Below, piece after piece: positions 1 to 64,000 of a stretch of DNA of 64,000 nt (position 1 is the stretch's first letter; every line of letters begins with the position of its first letter). A model generated the notes under the pieces. It searched no databases and was not told where the DNA came from. It saw nothing but the letters and a program-made list of their open reading frames with translations. Both the position numbers and the translations under genes were made by a program. This DNA comes from Candidatus Spongiisociaceae bacterium (GTDB lineage: Bacteria > Actinomycetota > Acidimicrobiia > Spongiisociales > Spongiisociaceae): contig CBDCOH010000002.1 in the NCBI GenBank assembly GCA_965219685.1, forward strand, positions 128,001 to 192,000, in the 5' to 3' direction.

Positions 1-2
1 AT

Positions 3-422
3 CCGTTCACGGCGCGGCGGGTAAGCGTCGTCAAGCCCCCGGAGCCAGCCCCCCATGGCATGGTCTACACACACGGAAGTGTGGACCGCGGTAGCGCTTG
101 GGGCGATCATGAGGCGCTGCGAACCGCGATTCAAGAGTGCGTCAACTTCAAGGTGGGCAAGGACCAGTTGGCTAACGCGCCCGACCTTAAATGGTTGGCT
201 GTGGGATTGGACGGAGGGCACTCGGCCTGGCAGTTGAACGAGCACTTCGGTCCCAAGGCCAGCCCACCTTATCCTTTCGAGTCCGTCAACAGCCTTACGT
301 TGGGTTGCTTCGACGAGGTCTGGGTAATAGGGCCTTGCGGTAAAGAGATGTACACGGTAGTGCGGTTGGATGAGCAGTCTCGCCACATTGTTCGTCTCGC
401 TTCAGGGGAAACGTCGCCATAG
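3..422 (+). CDS. Hypothetical protein, 5'-truncated by window edge
   Basis: Frame is open from base 3 through the listed ORF 60..422 to TAG; no recognisable motif. Confidence 0.45.
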   Translation, partial: PFTARRVSVVKPPEPAPHGMVYTHGSVDRGSAWGDHEALRTAIQECVNFKVGKDQLANAPDLKWLAVGLDGGHSAWQLNEHFGPKASPPYPFESVNSLTLGCFDEVWVIGPCGKEMYTVVRLDEQSRHIVRLASGETSP

Positions 423-641
423 TTCGTTTCGCCAGGCGACGGCTGTAGTGAATAGGCCTCTCTGAGTTGGTGTTGGCTCGTCGAAGCGCAGCCGGAGCAA
501 GATAGGTTCCTCCATCGGACCAGAGTGAGAAATCATCGTCCTTCTCGAGTATCGAGACCGGCGCCCTGAAGCGGGTGTGGTCGCAAGACGGATCGCATCG
601 ACAACGTTCGACTTGCCAGAGTTGTTCTCGCCAACCAGCAC
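402..641 (-). pseudogene. Remnant of OLD-family/AAA (GajA-like) ATP-dependent nuclease, N-terminal Walker A fragment
   Basis: LVGENNSGKSNVVDAIRL is a typical Walker A context of OLD/AAA_15 ATPases. An EKDDDFS segment lies in a neighbouring frame, implying frameshifts. Only about 80 codons remain. Confidence 0.6.
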
Positions 642-851
642 TGGGGAGTGCTCGCCCCGGCCACGCTCTCACAGGTGGGCTATCTTTGGAACGGCGATGC
701 ACTCTATGCTGGCGCAGTGTTCTGAGCCAAAGCGATGACGAACCATACCGGACCGGGAGCACTTCCTGGTCCGGGACTCGTGCAACGCTGGGCTACTCGA
801 ACACTCGGGCCGGGTCGCACACTTGCTGGATGGATCGCTCGTGGTTTGCTC

Positions 852-1433
852 CTAGAATAGGTCGGGGTTTCTCTCGTTGACACAGTGGGCAAGCCGGTCG
901 AAGAAGGCCGCCATGTCGGGCTCGTCCACGATGCGTGGCCCGTTTGCAAAGTCGACTTCCACGACCGCGGACGCCTCCATCATCCCTGCTGCCCACGCAG
1001 GGGCGTCGCGGCCCGAAAGCCGCTCGACCGCAGCCCGGAAGAAGTCCACCCACGACGTTCCATCGCTGCGCATAGTGTCGCCGTTGTTGAACAGCATGAG
1101 GTAGCCGGTCACGATCTCCGGCGATTGAAGCTGAACGTTGGCCATCTCGCCCGTCAGGTCGTCTAGGCGGTTTGGAACCGTCCCTGCAATGTTCTTCAGT
1201 ATTGACTTCAGGCTGATCACCAACCTGATCTTCCCTTCGGCGGGCCACACCACATCCCATTTCTTGGAACGTCCTATACCTGGGACAGAAAGCTCCTTGG
1301 TGGCGCCGTTGATGCCGCGCCGGTCGAGTTGCTCGATGCACATGTCGGCCAGCACCTGCAGCCGCCTCGTCGATGTGGGCGTCTCCCTGGCGATCTCGTA
1401 CAGGCTGGTGACGGCGTCCTAGAGCGAGATCAT
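852..1433 (-). pseudogene. Type II restriction endonuclease, PaeR7I/XhoI-like PD-(D/E)xK fold, with premature TAG at codon 5
   Basis: KKWDVV...ISLKS...NRLDDLTGE resembles the PaeR7I/XhoI family core. In-frame ATG at 1433 reads M-I-S-L-TAG(1421-1419)-D-A-V-T-S-L-Y into ORF 852..1355. It lies directly downstream of a DNA methyltransferase. Confidence 0.7.
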
Positions 1434-1459
1434 GACGACCGGTGAAGGAGCCCCACCGC

Positions 1460-2169
1460 TTACAGTTCCATGCCGGGATCGACGTTGCGGATGACGGTGG
1501 CAGGGTGGTCGGGCGTGGCTACCTTCAGCCGGTCTTCGGCGAGGTCGAGGTAGGCGGGTTCGATGTCGTACACGACCGAGTCGCGGCCTGCCAGAGCCGC
1601 GGCGACACAAGTGGTGCCTGACCCGCCGAAGGGATCCAGCACCGTGTCGGCCACGAACGAGAACATTCGGACCAGACGGTTTGCTAGCTCGACAGGAAAG
1701 GGGGCCGGGCGGTCCGGTGACGATGTACCCCCGATGTCCGTCCAGAACGCCCGGTACCACGCGTGATAGTCGTCCTTGGGGATGCGGGACAGCCAGCGCT
1801 GCTCCTCGGTGGGCTTGCGGTAGCCGCCGGGCTTCCGTAGGAGAAGGATGTACTCGATCTCGCTCTTGATGATCCCATTCGGTTCGTACGGCTTGCCCAG
1901 GAAGTAGGTAGGGCCCGCCACCTCGGTCGTCATGTTCGTGCGCTTCCACCAGAAGATGGGGGTCAGGACATCGAAACCGGCCTGGCGGGCTTGGGAGAGG
2001 ATGTCAGCGTGCAGGGGTATAACCCGGTGGCGTCCGTGCTTACGGCGGGACAGGGTGACATCACCGACATTGATACACAGCCAGCCTCCAGGGAGAAGCA
2101 CCCGGTAGCACTCGTCCCACACTCGGGTAAGTTCCTTCTGGAACAGCTCGTAGTCATAGAGGTCACCTA
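1460..2169 (-). pseudogene. Site-specific DNA methyltransferase (N4-C/N6-A, beta class), C-terminal part, interrupted by IS110
   Basis: ECYRVLLPGGWLCINVGD, PAPFPVELANRLVRMFS and motif I VLDPFGGSGTT are present. Catalytic motif IV lies on the other side of the IS. Confidence 0.9.
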
Positions 2170-2171
2170 AT

Positions 2172-2372
2172 GGGGGTCCACCACTTCTGCCGGTGTTTCT
2201 GGGAGGGTGTGGTGGTTGAGCTGGCTGGCCGGTGAGTACTGATGGCACCCGGAACGTTGATTCCTAGAGCTAGAGCGTACCCCGGCCGGTTCGCGAGGGT
2301 GCTTGTAGCGCTCATGGGGTGTCGTGCCGTAGAGCACTGATCCATTAGGTCGCCGCCGGGTGTCCCTCGAAG
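2172..2372 (+). ncRNA. Predicted IS110 bridge RNA (5' stem-loop, target-binding loop, donor-binding loop)
   Basis: Stems: CCACCAC 2178-2184 / GTGGTGG 2209-2215; GGCCGG..GTAC / GTAC..CCGGCC around 2227-2287 with inner GGAA/TTCC hairpin; CGAGGG / CCCTCG around 2294-2369 with inner GTGC/GCAC hairpin. Loop segments match the donor junction and target site. RNA ends are approximate. Confidence 0.8.
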
Positions 2373-2415
2373 CTCTCTGACAATGTTTTGGGACTGTTTC
2401 TGAAGGAGGCAGCAG

Positions 2416-3636
2416 ATGATCTTTGTGGGAGATGACTGGGCTGAGGCGCATCACGATGTGTGTCTGATGGACGAGGCGGGAACTCGGTTGGCTGGACGGC
2501 GGCTGCCGGAGGGCCTGGCGGGGGTGGCCCAGTTGCATGAGATGATCGCCGAGCACACATCGGATCCGGCCGAGGTGGTGTTAGGCATCGAGACCGATCG
2601 GGGCCTCTGGGTCGGTGCTCTGGTCGCAGCGGGCTATCAGGTATATGCGATCAACCCCAAGGCGGTGTCCCGTTACCGGGATCGGCACAGCATGGGCGGA
2701 GCGAAATCAGACCGTGGCGATGCCAAGGTGTTAGCCGATCTGGTACGAACCGACCGTCACAACCATCGTCCCGTGGCCGGGGACAGCCCAGAAGCGGACG
2801 GGATCAAGATCATGGCCAGAGCGCATCAGAACCTGAAATGGGCCCGGGTGCGTCACACCAACCAGATGCGCAACGCCCTCCGCGAATACTATCCCGCAGC
2901 GTTGGAAACGTTCGATGACCTGGCCCATCGCGACGCCCTTGCCGTCCTGGGCAAAGCACCCACCCCCACCCTGGGCACCCGCCTGACACTGCCCCAGATC
3001 AGAGCAGCCCTCCAGAAAGCCGGGAGGCGACGCAACCTCGACAAGGTTGCCCGCCGCATCCAGAAAGGCCTCAGAGGTGCCCACCTCACCGCACCGGAGC
3101 CGGTTGAGAACGCACTCGGGACAACAGTTGCATCACTGGTCAACATCATTGTGGAAACCAACCACCAGATCGAACAGCTCGAGCAAACCCTCGAGACCCG
3201 TTTTAGAGAACACCCGGACGCCGTCATCTACCACTCCCAGCCAGGACTCGGTACCGTGCTCGGCGCCCGGGCGCTCGGTGAGTTCGGGGACGACCCCCAA
3301 CGCTACACCAGCGCCAAGTCTCGCAGGAACTACGCCGGCACGTCGCCCATCACCATCGCATCAGGCCGCAAACACGCCGTCACGGCCCGCCACGTCCGCA
3401 ACCGGAGACTCTACGACGCCCTCGACCAATGGGCATTCTGCACCCTAACCCGAAGCCCAGGCGCCCGAGCCTTCTACGACCAACGACGAGCAGCCGACGA
3501 CGAACACCACCAAGCCCTCCGAGCCCTCGCCAACCGACTCGTAGGCATCCTCCACGGCTGCCTCAAACACCGAACCCCCTACAACGAACACACCGCCTGG
3601 GCCCACCGAACCGCCCTCGACCGAGCCGCAGCTTGA
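2416..3636 (+). CDS. IS110-family transposase/recombinase
   Basis: 406 aa with VGDDWA, GIETD and KSDRGDA (DEDD) and a C-terminal GTSPITIASG serine motif; RBS GAAGGAGG at 2402-2409. Confidence 0.95.
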   Translation: MIFVGDDWAEAHHDVCLMDEAGTRLAGRRLPEGLAGVAQLHEMIAEHTSDPAEVVLGIETDRGLWVGALVAAGYQVYAINPKAVSRYRDRHSMGGAKSDRGDAKVLADLVRTDRHNHRPVAGDSPEADGIKIMARAHQNLKWARVRHTNQMRNALREYYPAALETFDDLAHRDALAVLGKAPTPTLGTRLTLPQIRAALQKAGRRRNLDKVARRIQKGLRGAHLTAPEPVENALGTTVASLVNIIVETNHQIEQLEQTLETRFREHPDAVIYHSQPGLGTVLGARALGEFGDDPQRYTSAKSRRNYAGTSPITIASGRKHAVTARHVRNRRLYDALDQWAFCTLTRSPGARAFYDQRRAADDEHHQALRALANRLVGILHGCLKHRTPYNEHTAWAHRTALDRAAA

Positions 3637-3659
3637 CATTTACGCTCCTGGGGTGTCTA
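3633..3659 (+). promoter_or_regulatory. Half of IS110 circle-junction promoter (-35 TTGACA); -10 TCTAAT completed only after circularisation
   Basis: TTGACA 3633-3638, 17-bp spacer, then TCTA (3656-3659) plus AT (2170-2171) in the circle. Confidence 0.75.
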
Positions 3660-3830
3660 GCTGAGCCGGATTGTCCGGGTACTTCTTGAGTGTCCAGTAC
3701 GGCGGTGAAGTGACTACGAGGGCAGATGATTCATCATCGACGTCCAGCATCCGCCGGGCATCGCTGTGGATCAGCCGGTGATGAGTGGGGGAAAGCCCGT
3801 GCCGTTCGCAGCCAGCTGCAGGTTTTCCAT
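3660..3830 (-). pseudogene. DNA methyltransferase N-terminal part (motif IV TSPPY)
   Basis: Reverse strand reads HHRLIHSDARRMLDVDDESSALVVTSPPYWTLKKYPDNPAQL and joins in frame to GDLYDYELF once the IS is removed. ATG 3830 has a GAGGAG RBS but is one base out of frame at the G5 tract 3787-3791. Confidence 0.85.
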
Positions 3831-4099
3831 TGTCCGCTCCTCAGTTACACGCTTGTAATCTTAGTAAAGCTCGGTCGGGCCCTGCCGGTCGGAACAGGTT
3901 TGCGGACCTGTCTCAGGTCGGGTTACCCACCGCGCACTACGGTGCTTAAAGGTACCGGAGGCATGTGACACACCTTTGAGGCGTCCAAGCTCATCGGCGG
4001 CAAGTGGTAGCTTTCGCTCTGGTCATTACGCAGGCTGGAGGGCGGGCTCATGCCTGACGTAGTCGTGGTTGGTGGTGAAGCAACTAGCCAGGGTGTCCC

Positions 4100-5806
4100 T
4101 CATCCGCGGAGGGTCGCCGTTCTTGCAGTGTCCACGATGAAGGTGGCCGGGTCGACTGACACGCCGTAGTCCTGCTCGGCTGCCTCGACGGATACGAAGC
4201 CGTTGCGGACATCCTTCGCCACCTTTGCGGGATCGCGCTCGAACGGGTTGCCCCAGCCGCCGCCTCCTCCGGTGTTGTTGGCGAGAACCTGTCCGGCTTC
4301 GAGGAAGTTGTAGCTGCTTCCCTTCCGCTCCTCGTTCTCGGTCCCCGGGTCGATCACGATGTGGTTGGGATCGGCTTCCTTGCCGCCGTTGATGCCCCAT
4401 GGAGGGCTCAAGGTCTTGTAGACGATCGAGATGGCCGTGCTGGGGGCGAGGAACCGGTAGACCCTGCTGATGCCCACCCCGCCGCGGTGCTTGCCGGGGC
4501 CTCCGGTGTCGGGTCGGTAGCCGTACTGGTCGATCATTAGGGGACCCTTGATCTCCAGCACCTCCACGGGATTGTTGCGGCAGCCCGGCTCGGACAGATG
4601 CATGATGCCGTCCTCCCCGTCTCCGCCGGCGTGGGCGCCGAACCCGACCGCGTCGTTCATGCCTTCCAGCCACGGACCTCCGGTCCGCGGGTCGACTCCG
4701 AGAGCCATGACGGAGCACACGTCACCTCCCGAACAGGCGGGCACGCGGTCGGGCATCCCCTGTGACAGGGCCTTCAGCATCACCTCGCCGCCCAGCAACC
4801 CGGTCCACAGCGTGAAGGTGGGCATGGGCGGAACGGCGTGCATCACCGATCCTTCCTTGGTGATCACCCGCAACGGGCGGAAGTTGCCGGCCGTCACCGG
4901 CCATTCGGGAGTGGTGAGGCCCTTGAAGATCAGGCAGTTGAACGCCTCGGTCATGCCCCGCGGTAGGTTGATCGGACCGCGAACCCCTTCGTCGCTCCCG
5001 GTCCAGTCGACGATCATCTCGTCGTCGGTGATGGTGATGGTCACGGCCATCTTGATGGGTCTGTCCAGGTCCACCCCGTCGTGGTCCATGTAGTCCTCGG
5101 CGCTCCACGTGCCTTTGGGCATGCGCCGCAGGGCTGCCAGCGCCAGGCGCTCGCCGTGGACGTTGATGGCGTCCATGGCGGCGGTGAGGGTTTCGACCCC
5201 GAACTTCTCGGCGATTTCACGGGTTCGCCTGACCCCGGTCACGACGGCCGACACCTGGGCCTGCAAGTCCCCGATCGTGTGGCTGGGCAGCCGGCTGTTG
5301 AAACGCACGATGTTGAAAATGTCCTCGTTGATCTCCCCTTCCCGGTACAGCTTGACGACGGGGAAGAAGATCCCTTCCTGGTACATGTCGGTGGAGTCGA
5401 GTACGTATCCCGGGTCCTTCTGTTTGAGGTCGAGCACGTGGCACCGGCAGGAAGCAAAGCCGACCAGGCGCCCGTCTATGTGGATAGGGGCGAACACGAG
5501 CGTGTCGAGCGTGTGGGCGGACGACCAGTACGGGTAGTTGTTGATGAACACGTCCCCGGGCTTCATCGCGTCTGTTCCCAGGAACTCGATCGACCGCTTG
5601 ATGCCGTAGTCGTTGCCGCGGGTGAAAACGGCGATGCCCGGAGCGTCGGCGGCGATGTCTCCGTTCACGTCGTGCAGTCCCACCCCGTAGTCGTGGGTTT
5701 CGTAGACGACCGTGTTGTAGGACGTCCGGCAGAGGTTGCGGGCCATCTCCTCGCAGGCCGAGAGGAGCCCGTGACGGATGATCTCGGTGGTGATGGCGTC
5801 AATCAT
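4100..5806 (-). CDS. Hydantoinase B/oxoprolinase family protein
   Basis: MIDAITTEII..EEMARNL, NNYPYW..HTLD, CHVLD, NNPVEVLE, DTGGPGKHRGG and TGGGGGWG motifs. Confidence 0.93.
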   Translation of the reverse strand: MIDAITTEIIRHGLLSACEEMARNLCRTSYNTVVYETHDYGVGLHDVNGDIAADAPGIAVFTRGNDYGIKRSIEFLGTDAMKPGDVFINNYPYWSSAHTLDTLVFAPIHIDGRLVGFASCRCHVLDLKQKDPGYVLDSTDMYQEGIFFPVVKLYREGEINEDIFNIVRFNSRLPSHTIGDLQAQVSAVVTGVRRTREIAEKFGVETLTAAMDAINVHGERLALAALRRMPKGTWSAEDYMDHDGVDLDRPIKMAVTITITDDEMIVDWTGSDEGVRGPINLPRGMTEAFNCLIFKGLTTPEWPVTAGNFRPLRVITKEGSVMHAVPPMPTFTLWTGLLGGEVMLKALSQGMPDRVPACSGGDVCSVMALGVDPRTGGPWLEGMNDAVGFGAHAGGDGEDGIMHLSEPGCRNNPVEVLEIKGPLMIDQYGYRPDTGGPGKHRGGVGISRVYRFLAPSTAISIVYKTLSPPWGINGGKEADPNHIVIDPGTENEERKGSSYNFLEAGQVLANNTGGGGGWGNPFERDPAKVAKDVRNGFVSVEAAEQDYGVSVDPATFIVDTARTATLRG

Positions 5807-7838
5807 CGGTAACCCCCAGTGTTATCACGAGTTCGCCATGCTTCCCCACCACCAGATGATCGCCCGGATGGATGACGGTGGTGCCGGTGTGCTCGACTAT
5901 CACCGCCGGTCCGGCGATCTCGTCATCACGGCGGAGGTCCTCCCTCCTGTACACCCCGGCAGGGACGCGGCGGGCGCCTCCGGCGTCGAGAACGGGCCGG
6001 GTGGCGAACGGCTCGGGCAGCCCGGTCGCCCGGCGAGGAAGTGCCGGCAACCTGGGTTGATCGACCGTCCCGGTGGCGCTCAGGCGCAGCGTCGTGACCT
6101 CGACCGGATCGGTCATCGTGTGGCCGTAGTGGCGATGGTGGAGTTCGGCGAACCGCTCTCCCAGATCTGCGATCGGGTTGGCTGTCCCGGCCGGGAGAGG
6201 GATCGACACCGGATGTTGCTGGCCGGTGTACCTGAGATCGATCGACCGCGCCAGCACCTGCCTCTCGGAAGGGAAGCCCTCCGAGCGCAGCACATCTCCT
6301 GCACGGGCCGACATCTCGGCGTAGGAGGCCTCCAGCTGGCCGGCCTCGAGAGACTCCAGCGGCATCACGGCGGTCTGCGCGAAGTCGTGCTGGACGTCCG
6401 CCATCAGCATTCCCAGCGCGGAGAAGGCGCCCTGGCCCGGCGGGATGATGACAGTGCCCATACACAACTCTCGGGCCACGTCGACCGCCACGATCCCACC
6501 GGCGCCGCCGAACGCCAGGAGCGCGAAGTCCTTCGGGTCGCGGCCCAACTCGATGGTGATGGAGCGCACCGCTCCCATCACCTTGACCGCCGAGATCCGT
6601 ACCACGCCGAGGGCGAGTTCCTCCACTGTTATGCCCATGCGCTGGGCAAGCGGTTCCAATGCGCCGCGGGCCAGGTCCTTGTCGAGGGTCAGGGTCCCTC
6701 CCAGTGGGGTCTCTTGGCCGAGATAGCCCACCACGAGGGCGGCGTCGGTGAAGGTGGCTTCGCTTCCACCGGATCCGTACGAGGCGGGCCCGGGATTGGC
6801 GCCGGCGCTGTGCGGCCCGACCTGGAGTCCTCCGGCTTCGTCGGTCCGGGCGATCGAGCCGCCGCCGGCCCCGATCGTGTGGATGTAGAGGGACGTGATG
6901 TTTATGGGCAGGCTCTCGAACTCGGCGCCTTGGTGCATGACGGGTTGCCCTTCGATGATGAGCGAGGCGTCCAGGCTGGTACCCCCCATGTCGACCGTGA
7001 CAAGGTTGGGTTCCCCGATCATCCGGCCGAAACCCGCCGCACCGATGACGCCTCCCGCCGGTCCCGACAGGATCAGGTTCACAGGGCTCTCGCGGGCGGA
7101 GGAGGCGGTCATCGCCCCGCCGCCGGACCGCATCATCAGGAACCGGCCCTCGAAACCTCCCGCCTCCAGTTCTGCGCCCAGGTCGTACAGGTAGGTCCGC
7201 ACGATCGGCTTGATGTATGCGTCGAGGACCGCCGTGCTGGTCCGCTCGTACTCCCGGTACTCGCGGGAGAGATCCGACGAGATCGACACCTCCACGCCGG
7301 GGGCGACCTCTGCCAGAACCGCCCGCATCGACTCCTCGTGTGCGGGGTTGACGTAGGAGTGCAGGAAGGCTACGGCGACCGCCTCGTAGCCGCCGTCGCG
7401 TATCAGCGCAGCGATCCGGCGAGCGTCGGCTTCGTCGAATTCGGTGTGGACGGAGCCGTCGTACATGAGGCGCTCCGTCACATCGAAGGTGTCGCAGCGT
7501 TCCACCAGGCGGGGAGGGGTGCGGTAGAGGATGTCGTAGTTCCCCTCCCGGGAGGTCCGTCCCAGCAGGTAGACGTCCCGAAACCCTTTCGTGGCTACCA
7601 CGGCCGTTCGGGCGCCGGAGCGGGTCAGGAGTGCGTTGAGGGCCAGGGTGGTGCCGTGGGTGAACAGGGATGTGCCGGCCAGGGCTGCGCCGACCCGGGC
7701 GATCGAGTCGACTACACCCAGGGTCGGGTTCTCCGGCGTCGTGGGAACTTTCTCGAACCGGATCTCCCCGCCGTCGTCGAGATGGACCACGTCCGTGAAC
7801 GTTCCCCCCACGTCGACGGCCAATCGGTTGGCTCTCAT
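5799..7838 (-). CDS. Hydantoinase A/oxoprolinase family protein (ATP-binding subunit)
   Basis: VDVGGTFTD, HGTTLALNALL, REYERTST, ILSGPAGG, DMGGTSLD, IGAGGGS. Start taken at ATG 7838 (MRANRLAV). Overlaps the B-subunit start. Confidence 0.93.
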   Translation of the reverse strand: MRANRLAVDVGGTFTDVVHLDDGGEIRFEKVPTTPENPTLGVVDSIARVGAALAGTSLFTHGTTLALNALLTRSGARTAVVATKGFRDVYLLGRTSREGNYDILYRTPPRLVERCDTFDVTERLMYDGSVHTEFDEADARRIAALIRDGGYEAVAVAFLHSYVNPAHEESMRAVLAEVAPGVEVSISSDLSREYREYERTSTAVLDAYIKPIVRTYLYDLGAELEAGGFEGRFLMMRSGGGAMTASSARESPVNLILSGPAGGVIGAAGFGRMIGEPNLVTVDMGGTSLDASLIIEGQPVMHQGAEFESLPINITSLYIHTIGAGGGSIARTDEAGGLQVGPHSAGANPGPASYGSGGSEATFTDAALVVGYLGQETPLGGTLTLDKDLARGALEPLAQRMGITVEELALGVVRISAVKVMGAVRSITIELGRDPKDFALLAFGGAGGIVAVDVARELCMGTVIIPPGQGAFSALGMLMADVQHDFAQTAVMPLESLEAGQLEASYAEMSARAGDVLRSEGFPSERQVLARSIDLRYTGQQHPVSIPLPAGTANPIADLGERFAELHHRHYGHTMTDPVEVTTLRLSATGTVDQPRLPALPRRATGLPEPFATRPVLDAGGARRVPAGVYRREDLRRDDEIAGPAVIVEHTGTTVIHPGDHLVVGKHGELVITLGVTDD

Positions 7839-7857
7839 CGGCCTTCCTCTCCGCGGA

Positions 7858-9078
7858 TCATGGGTCCACCAACCTTCCTGATCGGATGACCGTACGTTCC
7901 GGTGACCACAACACGTCGGCTCGCTCGAAGGGGTTGCCATTGAGTACCAGGAGATCGGCGGCGGCGCCTTCCCGGATGACTCCCAGGTCCGGTCGTCGCA
8001 GGATGGCTGCGTTGACCGAGGTGGCGGAGCGCAGGACATCGGCCACGGTGTCGACCTCGCAACGGATCCTGAACTCCATCAGCTGTTCGTCTTCCAGGTC
8101 GCCCACCAGGTCGGTTCCCAACCCGATGCGTACTCCCGCCCGGCGGGCGATGTCGATGGATGACAGGCCTGCGTCGAGCACCTCGCGGTTCTTGCGGTCC
8201 GAGACCGCAGGCAACCCGAGGGCGGTGCCCCGCCGTCCCATGGCGTCGTAGGCGATCAGGGTGGGCACCAGGTACGCGCCGTGCTCGGCCATGAGCGCAG
8301 CCGCCTGTTCGGTGATGAGGTTTCCGTGTTCGATGGTCCGCACGCCGTTGGTCACCGAGTGGATGATTGCTTCGGGGGAGTAGGCATGGGCGGCTACGTA
8401 GGAGTCCCGCCGGGACGCCTCGTCGCAGACCGCCCGCACCTCTTGCGCGGAGTACTGCGGACTACGGAGCGGATCCGTGGGAGAGGCCACACCCCCGGAA
8501 GTGAAGATCTTGATGGCGTGGGAACCGGTCCGGAAACGCTCCCGCACCGCCCGTCGCAGATCGTCGACGCCGTCGACGATCTCCCCGGCATGGTGGCCGA
8601 GCACCTCGACGGCCAGATGGCCGGGGCGCGGATCGGCATGTCCTCCGGTCTGGGTGAGACCCGGACCGGTGAAGAGGTAGCGGGGACCGTCGATGAGCCC
8701 CTCGTCGATGGCCATCCGGAGGCCGATGTCGCCGCCCGCGACGTCTCGTACGGTGGTGAACCCGCGGCGTAGGGCGGCTTCCAGGCGCCTGGCGGCCTTG
8801 GCGGCCACGTAGCTCATCGGCAAGGCCTCGTTCTCCGTGAAATCCATGCTCACCAGGTAGGCATGCAAGTGGGCGTCGATCAGGCCGGGTGTCACGACAC
8901 GACCGCGGGCGTCGAGCACCCGCGCCGCCTCCGGGGGCGGACCCTCCAAGCCGACGATCCGCCCACCCTCGGTGTGGATCGGACACTCCACCGGCTCGGG
9001 GCCGACACCGTCGAACACCAGACTGTTAACGATCGACAGCATTTCGGTGGTCAGCTGTGCCTCACTCCCACCGGACAT
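7858..9078 (-). CDS. Metal-dependent amidohydrolase (prolidase-like/imidazolonepropionase-like)
   Basis: PGLIDAHLH, GFTTVRDVAG, IKIFTSGG, AAHAY, IEHG, GTD. Start uncertain (9078 or 9042). Confidence 0.88.
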   Translation of the reverse strand: MSGGSEAQLTTEMLSIVNSLVFDGVGPEPVECPIHTEGGRIVGLEGPPPEAARVLDARGRVVTPGLIDAHLHAYLVSMDFTENEALPMSYVAAKAARRLEAALRRGFTTVRDVAGGDIGLRMAIDEGLIDGPRYLFTGPGLTQTGGHADPRPGHLAVEVLGHHAGEIVDGVDDLRRAVRERFRTGSHAIKIFTSGGVASPTDPLRSPQYSAQEVRAVCDEASRRDSYVAAHAYSPEAIIHSVTNGVRTIEHGNLITEQAAALMAEHGAYLVPTLIAYDAMGRRGTALGLPAVSDRKNREVLDAGLSSIDIARRAGVRIGLGTDLVGDLEDEQLMEFRIRCEVDTVADVLRSATSVNAAILRRPDLGVIREGAAADLLVLNGNPFERADVLWSPERTVIRSGRLVDP

Positions 9079-9362
9079 CCGATCTGCTCCCCACGAACGG
9101 GGAACCGCGGACATCTCGCCACAATCCCGGATAGAGCCATGGACAGCCCGATACCTTCCTGAGTCGGAGTTTGCATACGGTATCAGTGTGCTGCTGAGAA
9201 TTGGAAAGGCACTCGATCCGCCTCCGGCCCACCTGCCTCCCGCCTCGGCGGACATCGATACGTAGGTCGAGGGCCTGAGCGGAGTTCAAGCGCGGCGGCT
9301 CCGGGTGGGCGTCGCGTGATAGGTTCCGTTCAGGTCGCCACGCAGGGTGGAAGGCGGGTTTC

Positions 9363-10661
9363 ATGCATGACGTAGTCGTTATCGGTGGTGGCATTGCGGG
9401 GTTGACGGCGGCCCGGGACCTGGCGCATCGGGGGTACGGGGTGCTGGTGCTCGAGGCGCGTGACCGGTTGGGTGGGCGGACATGGTGGAAGCGGTTTGCT
9501 GACACCGATCACCGTACCGAGATGGGCGGCACTTGGTTCGACGAGGGTACGCAGCTCAACATCGCCCGGGAGATCCAGCGGTACTCGCTGCCTACTGTCC
9601 TGAGCCCGGCCGGGCAGGCATTCCGGGTGTCGCTGGGCGGTCGTAGCCTGGCCCGTTCCGACCAGCCGGTGCCCCCTGACGTCCGGCCCGATCTGGACAA
9701 GGCCATCGACCACATCGTCGATCAGTCCCGCCGGGTGACGTTCGGGTCCGATCTCGACAGTCCGGATCTCCACGACCTGGACATTCCCTTCTCCGAGCTC
9801 GTCGCGCCCTATAGCGACCAGCAGCTCGTAGACGAGTACCTCTCGATGTGGGCGGCATTCGCGTTCGGCTGCGATCCATCGGAAGTGTCGGCATTGCAGG
9901 TCCTCACCTGGGTGGCCGGCTACGACAACATGACCTGGACGCTCGACGACGCTCCGGCTACGAAGTTCGCCCAGGGGACGGCGAGCCTGGTCGAAGCCCT
10001 GGCCGAGGACGGGGGTTCGGAGATCGAGTTGTCGGCGCCGGTCGCCTCGATCGTTGACGCCGGCGACCATGTCGAGGTGACCACGGCCGGCGGCGATACC
10101 CACCGGGCCCGGTTCGCTCTGCTGGCCACCCCGGTCAACACCTGGGAGGACATCGAGTTGCCGATACCGGCCGGCTCGCCCAAGGCCAGGTTCGCCGCGG
10201 AAGGGTTGGCGGGTCAGGCTGTCAAGCTGCATGCCCTGGTCGACGACGTTCCCGAGTTCCTGATGGCCTCGGGTTGGGGTGGCCCGCTGTGCTGGGTCTC
10301 GGAGCAGGCCAACTTCGACGGTGGACGGCTCCTCGTGGGCATCGGCTCGGATGACTCGGCGATCGACGGGACCGATCCCGCCCAGGTGCAGCAGGCAATC
10401 CGCCAGTTCGCCCCGGAAGCGACCGTCCGGATGTGCGACAGCCACAACTGGTCGACCGACCCGTACGCCAAGGGGACCTGGACCACCTACCGCCCCGGCC
10501 AGCTGTCGCGCTACTACTCAGACTTCTTCGTGCCCCATGGCCGCCTCGACTTCGGTGGATCGGACCTCGCCCGAGGCTGGGCAGGGTTCATGGACGGCGC
10601 CATCGAGAGCGGTGCCGAAACCGCAGCAGCCCTCGACCGGCGGCTAGGCGAGGAAAGCTAG
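9363..10661 (+). CDS. Flavin monoamine oxidase family protein
   Basis: GGGIAGL dinucleotide fold, [16 protein letters not shown]-terminal [10 protein letters not shown]. Confidence 0.92.
10572..10645 (+). repeat. 74-bp direct repeat copy 1 (3' end of amine oxidase gene)
   Basis: Identical to 11622-11695; imperfect similarity continues through the stop codon. Confidence 0.95.
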
Positions 10662-10828
10662 GGCCGGAGCTCCCCGGTTCGCTCAGACCGGACCCAGGGG
10701 CAGGAGGAAGGATCCGCTCGCGACCAGATGTCTCCCGGCGGTGGCCGGGCATCCCTGGCTTCTGGTCGGCCCTGTCGGGAGGAGTCGGGGACCGCATGCC
10801 CACACACGCTCCGAAGACAACTCTCGAT

Positions 10829-10850
10829 AGTATAAGCGATCAGTTATACT
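10829..10850 (+). promoter_or_regulatory. Palindromic operator overlapping -10 of TA operon
   Basis: AGTATAA-N8-TTATACT inverted repeat. TATACT sits 6 nt before the toxin GTG, consistent with a leaderless transcript. Confidence 0.6.
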
Positions 10851-10856
10851 AGGACT

Positions 10857-11218
10857 GTGTGGGAGGTCGAGTACACGAACGAGTTCGGCGACTGGTGGAA
10901 CACCTTGACGGTGGATCAACAGGAAGCCCTCGACGACCGGGTCATGCTACTGGCAGACCACGGTCCTGCCCTTAGGCGTCCCTGTGGTGGGAGCCATAAC
11001 GGGGTCCCGTCACAGCAACATGAAGGAACTACGCGCATCAGCCGGGGGCGGCTCGTTGCGGGTGCTGTTCGCGTTCGACCCGCGACGGCAGGTGATCCTC
11101 CTGCTGGGCGGCGACAAGTCTGGCCGGTGGGACAGCTGGTACGAGTGGGGCGATCCCGACCGCCGATCGTCTCTACGACACCTACCTCCAAGAGCTACGC
11201 CATGAAGGACTGATCTAA
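10857..11218 (+). pseudogene. RelE/ParE-superfamily (HigB/Gp49-like) toxin, two frameshifts
   Basis: MWEVEYTNEFGDWW...GPALRRP / VVGAITGSRHSNMKELR...RVLFAFDPRRQVILLLGGDKSG / AIPTADRLYDTYLQEL fall in three frames, with an extra C at about 10980-10982 and an extra G at about 11147-11150. Confidence 0.85.
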
Positions 11219-11242
11219 GAAACAGACGAAAGTGAACGGAAC

Positions 11243-11578
11243 ATGGTGAACGCCAAGAACTACAAGCAACTACACGACCGAGTTATCGCACGGCCCGGAG
11301 CAGTAGAACGCCTTGCCGCGCTGCGCCAAGCGACCCTTGCTGAGATCGGTCTCTACGAGATGCGCAGACAACTCGACTGTTCCCAGTCGGAGCTCGCTGC
11401 CGCTCTCGGGATCAGTCAGGCAGCCGTTTCCCAGCTGGAGAACGCGCAGGACCTGACCCTGTCCCGGCTACAGAAGTACCTCGAACCCTTCGGCGCGACG
11501 CTGCGCATCCACGCTGTATTCGACAATGGGGAAGAGGAATACAGCATCCCCATCCGCGTCGGACGGAGGGCGTCCTAG
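11243..11578 (+). CDS. XRE-family HTH antitoxin (HigA-like)
   Basis: LYEMRRQLDCSQSELAAALGISQAAVSQLEN HTH, directly after the toxin (toxin-first order). Confidence 0.85.
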   Translation: MVNAKNYKQLHDRVIARPGAVERLAALRQATLAEIGLYEMRRQLDCSQSELAAALGISQAAVSQLENAQDLTLSRLQKYLEPFGATLRIHAVFDNGEEEYSIPIRVGRRAS

Positions 11579-11621
11579 AAACTCGCAGACGGCAGCGGTG
11601 TGACCGGGCCCGCTCGGATCG

Positions 11622-11695
11622 CGAGGCTGGGCAGGGTTCATGGACGGCGCCATCGAGAGCGGTGCCGAAACCGCAGCAGCCCTCGACCGGCGGCT
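11622..11695 (+). repeat. 74-bp direct repeat copy 2 (orphan amine oxidase 3' end)
   Basis: Identical to 10572-10645, offset 1050 bp; continues as RRLSEDG-TAG. Confidence 0.95.
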
Positions 11696-11729
11696 GAGCG
11701 AGGACGGTTAGGACCGGCTCGGGACCGAT

Positions 11730-11895
11730 CCGTCGTGCTAGGCCTGTCGCCGTAGGCGCAGGCGAGGGCACGGAGCTTCTCCGCCGCGTATCGGTTGGTG
11801 TCGATCAACTCCACGGTCCGAGACCGGACTCCGGCGAAGGCAAGCGTGTTGCGCAGCGGCACCCGTTCTGTCGGCACCATCTCTTCGGCTATTGG
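11730..11895 (-). pseudogene. Fragment of AbiEii/MenT-like nucleotidyltransferase toxin
   Basis: ERVPLRNTLAFAGVRSRTVELIDTNRYAAEKLRALACAYGDRPST resembles the AEKLxA...ST region of type IV TA nucleotidyltransferases. Recognised from memory, not by search. Confidence 0.55.
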
Positions 11896-12010
11896 CTCGG
11901 CCGCCGGCCCATAGTGTCCGGCCAGTGGGGGCGGCGTCCCCTTCTGTAATCCGCCTGCTCGGTCTCTGGAGCGGTCGCCAGGGTGTAGAATCTGATGAGA
12001 CGCCAAAGGA

Positions 12011-13735
12011 GTGACGGGAGTGTTCCTTCCCCGTGTCCGACGATTGGCGGTTCTCGGGGCTCTGGGTGTCACGGTTGTGCTATCCGCTTGCGGGGGCGAT
12101 GGCTCGACCGAGACGACTGTTGCTGGAGGCACCTCTTCTACAGCCGCAGAGGCCGGAACGGCCGCATCCACGACCACGGCCGCGCCGACTACCACCTCCG
12201 CCGCGACGACCGTTGCCGCGGGATCGACGTCTCCTACATCCGAGCCGGCGGGTGCGACTGTCGGCGCCGATATCAGCCTGGATGAGGGCACCCTCTGGGC
12301 CGACGTGTTCAGCATTTTCAGCGTCTCGGAGCAGGCGTGTATCCGCGACGCTGTGGACGAAGAGCTACTGGAGTCGGTGCTGGACCGGCCTGTCCTGGAG
12401 GATTCCGACGCACCCGAGGACTGGGCGGTCTCGATATTCGCCTGCCTCGCTCCCGAGACTGCTCAGGCCTTGTTCCTCTCCTTGATGATGGCCGGGATGG
12501 AGGGCGACGAGGAACTGGACATGGAACTTACCGAGGAAGAGATGTCCTGCCTGCGGGAATGGGTGGCGGGTGTCGATGCGGCCGCCGCGGTTGAAGCGCT
12601 CGCGGACGAGGACCCTGTGGCCGCCGGGGAGCTGACTTCCGGCATGCTTTCCTGCCTCAAGGACCTGTTCCTCTCGGTGATGTTCGAGGAGATGGGTGTG
12701 GCGTTCGGTGAGTTGGCTGAGGAGGAGATGTCCTGCCTGCGCGAGTGGATGGCCGGTATCGACATGGGTCCCATGGTCGAAGCGCTCGCGGTTGATGACC
12801 CCACGGCTCTCGGCGAGTTCATGCAGGAGTTGTTGGGGTGCGTTCCTGACGCGTTCCTCTCGCTGGTGTTCGAGGAAACGGATATGGAGTTCGCTGACTT
12901 GGGCGAGGACGAGGTGTCCTGCTTGCGCGAGTGGGTGGCCGGCGCCGATTTCTTGGGGCTGCTCGCCGGTGACCCCGAGGCCGCCCTGGCCTTCCTTCCG
13001 GGTCTGCTTGAGTGCGTTCCCGACCTGCTGGACGCACCATTCGCCCCGGACCCGGGTACTTTCTTCAACCTGGCTCTCGGGGAGGCCACTGCCGTCGCGA
13101 TCGGTGAGGAGGCGCAGGGCGAACTGGACGAGCCGGGCGAATCCGACTTGTTCGTGTTCGAGGCTGTGGGGGGCGAGGTGTATCAGATAGATGTGGCTCT
13201 GGGGACGCTGGCTGACTCTGTGGTGACTCTGTACGACTCCCGCGAGTGGTTGCTGGCCTACAACGATGACTACGAGGACTCGTCGGCTTCTCGGATTCTG
13301 TGGGAGGCTCCTGGTTCCGGGAGTTACTACATCGAGGTTTCCTCATGGGATGACGGGACCGGTTCTTACACGGTGACCGTTGTTGCTGCCGAGGTCGTGG
13401 ACGATCACGCCGGCGGGGTCGGTGATGCCACGTCGGTGACGGTCGGTGAGGCTGCTGCTGGTGTGGTGGACTACACGGGTGATGTCGACTTGTTCGTGTT
13501 CGAGGCTGTGGGTGGTGAGCTGTATCAGATAGATGTGGCTTTGGGGACGCTGGCTGACTCTATGGTGTCGTTGTACGACTCCGGCGAGTGGGAACTGGCC
13601 TACAACGACGACCACGGGGACTCGACAGCTTCTCGGATTCTGTGGGAGGCTCCTGGTTCCGGGAGTTACTACATCGAGGTTTCCTCTTGGGGTACCGATA
13701 CGGGCTCTTACACGCTGACCATCATCGTTCGATAG
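12011..13735 (+). CDS. Lipoprotein with Ser/Thr/Ala linker, Cys-containing acidic helical repeats and two C-terminal PPC (pre-peptidase C-terminal) domains
   Basis: Lipobox VVLSAC; repeats EEMSCLREW...xCL; duplicated DLFVFEAVGGE.YQIDV...LAYNDD...GSYYIEV...GSYT. Confidence 0.85.
   Translation: MTGVFLPRVRRLAVLGALGVTVVLSACGGDGSTETTVAGGTSSTAAEAGTAASTTTAAPTTTSAATTVAAGSTSPTSEPAGATVGADISLDEGTLWADVFSIFSVSEQACIRDAVDEELLESVLDRPVLEDSDAPEDWAVSIFACLAPETAQALFLSLMMAGMEGDEELDMELTEEEMSCLREWVAGVDAAAAVEALADEDPVAAGELTSGMLSCLKDLFLSVMFEEMGVAFGELAEEEMSCLREWMAGIDMGPMVEALAVDDPTALGEFMQELLGCVPDAFLSLVFEETDMEFADLGEDEVSCLREWVAGADFLGLLAGDPEAALAFLPGLLECVPDLLDAPFAPDPGTFFNLALGEATAVAIGEEAQGELDEPGESDLFVFEAVGGEVYQIDVALGTLADSVVTLYDSREWLLAYNDDYEDSSASRILWEAPGSGSYYIEVSSWDDGTGSYTVTVVAAEVVDDHAGGVGDATSVTVGEAAAGVVDYTGDVDLFVFEAVGGELYQIDVALGTLADSMVSLYDSGEWELAYNDDHGDSTASRILWEAPGSGSYYIEVSSWGTDTGSYTLTIIVR
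13145..13714 (+). repeat. Duplicated PPC domain coding repeat (period 342 bp)
   Basis: About 13145-13372 versus about 13487-13714, near-identical DNA. Confidence 0.85.
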
Positions 13736-13886
13736 AGCCGTATCGGAGGGTGCCCAACGCAGGTAGATCAGTTCCATGTACTTGCTGCGGCTCTATCGGC
13801 GGCGGCGGTCGTGCCTCATCTACGGCGCGCGCTGAAGGATGCCGAACTCGACCCGGGTCGTGCCGGCCGGACGTGGGGAGGCTTCC

Positions 13887-15527
13887 GTGGCTGAGATAAC
13901 CGTATTCCTGGCTCGAACGGGGCGGACGATGGAACCGTCGCTGCCGGTTGCGGAAGCGGTTGCGGTGCGGGATGGCCGCATCGTCGAGGTGGGGACGCTC
14001 GAGACGTTGCGTCCGTGGCTGGATTCCCGCAGCCACGAGATAGACGACACGTTCAGGGACCACTGCATCATGCCGGGGTTCATCGATCCCCACCTGCATC
14101 CCTCCATGGCCGCCATGCTGCTGCCCATGCAGTTCATGACGGCGACGGGGTGGGAGCTCCCTTGGGAGGACATTCCACCCGTGGGGGACGGGGAGCGGTT
14201 CCTCGCACGCCTGGTCGAGATCGAGGCCGATCTGTCCCCTGGCGAGCCGCTGTTCGCCTTCGGCCACCACCCGATATGGCACGGCAACATCGATCGGCGC
14301 GCCCTCAACGAGATATCGGCTGCCCGCCCCATCGTGGTCTGGCACCGCGGCTACCACTCGCTGGTGGTCAACGACGCCTGCCTGCGGTGGATGGACCTGG
14401 ACGCGGCGTCAGTTAGCGACCATCCACAGATCGATCTGGAGGCGGGCAAGTTCTTCGAAACCGGCCTCGAAGTCGCCTTGCATCACCTCCGCGGCTTCAT
14501 CCTGGAGGTGGACCGGTTCCGCAATGGGCTCGACCGGATGCGGCAGGTCATCCATCACGGCGGCCACACGACCATCGGCGACGCCGCCTTCGGTTTCTAC
14601 GGGTTCGAGGAGGAATGGGCCCACCTCCAGGCCGTGATGGAACAGCCGGACACCCCGTTCCGGATCCAGCTGATGCCGTATGCCATGGGACCGGACGGGG
14701 ATTCGCGAACCGACCGGCAGTTCCTCGAGCGTGTCCTGGAGTATCCGGAGCGGAACACGCATCGGCTGCGGTTCGGCGACCACGTCAAGCTGTTCGCCGA
14801 CGGCGGGTTCTTCGCGGAACTGTTGATGCTCAAGCCCCCCGGACACCTCGACGGACGTCGCGGCGAGTGGATCACACCCCCGGAACGATTCGAGGAGATC
14901 GCCCGGGTGCTGTGGAATGCCGGGCTCAGGATCCACGTGCATTGCAGCGGCGACCTCGGCGTCGAGCTGGCGCTGTCCACCCTCGAGAAGCTCCAGTGGG
15001 AACGGCCCCGCTTCGATCATCGGTTCACGTTCGAGCACTTCGGAATCTCGAGTTCGCAACAGGTCGACCGCATGGCGGCGGTCGGGGGCGTGGTTTCGGC
15101 CAACGCCTACTACGTCTACGAACTCTCCGAAGCGTTCGCCGCCCACACGGTCGGGCACGAGCGGGCGTCCCAGATGTCGAGGCTCGGCTCGCTGGAGCGG
15201 GCAGGAGTCCGGTTCGCCGTCCACTCGGACTTCCCGATGGCCCCGGCGAAGCCTCTCAACAACGCCTGGGTGGCCGCCAACCGGATTGCCGAGTCCGGCG
15301 CCGTGATGGGCCCCACCGAGCGGGCCTCGCTGGACGCCGCCATCAGGGCCATCACCACCAACGCGGCCTACGTCCTCGGCCTCGAAGAAGAGATCGGATC
15401 GCTCCGCTGGGGCAAGCGAGCCGACTTCACCATCCTCGAAGAAGACCCCTACCTGGCCGGCGCCGAGTCCCTCCGCGACATCCCCATCTGGGGGACGGTC
15501 TTCGAGGGCAAGAAGTTCAAGGCCTGA
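13887..15527 (+). CDS. Amidohydrolase_3 (YtcJ-like) family protein
   Basis: PGFIDPHLH, VKLFADG, HVHCSGD, TFEH, HSDFP, GKRADF. Start GTG 13887 follows GGGGAGG. Confidence 0.88.
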   Translation: MAEITVFLARTGRTMEPSLPVAEAVAVRDGRIVEVGTLETLRPWLDSRSHEIDDTFRDHCIMPGFIDPHLHPSMAAMLLPMQFMTATGWELPWEDIPPVGDGERFLARLVEIEADLSPGEPLFAFGHHPIWHGNIDRRALNEISAARPIVVWHRGYHSLVVNDACLRWMDLDAASVSDHPQIDLEAGKFFETGLEVALHHLRGFILEVDRFRNGLDRMRQVIHHGGHTTIGDAAFGFYGFEEEWAHLQAVMEQPDTPFRIQLMPYAMGPDGDSRTDRQFLERVLEYPERNTHRLRFGDHVKLFADGGFFAELLMLKPPGHLDGRRGEWITPPERFEEIARVLWNAGLRIHVHCSGDLGVELALSTLEKLQWERPRFDHRFTFEHFGISSSQQVDRMAAVGGVVSANAYYVYELSEAFAAHTVGHERASQMSRLGSLERAGVRFAVHSDFPMAPAKPLNNAWVAANRIAESGAVMGPTERASLDAAIRAITTNAAYVLGLEEEIGSLRWGKRADFTILEEDPYLAGAESLRDIPIWGTVFEGKKFKA

Positions 15528-15648
15528 CCACTCCAACCGCGGACTCGGAACCGGTCAGAACCGACCTCCACAGGTCACATCAGGCTCGGCGGACAACGAT
15601 TCCCTGTGGCGAGGAGCATGTTTGCCGTTCCCGTGGTGGGCGCCGGGC

Positions 15649-16446
15649 TCATGGTGCAGACCAGGGTTCGGGGAACTCGCTGACCGGGAACACGCTGTTG
15701 ACGATCTGCAACTCCGCGTTCGGGCAGTGGGGGAGCCATATCCGGCGCCACTCGGTTCCCGGGATGATGTGGTAGAGAATCTCGTCGCCGGCCACGATCT
15801 CGGCCTCTAGCTCGTACCTGCTGTGGCGACTGATCTGCACGCCTTCGTGCGGAAGTGCGAACTCGATCGGGAACCTGTCGATGTCGCCCCGGGCTGTCTC
15901 CGTGACCACGAGCCGTGTTTCAGGATCGGTGACGTCGATCAGCCGGACGTGGAGCACGGCCTCGCGGGGTAGGTTCTCCTCAGCCATCTCAACGTAGATC
16001 TGTCCCGGCAGGGGCTCGACGCAGGTGTCAAAGGGGTTGGTCGATACAACCATGACATCGGAATTCGCGGGAGCGCCACGGGTGAGCACCGGGTGGACCG
16101 TGTCGTTGACGTACAACAGGTCATCGCCGTGCCATACATCGGCGCTCAGTGAATACTCGTTGCCACTTACGACCTGGTCGCGGTCGTACTCGATGTGGAA
16201 GCTGACCGGGAGGCGGCTCGCGTTCTCGATCACGTCGAGCCCCAGTTCCACGGAGGGGGCATCGGCCAGCGTGATGTCCAGCAGCCGGACGGAGACGACC
16301 GCGCCCTCCGGCAACTCGACCTCGCGCGCGAAGCGCACCTCGCCGGAGACAGATCCCGCGGACCCTGGTGGCGCGCAGGCGGCGGTTGCCGCAAGAGCCA
16401 CAGCCAGTACCGCCATGGTGAATGGACGCGCCAGACGATGCGTCAT
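15649..16446 (-). CDS. YbaY/YscW-family lipoprotein with two tandem domains
   Basis: Lipobox TAAC; LPEGAVVSVRLLDITLADAPS and a second LPREAVLHVRLIDVT..FPIEFAL domain. Confidence 0.8.
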   Translation of the reverse strand: MTHRLARPFTMAVLAVALAATAACAPPGSAGSVSGEVRFAREVELPEGAVVSVRLLDITLADAPSVELGLDVIENASRLPVSFHIEYDRDQVVSGNEYSLSADVWHGDDLLYVNDTVHPVLTRGAPANSDVMVVSTNPFDTCVEPLPGQIYVEMAEENLPREAVLHVRLIDVTDPETRLVVTETARGDIDRFPIEFALPHEGVQISRHSRYELEAEIVAGDEILYHIIPGTEWRRIWLPHCPNAELQIVNSVFPVSEFPEPWSAP

Positions 16447-16590
16447 TGGATCACTCCTTCCCACTCCACCATCTCGCCCGGGCCATTATCGTGGATGCCC
16501 TGCCTTCAAGCATGATCCGGCATGGCGCCGGTCACGCCCGTCCGTCAGGCCCCCTGCTGATCCGGTGCGGCAAACCTCCGGGTGGGTGGG

Positions 16591-17490
16591 TCAACCGATG
16601 AGGTTCCGGCTCGCTAGCGAGTCGGTTACCACCGCGCCGAAGAGCAGGGCCAGATACAGGATCGAGAACAGGTACAGCGCTCTGGCGCCTTCGGTCCCCT
16701 CATTGCGCGCCAGCCGGATCGCTCGGACGATGAACCCCGCCCCCAACGCGATGGCGCCGACCAGGTAGATCCAACCGACGGCGCCGGTCGCGACGAACGT
16801 CGTGGAGAACACCACCAGCACCACCGCGTAGATCAGGATCTGGCGCTTGGTCGCAGCCAGTGTGGCGACCACCGGCAGCATCGGGATCCCGGCGCGGGCG
16901 TAGTCGTCCTTGATCAGCAATGCCAGAGCCCAGAAGTGCGGGGGCGTCCACAGGAAGATGATGGCAAACAGGTAGACGGCCGGTAGCTCGACCGTCCCGG
17001 TCACCGCCGCCCAACCCACCAGGGGCGGGACTGCGCCGGCGGCGCCGCCGATGACGATGTTCTGGGGTGAGGTCCGCTTGAGGCCCTTGGTGTACACGAA
17101 CAGGTAGATGATGGTCCCGGCTACGGCGAGTAGGCCGCTCAGGACGTTCACGAAAGCAGCCAGGATCATGAAGGCGGCCAGGTTGAGGATGATCCCGAAA
17201 CCGTAGGCATGCCACTTCGAGACCCTCCCGCCGGCTACGGGGCGGGCGCGGGTGCGAACCATCCTCTGGTCTATGTCGCGTTCGGCGCCGTGGTTCAGGG
17301 CATTGGCTCCGCCGGCTGCCAGGTAGCCGGAGACGACGACGAGGGAGATCAGCAGGGGATCCGGCCGGCCCTCGGCGGCCAGGAACATGCTCCCAACCGC
17401 GGTGATCAGCAGAAGGACCGTGATCCGGGGTTTGGTGAGGGCGATGTAGTCGCTCACGACCGTGGATGCGCGAGTGCCTGGAGCCGGCAT
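16591..17490 (-). CDS. ctaB: Protoheme IX farnesyltransferase (heme O synthase)
   Basis: DYIALTKPRI, ERDIDQRMVRTRARP, YTKGLKR, NIVIGG, WTPPHFWALA, DDYARAGIPMLP. Confidence 0.93.
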   Translation of the reverse strand: MPAPGTRASTVVSDYIALTKPRITVLLLITAVGSMFLAAEGRPDPLLISLVVVSGYLAAGGANALNHGAERDIDQRMVRTRARPVAGGRVSKWHAYGFGIILNLAAFMILAAFVNVLSGLLAVAGTIIYLFVYTKGLKRTSPQNIVIGGAAGAVPPLVGWAAVTGTVELPAVYLFAIIFLWTPPHFWALALLIKDDYARAGIPMLPVVATLAATKRQILIYAVVLVVFSTTFVATGAVGWIYLVGAIALGAGFIVRAIRLARNEGTEGARALYLFSILYLALLFGAVVTDSLASRNLIG

Positions 17491-18449
17491 CACACGGCGG
17501 ACCGGGGATGCCGGCTCCTCACCCGGAAGGTTCCGGGATCGAACTGCATCGCGATCATCAACACCATCGAGACCCACGACATCGTGGCGAAGACCAGATG
17601 GAGGGATGCTATGAGAGGGGTCGAACCCATCCATGCCGTCAATGCCCCTACGCCGATCTCGATTAGCAGGAACCCCGCTGTGAGCACCACCAGCGAGCGT
17701 AGTTGCCCCCTCGCGGCTCCCTGCCTCCAAGCCACGAAGCAGGTACGCAGCACGAGCACGGCCACGATGGCCACCATGTATCGATGGGCCATGTTGACGA
17801 CGAACGGAGTGCCTCCGGGGAGGTTGTTACCTATGCAGAGCGGCCAACTCGGACAGGCGGCGCCGTAGTTCATCCCCACCATGTAGGAACCGAACAGGAT
17901 GGTCACCAGCAGACCGCTCAGGCCGGCCCACGCCAGCCTTCGATCCTGCGTGGAAACCCTGGGGACGAGGTTCCGTGGACCATCGGACCGATCATCGGGC
18001 GGACCGGCCAGCCAGGCGACGGCGAGGCCGGCCACGGTCAACTCGGCCAGCCCCAGGTGGATCAGCCGCGTCCACCAGGAGAGTTCGCTCAGGACGGTGA
18101 GGCCCCCGAGGATCGCCGCCGCGACCACCAGGACCGTGCTCGCACCCGTGGCGACGATCGCAGGTGTCGACGTCCGCAAGTGTCGCCAAGCCAGCACGAA
18201 CGAGGCCACGACCAGGAATCCGACGGCGGTCGCCGCCAGGCGGTGGGTGAACTCGAGCCAGATGTGGTAGTCGAAGGGTGGGATGATCTGTCCGTGGCAC
18301 AGTGGCCAGTCCGGGCATGCATCGCCGGAACCGGTCACCCGGACGACTCCTCCCAGAGCGACCTGCGCGATCGCCGCCAGCAGGCTCAGCAGCGTCACCG
18401 TCCTGTACCTTGCCTGACCCGATCGGGTACCCGCGGCGACATTTGGCAT
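17490..18449 (-). CDS. ctaA: Heme A synthase (COX15/CtaA family)
   Basis: GGVVRVTGSGDACPDWPLCHG, EFTHR, second ACPSWPLC and NMAHR; TGATG coupling to ctaB. Confidence 0.9.
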   Translation of the reverse strand: MPNVAAGTRSGQARYRTVTLLSLLAAIAQVALGGVVRVTGSGDACPDWPLCHGQIIPPFDYHIWLEFTHRLAATAVGFLVVASFVLAWRHLRTSTPAIVATGASTVLVVAAAILGGLTVLSELSWWTRLIHLGLAELTVAGLAVAWLAGPPDDRSDGPRNLVPRVSTQDRRLAWAGLSGLLVTILFGSYMVGMNYGAACPSWPLCIGNNLPGGTPFVVNMAHRYMVAIVAVLVLRTCFVAWRQGAARGQLRSLVVLTAGFLLIEIGVGALTAWMGSTPLIASLHLVFATMSWVSMVLMIAMQFDPGTFRVRSRHPRSAV

Positions 18450-18829
18450 GGTTTATCCGCTCCGGACTTCGAACAAGGACCCCTTCGTACGACCCCGAGC
18501 TCGCGGTTTCAGAAGGCTCGCGGAAGCTGTCGGATCGGATCCTCCGCAATTCTAGATGATCAGTTGTCAGGTGTCAGTTGTCAGGTAGTCATCGGTGGTT
18601 GGCGGTGGATCGGGCACGGTTCCGTTCTCGGTAGCGCTGTCCGAGCTTCGTCTCCTGGATCGGTATCCCCGGCTCGCGTCTGCTGAGCCGCGGTCGGTGC
18701 TCTGGCTTGCCACTCAAACCTCTCGTTGCAGGCAGGGTGCCGGGCTGGTCGCCCTCTAACGATATCCGACGTGCTGTTGGCGGATTCATGACGTAGCTTG
18801 TCGGAGGCTTCTAGAGAGGAGGTTTGCTG

Positions 18830-19555
18830 TTGGCATCTACCAGCGATCACACAGGCTTGTACGAAGGGACATCACGGGACCCGGCCGCCCGGCTTGCCGG
18901 ATGGCTGCTGGTCTTGACCGCAGTGGCGACGGCGGTCATGGTGGTCGGCCGGGTCGCCGCCGATGCGGACGAACCGACTCTCATGGGTTCTCTCACGGCG
19001 ATATCGTCCGGCCGGGGCCTGTACACCATGAGCGGTGCGGCCCGCCTCGTTTCCGGGGTCACTTTGCTGGCCGCATCCTGGTACCTGTCGAGGACTTGGA
19101 TCATCAGGAGACGGCTAGGTACGCCGCTGGTTCCTGGCCTCTTCGCGCTCTCGGCTGTGTTCACCGCCGCATCCGGAGCGCTGGCGATCGCCCTGGCGAA
19201 TCTGGCATCCGACGCCGTCCGGCTCGGCGCGCTCTCCCCAACCTTGGCGCAGGCGGAAACCGTCTCGGATCTGCGGTGGTCGACCGGCAAGATCGGGTTC
19301 GCGCTAGCAGGCCTGACGTTGGTTCTGGCGTCACGCTATCAATGGAAGGTGGGCGGAGTTCTCCGGTATGTGTCCCCCGTGTCGGCGGCCTTAGGGATCG
19401 CGATGCAGTTCATCTGGGTCGACTCGGCCACCGTCGCCCACCCGGTCATCGGTACCGCGTTCTTCGTCTGGTTGGTGGGAGTCGGCATGATGCTGCTGAC
19501 CGGTCGCACCGAAAGGCTGTTCACCCGGTTCGTCGACAACCAGGCGACAAGCTGA
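18830..19555 (+). CDS. Multi-pass membrane protein of unknown function
   Basis: About 6 hydrophobic segments; AGAGGAGG RBS 7 nt before TTG 18830. Confidence 0.7.
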   Translation: MASTSDHTGLYEGTSRDPAARLAGWLLVLTAVATAVMVVGRVAADADEPTLMGSLTAISSGRGLYTMSGAARLVSGVTLLAASWYLSRTWIIRRRLGTPLVPGLFALSAVFTAASGALAIALANLASDAVRLGALSPTLAQAETVSDLRWSTGKIGFALAGLTLVLASRYQWKVGGVLRYVSPVSAALGIAMQFIWVDSATVAHPVIGTAFFVWLVGVGMMLLTGRTERLFTRFVDNQATS

Positions 19556-19849
19556 CCACCGCCGCCGGCGGGTAGAGCCGGTATGGGGGCCCTTGAAAAG
19601 CTCGCCCGCGTATCCAGAAGCTCTGGCGGTTGCCCCGGTTTACCCATGCCCTGTTAGACAGGCAGTCTATAAGCCTCGAAGGCATGGGACATAGTCGCGA
19701 CTCTGCTGGGCCAAGCCGTCGTTCGAACCGGTGCGGTAGACTCGTGTCGAGCGTGAACACCGACCGTATTCCTTCTTTCGGCAGGGCGGCGCTTCCTGCG
19801 CTGATCCGTACGAACTCGGGTTGCCGGAACGCGGACAAAGTGGCGCTGT

Positions 19850-22348
19850 ATGAAACGTCGGAGACACGAGGCGAAGGACGGGTGTGAGTTCATGGTGAAA
19901 GACAGGGGCGGTGACGTGGCTCACGGCGGAGCTTCAAGCGGAATGGAGAGAGGCCCGCAAGTCTCGGTAAACGAGGACGGTGGTTCGGGCGAGGGCGACC
20001 TGCTCCGGGCCGAGAACGAGACTCTCCGCGCCCGCCTTTCCAGGTTGACCGAGGCGATCCTGCGGATCAGCGAAGACCTCGATCTGGACACGGTCCTACA
20101 AGAAGTCGCGGACGGTGCCCGGTTGCTGACCGGCGCCCGTTACACCGCACTCACGACCCATAACGAGTTGGGCCAGCCACAGGACGTGCTGATCTCCGGT
20201 CTGACCGACGAGGAGAACGCGCGGATGCTTGGCTACCGGTTCGGGCCGGCTCTTTTCACACACCTGAGCGCGCTGCGGGAACCGCTGAGAGAGCGGGACT
20301 TTGTAACCTACACCGAGGTGGCCGGTTTTCCCGACTTCCCCGTCGGGATCGGGAGGTTCCTGAGTACCCAGATCCGGATCCGGGACCGCCACGTGGGAAA
20401 CATCTACATCGGTGACGAGGAGACCGGCGGGGAGTTCACCCTTGAGGATGAGCAGACCCTGAAGATGTTCGCCACGCAGGCTGCGCTGGCCATCACCAAC
20501 GCGCGTCGTTATGGCGAGGAGCAGCGGACAAAGGCGGATCTCGAAGCCCTTCTCAACACGTCTCCTGTGGGCGTCTTGGTCTTTGATGCGCTCACCCGGA
20601 AGGTCCTCAAGACCAATCACGAGGCGTGCCGCATCATCGGGTCCCGGTCGGTGGAGGAGGAGCATGTCGCGCGAGCCTTCGAGGCGGTCGAGTTCCGGCG
20701 CTTGGACGGAACGTCGGTACAGCCCGACGAGGTCCCCTTCGAACGGGCCGCACGGTCCGGCGAGACGGTGCGCGCCGAGGAGTTGGTAATCGGTGTTCCC
20801 TCCGGCGATCAGACAACCGTCCTTGTCAACACCACACCGATCCGTTCCGAAGATGGCCGACTCGTCTCCGTTGTGGCCACGATCCAGGACATCACCCCTC
20901 TTGAGGAGCTGGAGCGGCTTCGCGCCGGTTTCTTGGGGATGGTCAGCCACGAGTTGAGAACGCCTCTGACGTCGATAAAGGGATCTGCCGCCACCGTGCT
21001 CGGTTCGTCGTCTCCGCTCGACCCGGCCGAGACACGGCAGTTCTTCCGCATCATCGAGGAACAGGCCGACCAGATGCGGGACTTGATCAATAACCTGCTG
21101 GACCTGACCAGGATCGAGGCGGGGACCCTCTCGGTTGTTGCCGAACCGGCCGACGTCACGGCTGTCATCGACCAGGCCAGGAACCAGTTCCTGAGCGGCG
21201 GCTACCGCAACAGCATTGAGGTCGACCTGGCGCCGAACCTGCCGCAGGTTGTGGCGGATACCCAGCGGATCGTCCAAGTCCTTCACAACTTGTTCTCCAA
21301 CGCGTCGAAGTACTCGCGAGAGTGGTCTCGCATCCGGGTGAGCGCCAGTCTTGAGGACGGCCACGTTGCGATCTCGGTAGCTGACGAGGGCAAGGGCATA
21401 GCAGGCGAGCACCTACCCCACCTGTTCACCAAGTTCTCCCGGATCGACGCCGGCGGGGACCACCGGCTTGGTGGCCACGGGCTCGGTCTGGCGATCTGCC
21501 GGGGAATTGTGGAAGCCCACGGCGGCCGTATCCGGGCGGAGAGCGAGGGAGACGGACGCGGGACACGGTTCATCTTCACCATCCCCGCTGTCGACGAAAC
21601 CGCCAACCGTCTGTCACCTGGCCTCGCCAACGGATCCACTGGTCCGGGGCAAACACCCCGGGCTAGCGGTCGAATACTGGCGATCGACGACGATCCCCAG
21701 ATACTTCGCTATGTCCGCAACACCCTCGCAGAGGCGGGATACAGGCCGGTGGTCACCAGTGACGTGGACGAGGTCGGCAACCTGCTCGAGGCGGAGAGGC
21801 CGCAGCTCGTTCTGGTGAATCTGGTCCTTCCCGGAATCGACGGTTTCGACCTCCTGGAACATATCCGTACCGACTTCCGCACCCCGGTCATCATCCTGTC
21901 CGGACGGGGACGAGGCCAGGACATCGCCAGAGCATTCGAGCTCGGAGCCGCGGACTACGTGGTCAAACCGTTCTCGCCCGCCGAGTTGGTAGCCAGGATC
22001 GGAGCCGCGCTACGCCAACACGCGGCGCAACCGCATGGCGGGTTCGAGCCGTACGAGTGCGGCGATCTGGTCATCAACCACTTGGAACGAGTTGTGACCG
22101 TGGCGGGCGAGCAGGCGCGCCTCACGCCGACCGAGTACAAGCTCCTGTTCGAACTCTCCCGGTATCCCGGACGGGTGTTGACCCACGATCAGTTGCTGGG
22201 GAGCGTGTGGGGCGAAGACCACCCGGCAGATCAGCGTCTGCTGCGCTCGTTCGTCAAGAACCTACGCCAGAAGCTCGGAGACGACGCCAGGAACCCCTCC
22301 TACATCTTCACCCAGTCCGGCGTCGGATACCGTCTCGCCAAACCCTGA
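19850..22348 (+). CDS. Cytoplasmic hybrid sensor: GAF-PAS-HisKA-HATPase-receiver-OmpR/KdpE winged helix
   Basis: SHELRTPLTSI H-box, NLFSNASKYS N-box, DEGKG, GLGLAIC, AIDDD...KPFS receiver, LTPTEYKLL...GVGYR winged helix. True start may be 19892 or 19943. Confidence 0.92.
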   Translation: MKRRRHEAKDGCEFMVKDRGGDVAHGGASSGMERGPQVSVNEDGGSGEGDLLRAENETLRARLSRLTEAILRISEDLDLDTVLQEVADGARLLTGARYTALTTHNELGQPQDVLISGLTDEENARMLGYRFGPALFTHLSALREPLRERDFVTYTEVAGFPDFPVGIGRFLSTQIRIRDRHVGNIYIGDEETGGEFTLEDEQTLKMFATQAALAITNARRYGEEQRTKADLEALLNTSPVGVLVFDALTRKVLKTNHEACRIIGSRSVEEEHVARAFEAVEFRRLDGTSVQPDEVPFERAARSGETVRAEELVIGVPSGDQTTVLVNTTPIRSEDGRLVSVVATIQDITPLEELERLRAGFLGMVSHELRTPLTSIKGSAATVLGSSSPLDPAETRQFFRIIEEQADQMRDLINNLLDLTRIEAGTLSVVAEPADVTAVIDQARNQFLSGGYRNSIEVDLAPNLPQVVADTQRIVQVLHNLFSNASKYSREWSRIRVSASLEDGHVAISVADEGKGIAGEHLPHLFTKFSRIDAGGDHRLGGHGLGLAICRGIVEAHGGRIRAESEGDGRGTRFIFTIPAVDETANRLSPGLANGSTGPGQTPRASGRILAIDDDPQILRYVRNTLAEAGYRPVVTSDVDEVGNLLEAERPQLVLVNLVLPGIDGFDLLEHIRTDFRTPVIILSGRGRGQDIARAFELGAADYVVKPFSPAELVARIGAALRQHAAQPHGGFEPYECGDLVINHLERVVTVAGEQARLTPTEYKLLFELSRYPGRVLTHDQLLGSVWGEDHPADQRLLRSFVKNLRQKLGDDARNPSYIFTQSGVGYRLAKP

Positions 22349-22450
22349 GCCCGGTCCCGCCCGCGGCGGTTTCCGGGGTTGGGGTGTCCAGCAAGCGAGA
22401 GGCGACGAAGGTACCTCTTCCCTCGTGAGGGATCGGTGAATTCCGGGTCG

Positions 22451-22479
22451 TTGCCTTGACGGAGATCGATGAACATAAT
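22451..22479 (+). promoter_or_regulatory. Putative sigma70-type promoter for marR
   Basis: TTGCCT-17 bp-CATAAT, with an overlapping TTGACG alternative. Confidence 0.4.
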
Positions 22480-22621
22480 ATGTAGCGATCGCAGGTGGCG
22501 GTGAGGGCACTTCCAAATAGCCCGGCGGGTCGAAGACAGTACCTGTTCGGGGGCCCCGCCTTCGCCGGGCCGCAGATCTAAAAGCGATTCTCAACGACGT
22601 TGCCGAGGGAGGGCGTACCCG

Positions 22622-23104
22622 ATGACAGACCAGTCAACACTTGAACGCAGGACGCCGACCGCCGACGACCTTGGGAAGTGTGTCGCCGGTCTGGTCAACG
22701 CGGTAGCGCGCGGGACGGAAGAACAGATCGAGCCCTGGGGGTTCTCGGCACTCGAGTTCTCCGTCCTCGGAGTGTGCCGTAGCGCTGGGTCTACCACCGT
22801 CACCGGACTCGCCGAAGTCATACCCATCGATAGCGGGCGTATCAGTCGCATAGTCAACAAGCTCTACAACAGGGGTCTCATCAGCAGGCGGCGCTTGGCT
22901 TCCGACCGTCGAGTCGTCAAGCTGCAACTCAGCGAAGACGGCCTCGACCTCGTACCCCGCCTGGTACAACTCGTGGAGGACTACAACAAGATGCTGCTGG
23001 CGGGTATCTCAGTCGAAGACCAGGCCAGGTTCGTCGCAGTCTGTCACAAGATCATCGAGAACCACACCCGCCACCAAGCCGAGCGAGCCGCACAAGCTCC
23101 GTAG
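22622..23104 (+). CDS. MarR-family transcriptional regulator
   Basis: ISRIVNKLYNRGLISR...DRRVVKLQLSEDG. Confidence 0.92.
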   Translation: MTDQSTLERRTPTADDLGKCVAGLVNAVARGTEEQIEPWGFSALEFSVLGVCRSAGSTTVTGLAEVIPIDSGRISRIVNKLYNRGLISRRRLASDRRVVKLQLSEDGLDLVPRLVQLVEDYNKMLLAGISVEDQARFVAVCHKIIENHTRHQAERAAQAP

Positions 23105-23704
23105 CTCGTCGAAGCCACAGACGGAGTGAGGCCTTACTCAGCTCGCTCGATGCACCGCCGGTCTCGCGATGCAGCGGCCGATCACTGACCACTGACCATA
23201 ACCGGCACGGGCTACTGTCCATCATTAACTGATCAGTATCGACAGTGACTTACCACGCTGTAATCAAATGTTGCGCCGGACTATCACCGACCGTTGCACG
23301 ATCTGTGACGTTCATCCATCAGTTCAAGCACCTACGTGACACAGCACCCAGTGATATGTACAATAGATGAATAGACAACTTCTGTTCGTGCTCATATTAT
23401 GAAACAATCTGCGCTACGCCGAGCCGCGCTCGTCGCACGGTTCCGTGTGCAGACGACGCCGCGTGATGACGAGCTCCGGTCTTCACCCCTGGAAGCAGGA
23501 AGCACGCCGCGGCGGGTGGTCCGAAAGGAGGGGAGCCATCCAGGAGCAGACGCCCGAAGGCGTCCTAGGTGTGGTTGCGGGAACAGACCGGACGGTCAGC
23601 ACCGTCTTGGGATCGAACTGGCTGGTCATTGGCGCAATCCCCGTTGACAGCTGTTTGCGGTCCGACCGCGGGCCGACCTTCCCTCCGGAGCCAACGGAGC
23701 ACTA

Positions 23705-26700
23705 GTGGCTGTCTCGGTGGCTGGTCGGTGGCTGGTGTGGGTGCTGGCGATGGTTCTGTGGGTCTCGTCGACCGTTCCGGCGGCCGGGGATACCTCCACG
23801 TCGGAGGATTCCGTTCCCGAGGCGGCTAACGATCCGGCCCTCCCCCCGGAATCAGATTCCGCGCCGGATTCCGACGCGACGCCGGAACAGCCGGTACCCG
23901 AACCCGAGAAGCCCAGCGGGTTGAGGGTCACCACGGAAGCCGGCTCGCTGGACGTGGGGGTTGACTGGGATGACGTGGACGGCGCGACGCTCTACCTGGT
24001 GCGGTGGCGGTCGGTGGACGCCGGCGACAAGCTGAACGAGGGGGTGGAGGTCCAACTGTCGGCTACGACCATCACCCTGGCGAATTTCGGCGAGTGGGTG
24101 GTGCGGGTGCAAGCCTGCAATGACGCCGGCTGTGGGAAGCCCCTCGCCCACAAATTCAAGATTGAACCAATACTTGAACCTGAACCCACACCGGAGCCTG
24201 ATCCCGAGCCGGAGCCGGAGCCTGATCCCGAGCCGGAGCCTGATCCCGAGCCGGAGTCGGATCCTGATCCCGAGCCGGAGTCGGATCCTGATCCCGAGCC
24301 GGAGCCTGATCCCGAGCCGAGGTCGGATCCCGAGCCGAGGTCGGATCCCGAGCCGGAGTCGGATCCTGAGGTGCCGGTAAGCGTGCCGGGGAAGCCAAGC
24401 GGATTGAGAGTCGCCACGGAGACAGGCTCGCTGGACGTGGGGGTGGACTGGGGAGACGTGGACGGCGCGAGGCGTTATCTGGTGCGGTGGCGGTCGGTGG
24501 ACGCCGGCGACAAGCTGAACGCGGGCGTGGACGTGCGGTCATCCGGTACGACCATCACCGTGGCGGGCTTCGGCGAATGGGTGGTGCGGGTAGAGGCGTG
24601 TAATGACGCCGGCTGCGGGGAAGCCCGGTCACGGAAATTCGAGGTTGAGCCGGTCCCGGAACACGAACCCGAGCCGGCCTCTTTTCTGCCGGGTTTGATT
24701 CTGACCGTTGCCCCTGACCGACTGGTGGAGGACGGGGGGAAGGCCTCGATAGTCGTGACAGCCGCCTGGGTGGGCTCCGTCACCCTTTCGGAGGACACCA
24801 CGGTTGCGTTGAGCCTGTCGGGTACCGCAGAGGACCCGGCGGACTACACCGCCGAGGTCGCCGACCTGGTCATCGCGGCAGGGGCTGCCAGCGGGACCAC
24901 CAACCTCTCTGTCACCCCCGTGGACGATGGGTTGGCGGAGGGTGACGAGACCATCGTGGTAACTGGGGCGGTGGACGGTCTCACATTGTTCACGCCGATC
25001 ATCCTCGCCGATCCGCTCCTGACCAGTGTCGCGAGCGAAGGCACCAACTCGGCGCCTTCGTTCCCCGGCGCCGACCCTGTCTTCCGGTCGGTTCCCGAGA
25101 ACAGTCCGGCGGGCACCGCGGTGGGCGACCCGGTAACCGCGACCGACGCCGACAGCGGGGACACTCTCGTCTACAGCCTGACCGACACCGACGCCGCCAG
25201 CTTCACCGTCGACAGCAGCGGACAGATCAAAGTAGCCGAAGGCACGACGCTGGACTACGAGCAGGACGCCGCCTACACGGTGGACGTGAACGTCAGCGAC
25301 GGCAAGGATGCGGACGGCAACGCCGACACAGCCATCGACGACTCGGTGGGTGTGGTCATCTATGTGACTGACATCAAGCCGCCGCATGCGCCGCTGCTGA
25401 CCGTAACGCCGTCGGCCGACGGAGAGGGAATGCGCGTCGACTGGACCCAGCAGGAGGAGGTTGGCAGGGCGCCCGTGACCGAGTACGACATGCGATTCCG
25501 CGAGTTGGGGACCTTTGCCTGTGACGACACCCAGCGGTTCGCGAGTCAGCTGTCCTTCGCCTCCACGATCCGCACCGCGACCATCCCACCCGAGGGCACC
25601 GATGCCCTCAAGCCGGGGGTGGTCTACTGCGTGAAAGTGCAGGCGCGCAGCGTGGAGGGCGACAGCCTTGGTGTCTCCGAACCCCGGATGAACACATTGC
25701 CCGCCTCAGCAGACTTCGCCGTATCGGCCTCGCCCGCCAGCGCCCTTCTGCTGAGCGCCGACCACTTCCCCTACACCGATCCCCACGACACGCTCGGGAG
25801 GGTCAAGATCCTGTCCCTTCCCGATCCCGCCCAGGGCCGGCTGAGACTCGAGGCCGCAAACGTGGCGATCAACCAGTTCATAGAGGCCGACTCTCTCAAC
25901 CTGTTCTCGTTCGAGCCGGCTTCGACGTTCAGCGGCGGCGCCGCGTTCCGCTTCCAGCTCGAGGACTCCCACGGTGCTCTGACCACGGCCCATACCGCCA
26001 CGATCGACCTGGCGGTCCCCGCCATAACCGAAGTGGACATAACCTCCAGCCCGGCCCTGAACAACACGTACGTCACCGGAGAGACGGCCCAGGTAACCGT
26101 CACCTGGGATCAGCAGGTCAGTTGGGACATCACCGCCACCGGCGCCGCCATCTCCCTCGACCTCGAAGTGGGGAACGCCACGCGGACCGCAGCTCTGGTA
26201 ACCGGCGGAGACACCACCGGGAGCGCCACCGCCCTCACCTTTCAGTACCCCATCCAGTCCACCGATGCAGACACCGACGGAATCAGCGCCGTCGCCGACA
26301 GCGGCGGCAACCTCGTGCAACTATCCGGCGGGGCCAGCCTCACCGACGCGTCCGACCGCGCAGCAGGTCGTACCTATGACTCCTTACCCGAGGATGACAG
26401 CCTCCACAAGGTGGACGGCACCAAGGTGTTCAACCATGCACCCGCTTTTCCGGCGGACGACACGCCGCCCCTGGCCCGCACCGTGGACGAGAACAGTCCG
26501 GCCGGGACGACGGTGGGCGCCCCTGTTGTGGCCACCGACCCCGACACCGGCGACATCCTCACCTACACGCTGAGCGGTGTCGACGCATCAGCCTTCACGA
26601 TCGACGCCGCCGGGCAGATCAAGGTGGGCCAGGACGCGGCCCTTGACTACGAGACAAAGGCCACTCTCTCGCTCACCGTGAACGTTCGTGACAGCGAGGA

Positions 26701-29700
26701 CACCGCCGGTGGCCCCGACACCGTCACGGATGCATCGGTCGAGGTAACCATCACGGTGACCGACCAACCGGAGGCACCCAGGCCGGTAACCGGGCTGACG
26801 GCCACAGCGGTGTCCGGCTACAGCGCCCGGCTGGACTGGACGGCGTCGGACACTGCCGGGCTGCCGCCCATCGATCGTGTGATCATCGACCCGTATCACC
26901 TTGTTCAGGAGCGTCGCCAGTACCTCTCCCAGGTAGTACTCGAAGAAGAACGGGCAGCCGAGGTCACGTACACAGTCACCGGGCTGGTCCCCGAAACCAC
27001 CTACTACTTCGACGTGCGGGTGAGGAACACCGATGGCCTTCAATCCACCATAGAAGCGGCACAGACCACCACCATCGCCAATACCGCGCCCGCCTCGGTG
27101 GATTTCACCAAGAACACCCATACCGACACCGACCTGTCCTTTCTCCCATCTGACTTTCCGTTCGTCGACGGGGACGCCGGCGACAGCCTGGCGGCGGTCC
27201 GGATAGTCACGCTGCCCGACGCTGCACACGGCGCCCTGAAGTGGACCGAGTCCGGCGCCTCCCAGGCCTCCGTGACGACCAACCAGCTGATCACCGCCAC
27301 CGACCTGGACACGCTGACATTCATCCCGGCGACCTCCTACACCGGCGCCGCGACCTTCACCTTCAAGGTGGTGGACGGGGCAGGCGCCGAGTCGACGGCG
27401 GCCCGAACGGCCACCGTCAATGTCCAGGACGATGCGCCGAAGTTCACCGGGACCCTTCCGCTAACCCGCTCCGTCCCGGAGAACAGCGCCGCGGGAACCC
27501 GCGTCGGCGCCCCCCTCACCGCCTCCGACCCGGACGGCGACACGATCACCTACTCCCTCTCGGGCGCGGACGCGGCCGGCTTCGACATAGACGCCACGAG
27601 CGGTCAGGTGACGGTGGGGAAGGGTGCGGCGCTCGATTACGAGACGAAGAACACTCACGAGGTTACGGTCAACATCCACGACGGGAAGGGTCCCGACGGC
27701 GGGGCCAGCACCGTGACCGACGCCTCCGCGACACTCACCATCACGGTGACCGACCAGATCGAGCGGCCCAATCCTCCAACCGGGTTCAACGCCACAGTTC
27801 TGTCTCCCTCCAGCATCCGGCTGGACTGGGAAGCATCGGACACCACCGGGCTGCCGCCCATCAACCACTACTTGATAAGGTATGGAGTAGCGAGCGGATC
27901 CGCTCGCGCCACGGCGTTTCCGGACCCACCGACCGCGGTCACCCACACCGTCACCGGGTTGACGCCCGCCACCACCTACCACTTCGAGGTGCGGCTGTCC
28001 AACACTGATGGCAAGAGCAGTCCCATACGCCCGTCCGTCACGGCCACCACGTCCCCCAACCTTGCTCCGACATCGGCGGACTTCAGGGCATACCTCCCAG
28101 CCGGGGGCCGTGACCTGTCGTTCTCCGCAGCCGACTTCCAGTTCGCCGACGCCGACTCCGCCGACAGTCTCAAACAGGTGAGGATCGTCTCGTTACCGAA
28201 GTCATCGGACGGAGTGCTCAAGTGGACACCGTCGGGCGGCGCCGAGACCAGCGTGACCACCAGCAGGCCGATAGACGTCCGCGCTCTCGGGACCCTGGTC
28301 TTCGATCTCGCCGACCGGTTCTCCGGTCCTACCGACAGCCGGTTCGGCCCGGCGTCGTTCACGTTCAAGGTGGTGGACCAGCATGGCGCCGAGTCCTCGG
28401 ATTCCTACACAGCCACCATCTGGAACCGGGCCGCCTCCCGGGTCGTCTCCATGAAGATCACCTCGACGCCGGCGGTGGGCGACACCTACACGCTGGGCGA
28501 GACCGTCCAGGTGACCGTGGGGTTCGACAAGTACGTGGTCTGGGATGTGTCGGCCGCGGACGCCGATGTCAGGATCCAGTTCGAGGAAGGATCACAGGAC
28601 ACCCTGCCCGCGGCCTCCCTCGTTACCGGCGGACGGACCACCTCCGCCGCGCGCGAAATGGTGTTCGAATTCACTGTGGCCGCTACCCACAGCAGCCCCG
28701 GCGGCCTCCGCATCCATCCCAACAGTGGACTGCCCGTACAGAAGCTCAACGGCGCCACGATCCTATCCGAGCACGGAGGTGCCGCCGAGCTCGCCTACAG
28801 CGCGTCCCGGATCCCGGCCCGGGACACGAACCATAAGGTAGGAGGATCCCTCCTCCCCAACGCGGCGCCGGCTTTCGGCAAGAGCGGCCCACTGTCGTTC
28901 TCGGTGTCCGAGGACGCGGCCGCCGGGACAAAGATCGGCGACCCGGTGAGCGCCATCGATCCCGACGCGGGCGACGCCCTCACCTACTCGCTGTCGGGGA
29001 CCAACGCCGCCTTCTTCGACATGGACAGCGCCACCGGCCAGATCTCGGTAGGCAGCAACGCGATCCTGGACTTCGAAGCAGCCGCGAACAGCTACAACCT
29101 GGTGGTGAAGGTTCGGGACGGGAAGGACCGCTACAGCCGCGTCGACACGTCCGACGACGACTCCATCGGTGTGACCATCTCCCTCACCGACGCCACGGAG
29201 CCGTCCCTCCCACCCGCAGGAATGTCGGCGACCGTGCTCTCCTCCACCAGTATCGAAGTGGAATGGGACGCGCCGGACAATCGGGGGCGCACCCCGGCCT
29301 CCGGCTACGAACTGTTTTACAGGGCCGGTGGTGATACCAACGGGACCACGGTCAGCTTCGACGGCGACACCTTCACAGCCACTCTGGCCGGGCTGACCCC
29401 GGGCGTGTCGTACCACGTGGCAATGAGGGCTGAGAACGCAGACGGATTCGGGCCATGGTCAGCCATCGAACCCTCACCCACCACCACCGCCAACGCCGGA
29501 CCCACTTCGTCCGACTTCACCAAGAACATCGCGCCAGGCATCGATCTGGGCTTCTCCGCGACGGACTTCGAGTTCAACGACGTGGACACCGGTGACATCC
29601 TGAAAGCGGTCACGATCGTCACCCTGCCCCAAGCGGCTCATGGCGTGCTGAAGTGGAAGGACCTGGGCGTCACGCTGAAAACGGTGCCGGCGAACCAGCT

Positions 29701-32700
29701 CATCTATGACTTCGAGTTGGACACGCTGACATTCACGCCGGGTTCTTCCTTCGTAGGCGCCGCCACGTTCACCTTCACGGTGCACGACCAGCGCTTCGCC
29801 CCCTCGACGACCCACACGGCGACGATCAACGTCCAGGAAGACGGCGCCCGGTTTGCCGAAACGGTCCCGATCACCCGGACCATTGCGGAGAACAGCCCCG
29901 CCGGAACCGCGGTAGGTGTTGCCATCTCCGCCTCGGACCCGGATGACGACACCATCGCCTACTCGCTGACGGGCGAGGACGCGGCCGGTTTCACTATCGA
30001 CGCCGACGGCCGGATCAAGGTAGGGCAGGGGACGACGCTGGACCACGAGAGCGACAAGACCACCTACAACATGACGGTTGAGATCCACGACGGAAAGGGC
30101 CCCAGAGGCATCGGCGCCAGCACGCTGACGGACGCCTACGCCCCTCTGAAGATAACGGTAACGGATGAGAGCGAGCCTCCGCCGGCGCCCGGCGGGCTGA
30201 TCGTGATCAGCGACTCGCCGGGCACGCTCACCGCGACCTGGACCGCGCCCGACACGGGCGGGCGCCCAGCGGTGACCGGCTACGGCGTGGAGCACCGGAA
30301 GTCGGGCGAAACAGGCTGGACGTCTCGCTTGGATCCCTCAGCCGGGACCACTGATACCTCGATAACCATCGCGAACCTCACGCAGGATGCCGACTACCAC
30401 GTGCGGGTGTGGGCCGTCAACGACGAGGGCGCCGGAGGCTACGTCACCGCATCCCAGAACGTCTCCCCCACGCCGCGTTTGCTCAGCATGGCGGTCGTCT
30501 CCGATCCGGGCGACGACGGCTTCTACGGTCTCGATGAGGAGGTACGGATCCGTGCCACCTTCAACGTCAACGTCGCGGTCACGGGGCGGGACGCCGCCCA
30601 AGGACAGGCGGCCGCTTGGCCCACACTGGAGGTCGACCTCGTCAACAGCTCGTCCTCGGTCGTGATCCGAACCGCCGAACTGGACCAAGAGTCCGCCAAC
30701 GGTGACACCACGCTCGACTTCACGTTCACGCCCGTCACGGGTGACGATGGGCTGAAGGGCGTCCGTTTCCCCAGGAACGCGATATCCGTGCCGGAAGGCT
30801 CGACCATCACCGCGCTCGGCCAGAACGTGAACGTGGCCAACTTCCGGACCGCGGTGGACACCTCTCACAAAGTCGACGGCGTAGGTCCCATCGTGGCGGG
30901 GACCCCTGCGTTCTCCTCGACCCCCATCGACAGGAAGAACTACCAGTTAGGGGAGGTCGTGTCCCTGGATGTGACCTTCTCGGAAAAGGTGGAAGTCACC
31001 GGGAAGCCGTACTACCGGCTGCGGATTTCCACGGGCGGCACCCGGCAGTTCCACTACGACTCGGGTTCCGGGACCGCGACGCTGCGCTTCAGCTACACCG
31101 TGGCGGCCAGTGACCGGGGGCACTTCTCCGTCGGCTACCTACAATCGCTCTCCTCCGACGCCGAGAACCTGGTCAAGGATCTGCGCGGAAACGCGTTCGA
31201 CACCGGCATCCTGGTTGCCGTCAAAGACAGCCACCCGGCCGACGGGTCGCGGATCATCAACAGAACCCCGTCTCTGACCCTGTCCGGCCCGCTCGTCTTC
31301 ACCATTGCCGAGGGCGCCGCGCCCGGCACGGCCTTCGGCGCGGCTATCACCGCATCCGACCCGGACGGTGGCGACACCATCACCTACACACTGTCCGGCG
31401 ACGGGGCATCGTACTTCGCGGTGGACTCCGCCGGACAGTTGAGCGTAGCCGCCGGCACACTCTTGGACTTCGAAACGCTCGCCAACAACGCCGTGACCTT
31501 CAAGGTGATGATCAGCGACGGCAAGAACGTCGTGGGCAAGGCGGATGCCAGCGCCGACGACGCCTTGGATGTCACGGTGGTGGTCAGGGACCTGACCGAG
31601 GCGCCGCTGGCGCCCACCGTCCTCGCCGCCGCGCTGTCCTCCATATCCGTCCAGGTGGGGTGGACCGCGCCGGACAACACGGGCCGCCCCCCGATAACCG
31701 AGTACCAACTCAAGTACAACGCGGGTTATCCAAGGGACAAGGTTGTGGTCTTCACCGACCCCGCGACCCGGACCACCACCCTCTCCGCCTTGGCACCCGG
31801 CGAAGACGTGTCGATATCTATGAGGGCGGTGAACCGGGACGGTGACGGCGCGTGGTCTAAGCCGGTGGTGGTGAAGACGCTGGCCAACCGACCACCCACC
31901 TCCCGGAACATCAACAAGGAGGTAGTCGCCGGTGGCACCGTGGAGTTCTCGGAAGGAGATTTCCACTTCGAGGATCCCGATACCGCCCATGATCCCAGAG
32001 AACGACTCTTCTACGTGAAGATCGTCACTCTCCCGAAAGGAGGCGATTTCGAACTGGACTTCGGGAACAACCATGTAGTCGAGATCACCGACGGCTACCT
32101 GATCCAGCGCAGGTTCCTGGATCGCCTGGAGTTCGAGGCGGATGCAGACTTCGCCAACGGCACAACCTACACCTTCAGGGTCCTGGACAACTACCTCACA
32201 GAGTCGGAGAGCACTTACACCGCCACCATCCTGGTGGTGACCAACCTGTCGCCGACATTCTCGGCCGACGGTCCACTGGCACGCAGCGTGGCGGAGAACT
32301 CCGCCGCCGAGACGCTGGTAGGTGACCCCGTGACCGCCACCGACCCCGACGACAGCACTTTGACCTATGCCCTGACCGGCACAGACGCGGGCTCCTTCGA
32401 CATCGACGCCGCCACCGGGCAGATCAAGGTGGCCCAGGGGGCGGCCTTCGACCAGGAGACCAAGGACTCCTACTCGGTGACAGTGACCGTGACCGACGGC
32501 AAGGACGGCCAGGGAGGCGTTGACACCGCGATCGACGCCTCCATCGACGTAAGCATCACCATCTCCGATGTGGTCGAGGCACCCCCTCCGCCGGTCAATG
32601 TCAAGGCCGCCATCCTCGCGTCCACTGCGCTGAAGGTGAGCTGGCAGGCGCCGGCCCCGACCACGGCCCCACCCGTGACCGGCTATTGGGTGAGCTGGGT

Positions 32701-35700
32701 GGAGACGGTGCTGGGAGTGCCGGGCACCGACGTCGAGAGCGAGTACGCGGGTACCGAGACCTCGTACGCCATCACCGGTCTGACGCCCGGAACCCAGTAC
32801 CAGGTCAAGGTCTGGTCCGCCAACTCCGACGGGGCCGGCGAGGCGGTCACCGTGGACCCCGCTCCCTTCACCGCTCCCAATGCCCTGCCGACCTCCTCCG
32901 ACTTCACCAGGTACGGGCCCTTCGACTTCGAGGCATCGCACTTCTCCTTTCTTGATGTGGACGACAACGAGTACAGCATGGACAGTCTCAGCGGGGTCAG
33001 GATCGTGACCCTCCCCTCCACGTCGGCGCCAGATCGACTCAGACTGCCGGGCGCTTGGGTGGGGGGACAGTTTGTCTTCCCATTCGTGGAGCCGGACCAG
33101 GTGATCCCGGCGAGTGACCTGGATGATCTGATAGTGGGGGAGAACCCGGGGTACCTCCAAAGCGAGAAGCTGTTCACCTTCCGGGTACTGGACAGTTATG
33201 GCGGAGAGTCGACGCAGGCGTACACATATCGCCTGGCCATCCCCAAGAACCTGCCTCCCGCCTTCGACGAGGGTGCGACAGCGGTCCGCCGCATCAAAGA
33301 GAACTCGCTCCCCGGAACCGCAGTGGGAGCGCCGGTGAGCGCCCGGGACGCCAGTACGGGTCAGTTCCCGGTCCCCACCCAGGAGCTGACCTACTCGCTC
33401 GGCGGCGAGGACGCGGCCAGTTTCGTCTTGGACGCCGGTACCGGGCAGTTGACGCTGGCCAAGGGCGTCGTCGTGGACCACGAGGCCAAGAGCCTCTATA
33501 CGGTCACGGTGGACGTTCACGACGGCTTGGACTACGAGAAGGAACCGGACACGTCCGCGGACGACTCGATAGTCGTGAACATCCACATTGACGACGTTGA
33601 CGAACCGCCGGATGGGCCTTCCAATCTCGGCGCCGATGTTCTGTCGTCCACCAGTATCCGGGTGCACTGGGAAGCACCCGACAACTCGGGCCGGCCACCC
33701 ATCACATCGTACGTGATCGCCTCCCTTCCCTTGACGCAGGACAGAAACTGTCAGAACGGGTACAACACCTGCCCGGACCCCCCGACTGCGCTGTCCCACA
33801 CCTTCACCGGACTCACGCCCGGTACGGTCTACCTCTTCAATGTGTATTCCGTCAACGACGACGGCGGCAGCGGCCGCGGCAGCAAGTTTGCCGTCTCCGC
33901 CACCACCCACGCCAACGACCTGCCGGAGTCGGCCGACTTCACCAAGCTGACCAGGCCAGGCATCACGGTGCCCTTCGGCCCTGGCGACTTCGCCTTCAGC
34001 GACGCCGACGCACTCACCGACAGCGCCGACATGCTTACCCGCGTGCGGATCGTCACCCTTCCGGACGCGATCCAGGGAACGCTGAAGTGGACGGCGGCGG
34101 GCGGCGCCCAAGCCGCGGTGGCGGCCGGCGGGCTGATCGACCGCGCCGACCTCGGCACCCTGGTCTTCGAGACGGCCTCCGGGTTCACGGCTCCCGCCTC
34201 CTTCACCTACAAGGTGCTGGATCGGTACGGAGGCGAGTCCGCCTCCGCGTACACCGTTACGCTGTCCTACGCCACCAACCTGCGCCCCGTGTTCACCCAG
34301 ACCGGTCCGCTCGTCCGGACGGTCGCGGAGAACAGTGCCGCCGGAACTGAGGTGGGCGAGCCGGTGACCGCCACCGACCCGGACTCCGGTGACACCATCA
34401 CGTACACGCTGACCGGCGCCGACGCCTCGCTCTTCACCATCACTGCCGGTGGTCGGATAAAGGTGGCGGCCGGCACCGACCTCAACTATGAGGGCAGCAG
34501 AGACACGTTTTCCCTGACTGTGAACGCCAGTGACGGCAAGGACGACAACGCGGGGACGGACACCGCGGTGGACACCTCCATCGAGGTGACGGTGAACGTA
34601 ACCAACGTGGCGGAGCCCGCCCCGGCGCCCACCGGCGTCACCGTGTCCGTGCTGTCGCCCGGTAGCGCCCGCGTGTCCTGGAAGGCGCCCGATACGACGG
34701 GCGCCTCGCCCATCGCCGGCTATTTTGTCCTGTACTCGACCCAGCCGGATGTCCCGTACCCCAACGCGAGCACGGTTCTCGGCCCGCTGGTGGCGGCGCC
34801 GAACCTCAGCTACGAGTTGACCGGGCTTCTGCCCAGCTCCACCCACTACGTCAAGGTGATCGCCAGAAACACGGAACTCGGCGTAACGGACCTAGGCCAG
34901 GCGCCGGCGACGTCCTTCACCGCGCCGCTCAACCTGGGGCCCACCTCGGCGAACATCCTCAAGGGCGCCGACAACGTGGCCCCCATACGCTTTGCCGCCG
35001 CCGACTTCCCATTCTCAGACACCACTCCCGATGACTACTTGGCCTACGTACGGTTCGTGTCCCTGCCGGACGGATCCCAGGGCACGCTCAGGTGGAAAGC
35101 CGCCAGAGCAGTCCAGGCGGCCGTACCGGTCGGCGGGCTCATCGCGGCGAACGACCTGGACACCCTGGTGTTCATGCCACGGGCCAGGTTCGAGAGCACG
35201 GTCTTCACCTTCCGGGTGGTGGACAGGTACGGGGGCGAGTCGCCGGTCTACACCGCCGCGTTGAGGATCCGCCGGGGGATCATCACCGGGGTGGAGATCG
35301 GTTCCGCTCCCCTGGGCAGCGCCAACACCTACTACCAGCACGAGATCATCTCCGTGGGCGTGGACTACGACTTCCCGGTGTCCTGGACGAAGCCGGCGAA
35401 CGAGAGCATCTACGTTGCTTTGGACGTGGGCGGCGTCACGAGGAGGGCGCACCTGAGGGGGACCGCGGGCGACCCCTCGGCGCAGTCGGGGGCGGGCAGC
35501 ACGCTCTACTTCGACTACCGGGTGGTGTCGCGTGACATGGACTCCGACGGGGTCAGCGTCGGCGGCGGCGGGCGAGCGGGCCAGGTACTGGTGGAGGGTG
35601 GTCTCATCACGGCCTCTGGAACGAACAACCGGTCCTCCCGGAATAACCCGGGCCTGGCGGCCGACCCGAGCCACAAGGTGGACGGCTCGCAGGCCCACAA

Positions 35701-38700
35701 CGCTAGGGCGCAATTCACCCAGGACGCTGCCCTGGCGTTCGAAGTGGAGGAGAACTCCCCGGCAGGAACCGCGGTCGGTTCCCGGGTCAGGGCGACCGAC
35801 GCGGATGGAGACACCCTCGCGTACCGGTTGGAAGGCGAGGACGCCGGTCTGTTCAGCGTTGACTCCGACGGCCAGATCACCGTCGCGTCCGGCGCCACGC
35901 TGGACGCCGACGTCAAGGTGTCGTTCCAGGTATCGCTCGTCGTCAGTGACGGCAAGGACGACCTGGGCCAATCGGATCCCGACGACGCCGACGACAGCAT
36001 CGTGGTGAATATATCGATTGCAGGGGTGGCGGAACTCCCGCCGCCGATCAAATTCACCGTCACGGTGCTCTCCGACACCTCGGTCAGGGTGGATTGGGAG
36101 GCTCCGGACACCACCGGCATCCCGGACATCACCCATTACCACGTCGAGTGGATACTGCTGGACGCCGGTAGTGCAGGTAGCAAGTTCAAGTCGGCGGACG
36201 ACCGTTCGCACACCATCACGGGGTTGAACGAGCATGCCTCGTACTTCATAGTCATCGCTGCCAGGAACGGGGACGGTTTCGGCCCGAGCCGGACTGCCCT
36301 GATCAAGACGAACGCCCTGCCCACGTCGGCAGACTTCAAGAAGAGTGCGCTGCCCGGGAGCTCGACCAGCTTCAAGCTCTCGGACTTCCCCTTCACCGAC
36401 GGCACCCAAGGAGACAGCCTGCATTCGGTGAGGATCGTCACGCTTCCCGACGCCGGCCGGGGAACGCTGAAGTTGACCGGTTCCGACGGCGAGGAGTCGG
36501 CAGTCACGGCCGGCGAGGTCATCGCCGCGGACGACTTGGGCAACCTGTTCATCGAGGCCCCCGACGACTTCGTCGACGCCAGTTTCACCTTCCAGGTCGC
36601 GGACTCGTTCGGCCAGTACTCCAAGACGAGCTACACCGCAACGGTGGCGTACGCCCGGGCGCGCATCACCGGCGTCTCCGTCACCTCCACGCCTCGGGGC
36701 GCCAACAACACGTACTACCGGGGCGAGGACATACTGCTGACCGTCACCTTCAGCCGCGACGTGACAATCGACACCGGGACTGGGCGGGCGGCAATCCCGG
36801 TGCACATCAACCGGGACTCCTTCCCGTCGCGGGACGGTTACCTGGCTCTGATCCAGACCACCGGAACCGTCACGGGCAGGATTTTCAACTTCACGGTAAG
36901 GGTGCTCCCGCCGTTCGGCGTCGGCAATGGCGTGTCGATCGCCCGGACGGACCGCCTACTGGCGATCCTGGATCCGGTGACTCTCGAGGCCTACGAGGGC
37001 GCCTGGAGCGTGAAGGACTCCCAGGACCACGCGGCCCTGCTGGACTTCGCGGGGCTGAAGGCCGACGGGAACCACAGGGTCAACGGCGTCAAGGTACACA
37101 ACCACCCGGCCCGTTTCTCGCCTAGCGGGCCGCTGGTCAGGGTCCTGACGGAGAACTCTCCCGCCGGAACGCCGGTGGGCGGTGGCATCGTCACGGTCAC
37201 GGCAGTCCTGGACGGCGGTGTCCGCTCATCCGACACCCGGGTGGGCGTCACCCTGTCGGGAACGGCGACGGACGGGACCGATTTCACCGCCACCTTCCCC
37301 GCCGGGATCACCGTACCCGCCGGAAGCCGCAGGGGCACGGCCGAACTGCTGATCGTGCCCCGCGACGACGCCGCCCGGGAAGGCGCCGAGACCATCGTGG
37401 TCAACGGCGCCGCCGCCGGTTTCGCGGTCAACCCCGCCTCCGTGACGGTCATCGACGACGACACCGCCGCCACAGGGATCACCTTGAGCCTCAGCCGCAC
37501 CCAGATGCCGGAGATCGCCGTCCGCCCGGTTTTCGTCACCGTAACGGCTACCCTGGACAACAGCGTTGCCCGGTCCACCGACACCACTGTGACCCTCTCC
37601 CTAGGTGGCACGGCGATAAGAAGCAGAAACACCGGCGGGGACTACATCACTGTCGCCTTCGGCGACATAACCATCCCTGCCGGTCAGGTGTCGGCCGCAA
37701 CCACGTTGGCGTTCCGACCCTGGGCCGATATCTTCGTGGAGGGCGCCGAGACCATCGTGGTCAACGGCGCCGCCGCCGGCTTTACGGTCAACCCCGCCAC
37801 CATCACCCTCATCGATGAGAACAGCAGGTATCACAGCCTAACTCTCAGCGTCAGCCCGGGCTGGGTCAAGGAGGACGGCAGCGCGGTAACTGCGGTAGAC
37901 ATCGAGGGCGACACCCTCACGTACAGCCTGTTCGCCACGGTGAGCCCGACATCGTCCACCGAGTCCGACGAGTTCGTGATAGATCCCGCCACCGGCGTGA
38001 TCACCGTCAAGGAAGGCGCGGTGCTGGACCGGGAGACCCGAGCCTCCTACCGGTTGACCGTAGGCGTGAGCGACGGCAAAGATGTATCGGGCGCGACATC
38101 GGCCCTCGAGTGCACCATGCCCGGCGCCGATCCCGCCACGGACTTCAGGGCGTGCGACGACCTCGTCGTGGTCGACGTCACCCTGGCCAACGTCGTGGAA
38201 CTGCAGGGATCCCCGAGGAGCCTTACCGCCGTCCCCGAGTCTTCGACCAGCATCAGGCTTGACTGGTCGCCGCCCCCGGACCAGGGAGGGGAGCCCATCA
38301 CAGGGTACCGGCTGACCTATGGCACCGACGCCGGTGACGGCCAGCCAGATGCGATCGCCCTGGTCGAGGAAGTCATCGATGCCGGAGACGGCAACGCCAT
38401 GCGCCACGTCGTGAGCGACTTGGCGCCCGGGACCACCTACCACTTCACGCTGAAGGCGGTCAATAGCGAGGGCGACGGAGACCCGGCCGGCGTCAGCGTC
38501 GCCACCCGGTCCAACTCCGCACCCGACTCGGCGGACTTCGATGTGTCCACCAGCGAGCTGTCATCCGTGTTCGAGTTCGCGGCCACAGACTTTCCCTTCA
38601 CGGACGCCGACGCCGCAACTGCGACCGGCGACAGCCTGAAGGCGGTGAAGATCTTGAGCAACCTCGGGTATGCATGGTGCGGAGCCCCATGCGGTGCTGT

Positions 38701-41700
38701 GCTCGAACTGGACGGTGTCAGGGTCGAACTGAACGACGTGATCTCCTTCGCCGATCTGGACCGGCTGAAGATGAAGCTCCGGGGGGTGTGGTACCACTAT
38801 TCCACCTTCGAGTTTCGCGTCATGGACCAGTACGGCGCCGAGTCGCCCACGTACACCGCCCGGCTGCTTGTCGCCGATCCGGTTGTCGAATCCCTGTCGA
38901 TCATCTCCACCCCAGCAGGCCACGGCACCTACCTGAAGGACGAGGTGATCCAGGTGGCCGTGGACTTCGACGTCCGGCTGCGATGGAAAGACGACTCCGA
39001 GGCCGACGATGGCTACTTCTATGTCACCCTGGACATCGGCGGTCAGAAGCGGGAGGCGAGGCTGTCCCGAGCGGTGCTCAACCAAACCGATGGCAGCACC
39101 ATCACCCACACTCCACCTCTGGAGGGTCGTCCCTACCATCGGTGGATCTTCTCCTACACCGTGGCGGCGACAGACGTGGACGCCAACGGAGTCTCCGTGG
39201 TGCCCGACGCGGAAGGCAACGTGGTGCGGGCCCACAAGCAGGCCCGGCTTGAGCACGTACCGACGGTGTCGACCCACTCGCCCACGGCTCACGAGGGACT
39301 GGCCGACCAACCCGGCCAGCGGGTGAACGGCAACACCGATCCCAACTACTGGCCCGTCTTCAACGGGTCGCCCGGGCCGTTAACCCGCACGAAAGAGGAG
39401 CACCAGGAGGGATTGGGTAAGAGGCCGCCGGAAGTGGGCGACCCGGTGACCGCCACCGACGCAGACGGCGACGTCCTCGTGTACTCCCTCTCCGGGGACG
39501 ACGCCGACGACTTCACGATCAACTCGGAAACCGGCCAGATCTCGATGGACGACGACCTGCTCCTCGACTACGAGGGGAAGGACACCCATCACCTGACCGT
39601 TCACGTCACGGACAACAAGGATCCGGCCGGGAGCAGCGATACCGCCGTCGACGCTTCCATCGGGGTGACCATCAGTGTGATAAACATGGTCGAGCCGGCA
39701 CTGTCACCGGTCAACCTCAGATTCACCGAGCTGGGGCCGTTCAGCGTCAGAATCGAGTGGGACCACCCGGACAATTCGGGCCGGCCTCCCCGGAATGCGT
39801 ACTACCTCATCATTCTCCCTTCGCTGTACAACTGGGTCTTGCCGCCGGACACGACATCGAAAGTCCTGACCAACCAACCGCCCGGCGCGACATTCAGTAT
39901 CACAATGCATGCGGATAACGACGAGTGGCCGGGCGAGCCACCAATCTGGGCGAACGAGGAGGTCTTCGCCATCGCAAGGTTGGACGGCGTTACGACCGGG
40001 CCCAACACCCTGCCCACGTCGGCCGACTTCACCCGGTACACGAAGACGAACTCCGCATTGGCGATCGACAAGGAGGACTTCCCCTACAACGATCCCGATG
40101 TGGGGCGCCACGATGAGGAGGGACTGCACGGCGTGAAGGTCCTCACCCTGCCCGACCCGGCTCGCGGGAAGCTGCTGCGCCGGGTGGCGCGCCTCCCGGA
40201 CAGGGACCTTGCGGCGGATTCGACGATCCGCTTCAACCACGGCGAGACGCTGGTGTTCGTCCCGGCAACGGACTTCTCCGGCCACGCCCGCTTCACCTTC
40301 AAGGTAATCGACCGCTTCGACGGCGAAGCCGTCCAGGCCAGCACCGCTACCATCCAGGTGACTGACGATCCGCCGGAGATAGAGGCCGTGCGCGTTGTCT
40401 CCTCTCCTTACCGCCACGACGGCGTGTACGGCCACGATGACGTCATAAAGGTGGAAGTTGAGTGGGACAGGGATGTGACCTGGAACATCCCTGAGGATGA
40501 CCCCTCCTCCTTCATCGGGCTCCGGCTCGCGGTGGGCAGCGCGTCCCGCTGGGCCAGGCCGGTCTCCACCGACCGGCACGCCGAGGAGTTCCCCGCCTCC
40601 GGCACTGCGCGACGGATCGTCTTCGCCTACCAGGTACAGGCCGCCGACCTGGATCCCGACGGCTCGAGCGTCCGGTCTGGCGTCGTGGTGCACCTCTTCG
40701 GCGCCGCCACCCTGCGCGATGTGGTCGGGCAGGACGCAGGCCGCGATCTCGATGAAACCGTCACCAGCCCCCACCCGGTGAACGGCAGCCTGAGCGTCAA
40801 CTACCGCCCCCTGTTCATCGAGGACGGACCGCTGACCCGAGTGGTGGCCGAGAACACGGCGCCCGGCTCCCTGCTGGGAGGGCCGGTTCTGGCAGTTGAC
40901 CCCAATACCGGGGACACCCTTGCCTACTCGCTGTCCGGCCCTGATTCCGCCGATTTCACCATCGACGCAGGTGGGCAGATACGCATCGGCGAGCACACGG
41001 CGCTCGACTTCGAGAAGGAACCCAACACCTACTCCCTCACGGTAGAGGTGAGAGACGGCAAGAACAGCCTCGACGTGGCCGACACCGCGGTCGACGACGC
41101 CATCGACATGACCGTCACGGTGACCAACGTGGAGGAGCCGGCGGGCAACGTGGCGGCCGAAGTGCTTTCCGCCCACCAGATCCGGGTCACCTGGAGCGCG
41201 CCGGACAGCGCCAACGCCAACTATGTCTCCCACTACGAGTTGGCGTACCGCGAGTTGTTCCCCAAGAACCCGTCAGATACCGGACCTGACCGCTTCGACG
41301 AGTGGACCACCCTGACCGTCGACCGGGACACCCGGCAGGTAACCCTGGAGGACCTGCAACCACGCAGCTACTACGACATCGTGCTGCGGTCGGTCCAGAA
41401 GGGTGTGGACGCGCCGGAGGTCCGGGTGACGCCGATGCCCCGGACCCAGGTGGCGCCGTGTACCATCCTGTCCAACAGACAACACGTCTGGCAGGACCTC
41501 CACAAGTACATCGTCGTGCGCCCCGGTCCTACCACTCTTGACCTTGCACCTGCTCCGGCCTATGCCGGATCGGGCGATCTGGACTATACAAGGTCCCGGA
41601 CGCAGATCTGCGACGAGGACGGCAGGATTTCCCCGCCAGGGGATGTTGTCGGCTCGACCCCACTCAACGATCTCGATCTTGATAAGCGTGCAGGCGACTT

Positions 41701-43546
41701 CGCGAAGGCCAATTACCTGGACGGGCGGTTGTACGCACAACCTCATGGCCGCCTGGATCCCGATACCCGCTATTGGTACACCTTGCAGATAGGCGGTGGA
41801 ACCAGAGGGACTCTGCACAGCACCTACCGCCTTGCCAAGACCACCAAGGCGCGGACGGGAGTAACTCTGTCGGCAGAGCCCGCGACGGTCAGCGAGTCGG
41901 CATCCGGGGCGACGGTATCGGTCACCGCCCGGATGAACGACAACGCCACCTTCCATCCCTACTACGGCATCTCGATGGATCTGACCATGTACAACGCCGG
42001 GACGCAGACGACCTCCGCAATGGCCATTCCCCAGTGGGCGAACAGCGCCACGAGCGAGATCACCATCCCGACCCCGGACGACGAGGTGGTGCGGGCCGCC
42101 AGAACCGTCACCCTCACCGGTGCGCTCGCGTTTCCCGACCTCAGAACGGTTTTCGAGAGCTATGGGAACGTGATCAGGGGTTATCCGACATCCTCGGCCG
42201 TGCAAAACAGGGAACTGTCCGCCTTGCCGGTATCACCTACCACGGTCACCATCGAGGAGGACGACATAGGCGTACTCTCCATCGCCGGTCCTACGGAGGT
42301 TGTAGAGGGCGACACGGCGGTCTTTACGGTGACCCTCTCGCGCCAGGTAGACGCGGACGTCCTTGTCGACTGGACGACTTCAGGGGCTCATGCAACGGAC
42401 TACACGCCCGGCAGCGGCTTCGTGTCATTCGCCCGGAACCAGCCGGCCGGCGCCACACGGACCTTCGAGATCGCCATCACCGACGACACCCTGGGAGAGG
42501 CGGACGAAGAGTTCACCGTGAAACTGTTCCACATCACCTCGGACCTGAGCGATTATCTGAAGCTGGACCCGGACGCGTCCGCTGTCACGGTTACCATCGG
42601 CGACAGCGACCGGGTGCTGATCAACGTCGCCGGTCCGGCGGCGGTCGCAGAGGGATCGACCGCCGACTATTCCGTGACGCTGCACCGCAGCCTCGACACC
42701 GCGTTGACCCTGAGTTACGCGGTCTCCCCGCACGGCGGCGCCACCACCTCCGACTACACCAGCTCGGCGCCGGGGACGCTGAGGTTCCCGGCGGGCGTCA
42801 CGACCAAGCAGATTCAGGTGACGGCGGTGGATGACGTCGTGCACGACCCGGGCGAGAGCTTCAAGGTGACCATTAGCGATCCCCAGGGCGCCGCTGGTTT
42901 CGAGAAGAAACTGCAGACCGACTCGGTCACCACGTCGATAACCGACGACGACGACCCCGTGGCCGTGACGCTAGCTGTGGCCCCGGCCAGTTTTGTCGAG
43001 GGGAATGGCTCCACAGCCTTCGTCATTACCGCCACGCGCCCTGAGGGAGTCACTCCTGCCCTGGACATGACTCTGTCCCTCGGGGGAACCGCGACGGCGG
43101 GAGACGATTACGAAACCCAAGGAGCGGGCACGCTCAGCTTTACCGCAGGGGCGACGAGTAGCAACAAGCTCTTCCGCATCACGCCGGTGAACGACTCGTT
43201 GCTGGAGGGCGACGAGACCATAGTCGTCAGCGGCGCCGCCCCGGGTGTCACCGTGAAACCGGCCACCATCACGCTGAAGGACAACGAGCAGGGCACCCTC
43301 ACCCTGATCGCGCCCTCCGGCTCGGTGGAGGAGGGCGCCGGAGCTGACTACACCGTCCGGTTGTCCAGGAAGATCGAGACGGACCTGGTAGTCAACTGGG
43401 AAATCAGCTACGACTCGGCAGCGGAGTGGGCGACAGGTGCAGACCTGGGTGTCCAGGGAGGGGCTGTGAGCTTCCCGGCCGGTTCTCTAGGGCGTGTTCA
43501 CGCTTTTGAGGGTGTCGTGGATGAGGGCGAGGGTGATGAATGCTAG
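23705..43546 (+). CDS. Giant secreted surface protein/adhesin, N-terminal part (FN3, cadherin, Ig-like, Calx-beta domains), truncated by IS5
   Basis: Signal peptide; repeated ENSPAGT.VG..VTATD.D...LDYE cadherin and FN3 modules. The last 18 codons (GRVHAF...DEC) are read from the IS end. Confidence 0.92.
23908..24643 (+). repeat. Duplicated FN3-like domain (offset 483 bp) separated by Pro-Glu/Pro-Asp microsatellite
   Basis: [18 protein letters not shown]...ACNDAGCG occurs twice; CCGGAGCCTGATCCCGAG-type 18/24-bp units at about 24175-24370. Confidence 0.9.
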
Positions 43547-44284
43547 GAAGATGATGTCGAGTTTGTCGTAGCGGACAAAGACACGCCGGTAGGCTTTGAT
43601 CCGGCGGAAGAGCCGTTCCACTTCGTTTCGCCGCTTGTATATCTGGCGGTCGTAGTCCCATGGGTGGCGGCGGTTGGTTTTGGGTGGGATGACCGGTGTG
43701 TATCCCAGAGCGAGCGCCAGTTGTCGTGTGTTGTCTCCTTCGTAGGCGCGGTCGGCTACCAGGAACAGTTGCAGTTGTTCGCCTTCTGCTTCGGTGTCTT
43801 TCTTCTTTCGGGATCCGAGCTTTTCGAGGAGTTCCCGTCCGTGGGGGCCATCATGGTCCTGGCCTGGGGAAATAGCGTAGATGATCGCTGTACGAGCGTC
43901 GGCGGCGACCATATGAATCTTGGTCGTCAATCCCCCTCGGGACCGTCCGATGGCCTGGGGACCATGTTTTTTGAGAGCACCGGCTGCGTCGGGATGGACC
44001 TTGACTGTTGTGCTGTCCAATCCCAGAACTTCGAGGTCGATGAGTTGTTCTTGCTGTAGGCGTTGGAACACCCGCACCAGCACACCGCTGGCCGCCCAGC
44101 GCCTGAACCGCATGTAGATGGTGTGCCAGTTCCCGAACTCTTTGGGAAGGCCCCGCCATTTGCAGCCTTGTTCCAGTATGTGGAGCATGGCGTTGAGAGC
44201 ATCGAGGTTGGATACCTTGACGTTGCCCCGCTGTTTCGGGAACGCGTCTGCTATGAGTTGGTATTGTTCTTGTGTTATTTCCAT
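43487..44284 (-). CDS. IS5-family transposase
   Basis: [54 protein letters not shown]. The stop codon is supplied by the target CTAG. Confidence 0.93.
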
Positions 44285-44327
44285 ATGTTAATGGTATCAC
44301 ATGGGTGTAACTTAGAGTGAACACGCC
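43491..44327 (-). mobile_element. IS5-family insertion sequence (IS427-like group), 837 bp
   Basis: Terminal inverted repeats GGCGTGTTCAC (43491-43501) / GTGAACACGCC (44317-44327); CTAG duplicated at 43487-43490 and 44328-44331. Confidence 0.93.
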
Positions 44328-47300
44328 CTAGCCACGACCGCGGTTGTCTTCACCGCGCCGATCGTGGACGACAGGCTCTCTGAGAAGGCCGAGAAGTTCA
44401 GGGTCACGCTGGAAGTCGACACGGCAGCGCTGCGGGGCAACCTGACTCTCCCCAACCCCTCCGCGATCACCGAGATCGCGGAAAGCGACCCGATACGCGT
44501 GGATCTGGTGGGTCCGCTGGCGGTCAACGAGGGTGGCATCGCCACCTACCACGTCCTGCTTTCCTCGTCGGGAGGCATACCTAGCTCGGAGTTGGGCGTC
44601 GACTACGCCACGAAGGACGTCAGCGCCACCGCCGGCGATGACTACGTCGCCAAGTCCGGCGCCCTGATCTTCGCCCCGACGGACCACGGGCCCAAGCAAG
44701 TGCAGGTGAGCATCCTGTCGGACGACGTCGACGAGGATGACGAGGCCTTCGACTTCGCTATCTCCGACCCCATGGGCGGTGGCGGGCCGACACCCGCCCT
44801 GGGCAACGCATCCGTGTCCACGACCATCACCAGCGGCGAGATCACCGTGCCGTCCATCGCACTATCGACCCGGCCCAGTTCCATCTCCGAAGACCCACCC
44901 GAGACGCCGGAGTCACTCGGTGAGAAGAAACTGCCCGATCATGGTGAGTTGGTGACTGTGAAAGCCGTGCTCGACGCCGACCAACCCTTCCCATGGGATA
45001 CGGAGGTCACCCTCAGCTTCGCAGGAACGGCTTCCGACCCCCACGATTACAGCGTGATAACCAGTAAGACCGTGACCATCCCTGCAAACTCGCTCAGCGG
45101 GACGGGCGAACTGTTCATCACCGCAGTGGACAATCCCGTGCTGGACGGCGCTAGGACCATCGATGTGGAGGGAAGCGCCGTCGGCATCTCGAGTGTCAGC
45201 CCGGCCACCGTAACGATCGTGGATGACGACAAGGCCACAGTGACCCTGACCTCATCAGCGACCGTGGTCAACGAGGGTTCGTCGGTGCGGTTCGATGCGC
45301 GGCTGTCGCATGCAGTGGGCGCCGAGGTGACAGTGGGCTGGAGGGCAACCGGTCCCGACGCCGGGGACTTCTCTCCCGCTTCGGGCTCGGTCACCTTCCC
45401 CGCCGACTCCGGTCCCGGGGCGGTCCGGAGCTTCACCATAGACATCAAGGACGACGACCTTTCAGAGACGACCGAGGTCTTGACGGTAAAGCTGGGCAAT
45501 CTGTCCGTCGATGGCCCTAGCAGAACCAGGTCCAATGTCGTTGTGAACCCGTCCGCGGCGAGTGCCGTCATCCCCTCCAACGACGCCATCGTTGTCAGTG
45601 TCTCCGCACCGGAGGACGATGAAGGACAGCCTTTGGATCCGGTGGTGGAGGGCGACACCACAGGCACGTACACGGTCACCCTCAGCAAGATTCCCACCGC
45701 TGACCTCACGGTGGACCTTGCGACCGTTGATGACTCCGCATTGGCCGCCGACGACTACACCGCCAAGTCCGAGACGTTGACCTTCAGCGCCGCGGCCAAG
45801 GAGACCACCAAGACCCTTACCCTCGCCACAACCGAGGACGACCTGACCGAGGGCACCGAGTCCTTCGACCTGGTGCTCTCCAGCCCACAGGGAGGCGGAG
45901 GTCCGGCCCCCACCCTGGATGCGGCGGACAGTTCTTTGGAAGTGGAGATCGACGACGACGACTTCGCCGTGCTGAGCATCCAGACCGTGGTGGGCCAGGT
46001 CGAGGAGGGCGGGGCCGCCCAGTTCAGAGTGATCCTGTCGAAGCAGGTGAACGCAGACGTTACGGTGGGCTGGTCCGCCGGCGACGACCCCGGTGCGGAC
46101 CGATCTCCGGACTCGGGCGCGGTGACCTTCCCCGCCAATTCGGCGGCCGGCGCAACCCGGACCATCACCGTGAACATCGCCGACGACGCCCTCACCGAGC
46201 CGGCCGAGACATTCACCGTAAAGCTGGGCGGGATCGTGACCGATCTCCAGTCGATGGTCAGCGTCCACTCCGGGTCCGGGTCGGCCGACGCCACGATCGC
46301 GGAGAGCGATCCTGTTACCGTGGGACTCTCCGGCCCGACCCAAGTCTTGGTCAACGGTCAAGCCGAGTACCGCGTGTCGCTCGACCGGTTCCCGGCAGCC
46401 GACCTCACCGTGTCCTACGGCACCTCCAACGGGACGGCGTCGGCCGGTGTCGACTACACGGCTACCTCCGGCGTGCTCACCTTTGCGGCGGGCGAGACCG
46501 CAAAGACCGTGGCCGTGCCGGTGCTCGCTCCCGGTGCCGGGAAGACCTTCAACTTCGGCATCCTCAGTCCCGGAGGGGGCGGCGGGCCAACCCCGCAGCT
46601 GGGCACACCCTCCGACATCACCACCACGATCGTTGCCGCCAACGCAACGCCGGTCAACCGCAATCTGTTCCGGCTGTCGGCGGCGCCCAACCGCGTGACA
46701 GAGAGCGACGGCGCCACGACTGTGACCGTCACCGCCACCCTCGACGAGAACCAGAGCCTTGACCGCGATGTGGAGATCCAGATAGGCGCCCACGGCGGCG
46801 GCACTGCCGAGGAGGGCGTCGACTACACCTTCTCGCCAATCGCAGGGAGCGCGATCACGGTGGGGACCGGCAAAACGTCCGGTTCGGTGAACTACACCCT
46901 CACCCCCATCGACGACGGCCAGGAAGAGGATCCCGAGACCATCGTCGTCCGAGGCGCATCATCCGACGACCTGCAGATTGTCGATGCCGCTATCACCATC
47001 ACCGATCCTGCTCCTGTCAGCTCGGAGACCACGAGCGCCATCACCCTCAGCGCCAGCCCCGACACTGTCAGGGAGGATGCGGCTTCGGCTGTCGACGTCA
47101 CGGTGACCGCCACCCTTGAGGAGGGCGTCACGCTGGAGACGGATGTGACGGTGACCATCAGCCTCGGCGGTACCGCGAGTTCTTCGGACTACGCGGCGTC
47201 GGCGCTGGCGAGTGTGACGATTCAGGCCGGTCAGGGTTCGGGTTCGGGAACCTTGCGGGTGACCCCCATCGACAATGCGGTGGCAGAGGGCGACAAGACC

Positions 47301-50300
47301 CTCGTCGTGAACGGCGCAGCCGCTGGATTCGACGTGACAGGGGCGACCATCACCATCAGCAACGACGATGATGCGCCGTCGAGTATTTCGTTGTCGGTGG
47401 GTCCCGACAGCTTGGATGAGGGTGATTCGGCTACCGGGGTGACGGTGACGGCTACGTTGGATGGGGACACCACGCTCCCGTCGGTGACGGCGGTGACTAT
47501 CGGCCTGGGTGGGACAGCTGGGTCTTCGGATTATGGGGTGTCGTCGTTGGCGAGCGTGTCGATTCCTGCCGGTGAGTCGTCGGGTACGGGCACGCTGACG
47601 GTGACGCCGACCGATGATGAGGTGGTGGAGGGTGATGAGACGATCACCGTGGGTGGGTCGGCGAGCGGGTTCACCGTCAGCGGGGCGACAATCACTCTTT
47701 CGGATGACGACGCGACGGAGTTGTCGATCAGCGGCCCGTCCGGCAACGTGGCTGAAGGTTCCAACGCCACTTACACGGTCACACTCTCCAAGGCGGTCGC
47801 CAAGCAGGTGAAGGTGGCTTGGTCGGCTACGGCGGGCACCGCGGAGGATGCGGACTTCTCGCCTGCTTCGGATTCGGTCACGTTCGCGGCGGGTTCGGCG
47901 GCCGGGGCGACCCGGAGTTTCGATGTGGCTGTGGCCGACGACAACCTCTCGGAGGGGACGGAGACGTTCACCGTGGCCTTGGGAGCGATCACGTCTGATG
48001 TCTCGTCACAGGTGTCGGTGAAGTCGGGCTCCGGGTCGGTGACGACCACGATTGCGGAGTCGGATCCGATCACAGTTTCGCTGTCCGGTCCGAGCACTGT
48101 GACGGAGGGTGATACGACCACGAGTTATACGGTGTCGTTGTCGCCGTCGGGTGTGACCCCGACTGCTGACCTGACTGTTGCCTATGCGACTTCAGCCGGG
48201 TCGGCGACTGCGGGGTCTGACTACACCTCCAAGTCGGGCACGTTGACCTTCACCCCGTCGGATGCGGCGGACAAGACCGTGGCCGTGGCCACGGTTGAGG
48301 ACTCTTTGGATGAGTCGGGTGAGACGTTTACGTTGGCGACTTCGAGTCCGCAGGGTGGTGGGGGTCCTGCGCCGTCGTTGAGTAGTACGGCGAAGTCGGT
48401 GACGACCACGATCACCGATGATGATGACACGCCTACGGGTATCACTCTGTCGGTGGATCCGGCCAGTTTGGATGAGGGTGACTCGGCTACCGGGGTGACG
48501 GTGACGGCTACCTTGGATGGGGATAGCACGCTTACGTCGGCGACGGCTGTGACTATCGGCCTGGGTGGGACAGCTGGGTCTTCGGATTATGGGGTGTCGT
48601 CGTTGGCGAGTGTGTCGATCCCTGCGGGTGAGGCGTCGGGTTCGGGGACGCTGACTGTCACGCCGACCGATGATGCGGTGGTGGAAGGCGATGAAACGAT
48701 CGTTGTATCGGGTTCGGTTACCGGGTTCACGGTGACTCCGGCCACTATCACGCTGGAGGATGATGACACGGCGGAGTTGTCGGTCAGCGGCCCGTCGGGT
48801 GTGGCTGAGGGGAGCGACGCCACCTATACGGTGACTCTGTCCAAGGAGGCGGCGGCTCAGGTCAAAGTCGTTTGGTCGATCACTGCAGGTACGGCGGCCG
48901 CAGGAGATTATACGGCTACACCGGCCACGCTGACGTTCGGTGCTGGCTCCGCGGCGGGAGCTACACGCACCTTCACGGTGGCTGTGACCGATGATGATCT
49001 GTCGGAGACCTCGGAGACCTTCGGGGTGGCGCTGGGATCGGTGAGTGGTGATCTGGCCGGTCGGGTGTCGGTGAAGTCGGGCGGGGGGTCGGTGACGACG
49101 ACGATTGCGGAGTCGGATCCGATCACAGTTTCGCTCTCTGGTCCCAGCAGTGTCACGGAGGGTGACACGACTTCGAGTTATACGGTGTCGTTGTCGCCGT
49201 CGGGTGTGACCCCGACTGCTGACCTGACTGTTGCCTATGCGACTTCAGCCGGGTCGGCGACTGCGGGGTCTGACTACACCTCCAAGTCGGGCACGTTGAC
49301 CTTCACCCCGTCGGATGCGGCGGACAAGACCGTGGCCGTGGCCACGGTTGAGGACTCTTTGGATGAGTCGGGTGAGACGTTTACGTTGGCGACTTCGAGT
49401 CCGCAGGGTGGTGGGGGTCCTGCGCCGTCGTTGAGTAGTACGGCGAAGTCGGTGACGACCACGATCACCGATGATGATGACACGCCTACGGGTATCACTC
49501 TGTCGGTGGATCCGGCCAGTTTGGATGAGGGTGATTCGGCGACCGGGGTGACGGTCACGGCCACTCTGGACGGGGATAGCACGTTGACCTCGGTGACGAC
49601 GGTGACTATCAGCCTGGGCGGGACAGCCGGCTCCTCCGATTATGGGGCGTCGGCTCTGGCGAGCGTCACGATCCCTGCCGGTCAGTCGTCGGGGTCGGGG
49701 ACGTTGACCGTGACGCCGACCGATGATGCGGTGGTGGAGGGTGACGAGACGATCACCGTGGGTGGGTCGGCTCCCGGGTTCACCGTCAGTGAGGCCACTA
49801 TCACGCTCGAGGATGACGACACGGCTGAGTTGTCGGTCAGCGGCCCCTCGGACAGTGTGGCGGAGGGCACCGACGCTTCATACACGGTCACGCTCTCGAA
49901 GGCGGTTGCCAAGCAGGTGAGAGTGTCCTGGTCAGCCACGGCGGGCACGGCGAAGGCGGCTGATTTCTCGCCTGCTTCGGGTTCGGTGACGTTCGCGGCG
50001 GGTTCGGCCGTCGGCGCCACCCAGAGTTTCGACGTAGCTGTAGCCGATGACGACCTCTCGGAGACTGCGGAGACCTTTACCGTGGCTCTTGGCACGGTGA
50101 GTGGCGACTTATCGGATCTGGTGTCGGTGAAGTCGGGTTCGGGTTCGGTGACTACGACGATTGCGGAGTCGGATCCGATCACTATCAGCCTGTCGGGTCC
50201 CAGCAGTGTTGCGGAGGGTGATACGACTACGAGTTATACGGTGTCGTTGTCGCCGTCGGGTGTGACTCCCACTGCTGATCTGACCGTCAGATACGCGACC

Positions 50301-53300
50301 ACCGCCGGTACGGCCGTTGCCGGTCTGGATTACAAACCAGCGGCGGGCACGTTCACGTTCACTGCCTCTGATACGGCGGACAAGACGATCACTGTGTCGA
50401 CGGCTGAGGACACGTTGGACGAGTCGGGTGAGACGTTCACGTTCGCCATCTCCGATGCGAAGGGTGGTGGCGGTCCGGCGCCGTCATTGAGTAGTACGGC
50501 CAAGTCGGTGACCACCACGATCACCGATGACGACGGCACCCCGTCGAGTATTACTTTGTCGGTCGATCCCAGCAGCCTGGGTGAGGGCGACAAGGCTACG
50601 CAGGTCACGGTGACCGCCACCCTTGATGGGGACAGCACGCTGACGTCGGCCACGACGGTCACAGTCAGTTTGGGTGGCACGGCGGGTTCTGCGGATTACA
50701 GGGCGTCCAAGCTGGCGAGCATAAAGATCCCGGCCGGTCTTGCGTCGGCTTCTGGCAAGCTGACGGTGACCCCGAAGGATGATGCGGTGGTGGAGGGTGA
50801 TGAGACGATTACCGTGGGAGGGTCGGCTACCGGGTTCACGGTGACTCCCGCCACTATCACGTTGGAGGATGACGACACCGCGGAGGTGTACATCACGGGT
50901 CCCTCCTCGAGTGTGACCGAGGGCAACAACGCCACGTACATGGCTACTTTGTCCAAGGTGGTCGCCAAGCAGGTCAGGGTGGCTTGGTCGGCTGCGGCGG
51001 GCACGGCGGAGGCGGCTGACTTCTCGCCTGCTTCGGGTTCGGTGACGTTCGCGGCCGATTCGCCGGCAGGTTCGTCGGAGACGTTCACGGTCACTGCGAC
51101 CGATGATGATCTGTCCGAGGCTTCGGAGACCTTCACCGTGGCTCTTGGCACTGTGAGTGGCGACCTGTCGGATCTGGTGTCGGTGAAGTCGGGTTCGGGT
51201 TCGGCGACTACGACGATTGCGGCGTCGGATCCGATCACTATCAGCCTGTCGGGACCGTCCACGGTGACGGAGGGTGACACGACTACCAGTTATACGGTGT
51301 CGTTGTCGCCGTCGGGTGTGACCCCAACCGCTGACCTGACAGTTGCCTATGCGACTTTGGATGGGTCGGCGACTGCGGGGGATGACTACACCTCCAAGTC
51401 GGGCAAGTTGACGTTCACGGCTTCTGATACGGCGGACAAGACGGTGACTGTGTCGACGGTTGAGGACACTTTGGACGAGTCGGGTGAGACGTTCACGTTG
51501 GCGATTTCGAATCCGCAGGGTGGTGGGGGTCCTGCGCCGTCGTTGAGTAGTACGGCGAAGTCGGTGACAACCTCTATCGCCGACGATGACGGCACCCCGT
51601 CGAGTATTACTTTGTCGGTCGATCCCGACAGTCTGGATGAGGGCGACTCGGATACCGGGGTGACGGTGACGGCTACGTTGGACGGGTCGTCGACGCTCAC
51701 GTCGGCTACGACGGTGACTGTCAGCCTGGGTGGGACGGCTGTCTCTTCGGATTACGGGGTGTCGTCGCTGGCGAGCGTGTCGATCCCGGCCGGTCAGGCG
51801 TCGGGGTCGGGGACGTTGACGGTGACGCCAACCGATGATGCGGTGGTGGAGGGTGATGAGACGATCGTGGTGTCGGGCGCGGTCACCGGGTTCACCGTCA
51901 GTGGGGCGACCATCACTCTTGAGGATGATGACACGGCAGAGGTGTCGATCAGTGGACCGACCGGCAACGTGGCCGAAGGTTCCAACGCCACCTATACGGT
52001 CACTCTGTCCAGTGCGGTGGCCAAGCAGGTGAAGGTGGCGTGGTCGGTCACCCTGGGCACGGCGGAGGCGGCTGATTTCTCGCCTGCTTCGGGTTCGGTC
52101 ACGTTCCCCGCTGGCTCGGCCGCTGGCGCCACCCAGAGTTTCAATGTGGCAATCGCCGATGACGATCTGTCCGAGGGCTCTGAGACGTTCACTGTGAAAT
52201 TGGGAACGATCACGTCTGATGTCTCGTCGCAGGTGTCGGTGAAGTCGGGTTCGGGTTCGGTTACGTCGACGATTGCGGCGTCGGATCCGATCACTATCAG
52301 TCTGTCGGGACCGTCCACGGTGACGGAGGGTGATACCACTACGAGTTATACGGTGTCGTTGTCTCCGTCGGGTGTGACCCCGACTGCCGATTTGACGGTT
52401 GATTATGCGACGGCGGATGGTTCGGCGACTGCGGGGGACGATTACACCTCCAAGTCGGGCACGGTGACCTTTACCCAGTCGGGTGCTGGGCCCCAGACGG
52501 TGACAGTGGCGACCATTGAGGACACTTTGGACGAGTCGGGTGAGACGTTCACGCTAGGCATCTCGAATCCGCAGGGTGGCGGCGGTCCTGCGCCGTCGCT
52601 GAAGAGTACGGCCAAGTCGGTGACCACCACGATTGGTGATGATGATGCCACTCCGTCGAGCATTACTTTGTCGGTCGATCCGGACAGTTTGGGTGAGGGC
52701 GACTCAGCCACCGATGTGACGGTGACCGCGACTCTGGACGGGGATAGCACGCTCACCTCGGGCACGACGGTGACTGTCAGCCTGGGTGGGACAGCCGGCT
52801 CCTCCGATTATGGGGTGTCGGCTCTGGCAAGCGTGTCGATCCCGGCCGGCCAAGCGTCGGGTTCGGGGACGTTGAGGGTGACGCCGACCGATGATGCGGT
52901 GGTGGAGGGTGATGAGACCATCACGGTCGGTGGTTCGGCCACCGGGTTGACTGTCAGTGGGGCGACTATCACTCTCGAGGATGATGACACGGCGGAGTTA
53001 TCGATCAGCGGGCCGTCGTCGAATGTGGCTGAGGGGAGCAGCGCATCCTATACGGTGACCCTGTCCAAGGCGGTGGCCAAGCAGGTCAAGGTGGCGTGGT
53101 CGGTCACCCTGGGGACGGCGGAGGCGGCTGACTTCTCGCCTGCTTCAGGAACGGTGACGTTCGCGGCGGGGTCGGCCGCTGGTGCCACCAAGAGTTTCGA
53201 TGTGGCAGTCGCCGATGACGACCTCTCTGAGGGGACTGAGACGTTCACCGTGACGTTGGGGACGATCACCTCCGATGTCGCCTCAGACGTGTCGGTGAAG

Positions 53301-56300
53301 TCGGGTTCGGGGTCGGCCGCGACCACGATCGCGGAGTCGGATCCGATCACGATCTCGCTTAGTGGGCCGTCCGATGTGGATGAGGGTGACACGACTACCA
53401 GTTATACGGTGTCGTTGTCGCCGTCGGGTGTGACTCCCACTGCTGATCTGACGATTGCCTATGCGACGGCGGCCGGCACGGCCGCGGCCGGGGAAGATTA
53501 CACAACCAAGTCGGGCACGATCACCTTCACCCAGTCGGATAGAGCGGACAAGACGGTCACCGTGGCCACAGTCGAGGACACTTTGGACGAGTCGGGTGAG
53601 ACGTTCACGTTCGCGATTTCGAATCCGCAGGGTGGCGGCGGTCCCGCGCCGTCGCTGAAGAGCACGGCCAAGTCGGTCACGACCACGATTACCGATGATG
53701 ATGCCACGCCTACGGGTATCACGCTGTCGGTCGATCCCGCCAGCCTGGATGAGGGCGACTCCGCCACCGGGGTGACGGTGACCGCCACCTTGGACGGGGA
53801 TAGCACGCTCACGTCGGCGACGAACGTGACTATCAGCCTGGGTGGGACGGCGAGTTCTTCGGATTATGGGGTGTCGTCGTTGGCGAGCGTCACGATCCCG
53901 GCCGGTCAGTCGTCAGGGTCGGGGACGCTGACCGTGACGCCGAAGGATGATACGGTGGTGGAGGGTGATGAGACGATAGTGCTGTCGGGCTCGGCCACCG
54001 GGTTCACCGTGACCGGGGCGACTGTCACTCTTGAGGATGATGACACGGCGGAGTTGTCGATAAGCGGACCGACCGGCAACGTGGCTGAGGGGAACAACGC
54101 CACCTACACGGTCACGCTCTCCAAGGCGGTGGCCAAGCAGGTCAAGGTAGCTTGGACCGTCACCGCAGGTACCGCGTCGTCTTCTGACTACACCGCCACG
54201 CCGTCCACTCTCACGTTTGCGGCCGGTTCCGCGGCGGGCGCTACGGAGACGTTTACGGTGGCTGTGACCGACGATGATCTGTCCGAGACGTCGGAGACGT
54301 TCACTGCGGCGTTGGGGACGATCACCTCTGATATCTCGTCGGAGGTGTCGGTGAAGTCGGCGTCGGCGTCGGCGACGACCACGATCGCGGCGTCGGATCC
54401 GATCACGGTCTCGCTGACCGGTCCGAGCAGCGTGACCGAGGGTGACATGACCACCAGCTATACGGTGTCGTTGTCTCCGTCGGGTGTGACTCCCACTGCC
54501 GATCTGACGGTTGATTATGCGACGGCGGCCGGCACGGCCACGGCAGGGGATGATTACACGACCAAGTCGGGCACGCTGACCTTCACCCAGTCGGAGGCTG
54601 GGGCCCAGACGGTGACAGTGGCTACTGTCGAGGACTCTTTGGACGAGTCGGGTGAGACGTTCACGTTGGCGATCTCGGATCCGAAGGGTGGTGGGGGTCC
54701 CGCGGCGTCGTTGAGTAGCACGGCCAAGTCGGTCACGACCACGATTGGTGATGACGACGCCACTCCGTCGAGTATTACTTTGTCGGTCGATCCCGCCAGT
54801 TTGGGTGAGGGTGACTCTGCCACCGGGGTGACGGTGACGGCTACGTTGGATGGGGATAGCAGGCTCACGTCGGCGACGACGGTGACTGTCAGCCTGGGTG
54901 GGACAGCTGTTTCTTCAGATTATGGGGTGTCGTCGTTGGCGAGCGTGTCGATCCCTGCCGGCCAGGCGTCGGGTTCGGGGACGTTGACCGTGACGCCGAA
55001 GGATGATGCGGTGGTGGAGGGTGATGAGACGATCACGGTCGGTGGTTCGGCCACCGGGTTGACTGTCAGTGGGGCGACGATCACTCTTGAGGATGACGAC
55101 ACGGCGCAGTTGTCGATAAGCGGGCCGTCGTCGAATGTGGCTGAAGGTTCCAACGCCACATACACGGTCACCCTCTCCAAGGCGATTGCCAAGCAGGTGA
55201 AGGTCGCCTGGTCGGCCACCGCAGGTACGGCGTCGTCCTCTGACTACACGGCTGCATCTTCCACTCTCACATTCTCAGCGGGTTCGGCCGCTGGTTCGAC
55301 CCGTACGTTTACGGTGGCTGTGACCGACGATGATCTCTCCGAGGGCACGGAGACGTTCACGGTGGCGTTGGGGACGATCACCTCTGATGTCTCTTCGCAG
55401 GTGTCGGTGAAGTCAGGTTCGGGGTCGGTGACTACGACTATTGCGGCGTCGGATCCGATCACTGTCAGTCTGTCAGGGCCGACGACTGTGGATGAGGGTG
55501 ACACGACTACGAGTTATACGGTGTCGTTGTCGCCGTCGGGTGTGACCCCTACCGAGGATCTGACGGTTGGGTATGGCACCACGGCCGGTACCGCCACGGC
55601 CGGTGTGGATTACACGGCTGCTTCGGGCACGTTGACGTTCACCGCTTCCGACGCGGGGGACAAGACGATCACCGTAGCCACTATTGAGGACACTTTGGAC
55701 GAGTCGGGTGAGACGTTCACGCTGTCGATTCGCAACCCGCAGGGCGGTGGGGGTCCGGCGGCGTCACTCAGTAGTACGGCCAAGTCGGTGATCACCACGA
55801 TCGGTGATGACGACGCCACCCCCACCGCTATCACCCTGTCGGTCGATCCGGACAGTTTGGATGAGGGTGATTCGGCTACGGAGGTGACGGTGACGGCTAC
55901 GTTGGATGGGGATAGCACGCTCACGTCGGCGACGGAGGTAACTGTCAGCCTGGGCGGGACCGCCGGCTCCTCCGATTATGGGGTGTCGGCTCTGGCAAGT
56001 GTCACGATCCCGGCCGGCCAAGCGTCGGGTTCGGGGACGTTGACTGTGACACCGACCGATGATGCGGTGGTGGAGGGTGACGAGACCATCACGATCGCTG
56101 GTTCGGCCAAAGGGTTCACGGTGACCGGGGCGACGCTCACTCTCGAGGATGATGACACGGCGGAGTTGTCGATCAGCGGGCCGTCGGCGAATGTGGCTGA
56201 GGGGAGCAAGGCGTCCTATACGGTGACGCTGTCCGGGGCGGTGGCCGAGCAGGTGAAGGTGGCGTGGTCGGCCTCCCTGGGTACCGCGGAGGCGGCTGAT

Positions 56301-59300
56301 TTCTCGCCTGCTTCGGGTTCGGTGACGTTCGCGGCGGGTTCGGCCGCTGGCGCTACGAAGAGTTTCGATGTGGCTGTAGCCGATGATGATCTCTCCGAGG
56401 GCACGGAGACGTTTACGGTGGCGTTGGGGGCGATCACCTCTGATGTCTCGTCGGAGGTGTCGGTGAAGTCGGGTTCGGGGTCGGTGGCGACCACGATCGG
56501 GGAGTCGGATCCGATCACGATCTCCCTTAGCGGACCGTCCGATGTGGATGAGGGTGACACGACTACCAGCTATACGGTGTCGTTGTCGCCGTCGGGTGTG
56601 ACCCCAACCGCTGACCTGACTGTTGCCTATGCGACTTCGGATGGGTCGGCGACTGCGGGGGATGACTACACCTCCAAGTCGGGCAAGTTGACGTTCACGG
56701 CTTCTGACACGGCGGACAAGACGGTCACCGTTGCCACGGTTGAGGACACTTTGGACGAGTCGGGTGAGACGTTCACGTTTGCGATTTCGAATCCGCAGGG
56801 GGGTGGGGGTCCGGCGGCGTCGTTGAGTAGCACGGCCAAGTCGGTGACAACTTCCATCGCAGACGATGACGGCACCCCGTCGAGTATTACTCTGTCGGTC
56901 GATCCCGCCAGTGTCGAGGAGGGCGACTCGGCAACCGGGGTGACGGTGACCGCCACGTTGGATGGAAATAGCACGCTCACGTCGGCGAAGACGGTGACCA
57001 TCAGCCTGGGCGGGACAGCCGGCGCCTCCGACTATGGGGCGTCGGCTCTGGCGAGCGTCACGATCGCAGCCGGTGAGGAGTCGGGGTCGGGGACGCTGAC
57101 CGTGACGCCGACCGATGATGCGGTGGTGGAGGGTGATGAGACGATCGTGGTGTCGGGTGCGGTTAGCGGGTTCACGGTTTCGGACGCCACTATCACTCTT
57201 GAGGATGATGACACGGCGGAGTTGTCGATCAGCGGGCCGTCGGCGAATGTGGCTGAGGGGAGCAAGGCGTCCTATACGGTGACGCTGTCCAGGGCGGTGG
57301 CGAAGCAGGTGAAGGTGGCGTGGTCGGCCTCCCTGGGTACTGCGGAGGCGGCTGATTTCTCGCCTGCTTCGGGTTCGGTGACGTTCGCGGCGGGTTCGGC
57401 CGCCGGCGCCACGAAGAGTTTCGATGTGGCTGTAGCTGATGATGATCTCTCGGAGGGGACGGAGACGTTTACGGTGGCGTTGGGGGCGATCACGTCTGAT
57501 GTCTCGTCGGAGGTGTCGGTGAAGTCGGGTTCGGGGTCGGTGGCGACGACGATTGCGGAGTCGGATCCGATAACGATCTCGCTTTCTGGTCCCAGCAGCG
57601 TGGCGGAGGGTGATACGACCACCAACTACACGGTGTCGTTGTCGCCGTCGGATGTGACCCCGACTGCTGATCTGACGGTTGACTATGCGACGGCGGCCGG
57701 CACGGCCACGGCAGGCGATGATTACACGACCAAGTCGGGCACGCTGACCTTTACCCAGTCTGATGCGGGGGACAAGACCGTGACCGTTGCCACGGTCGAG
57801 GACTCTTTGGACGAGTCGGGTGAGACGTTCACGTTGGCGATTTCGAATCCGAAGGGTGGTGGGGGTCCGGCGGCGTCGTTGAGTAGCACGGCCAAGTCGG
57901 TGATCACCACGATCGGTGACGACGACGCGACCCCGTCGAGTATTACTTTGTCGGTCGATCCCGACAGTTTGGATGAGGGTGATTCGGCTACGGATGTGAC
58001 GGTGACGGCCACGTTGGATGGGGATAGCACGCGCACGTCGGCGAAGACGGTGACCATCAGCCTGGGCGGGACAGCCGGCTCCTCCGACTACGGGGTGTCG
58101 TCGTTGGCGAGCGTGTCGATCCCGGCCGGTGAGGAGTCGGGTTCGGGGACGCTGACCGTGACGCCGACTGATGATGCGGTGGTGGAGGGTGATGAGACGA
58201 TCGTGGTGTCGGGTGCGGTTAGCGGGTTCACGGTTTCGGACGCCACTATCACTCTTGAGGATGATGACACGGCGGAGTTGTCGATCAGCGGGCCGTCGTC
58301 GAATGTGGCTGAGGGGAGCAAGGCGTCCTATACGGTGACGCTGTCCAGGGCGGTGGCGAAGCAGGTGAAGGTGGCGTGGTCGGCCACGCTGGGTACTGCG
58401 GAGGCGGCTGATTTCTCGCCTGCTTCGGGTTCGGTGACGTTCGCGGCGGGTTCGGCCGCCGGCGCCACGAAGAGTTTCGATGTGGCTGTAGCTGACGATG
58501 ATCTCTCGGAGGGGACGGAGACGTTTACGGTGGCGTTGGGGGCGATCACGTCTGATGTCTCGTCGGAGGTGTCGGTGAAGTCGGGTTCGGGCTCGGCGGC
58601 GACGACGATTGCGGAGTCGGATCCGATCACTATCAGTCTGTCAGGGCCGACGACTGTGGATGAGGGTGACACGACTACGAGTTATACGGTGTCATTGTCG
58701 CCGTCGGATGTGACCCCGACTGCTGATCTGACGGTTGACTATGCGACGGCGGCCGGCACGGCCACGGCCGGGGATGACTACACGACCAAGTCGGGCACGT
58801 TGACGTTCACGGCTTCTGATACGGCGGACAAGACGATCACCGTTGCCACTATTGAGGACTCTTTGGACGAGTCGGGTGAGACGTTCACGTTTGCGATCTC
58901 GGATCCGAAGGGGGGTGGGGGTCCTACGCCGTCGCTGAGTAGTACGGCCAAGTCGGTGACCACCACGATCACCGATGATGATGACGCGCCTACGGGTATC
59001 ACTCTGTCGGTCGATCCGGACAGTTTGGATGAGGGTGACTCGGCTACGGGTGCGACGGTGACGGCCACGTTGGATGGGGATAGCACGCTCACATCGGCGA
59101 CGAAGGTGACTATCAGCTTGGGCGGGACTGCCGGCGCCTCGGACTATGGCGCGTCCGCTTTGGCGAGCGTCACGATTCCTGCCGGCCAAGCGTCGGGTTC
59201 GGGGACGCTAACAGTCACGCCGACTGATGATGCGGTGGTGGAGGGCGATGAGACCATCACGGTGGATGGTTCGGTCACCGGGTTCACCGTCGGTGGGGCG

Positions 59301-62300
59301 AGTATCACTCTTGAGGACGACGACGAGGCAGAGCTGTCGATCAGCGGACCGTCCGGCAACGTGGCTGAAGGTTCCAACGCCGGCTTCACGGTGACTCTGT
59401 CGGCGACGGTGGCGAAACAGGTGGAGGTGGCGTGGTCGGCCACCCTAGGAACCGCAGAGGCGGCTGACTTCTCGCCTGCTTCGGGTTCGGTCACGTTCCC
59501 GGCGGGGTCGGCCGCTGACGCTACCCGCACCTTCAGTGCGGCTGTTACCGAAGACAAACTCTCCGAGGGGACGGAGACGTTCACCGTGACGTTGGGGACG
59601 ATCACATCTGATGTCTCCTCGCGCGTGTCGGTGAAGTCGGGTTCGGGGTCGGTGACCACGACGATCGCGGAGTCGGATCCGATAACGATCTCGCTTTCTG
59701 GTCCCAGCAGCGTGGCGGAGGGTGATACGACCACCAACTACACGGTGTCGTTGTCGCCGTCGGATGTGACCCCGACTGCTGATCTGACGGTTGACTATGC
59801 GACGGCGGCCGGCACGGCCACGGCCGGGGATGACTACACGACCAAGTCGGGCAAGTTGACGTTCACGGCTTCTGACACGGCTGACAAGACGATCACCGTG
59901 GCCACTGTCGAGGACACCCTCGACGAGGCGGGTGAGACGTTCACGTTGGCGATCTCGAATCCGCAGGGTGGTGGCGGTCCTGCGGCGTCGCTGAAGAGTA
60001 CCGCCAAGTCGGTCACGACCACGATTGGTGATGACGATGCCACTCCGTCGAGTATTACTTTGTCGGTCGATCCGGACAGTTTGGGTGAGGGTGACTCGGC
60101 CACGGATGTGACGGTGACCGCCACGTTGGACGGTTCGTCGACGCTCGCGACGGCGACGACGGTCACCATCAGCCTGGGCGGGACCGCCGGTTCTTCGGAC
60201 TATGGGGTGTCGTCGTTGGCGAGCGTGTCGATCCCTGCCGGCCAAGCGTCGGGTTCGGGGACGTTGAGGGTGACGCCGACCGATGATGCGGTGGTGGAGG
60301 GTGATGAGACGATCACGGTCAGTGGTTCGGCCACCGGGTTGACTGTCAGTGGGGCGACGATCACGCTGGAGGATGATGACACGGCGGAGTTGTCGATTAG
60401 CGGGCCGTCGTCGAATGTGGCTGAGGGGACCAAAGCGTCCCATACGGTGACTCTGTCCAAGGCGGTAGCCAAGCAGGTGAAGGTGGCGTGGTCGGTCACC
60501 CTGGGCACCGCAGAGGCCGCTGACTTCTCGCCTGCTTCGGGAACGGTGACGTTCTCGGCGGGGTCGGCCGCCGGGGCCACCAAGAGTTTCGATGTGGCAG
60601 TCGCCGATGATGATCTGTCCGAGGGGACGGAGACGTTTACGGTGGCGTTGGGGACGATTACGTCTGATGTCTCGTCGGAGGTGTCGGTGAAGTCGGGTTC
60701 GGGTTCGGTGACGACGACGATCGCGGAGTCGGATCCGATCACGATCTCGCTTTCTGGTCCCAGCAGCGTGGCGGAGGGTGATACGACCACCAACTACACG
60801 GTGTCTTTGTCGCCGTCGGATGTGATTCCAACCGCTGATCTGACGGTCGACTATGCGACGGCGGCCGGCACGGCCACCGCGGGCGATGACTACACGACCA
60901 AGTCGGGCACGTTGACGTTCACGGCTTCTGATACGGCTGACAAGACGATCACCGTGGCCACGGTTGAGGACTCTTTGGATGAGTCGGGTGAGACGTTCAC
61001 GTTGGTGATCTCGGATCCGAAGGGTGGTGGGGGTCCTGCGGCGTCGTTGAGTAGTACGGCCAAGTCGGTGACCACCACGATTGGTGATGACGACGCCACT
61101 CCGTCGAGTATTACTTTGTCGGTCGATCCGGACAGTTTGGGTGAGGGTGACTCTGCCACCGGGGTGGCGGTGAAGGCCACGTTGGACGGGGGTAGCACGC
61201 TCACGTCGGCGACGTCGGTGACTGTCAGCTTGGGTGGGACAGCCGGTTCTTCGGATTACGGGGTGTCGTCGTTGGCGAGTGTGTCGATCCCGGCCGGTGA
61301 GGCGTCGGGTTCGGGGACGTTGACCGCGACACCGACTGATGATGCGGTGGTGGAGGGTGATGAGACGATCGTGGTGGATGGTTCGGTCACCGGGCTCACG
61401 GTTTCGGACGCCACTATCACGCTGGAGGATGATGACACGGCGGAGTTGTCGATCAGCGGACCGTCGGCGAATGTGGCTGAGGGGACCAAGGCGTCCTATA
61501 CGGTGACGCTGTCCGGGGCGGTGGCCAAGCAGGTGAAGGTGGCGTGGTCGGCCACCCTGGGAACCGCGGAGGCGGCTGATTTCTCGCCCGCTTCGGGTTC
61601 GGTGACGTTCGCGGCGGGTTCGGCCGCCGGCGCCACTCAGAGTTTCGATGTGGCAGTCGCCGATGATGATCTCTCCGAGGGCACTGAGACGTTCACTGTA
61701 AAGCTGGGGACGATCACCTCTGATATCTCCTCAGCCCTATCGGTGAAGTCAGGATCGGGTTCGGCCACGACGACGATCGCGGCGTCGGACCCGATCACTG
61801 TCAGTCTGTCGGGACCGTCCACGGTGACCGAGGGTGACACCACCACCAGTTATACGGTGTCGTTGTCGCCGTCGGGTGTGGCCCCCACCGCCGACCTGAC
61901 GGTTGATTATGGGACTTCGGATGGGTCGGCGGCTGCGGGGGACGATTACACCTCCAAGTCGGGCACGTTGAAGTTCACTGCTTCTGATACGGCGGGCAAG
62001 ACGGTGACCGTGTCGACGGTTGAGGACACCCTCGACGAGTCGGGTGAGACGTTTACGCTGGTGATCTCGGATCCGAAGGGTGGTGGGGGTCCTGCGGCGT
62101 CGCTGAAGAGTACGGCCAAGTCGGTGACCACCACCATCGCAGACGATGACGGCACCCCGTCGAGTATTACTTTGTCGGTCGATCCCGACAGTCTGGATGA
62201 GGATGATTCGGCTACCGGGGTGACGGTGACCGCCACGTTGGACGGTGATAGCACGCTAACGTCGGCGACGAGGGTGACTATCAGCCTGGGTGGGACTGCC

Positions 62301-64000
62301 GGTTCTTCGGATTATGGGGTGTCGTCGTTGGCGAGCGTCACGATCCCCGCCGGTGAGGCGTCGGGTTCGGGGACGCTGACAGTCACGCCGACCGATGATG
62401 CGGTGGTGGAGGGAGACGAGACGATCGTGGTGTCGGGTTCGGTCAGCGGGTTCACGGTGACCGGGGCGACTATCACTCTTGAGGATGACGACACGGCTGA
62501 GTTGTCGATCAGCGGACCCTCGTCGAATGTGGCCGAGGGGAGCGACGCGTCCTATACGGTCACTCTGTCCAAGGCGGTAGCCAAGCAGGTGAAGGTAGCT
62601 TGGTCGGCCACCCTAGGAACCGCAGAGGCGGCTGACTTCTCGCCTGCTTCAGGAACGGCGACGTTCGCGGCGGGTTCGGCCGCCGGGGCTACCCAGAGTT
62701 TCGATGTGGCAGTCGCCGATGATGATCTGTCCGAGGGGACGGAGACGTTCACCGTGACGTTGGGGACGATCACCTCCGATATCTCGTCAGAAGTTTCGGT
62801 GAAGTCAGGATCAGGGTCGGTGACCACCACGATCGCGGAGTCGGATCCGATCACGATCTCGCTGTCAGGTCCCAGCAGCGTGACGGAGGGTGACACGACT
62901 ACCAACTACACGGTCTCGCTATCGCCGTCGGATGTGACCCCCACCGCTGACCTGACCGTCGACTACGCGACGGCGGCCGGCACGGCCACTGCGGGCGACG
63001 ACTACACCAGCAAGTCGGGCACGCTGACGTTCACTGCTTCTGATACGGCTGACAAGACGTTCACCGTGGCGACTCTCGAGGACACTATGGATGAGGCGGG
63101 GGAGACGTTCACGTTGGCGATCTCTAATCCGGAGGGTGGTGGTGGCCCCGCGGCGTCCCTGAAGAGCACGGCCAAGTCGGTGACCACCACCATCGACGAC
63201 GACGACGATACGCCGGAGAGTGTGACGTTGACCGTCGCTCCGAATTCGATCAGCGAGCAGGATTCGGCTACCGAAGTGTCGGTGGCTGCGGACTTGAATG
63301 GGGACAGCACGCTCACCTCGGACACGGTTGTGACCATCTCTTTGGGCGGTACGGCGGGTTCATCGGATTACACGGTGACGTCGGCGTTGACCAACGTGAC
63401 GATCTCCGCCGGGGACACCTCTGGCTCGGGGACGCTGACGATCACCCCAACTAAGGACGCCAAAGTGGAAGGCGACGAGACCATCACGGTGGGTGGCTCG
63501 GCCGCAGGGTTGACTGTCAGCGGGGCGACCATCACCCTGCGCGATCACGATTCCAAGCGCAAGCAGTCGACAGCGGAGCTGAGCATTTCGGGACCCTCGG
63601 CGAATGTGGTCGAGGGTTCCAATGCCGGGTTTACGGTGACTCTGTCGGCGTCCGTGGCAAAGCAGGTCAAGGTGGCATGGTCGGCCACCCTAGGCACCGC
63701 GGAGGCGGCTGATTTCTCGCCTGCTTCAGGAACGGTCACGTTCGCGGCCGATTCCGCGGCCGGCGCCACCCAGAGTTTCAATGTGGCTATAGCCGACGAT
63801 GATCTCTCCGAGGGGACGGAGACGTTCACCGTGACATTGGGGACGATCACGTCTGACCTCTCTTCGCAGGTGTCGGTGAAGTCAGGATCAGGGTCGGCGA
63901 CGACCACGATCGCGGCGTCGGATCCGATCACCATCTCCCTTACCGGGCCGTCCGATGTGGACGAGGGCGACACCACTACCAGCTACACGGTGTCGTTGTC
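44328..64000 (+). pseudogene. Giant surface protein C-terminal continuation (Calx-beta repeats), open frame running off the window
   Basis: After the IS the frame reads LATTAVVFTAPIVDDRLSEKAEKFRVTL, completing the interrupted Calx-beta domain. The same frame still reads DEGDTTTSYTVSL at 63960-63998. No ORF is listed in this frame, consistent with no stop before the edge. Confidence 0.88.
47380..64000 (+). repeat. About 16 tandem ~1056-bp repeats (352 aa, three Calx-beta-like domains each)
   Basis: The marker TAYACGGTSTCG.TRTCGCCGTCGG recurs near 48126, 49179, 50235, 51291, 52347, 53403, 54459, 55515, 56571, 57627, 58683, 59739, 60795, 61851, 62907 and 63984. Confidence 0.93.

What the first reader, a model, noticed from the sequence alone, without database searches (positions are those of the whole stretch)
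2167..2415. IS110 left end encodes a readable bispecific guide (bridge) RNA for its own donor junction and this target site
Seen: the reconstructed circle junction is ...CGCTCCTGGGGTGT-CT-AATGG... and the empty target is ...GAGGTCAC-CT-AGCTGAG.... In the third stem-loop, 2309-2323 (CGCTCATGGGGTGTC) matches the donor left arm 3643-3657 at 14/15, and 2342-2348 (CCATTAG) is the exact reverse complement of donor right CTAATGG. In the second stem-loop, 2241-2249 (GATGGCACC) matches target left GAGGTCACC at 7/9, and 2268-2273 (AGCTAG) is the exact reverse complement of target right CTAGCT. Each guide pair flanks a small hairpin (GGAA/TTCC, GTGC/GCAC), and both left guides match only the C of the CT core. 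Established: this is the architecture of IS621-type bridge RNAs that direct IS110 recombinases. Inference: an intact RNA-programmable recombinase with a preferred target near GATGGCAC-CT-AGCT(C); this insertion is a partly mismatched hit.
Basis: partly seen in the sequence, partly recalled or inferred. Interest (0 to 1): 0.88.

Follow-up and report, generated by a model that had tools for sequence, protein, structure and literature searches.

The report
IS110 insertion sequence with bridge RNA
This is an ordinary member of a known kind: an IS110-family mobile element whose left end encodes a bridge RNA that reads both the element's own joined ends and the chromosomal site where it inserted.

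Summary
Window 2167-3658 is a 1,492-bp IS110-group element with CT at both ends. It splits a DNA methyltransferase gene. Its recombinase ORF is intact (PF01548 + PF02371; NCBIfam 'IS110 family RNA-guided transposase'). The 249-nt left end folds as a 5' stem-loop, a target-binding loop and a donor-binding loop, as in IS621. All four sequence matches are at the stated coordinates and are far above chance. Across 26 related insertions with 16 guide pairs, in five genomes of the genus, the two loop segments co-vary with the flanks. No class-level permutation of 20,000 reached the observed score. Stems co-vary in more distant relatives: 18 of 38 pairs have compensatory changes. Empty sites for both identical copies show a single CT.

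Refinements:
- The effective left target guide is 7 nt (2243-2249), not 9.
- Handshake positions fit the IS621 model.
- The genome holds no perfect target. Both copies sit at CAC-CT-AGCT sites.

No RNA data were available, so expression and RNA dependence are inferred. The kind has been known since 2024, so this is a new member and of modest interest.

The parts
2167..3658 (+). IS110-group insertion sequence, 1,492 bp counted with the CT at both ends
   Evidence: A 100% identical second copy and three copies at 82-83% identity in the same genome end at the same boundaries. The empty site in relatives is shown.
2167..2168 (+). Core dinucleotide CT, left copy. The right copy is at 3657-3658.
   Evidence: Uninterrupted homologous sites hold a single CT.
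2178..2215 (+). 5' stem-loop of the predicted bridge RNA
   Evidence: RNAalifold consensus, columns 12-49.
2216..2298 (+). Target-binding loop module: outer stem 2224-2239 / 2277-2290 and inner hairpin 2251-2264
   Evidence: In helix 2, 10 of 16 pairs have compensatory changes.
2243..2249 (+). It has the sense of LT-6..-1 plus core C.
   Evidence: Per-position match to flanks is 22, 24, 13 (+10 wobble), 25, 25, 26, 25 of 26.
2267..2273 (+). Right target guide GAGCTAG. Its reverse complement CTAGCTC corresponds to core CT plus RT1-5.
   Evidence: Match to flanks is 26, 26, 26, 25, 24, 23 of 26 for core plus RT1-4 and 15 of 26 for RT5.
2274..2275 (+). Handshake positions of the target loop (AG)
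   Evidence: The A can pair with donor T(-1) in 26 of the 27 copies listed (all but the aberrant L044b), and never with target C(-1). The model comes from passages of PMC11208158.
2300..2362 (+). Donor-binding loop module: outer stem 2300-2312 / 2348-2362 and inner hairpin 2324-2337
   Evidence: In helix 4, 5 of 7 pairs have compensatory changes.
2313..2323 (+). Left donor guide CATGGGGTGTC. It matches 3647-3657 at 10 of 11.
2342..2348 (+). Right donor guide CCATTAG, the reverse complement of 2167-2173. The next two bases, 2349-2350 GT, are the donor-loop handshake positions.
   Evidence: G2349 can pair with target C(-1) in all 26 insertions. In a M. paragordonae plasmid copy the guide has C and the target has G.
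2416..3636 (+). Recombinase gene, 406 aa, with a GAAGGAGG ribosome-binding site at 2402-2409
   Evidence: PF01548 at 126.5 bits and PF02371 at 39.7 bits. NF033542 at 187 bits against a cut-off of 140. IS621 structure 8wt6 at E 1.7e-5.
3633..3638 (+). TTGACA, a -35-like hexamer. In a circle it would lie 17 nt upstream of TCTAAT, which is formed across the joined ends.
   Evidence: The same arrangement occurs in 25 of 27 related copies. It was not testable with the promoter tool, and TCTAAT lacks the A at position 2.
3647..3656 (+). Left donor arm (right end of the element)
2159..2166 (+). Left target flank GAGGTCAC
3659..3663 (+). Right target flank AGCTG
1460..2167 (-). C-terminal 235 codons of the interrupted N6/N4 DNA methyltransferase gene. 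The N-terminal 31 codons are at 3658-3750 on the minus strand.
   Evidence: PF01555 at 107 bits.

Best explanation
Window 2167-3658 is an intact IS110-group insertion sequence. Its 249-nt left end encodes a bridge RNA of the IS621 type. By inference from IS621, excision joins the right end to the left end through a single CT. This places TTGACA (3633-3638) 17 nt upstream of a -10-like TCTAAT, and transcription then runs through the left end. The RNA would fold into a 5' stem-loop, a target-binding loop and a donor-binding loop.

[quoted passage not shown] In the target loop, TGGCACC (2243-2249) would pair with the bottom strand left of the target's CT, and GAGCTAG (2267-2273) with the top strand from the CT rightwards. 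The DEDD/serine recombinase would then exchange strands at the CT.

The optimum target is TGGCAC-CT-AGCT(C). The genome has no such site. Both identical copies sit at imperfect CAC-CT-AGCT sites.

Shown here: the anatomy, the matches, the guide-flank and stem covariation, and the empty sites. Inferred from IS621: transcription, the RNA-protein complex and the chemistry.
For: 1) Recombinase. PF01548 and PF02371 match. NF033542 'IS110 family RNA-guided transposase' scores 187 bits against a cut-off of 140. The protein aligns to the IS621 structure 8wt6, with D7, D99, D102 and the S316-G317 pair opposite IS621's D11, D102, D105 and S241-G242.

2) The matches are exact at the stated coordinates and rare in the genome.

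3) A second copy, 100% identical, lies at C2:2495988-2497479. Its flanks are ...CTACCACAC-CT-AGCTAGC. Both copies share CAC-CT-AGCT, which occurs at only 7 further places in the genome.

4) Guide-flank covariation. Twenty-seven full-length copies with distinct flanks were collected from five genomes of the genus. One was dropped because its right end is aberrant. The remaining 26 insertions carry 16 guide pairs. Own-guide matches are 4.81 of 7 on the left and 4.35 of 5 on the right. Cross matches are 3.24 and 2.47. None of 20,000 class-level permutations reached the observed score, jointly or for either side. Examples: copy C matches 9/9 and 7/7, and L050 matches 7/9 and 9/9.

5) In the left-end alignment the variable columns are the two guide segments. 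The donor loop is nearly invariant.

6) Structure. On the close set, 98.4% of cells pair. On 26 sequences that include other families, 95.9% pair and 18 of 38 pairs carry compensatory changes. No shuffle of 500 reached this, and slid controls pair at 31-46%. Many conserved G-U pairs fit only the + strand.

7) The covariance model finds the RNA in 16 of 151 genomes of the order. This tally includes the unpublished G043, which was not used otherwise. The model also hits IS110 elements on Rhodococcus and Mycobacterium plasmids at 115-121 bits, and their flanks fit their own guides.

8) Empty sites show a single CT for copy A and copy B.

9) Handshake positions behave as in IS621. One relative has a CC core, and both right guides there read GG in place of AG.
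Against: No RNA evidence was found. The runs available were assembled contigs of unknown kind. They showed no joined-ends contig and cannot show transcripts.

The single-sequence fold of 2167-2415 is no more stable than shuffles (z = -0.60).

The -10-like hexamer TCTAAT lacks the A at position 2 that the promoter tool requires. The joined form could not be scanned with that tool.

Rfam 15 has no family that matches the left end.

Copy A mismatches 2 of 7 left-guide positions and RT5. Copy B pairs only 4 of 7 by Watson-Crick plus 2 wobbles.

The related sequences are kin. The alignment used for stem covariation was fitted to the model, so the statistics overstate independence.
Confidence: 0.93

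Rival explanations
1. The loop segments act as DNA, for example as subterminal recombinase-binding repeats or single-strand DNA hairpins. Their likeness to ends and flanks would then reflect protein-DNA or DNA-DNA recognition without an RNA.
For: The donor-side matches alone could be read as subterminal repeats. No transcript was seen.
Against: The target-side segments co-vary with unrelated flanking DNA in 26 insertions. Fixed protein-binding sites would not do this. The stems keep many G-U pairs that would be A-C on the other strand, and they carry compensatory changes. The homologous IS621 system is RNA-dependent by experiment (passages of PMC11208160 and PMC11208158).
Confidence: 0.03
2. 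The element is a correct but no longer active bridge-RNA IS. The matches record past insertions, and the present copies do not move.
For: Copies D and E lack a full-length recombinase ORF. No joined-ends contig was found. The genome has no perfect target.
Against: Copies A and B are 100% identical over 1,492 bp, with intact 406-aa ORFs and catalytic residues. Their left donor guide matches the right end without the G mismatch seen in most genus relatives. Identical unoccupied target sites remain.
Confidence: 0.12
3. The target-side matches at copy A are coincidental, and site choice is made by the protein alone.
For: At copy A alone, 7/9 plus a 6-mer has a chance of about 1 in 1,000 per left end. 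That is not negligible across a genome scan.
Against: Copy B shares the same 9-bp site. Sister elements with other loop sequences sit in sites that match their own loops.
Confidence: 0.01

Closest known systems
IS621 (E. coli) bridge recombinase and bridge RNA (Durrant et al. 2024, PMC11208160; Hiraizumi et al. 2024, PMC11208158; passages read)
   Same: - DEDD RuvC-like plus Tnp serine recombinase.
- RNA in the long left end.
- A 5' stem-loop, then a target loop, then a donor loop.
- Left guides have the sense of the top strand. Right guides are complementary to it and include the core.
- CT core.
- Handshake positions that pair with the non-cognate DNA.
- A variable target loop and a conserved donor loop.
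- A -35 hexamer in the right end.
   Different: - The protein is only distantly related (E 1.7e-5 to 8wt6) and longer: 406 aa against a 328-residue chain.
- The host is a high-GC actinobacterium.
- The right donor guide pairs contiguously over 7 nt here. In IS621 it pairs discontiguously.
- The effective left target guide is 7 nt here. The papers report 8-9.
- No experiments exist for this element.
Unnamed 'IS110 family transposase' elements on Rhodococcus opacus B4 pROB02, Mycolicibacterium rufum and Mycobacterium paragordonae plasmids
   Same: They share about 72% DNA identity over 93-96% of the element. They have the same left-end RNA (covariance model, 115-121 bits), the same CTAATGG start and a GGGATGTCT end. 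Their guides fit their own flanks.
   Different: Their target guides differ. One has a C at the donor-loop handshake position, with a G in its target. The records annotate only the transposase and no RNA.
IS1111-group elements and seekRNA (recalled from the literature; the group contrast is in PMC11208160)
   Same: The same recombinase family and the same RNA-guided logic.
   Different: In IS1111 the RNA lies in the long right end and the subterminal inverted repeats are long. Here the left end is 249 nt and the right end is 22 nt, so this is the IS110 group.

Membership tests
IS110 family, IS110 group (bridge-RNA insertion sequences) | Recombinase with a DEDD RuvC-like domain (PF01548) and a Tnp domain (PF02371) holding a conserved serine | tested here: met
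   Both Pfam domains score above their cut-offs. NF033542 scores 187 bits against 140. D7, D99, D102 and S316-G317 align to IS621's D11, D102, D105 and S241-G242. E59 lies in a G-I-E motif, but HMMER placed it two columns off.
IS110 family, IS110 group (bridge-RNA insertion sequences) | Long non-coding left end, short right end, no long terminal inverted repeats | tested here: met
   The left end is 2167-2415 (249 nt) and the right end is 3637-3658 (22 nt).
IS110 family, IS110 group (bridge-RNA insertion sequences) | Core dinucleotide at both ends that is single in the empty site | tested here: met
   CT lies at 2167-2168 and 3657-3658. Empty sites were found in relatives and at paralogous repeats.
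IS621-type bridge RNA | Two stem-loops, each with an internal loop around a small hairpin, supported by covariation | tested here: met
   Consensus fold. 18 of 38 pairs carry compensatory changes and 0 of 500 shuffles reach this. Caveat: the alignment was fitted to the model.
IS621-type bridge RNA | The first loop reads the target: its 5' side has the sense of the left flank plus core C, and its 3' side is complementary to core plus right flank. It co-varies with flanks across elements. | tested here: met
   (26 insertions, 16 guide pairs, 0 of 20,000 permutations).
IS621-type bridge RNA | The second loop reads the joined ends of the element (left and right donor guides) | tested here: met
   10 of 11 and 7 of 7. 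This pair occurs nowhere else in the genome.
IS621-type bridge RNA | Handshake positions pair with the non-cognate DNA at position 7 | tested here: met
   The target-loop A faces donor T. The donor-loop G faces target C in 26 of 26. A compensating C/G occurs in one plasmid element. This shows consistency only, not function.
IS621-type bridge RNA | A sigma-70-like promoter is rebuilt across the joined ends | tested here: inconclusive
   TTGACA, 17 nt, then TCTAAT occurs in 25 of 27 copies. The -10 lacks A at position 2 and the joined form could not be given to the scan tool. No promoter was found in the integrated copy.
IS621-type bridge RNA | The RNA is made, binds the recombinase and is required for recombination | not testable with these tools
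   Only assembled contigs of unknown kind were available.
Rfam family for bridge RNA | A match to a curated covariance model | tested here: not met
   No Rfam 15 family matches 2167-2415 at E up to 10, apart from a chance lncRNA hit. This says that the library holds no fitting model. It does not say that the RNA is absent.

The most novel reading that the evidence does not exclude
This clade may be a natural record of fast re-programming and mismatch-tolerant targeting. Within one genus, 26 insertions carry 16 different guide pairs, while the rest of the left end stays about 87% identical. The copy in the window persists in a genome that holds no perfect target. It inserts at sites that share only CAC-CT-AGCT, which is 3 nt, the core, then 4 nt. 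If that 9-bp seed is the real in-vivo requirement, natural specificity is much looser than the full guide length suggests. The genus would then offer ready-made orthogonal guide/target sets for high-GC hosts.
Probability: 0.35. Interest if true: 0.4.

Novelty: new member of a known kind. Interest (0 to 1): 0.3.

Why it matters
Bridge recombinases are under development as programmable tools for inserting, excising and inverting DNA. This element adds a well-supported natural example from a high-GC actinobacterium. It comes with sister copies whose different loops and insertion sites give the guide rules directly: a 7-nt left guide, a right guide of core plus 4-5 nt, and a handshake C/G. It also shows what the element does when no perfect site exists.

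It does not change the mechanism. The 2024 papers predicted bridge RNAs in 85.7% of the catalogued IS110-group elements (passage of PMC11208160).

For annotation, the left end should be marked as an RNA gene. The split methyltransferase gene should be marked as disrupted.

Tried and rejected
- Single-sequence folding of 2167-2415 gave z = -0.60 against shuffles. It is uninformative on its own, and the consensus fold and covariation were used instead.
- The Rfam scan found no bridge-RNA family.
- Sequencing runs: four runs were laid and all were contigs. There was no joint across the ends and no usable RNA signal. Loose ends only re-found the flanks of copy B, plus one further right flank that I did not follow.
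- The promoter tool found nothing in the integrated copy and cannot see the joined form.
- I first read copies D and E as 'half-matched' insertions, in the sense of the 2026 preprint (abstract only). I rejected that reading. Unoccupied repeats in a relative show that E's left flank and D's right flank are the two halves of one site, so an inversion between the two inverted copies explains them better.
- The search for papers on bridge RNAs in Mycobacterium found none with the topic in title or abstract (listing only).
I could not check whether this element is among the predicted bridge RNAs in the supplementary data of PMC11208160.

Full report
WHAT IS THERE

Window 2167-3658 is bounded by CT at 2167-2168 and 3657-3658. 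It holds one long ORF, 2416-3636 on the + strand, of 406 aa, behind a GAAGGAGG site.

The protein matches DEDD_Tnp_IS110 (PF01548, 126.5 bits) and Transposase_20 (PF02371, 39.7 bits). It also matches NCBIfam NF033542 'IS110 family RNA-guided transposase' at 187 bits, above the cut-off of 140. Its only solved relative is the IS621 recombinase (8wt6, E 1.7e-5).

In that alignment D7, D99, D102 and S316-G317 lie opposite the residues that the structure paper names as D11, D102, D105 and S241-G242 (passages; SG position). E59 sits in a G-I-E motif like that of E60, but HMMER placed it two columns off.

The non-coding left end is 249 nt and the right end is 22 nt. This is the layout of the IS110 group, not of IS1111 (passage of PMC11208160).

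The element splits a DNA methyltransferase gene on the minus strand. The C-terminal 235 codons are at 1460-2167 and match PF01555 at 107 bits. The N-terminal 31 codons, with the SPPY motif, are at 3658-3750.

THE OBSERVATION

The two small hairpins are present.

I counted the same kinds of paired match over the whole genome, both strands, 8,841,878 positions.
- The target-type pair occurs 36 times, including the two IS copies. That gives about 1 in 1,000 for a stretch the length of the left end.
- The donor-type pair occurs twice, and both occurrences are the IS copies.

The reconstructed empty site is real. Three relatives carry the methyltransferase gene uninterrupted, and there the left flank runs straight into C[C/T]A[A/G]CTGGGC with one core dinucleotide.

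OTHER COPIES IN THIS GENOME

The genome holds a second copy that is 100% identical, three copies at 82-83% identity, and two fragments.

The identical copy B sits at ...CTACCACAC-CT-AGCTAGC. It lies inside a small repeat. Two unoccupied paralogues of that repeat show the same sequence with a single CT.

Copies A and B therefore share CAC-CT-AGCT. This 9-mer occurs at only 7 further places in the genome. The full predicted site, TGGCAC-CT-AGCT, occurs nowhere, and neither does GGCAC-CT-AGCT.

GUIDE-FLANK COVARIATION

I collected left ends from the family (13 of 29 genomes with a match) and fetched more places. This gave 27 full-length copies with distinct flanks from five genomes of the genus.

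In their alignment nearly all variation falls in two short segments, columns 75-83 and 99-107.

One copy, L044b, has an aberrant right end and was dropped. The remaining 26 insertions carry 16 different guide pairs.
- Own-guide matches over the variable positions: 4.81 of 7 on the left and 4.35 of 5 on the right.
- Guides paired with other classes' flanks: 3.24 and 2.47.
- Permuting target sets among the 16 classes reached the observed value in 0 of 20,000 trials. This held jointly and for each side.

Copy C of this genome matches its flanks 9/9 and 7/7. L050 matches 7/9 and 9/9.

By position:
- The left guide is effective over columns 77-83 (window 2243-2249). Matches are 22, 24, 13 plus 10 wobbles, 25, 25, 26 and 25 of 26.
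- Columns 75-76 are at chance (7 and 9 of 26).
- The right guide covers the core and RT1-4 (23-26 of 26) and partly RT5 (15 of 26).

The optimum for the window's element is therefore TGGCAC-CT-AGCT(C).
- Copy A pairs 5 of 7 on the left and mismatches RT5.
- Copy B pairs 4 of 7 by Watson-Crick plus two wobbles on the left, and also mismatches RT5.

DONOR LOOP AND HANDSHAKE POSITIONS

The donor loop is almost invariant among relatives. This agrees with the published contrast between a variable first loop and a conserved second loop (legend passage).

The guide proper is CATGGGGTGTC (2313-2323), which matches the right end at 10 of 11. The CGCT before it pairs in the outer stem. The right-end bases opposite it vary among relatives without compensation.

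Most genus relatives have G where A and B have T at the position before the core. More distant relatives again have T.

Five listed copies, including D and E, carry CTGCTAG in place of CCATTAG. By my reading this still pairs with CTAATGG, with one mismatch and two wobbles.

The two bases after each right guide behave like the handshake guides of IS621 (passages).
- The target-loop A can pair with the donor's T(-1) and never with the target's C(-1).
- The donor-loop G can pair with C(-1) of all 26 targets.
- A M. paragordonae plasmid element has C there, and its target has G at -1.
- One relative (L066) starts with CC in place of CT, and both of its right guides read GG in place of AG (read by eye).

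STRUCTURE

The consensus fold gives three modules: a 5' stem-loop (2178-2215), a target module (2216-2298) and a donor module (2300-2362). The guide segments are unpaired around the small hairpins.

On the 25 close sequences, 98.4% of cells pair but only 2 pairs show compensatory change.

A covariance model built from them found the RNA in 16 of 151 genomes of the order. That tally includes the unpublished G043, which I did not analyse.

On 26 sequences that include seven other families:
- 95.9% of cells pair;
- 18 of 38 pairs have compensatory changes, and 0 of 500 shuffles reach this;
- structures slid by 1-3 columns pair at 31-46%.

This alignment was fitted to the model and the sequences are kin, so the figures lean towards the structure. 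Many conserved G-U pairs fit only the + strand, which argues for an RNA of the recombinase's sense.

MORE DISTANT ELEMENTS

Ten loci from other genera were examined. A right end was found in 5 of them, and 4 of those also had a right flank. In these four the right guide matches the core plus 4, 4, 5 and 5 bases (read by eye).

The model also hits IS110 elements on plasmids of Rhodococcus opacus B4, Mycolicibacterium rufum and Mycobacterium paragordonae. There the right guides match the core plus 4 bases in all three. The left guides match 6/7, 4/7 (9/9 if one base bulges) and 5/7 (read by eye).

EXPRESSION

In a circle, TTGACA (3633-3638) would lie 17 nt upstream of TCTAAT, which forms across the junction. 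This arrangement is present in 25 of 27 copies.

The hexamer lacks A at position 2, and the tool cannot scan a joined sequence. The integrated copy shows no promoter-like site.

No RNA data were usable. Transcription, complex formation and RNA dependence are therefore inferred from IS621.

COMPARISON AND VERDICT

This works like IS621 and passes every sequence-level membership test. What it lacks is experimental evidence.

The differences from IS621 are these:
- a distant, longer protein;
- a contiguous 7-nt right donor guide;
- a 7-nt effective left target guide.

The kind is known, and bridge RNAs were predicted in 85.7% of catalogued IS110-group elements. I found no paper on this clade (listings), and I could not open supplements. 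I rate it a new member of a known kind. Confidence in the reading is 0.93 and interest is 0.3.

Noticed in passing
window 3237-3318, minus strand: Rfam Ms_AS-4 ('Actinobacteria sRNA') matches at 79.8 bits (gathering score 50), antisense to the conserved GLG...RYTSAK part of the recombinase gene. The Rfam family may simply track a conserved segment of IS110-family transposase genes.
   Followed up: no
window 1460-2167 and 3658-3750, minus strand: An N6/N4 DNA methyltransferase gene is split by the insertion after codon 31, just past its SPPY motif. Three relatives have it intact. I did not look for a partner restriction gene.
   Followed up: partly
G000:C2:3082001-3083513 (copy E, minus) and 3088162-3089651 (copy D, plus); loci L004, L005: D and E are inverted copies 4.6 kb apart and carry the same target loop. 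E's left flank and D's right flank each fit the guides, while the other two flanks do not. Unoccupied repeats in G012 read ...CAAAGCTC-CT-ATAAGGTCACATCCGC. The two good halves therefore belong to one site, and the segment between the copies was probably inverted.
   Followed up: partly
L005, right end of copy E: A 26-bp tandem duplication in the right end repeats the TTGACA hexamer.
   Followed up: no
L004, L005: Copies D and E have no 406-aa recombinase ORF. The longest ATG ORF is 268 aa and lies in another frame. They also carry the CTGCTAG variant of the right donor guide.
   Followed up: partly
G000:C2:2495943-2495987, 1842059-1842136, 3613508-3613586: Copy B's target lies in a small repeat that begins with a hairpin-like GCCGTT...AACGGC. 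Two paralogues with identical target sequence are unoccupied.
   Followed up: partly
L038-L041 (G012): Sister elements whose guides read ...GGCACC / CTGACAC sit inside tandem heptamer repeats (CACCTGA)n.
   Followed up: no
L066 (G160): This element has CC in place of CT before AATGG. Both right guides read GG in place of AG, an apparent compensated change of the core.
   Followed up: partly
L044 4908-5112 region (copy L044b, G012): The right end reads ...CCTGGGGATGCTCCTATGG in place of ...GGGGTGTCT. The replacement resembles the target site of its own guide type (GGATGCTC-CT-ATG). Unexplained.
   Followed up: no
window 3658, runs X1 and X2: Contigs of two runs continue past the right end into a flank that belongs to neither copy A nor copy B (loose ends). 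This may be a further insertion or a related element. It was not searched.
   Followed up: no
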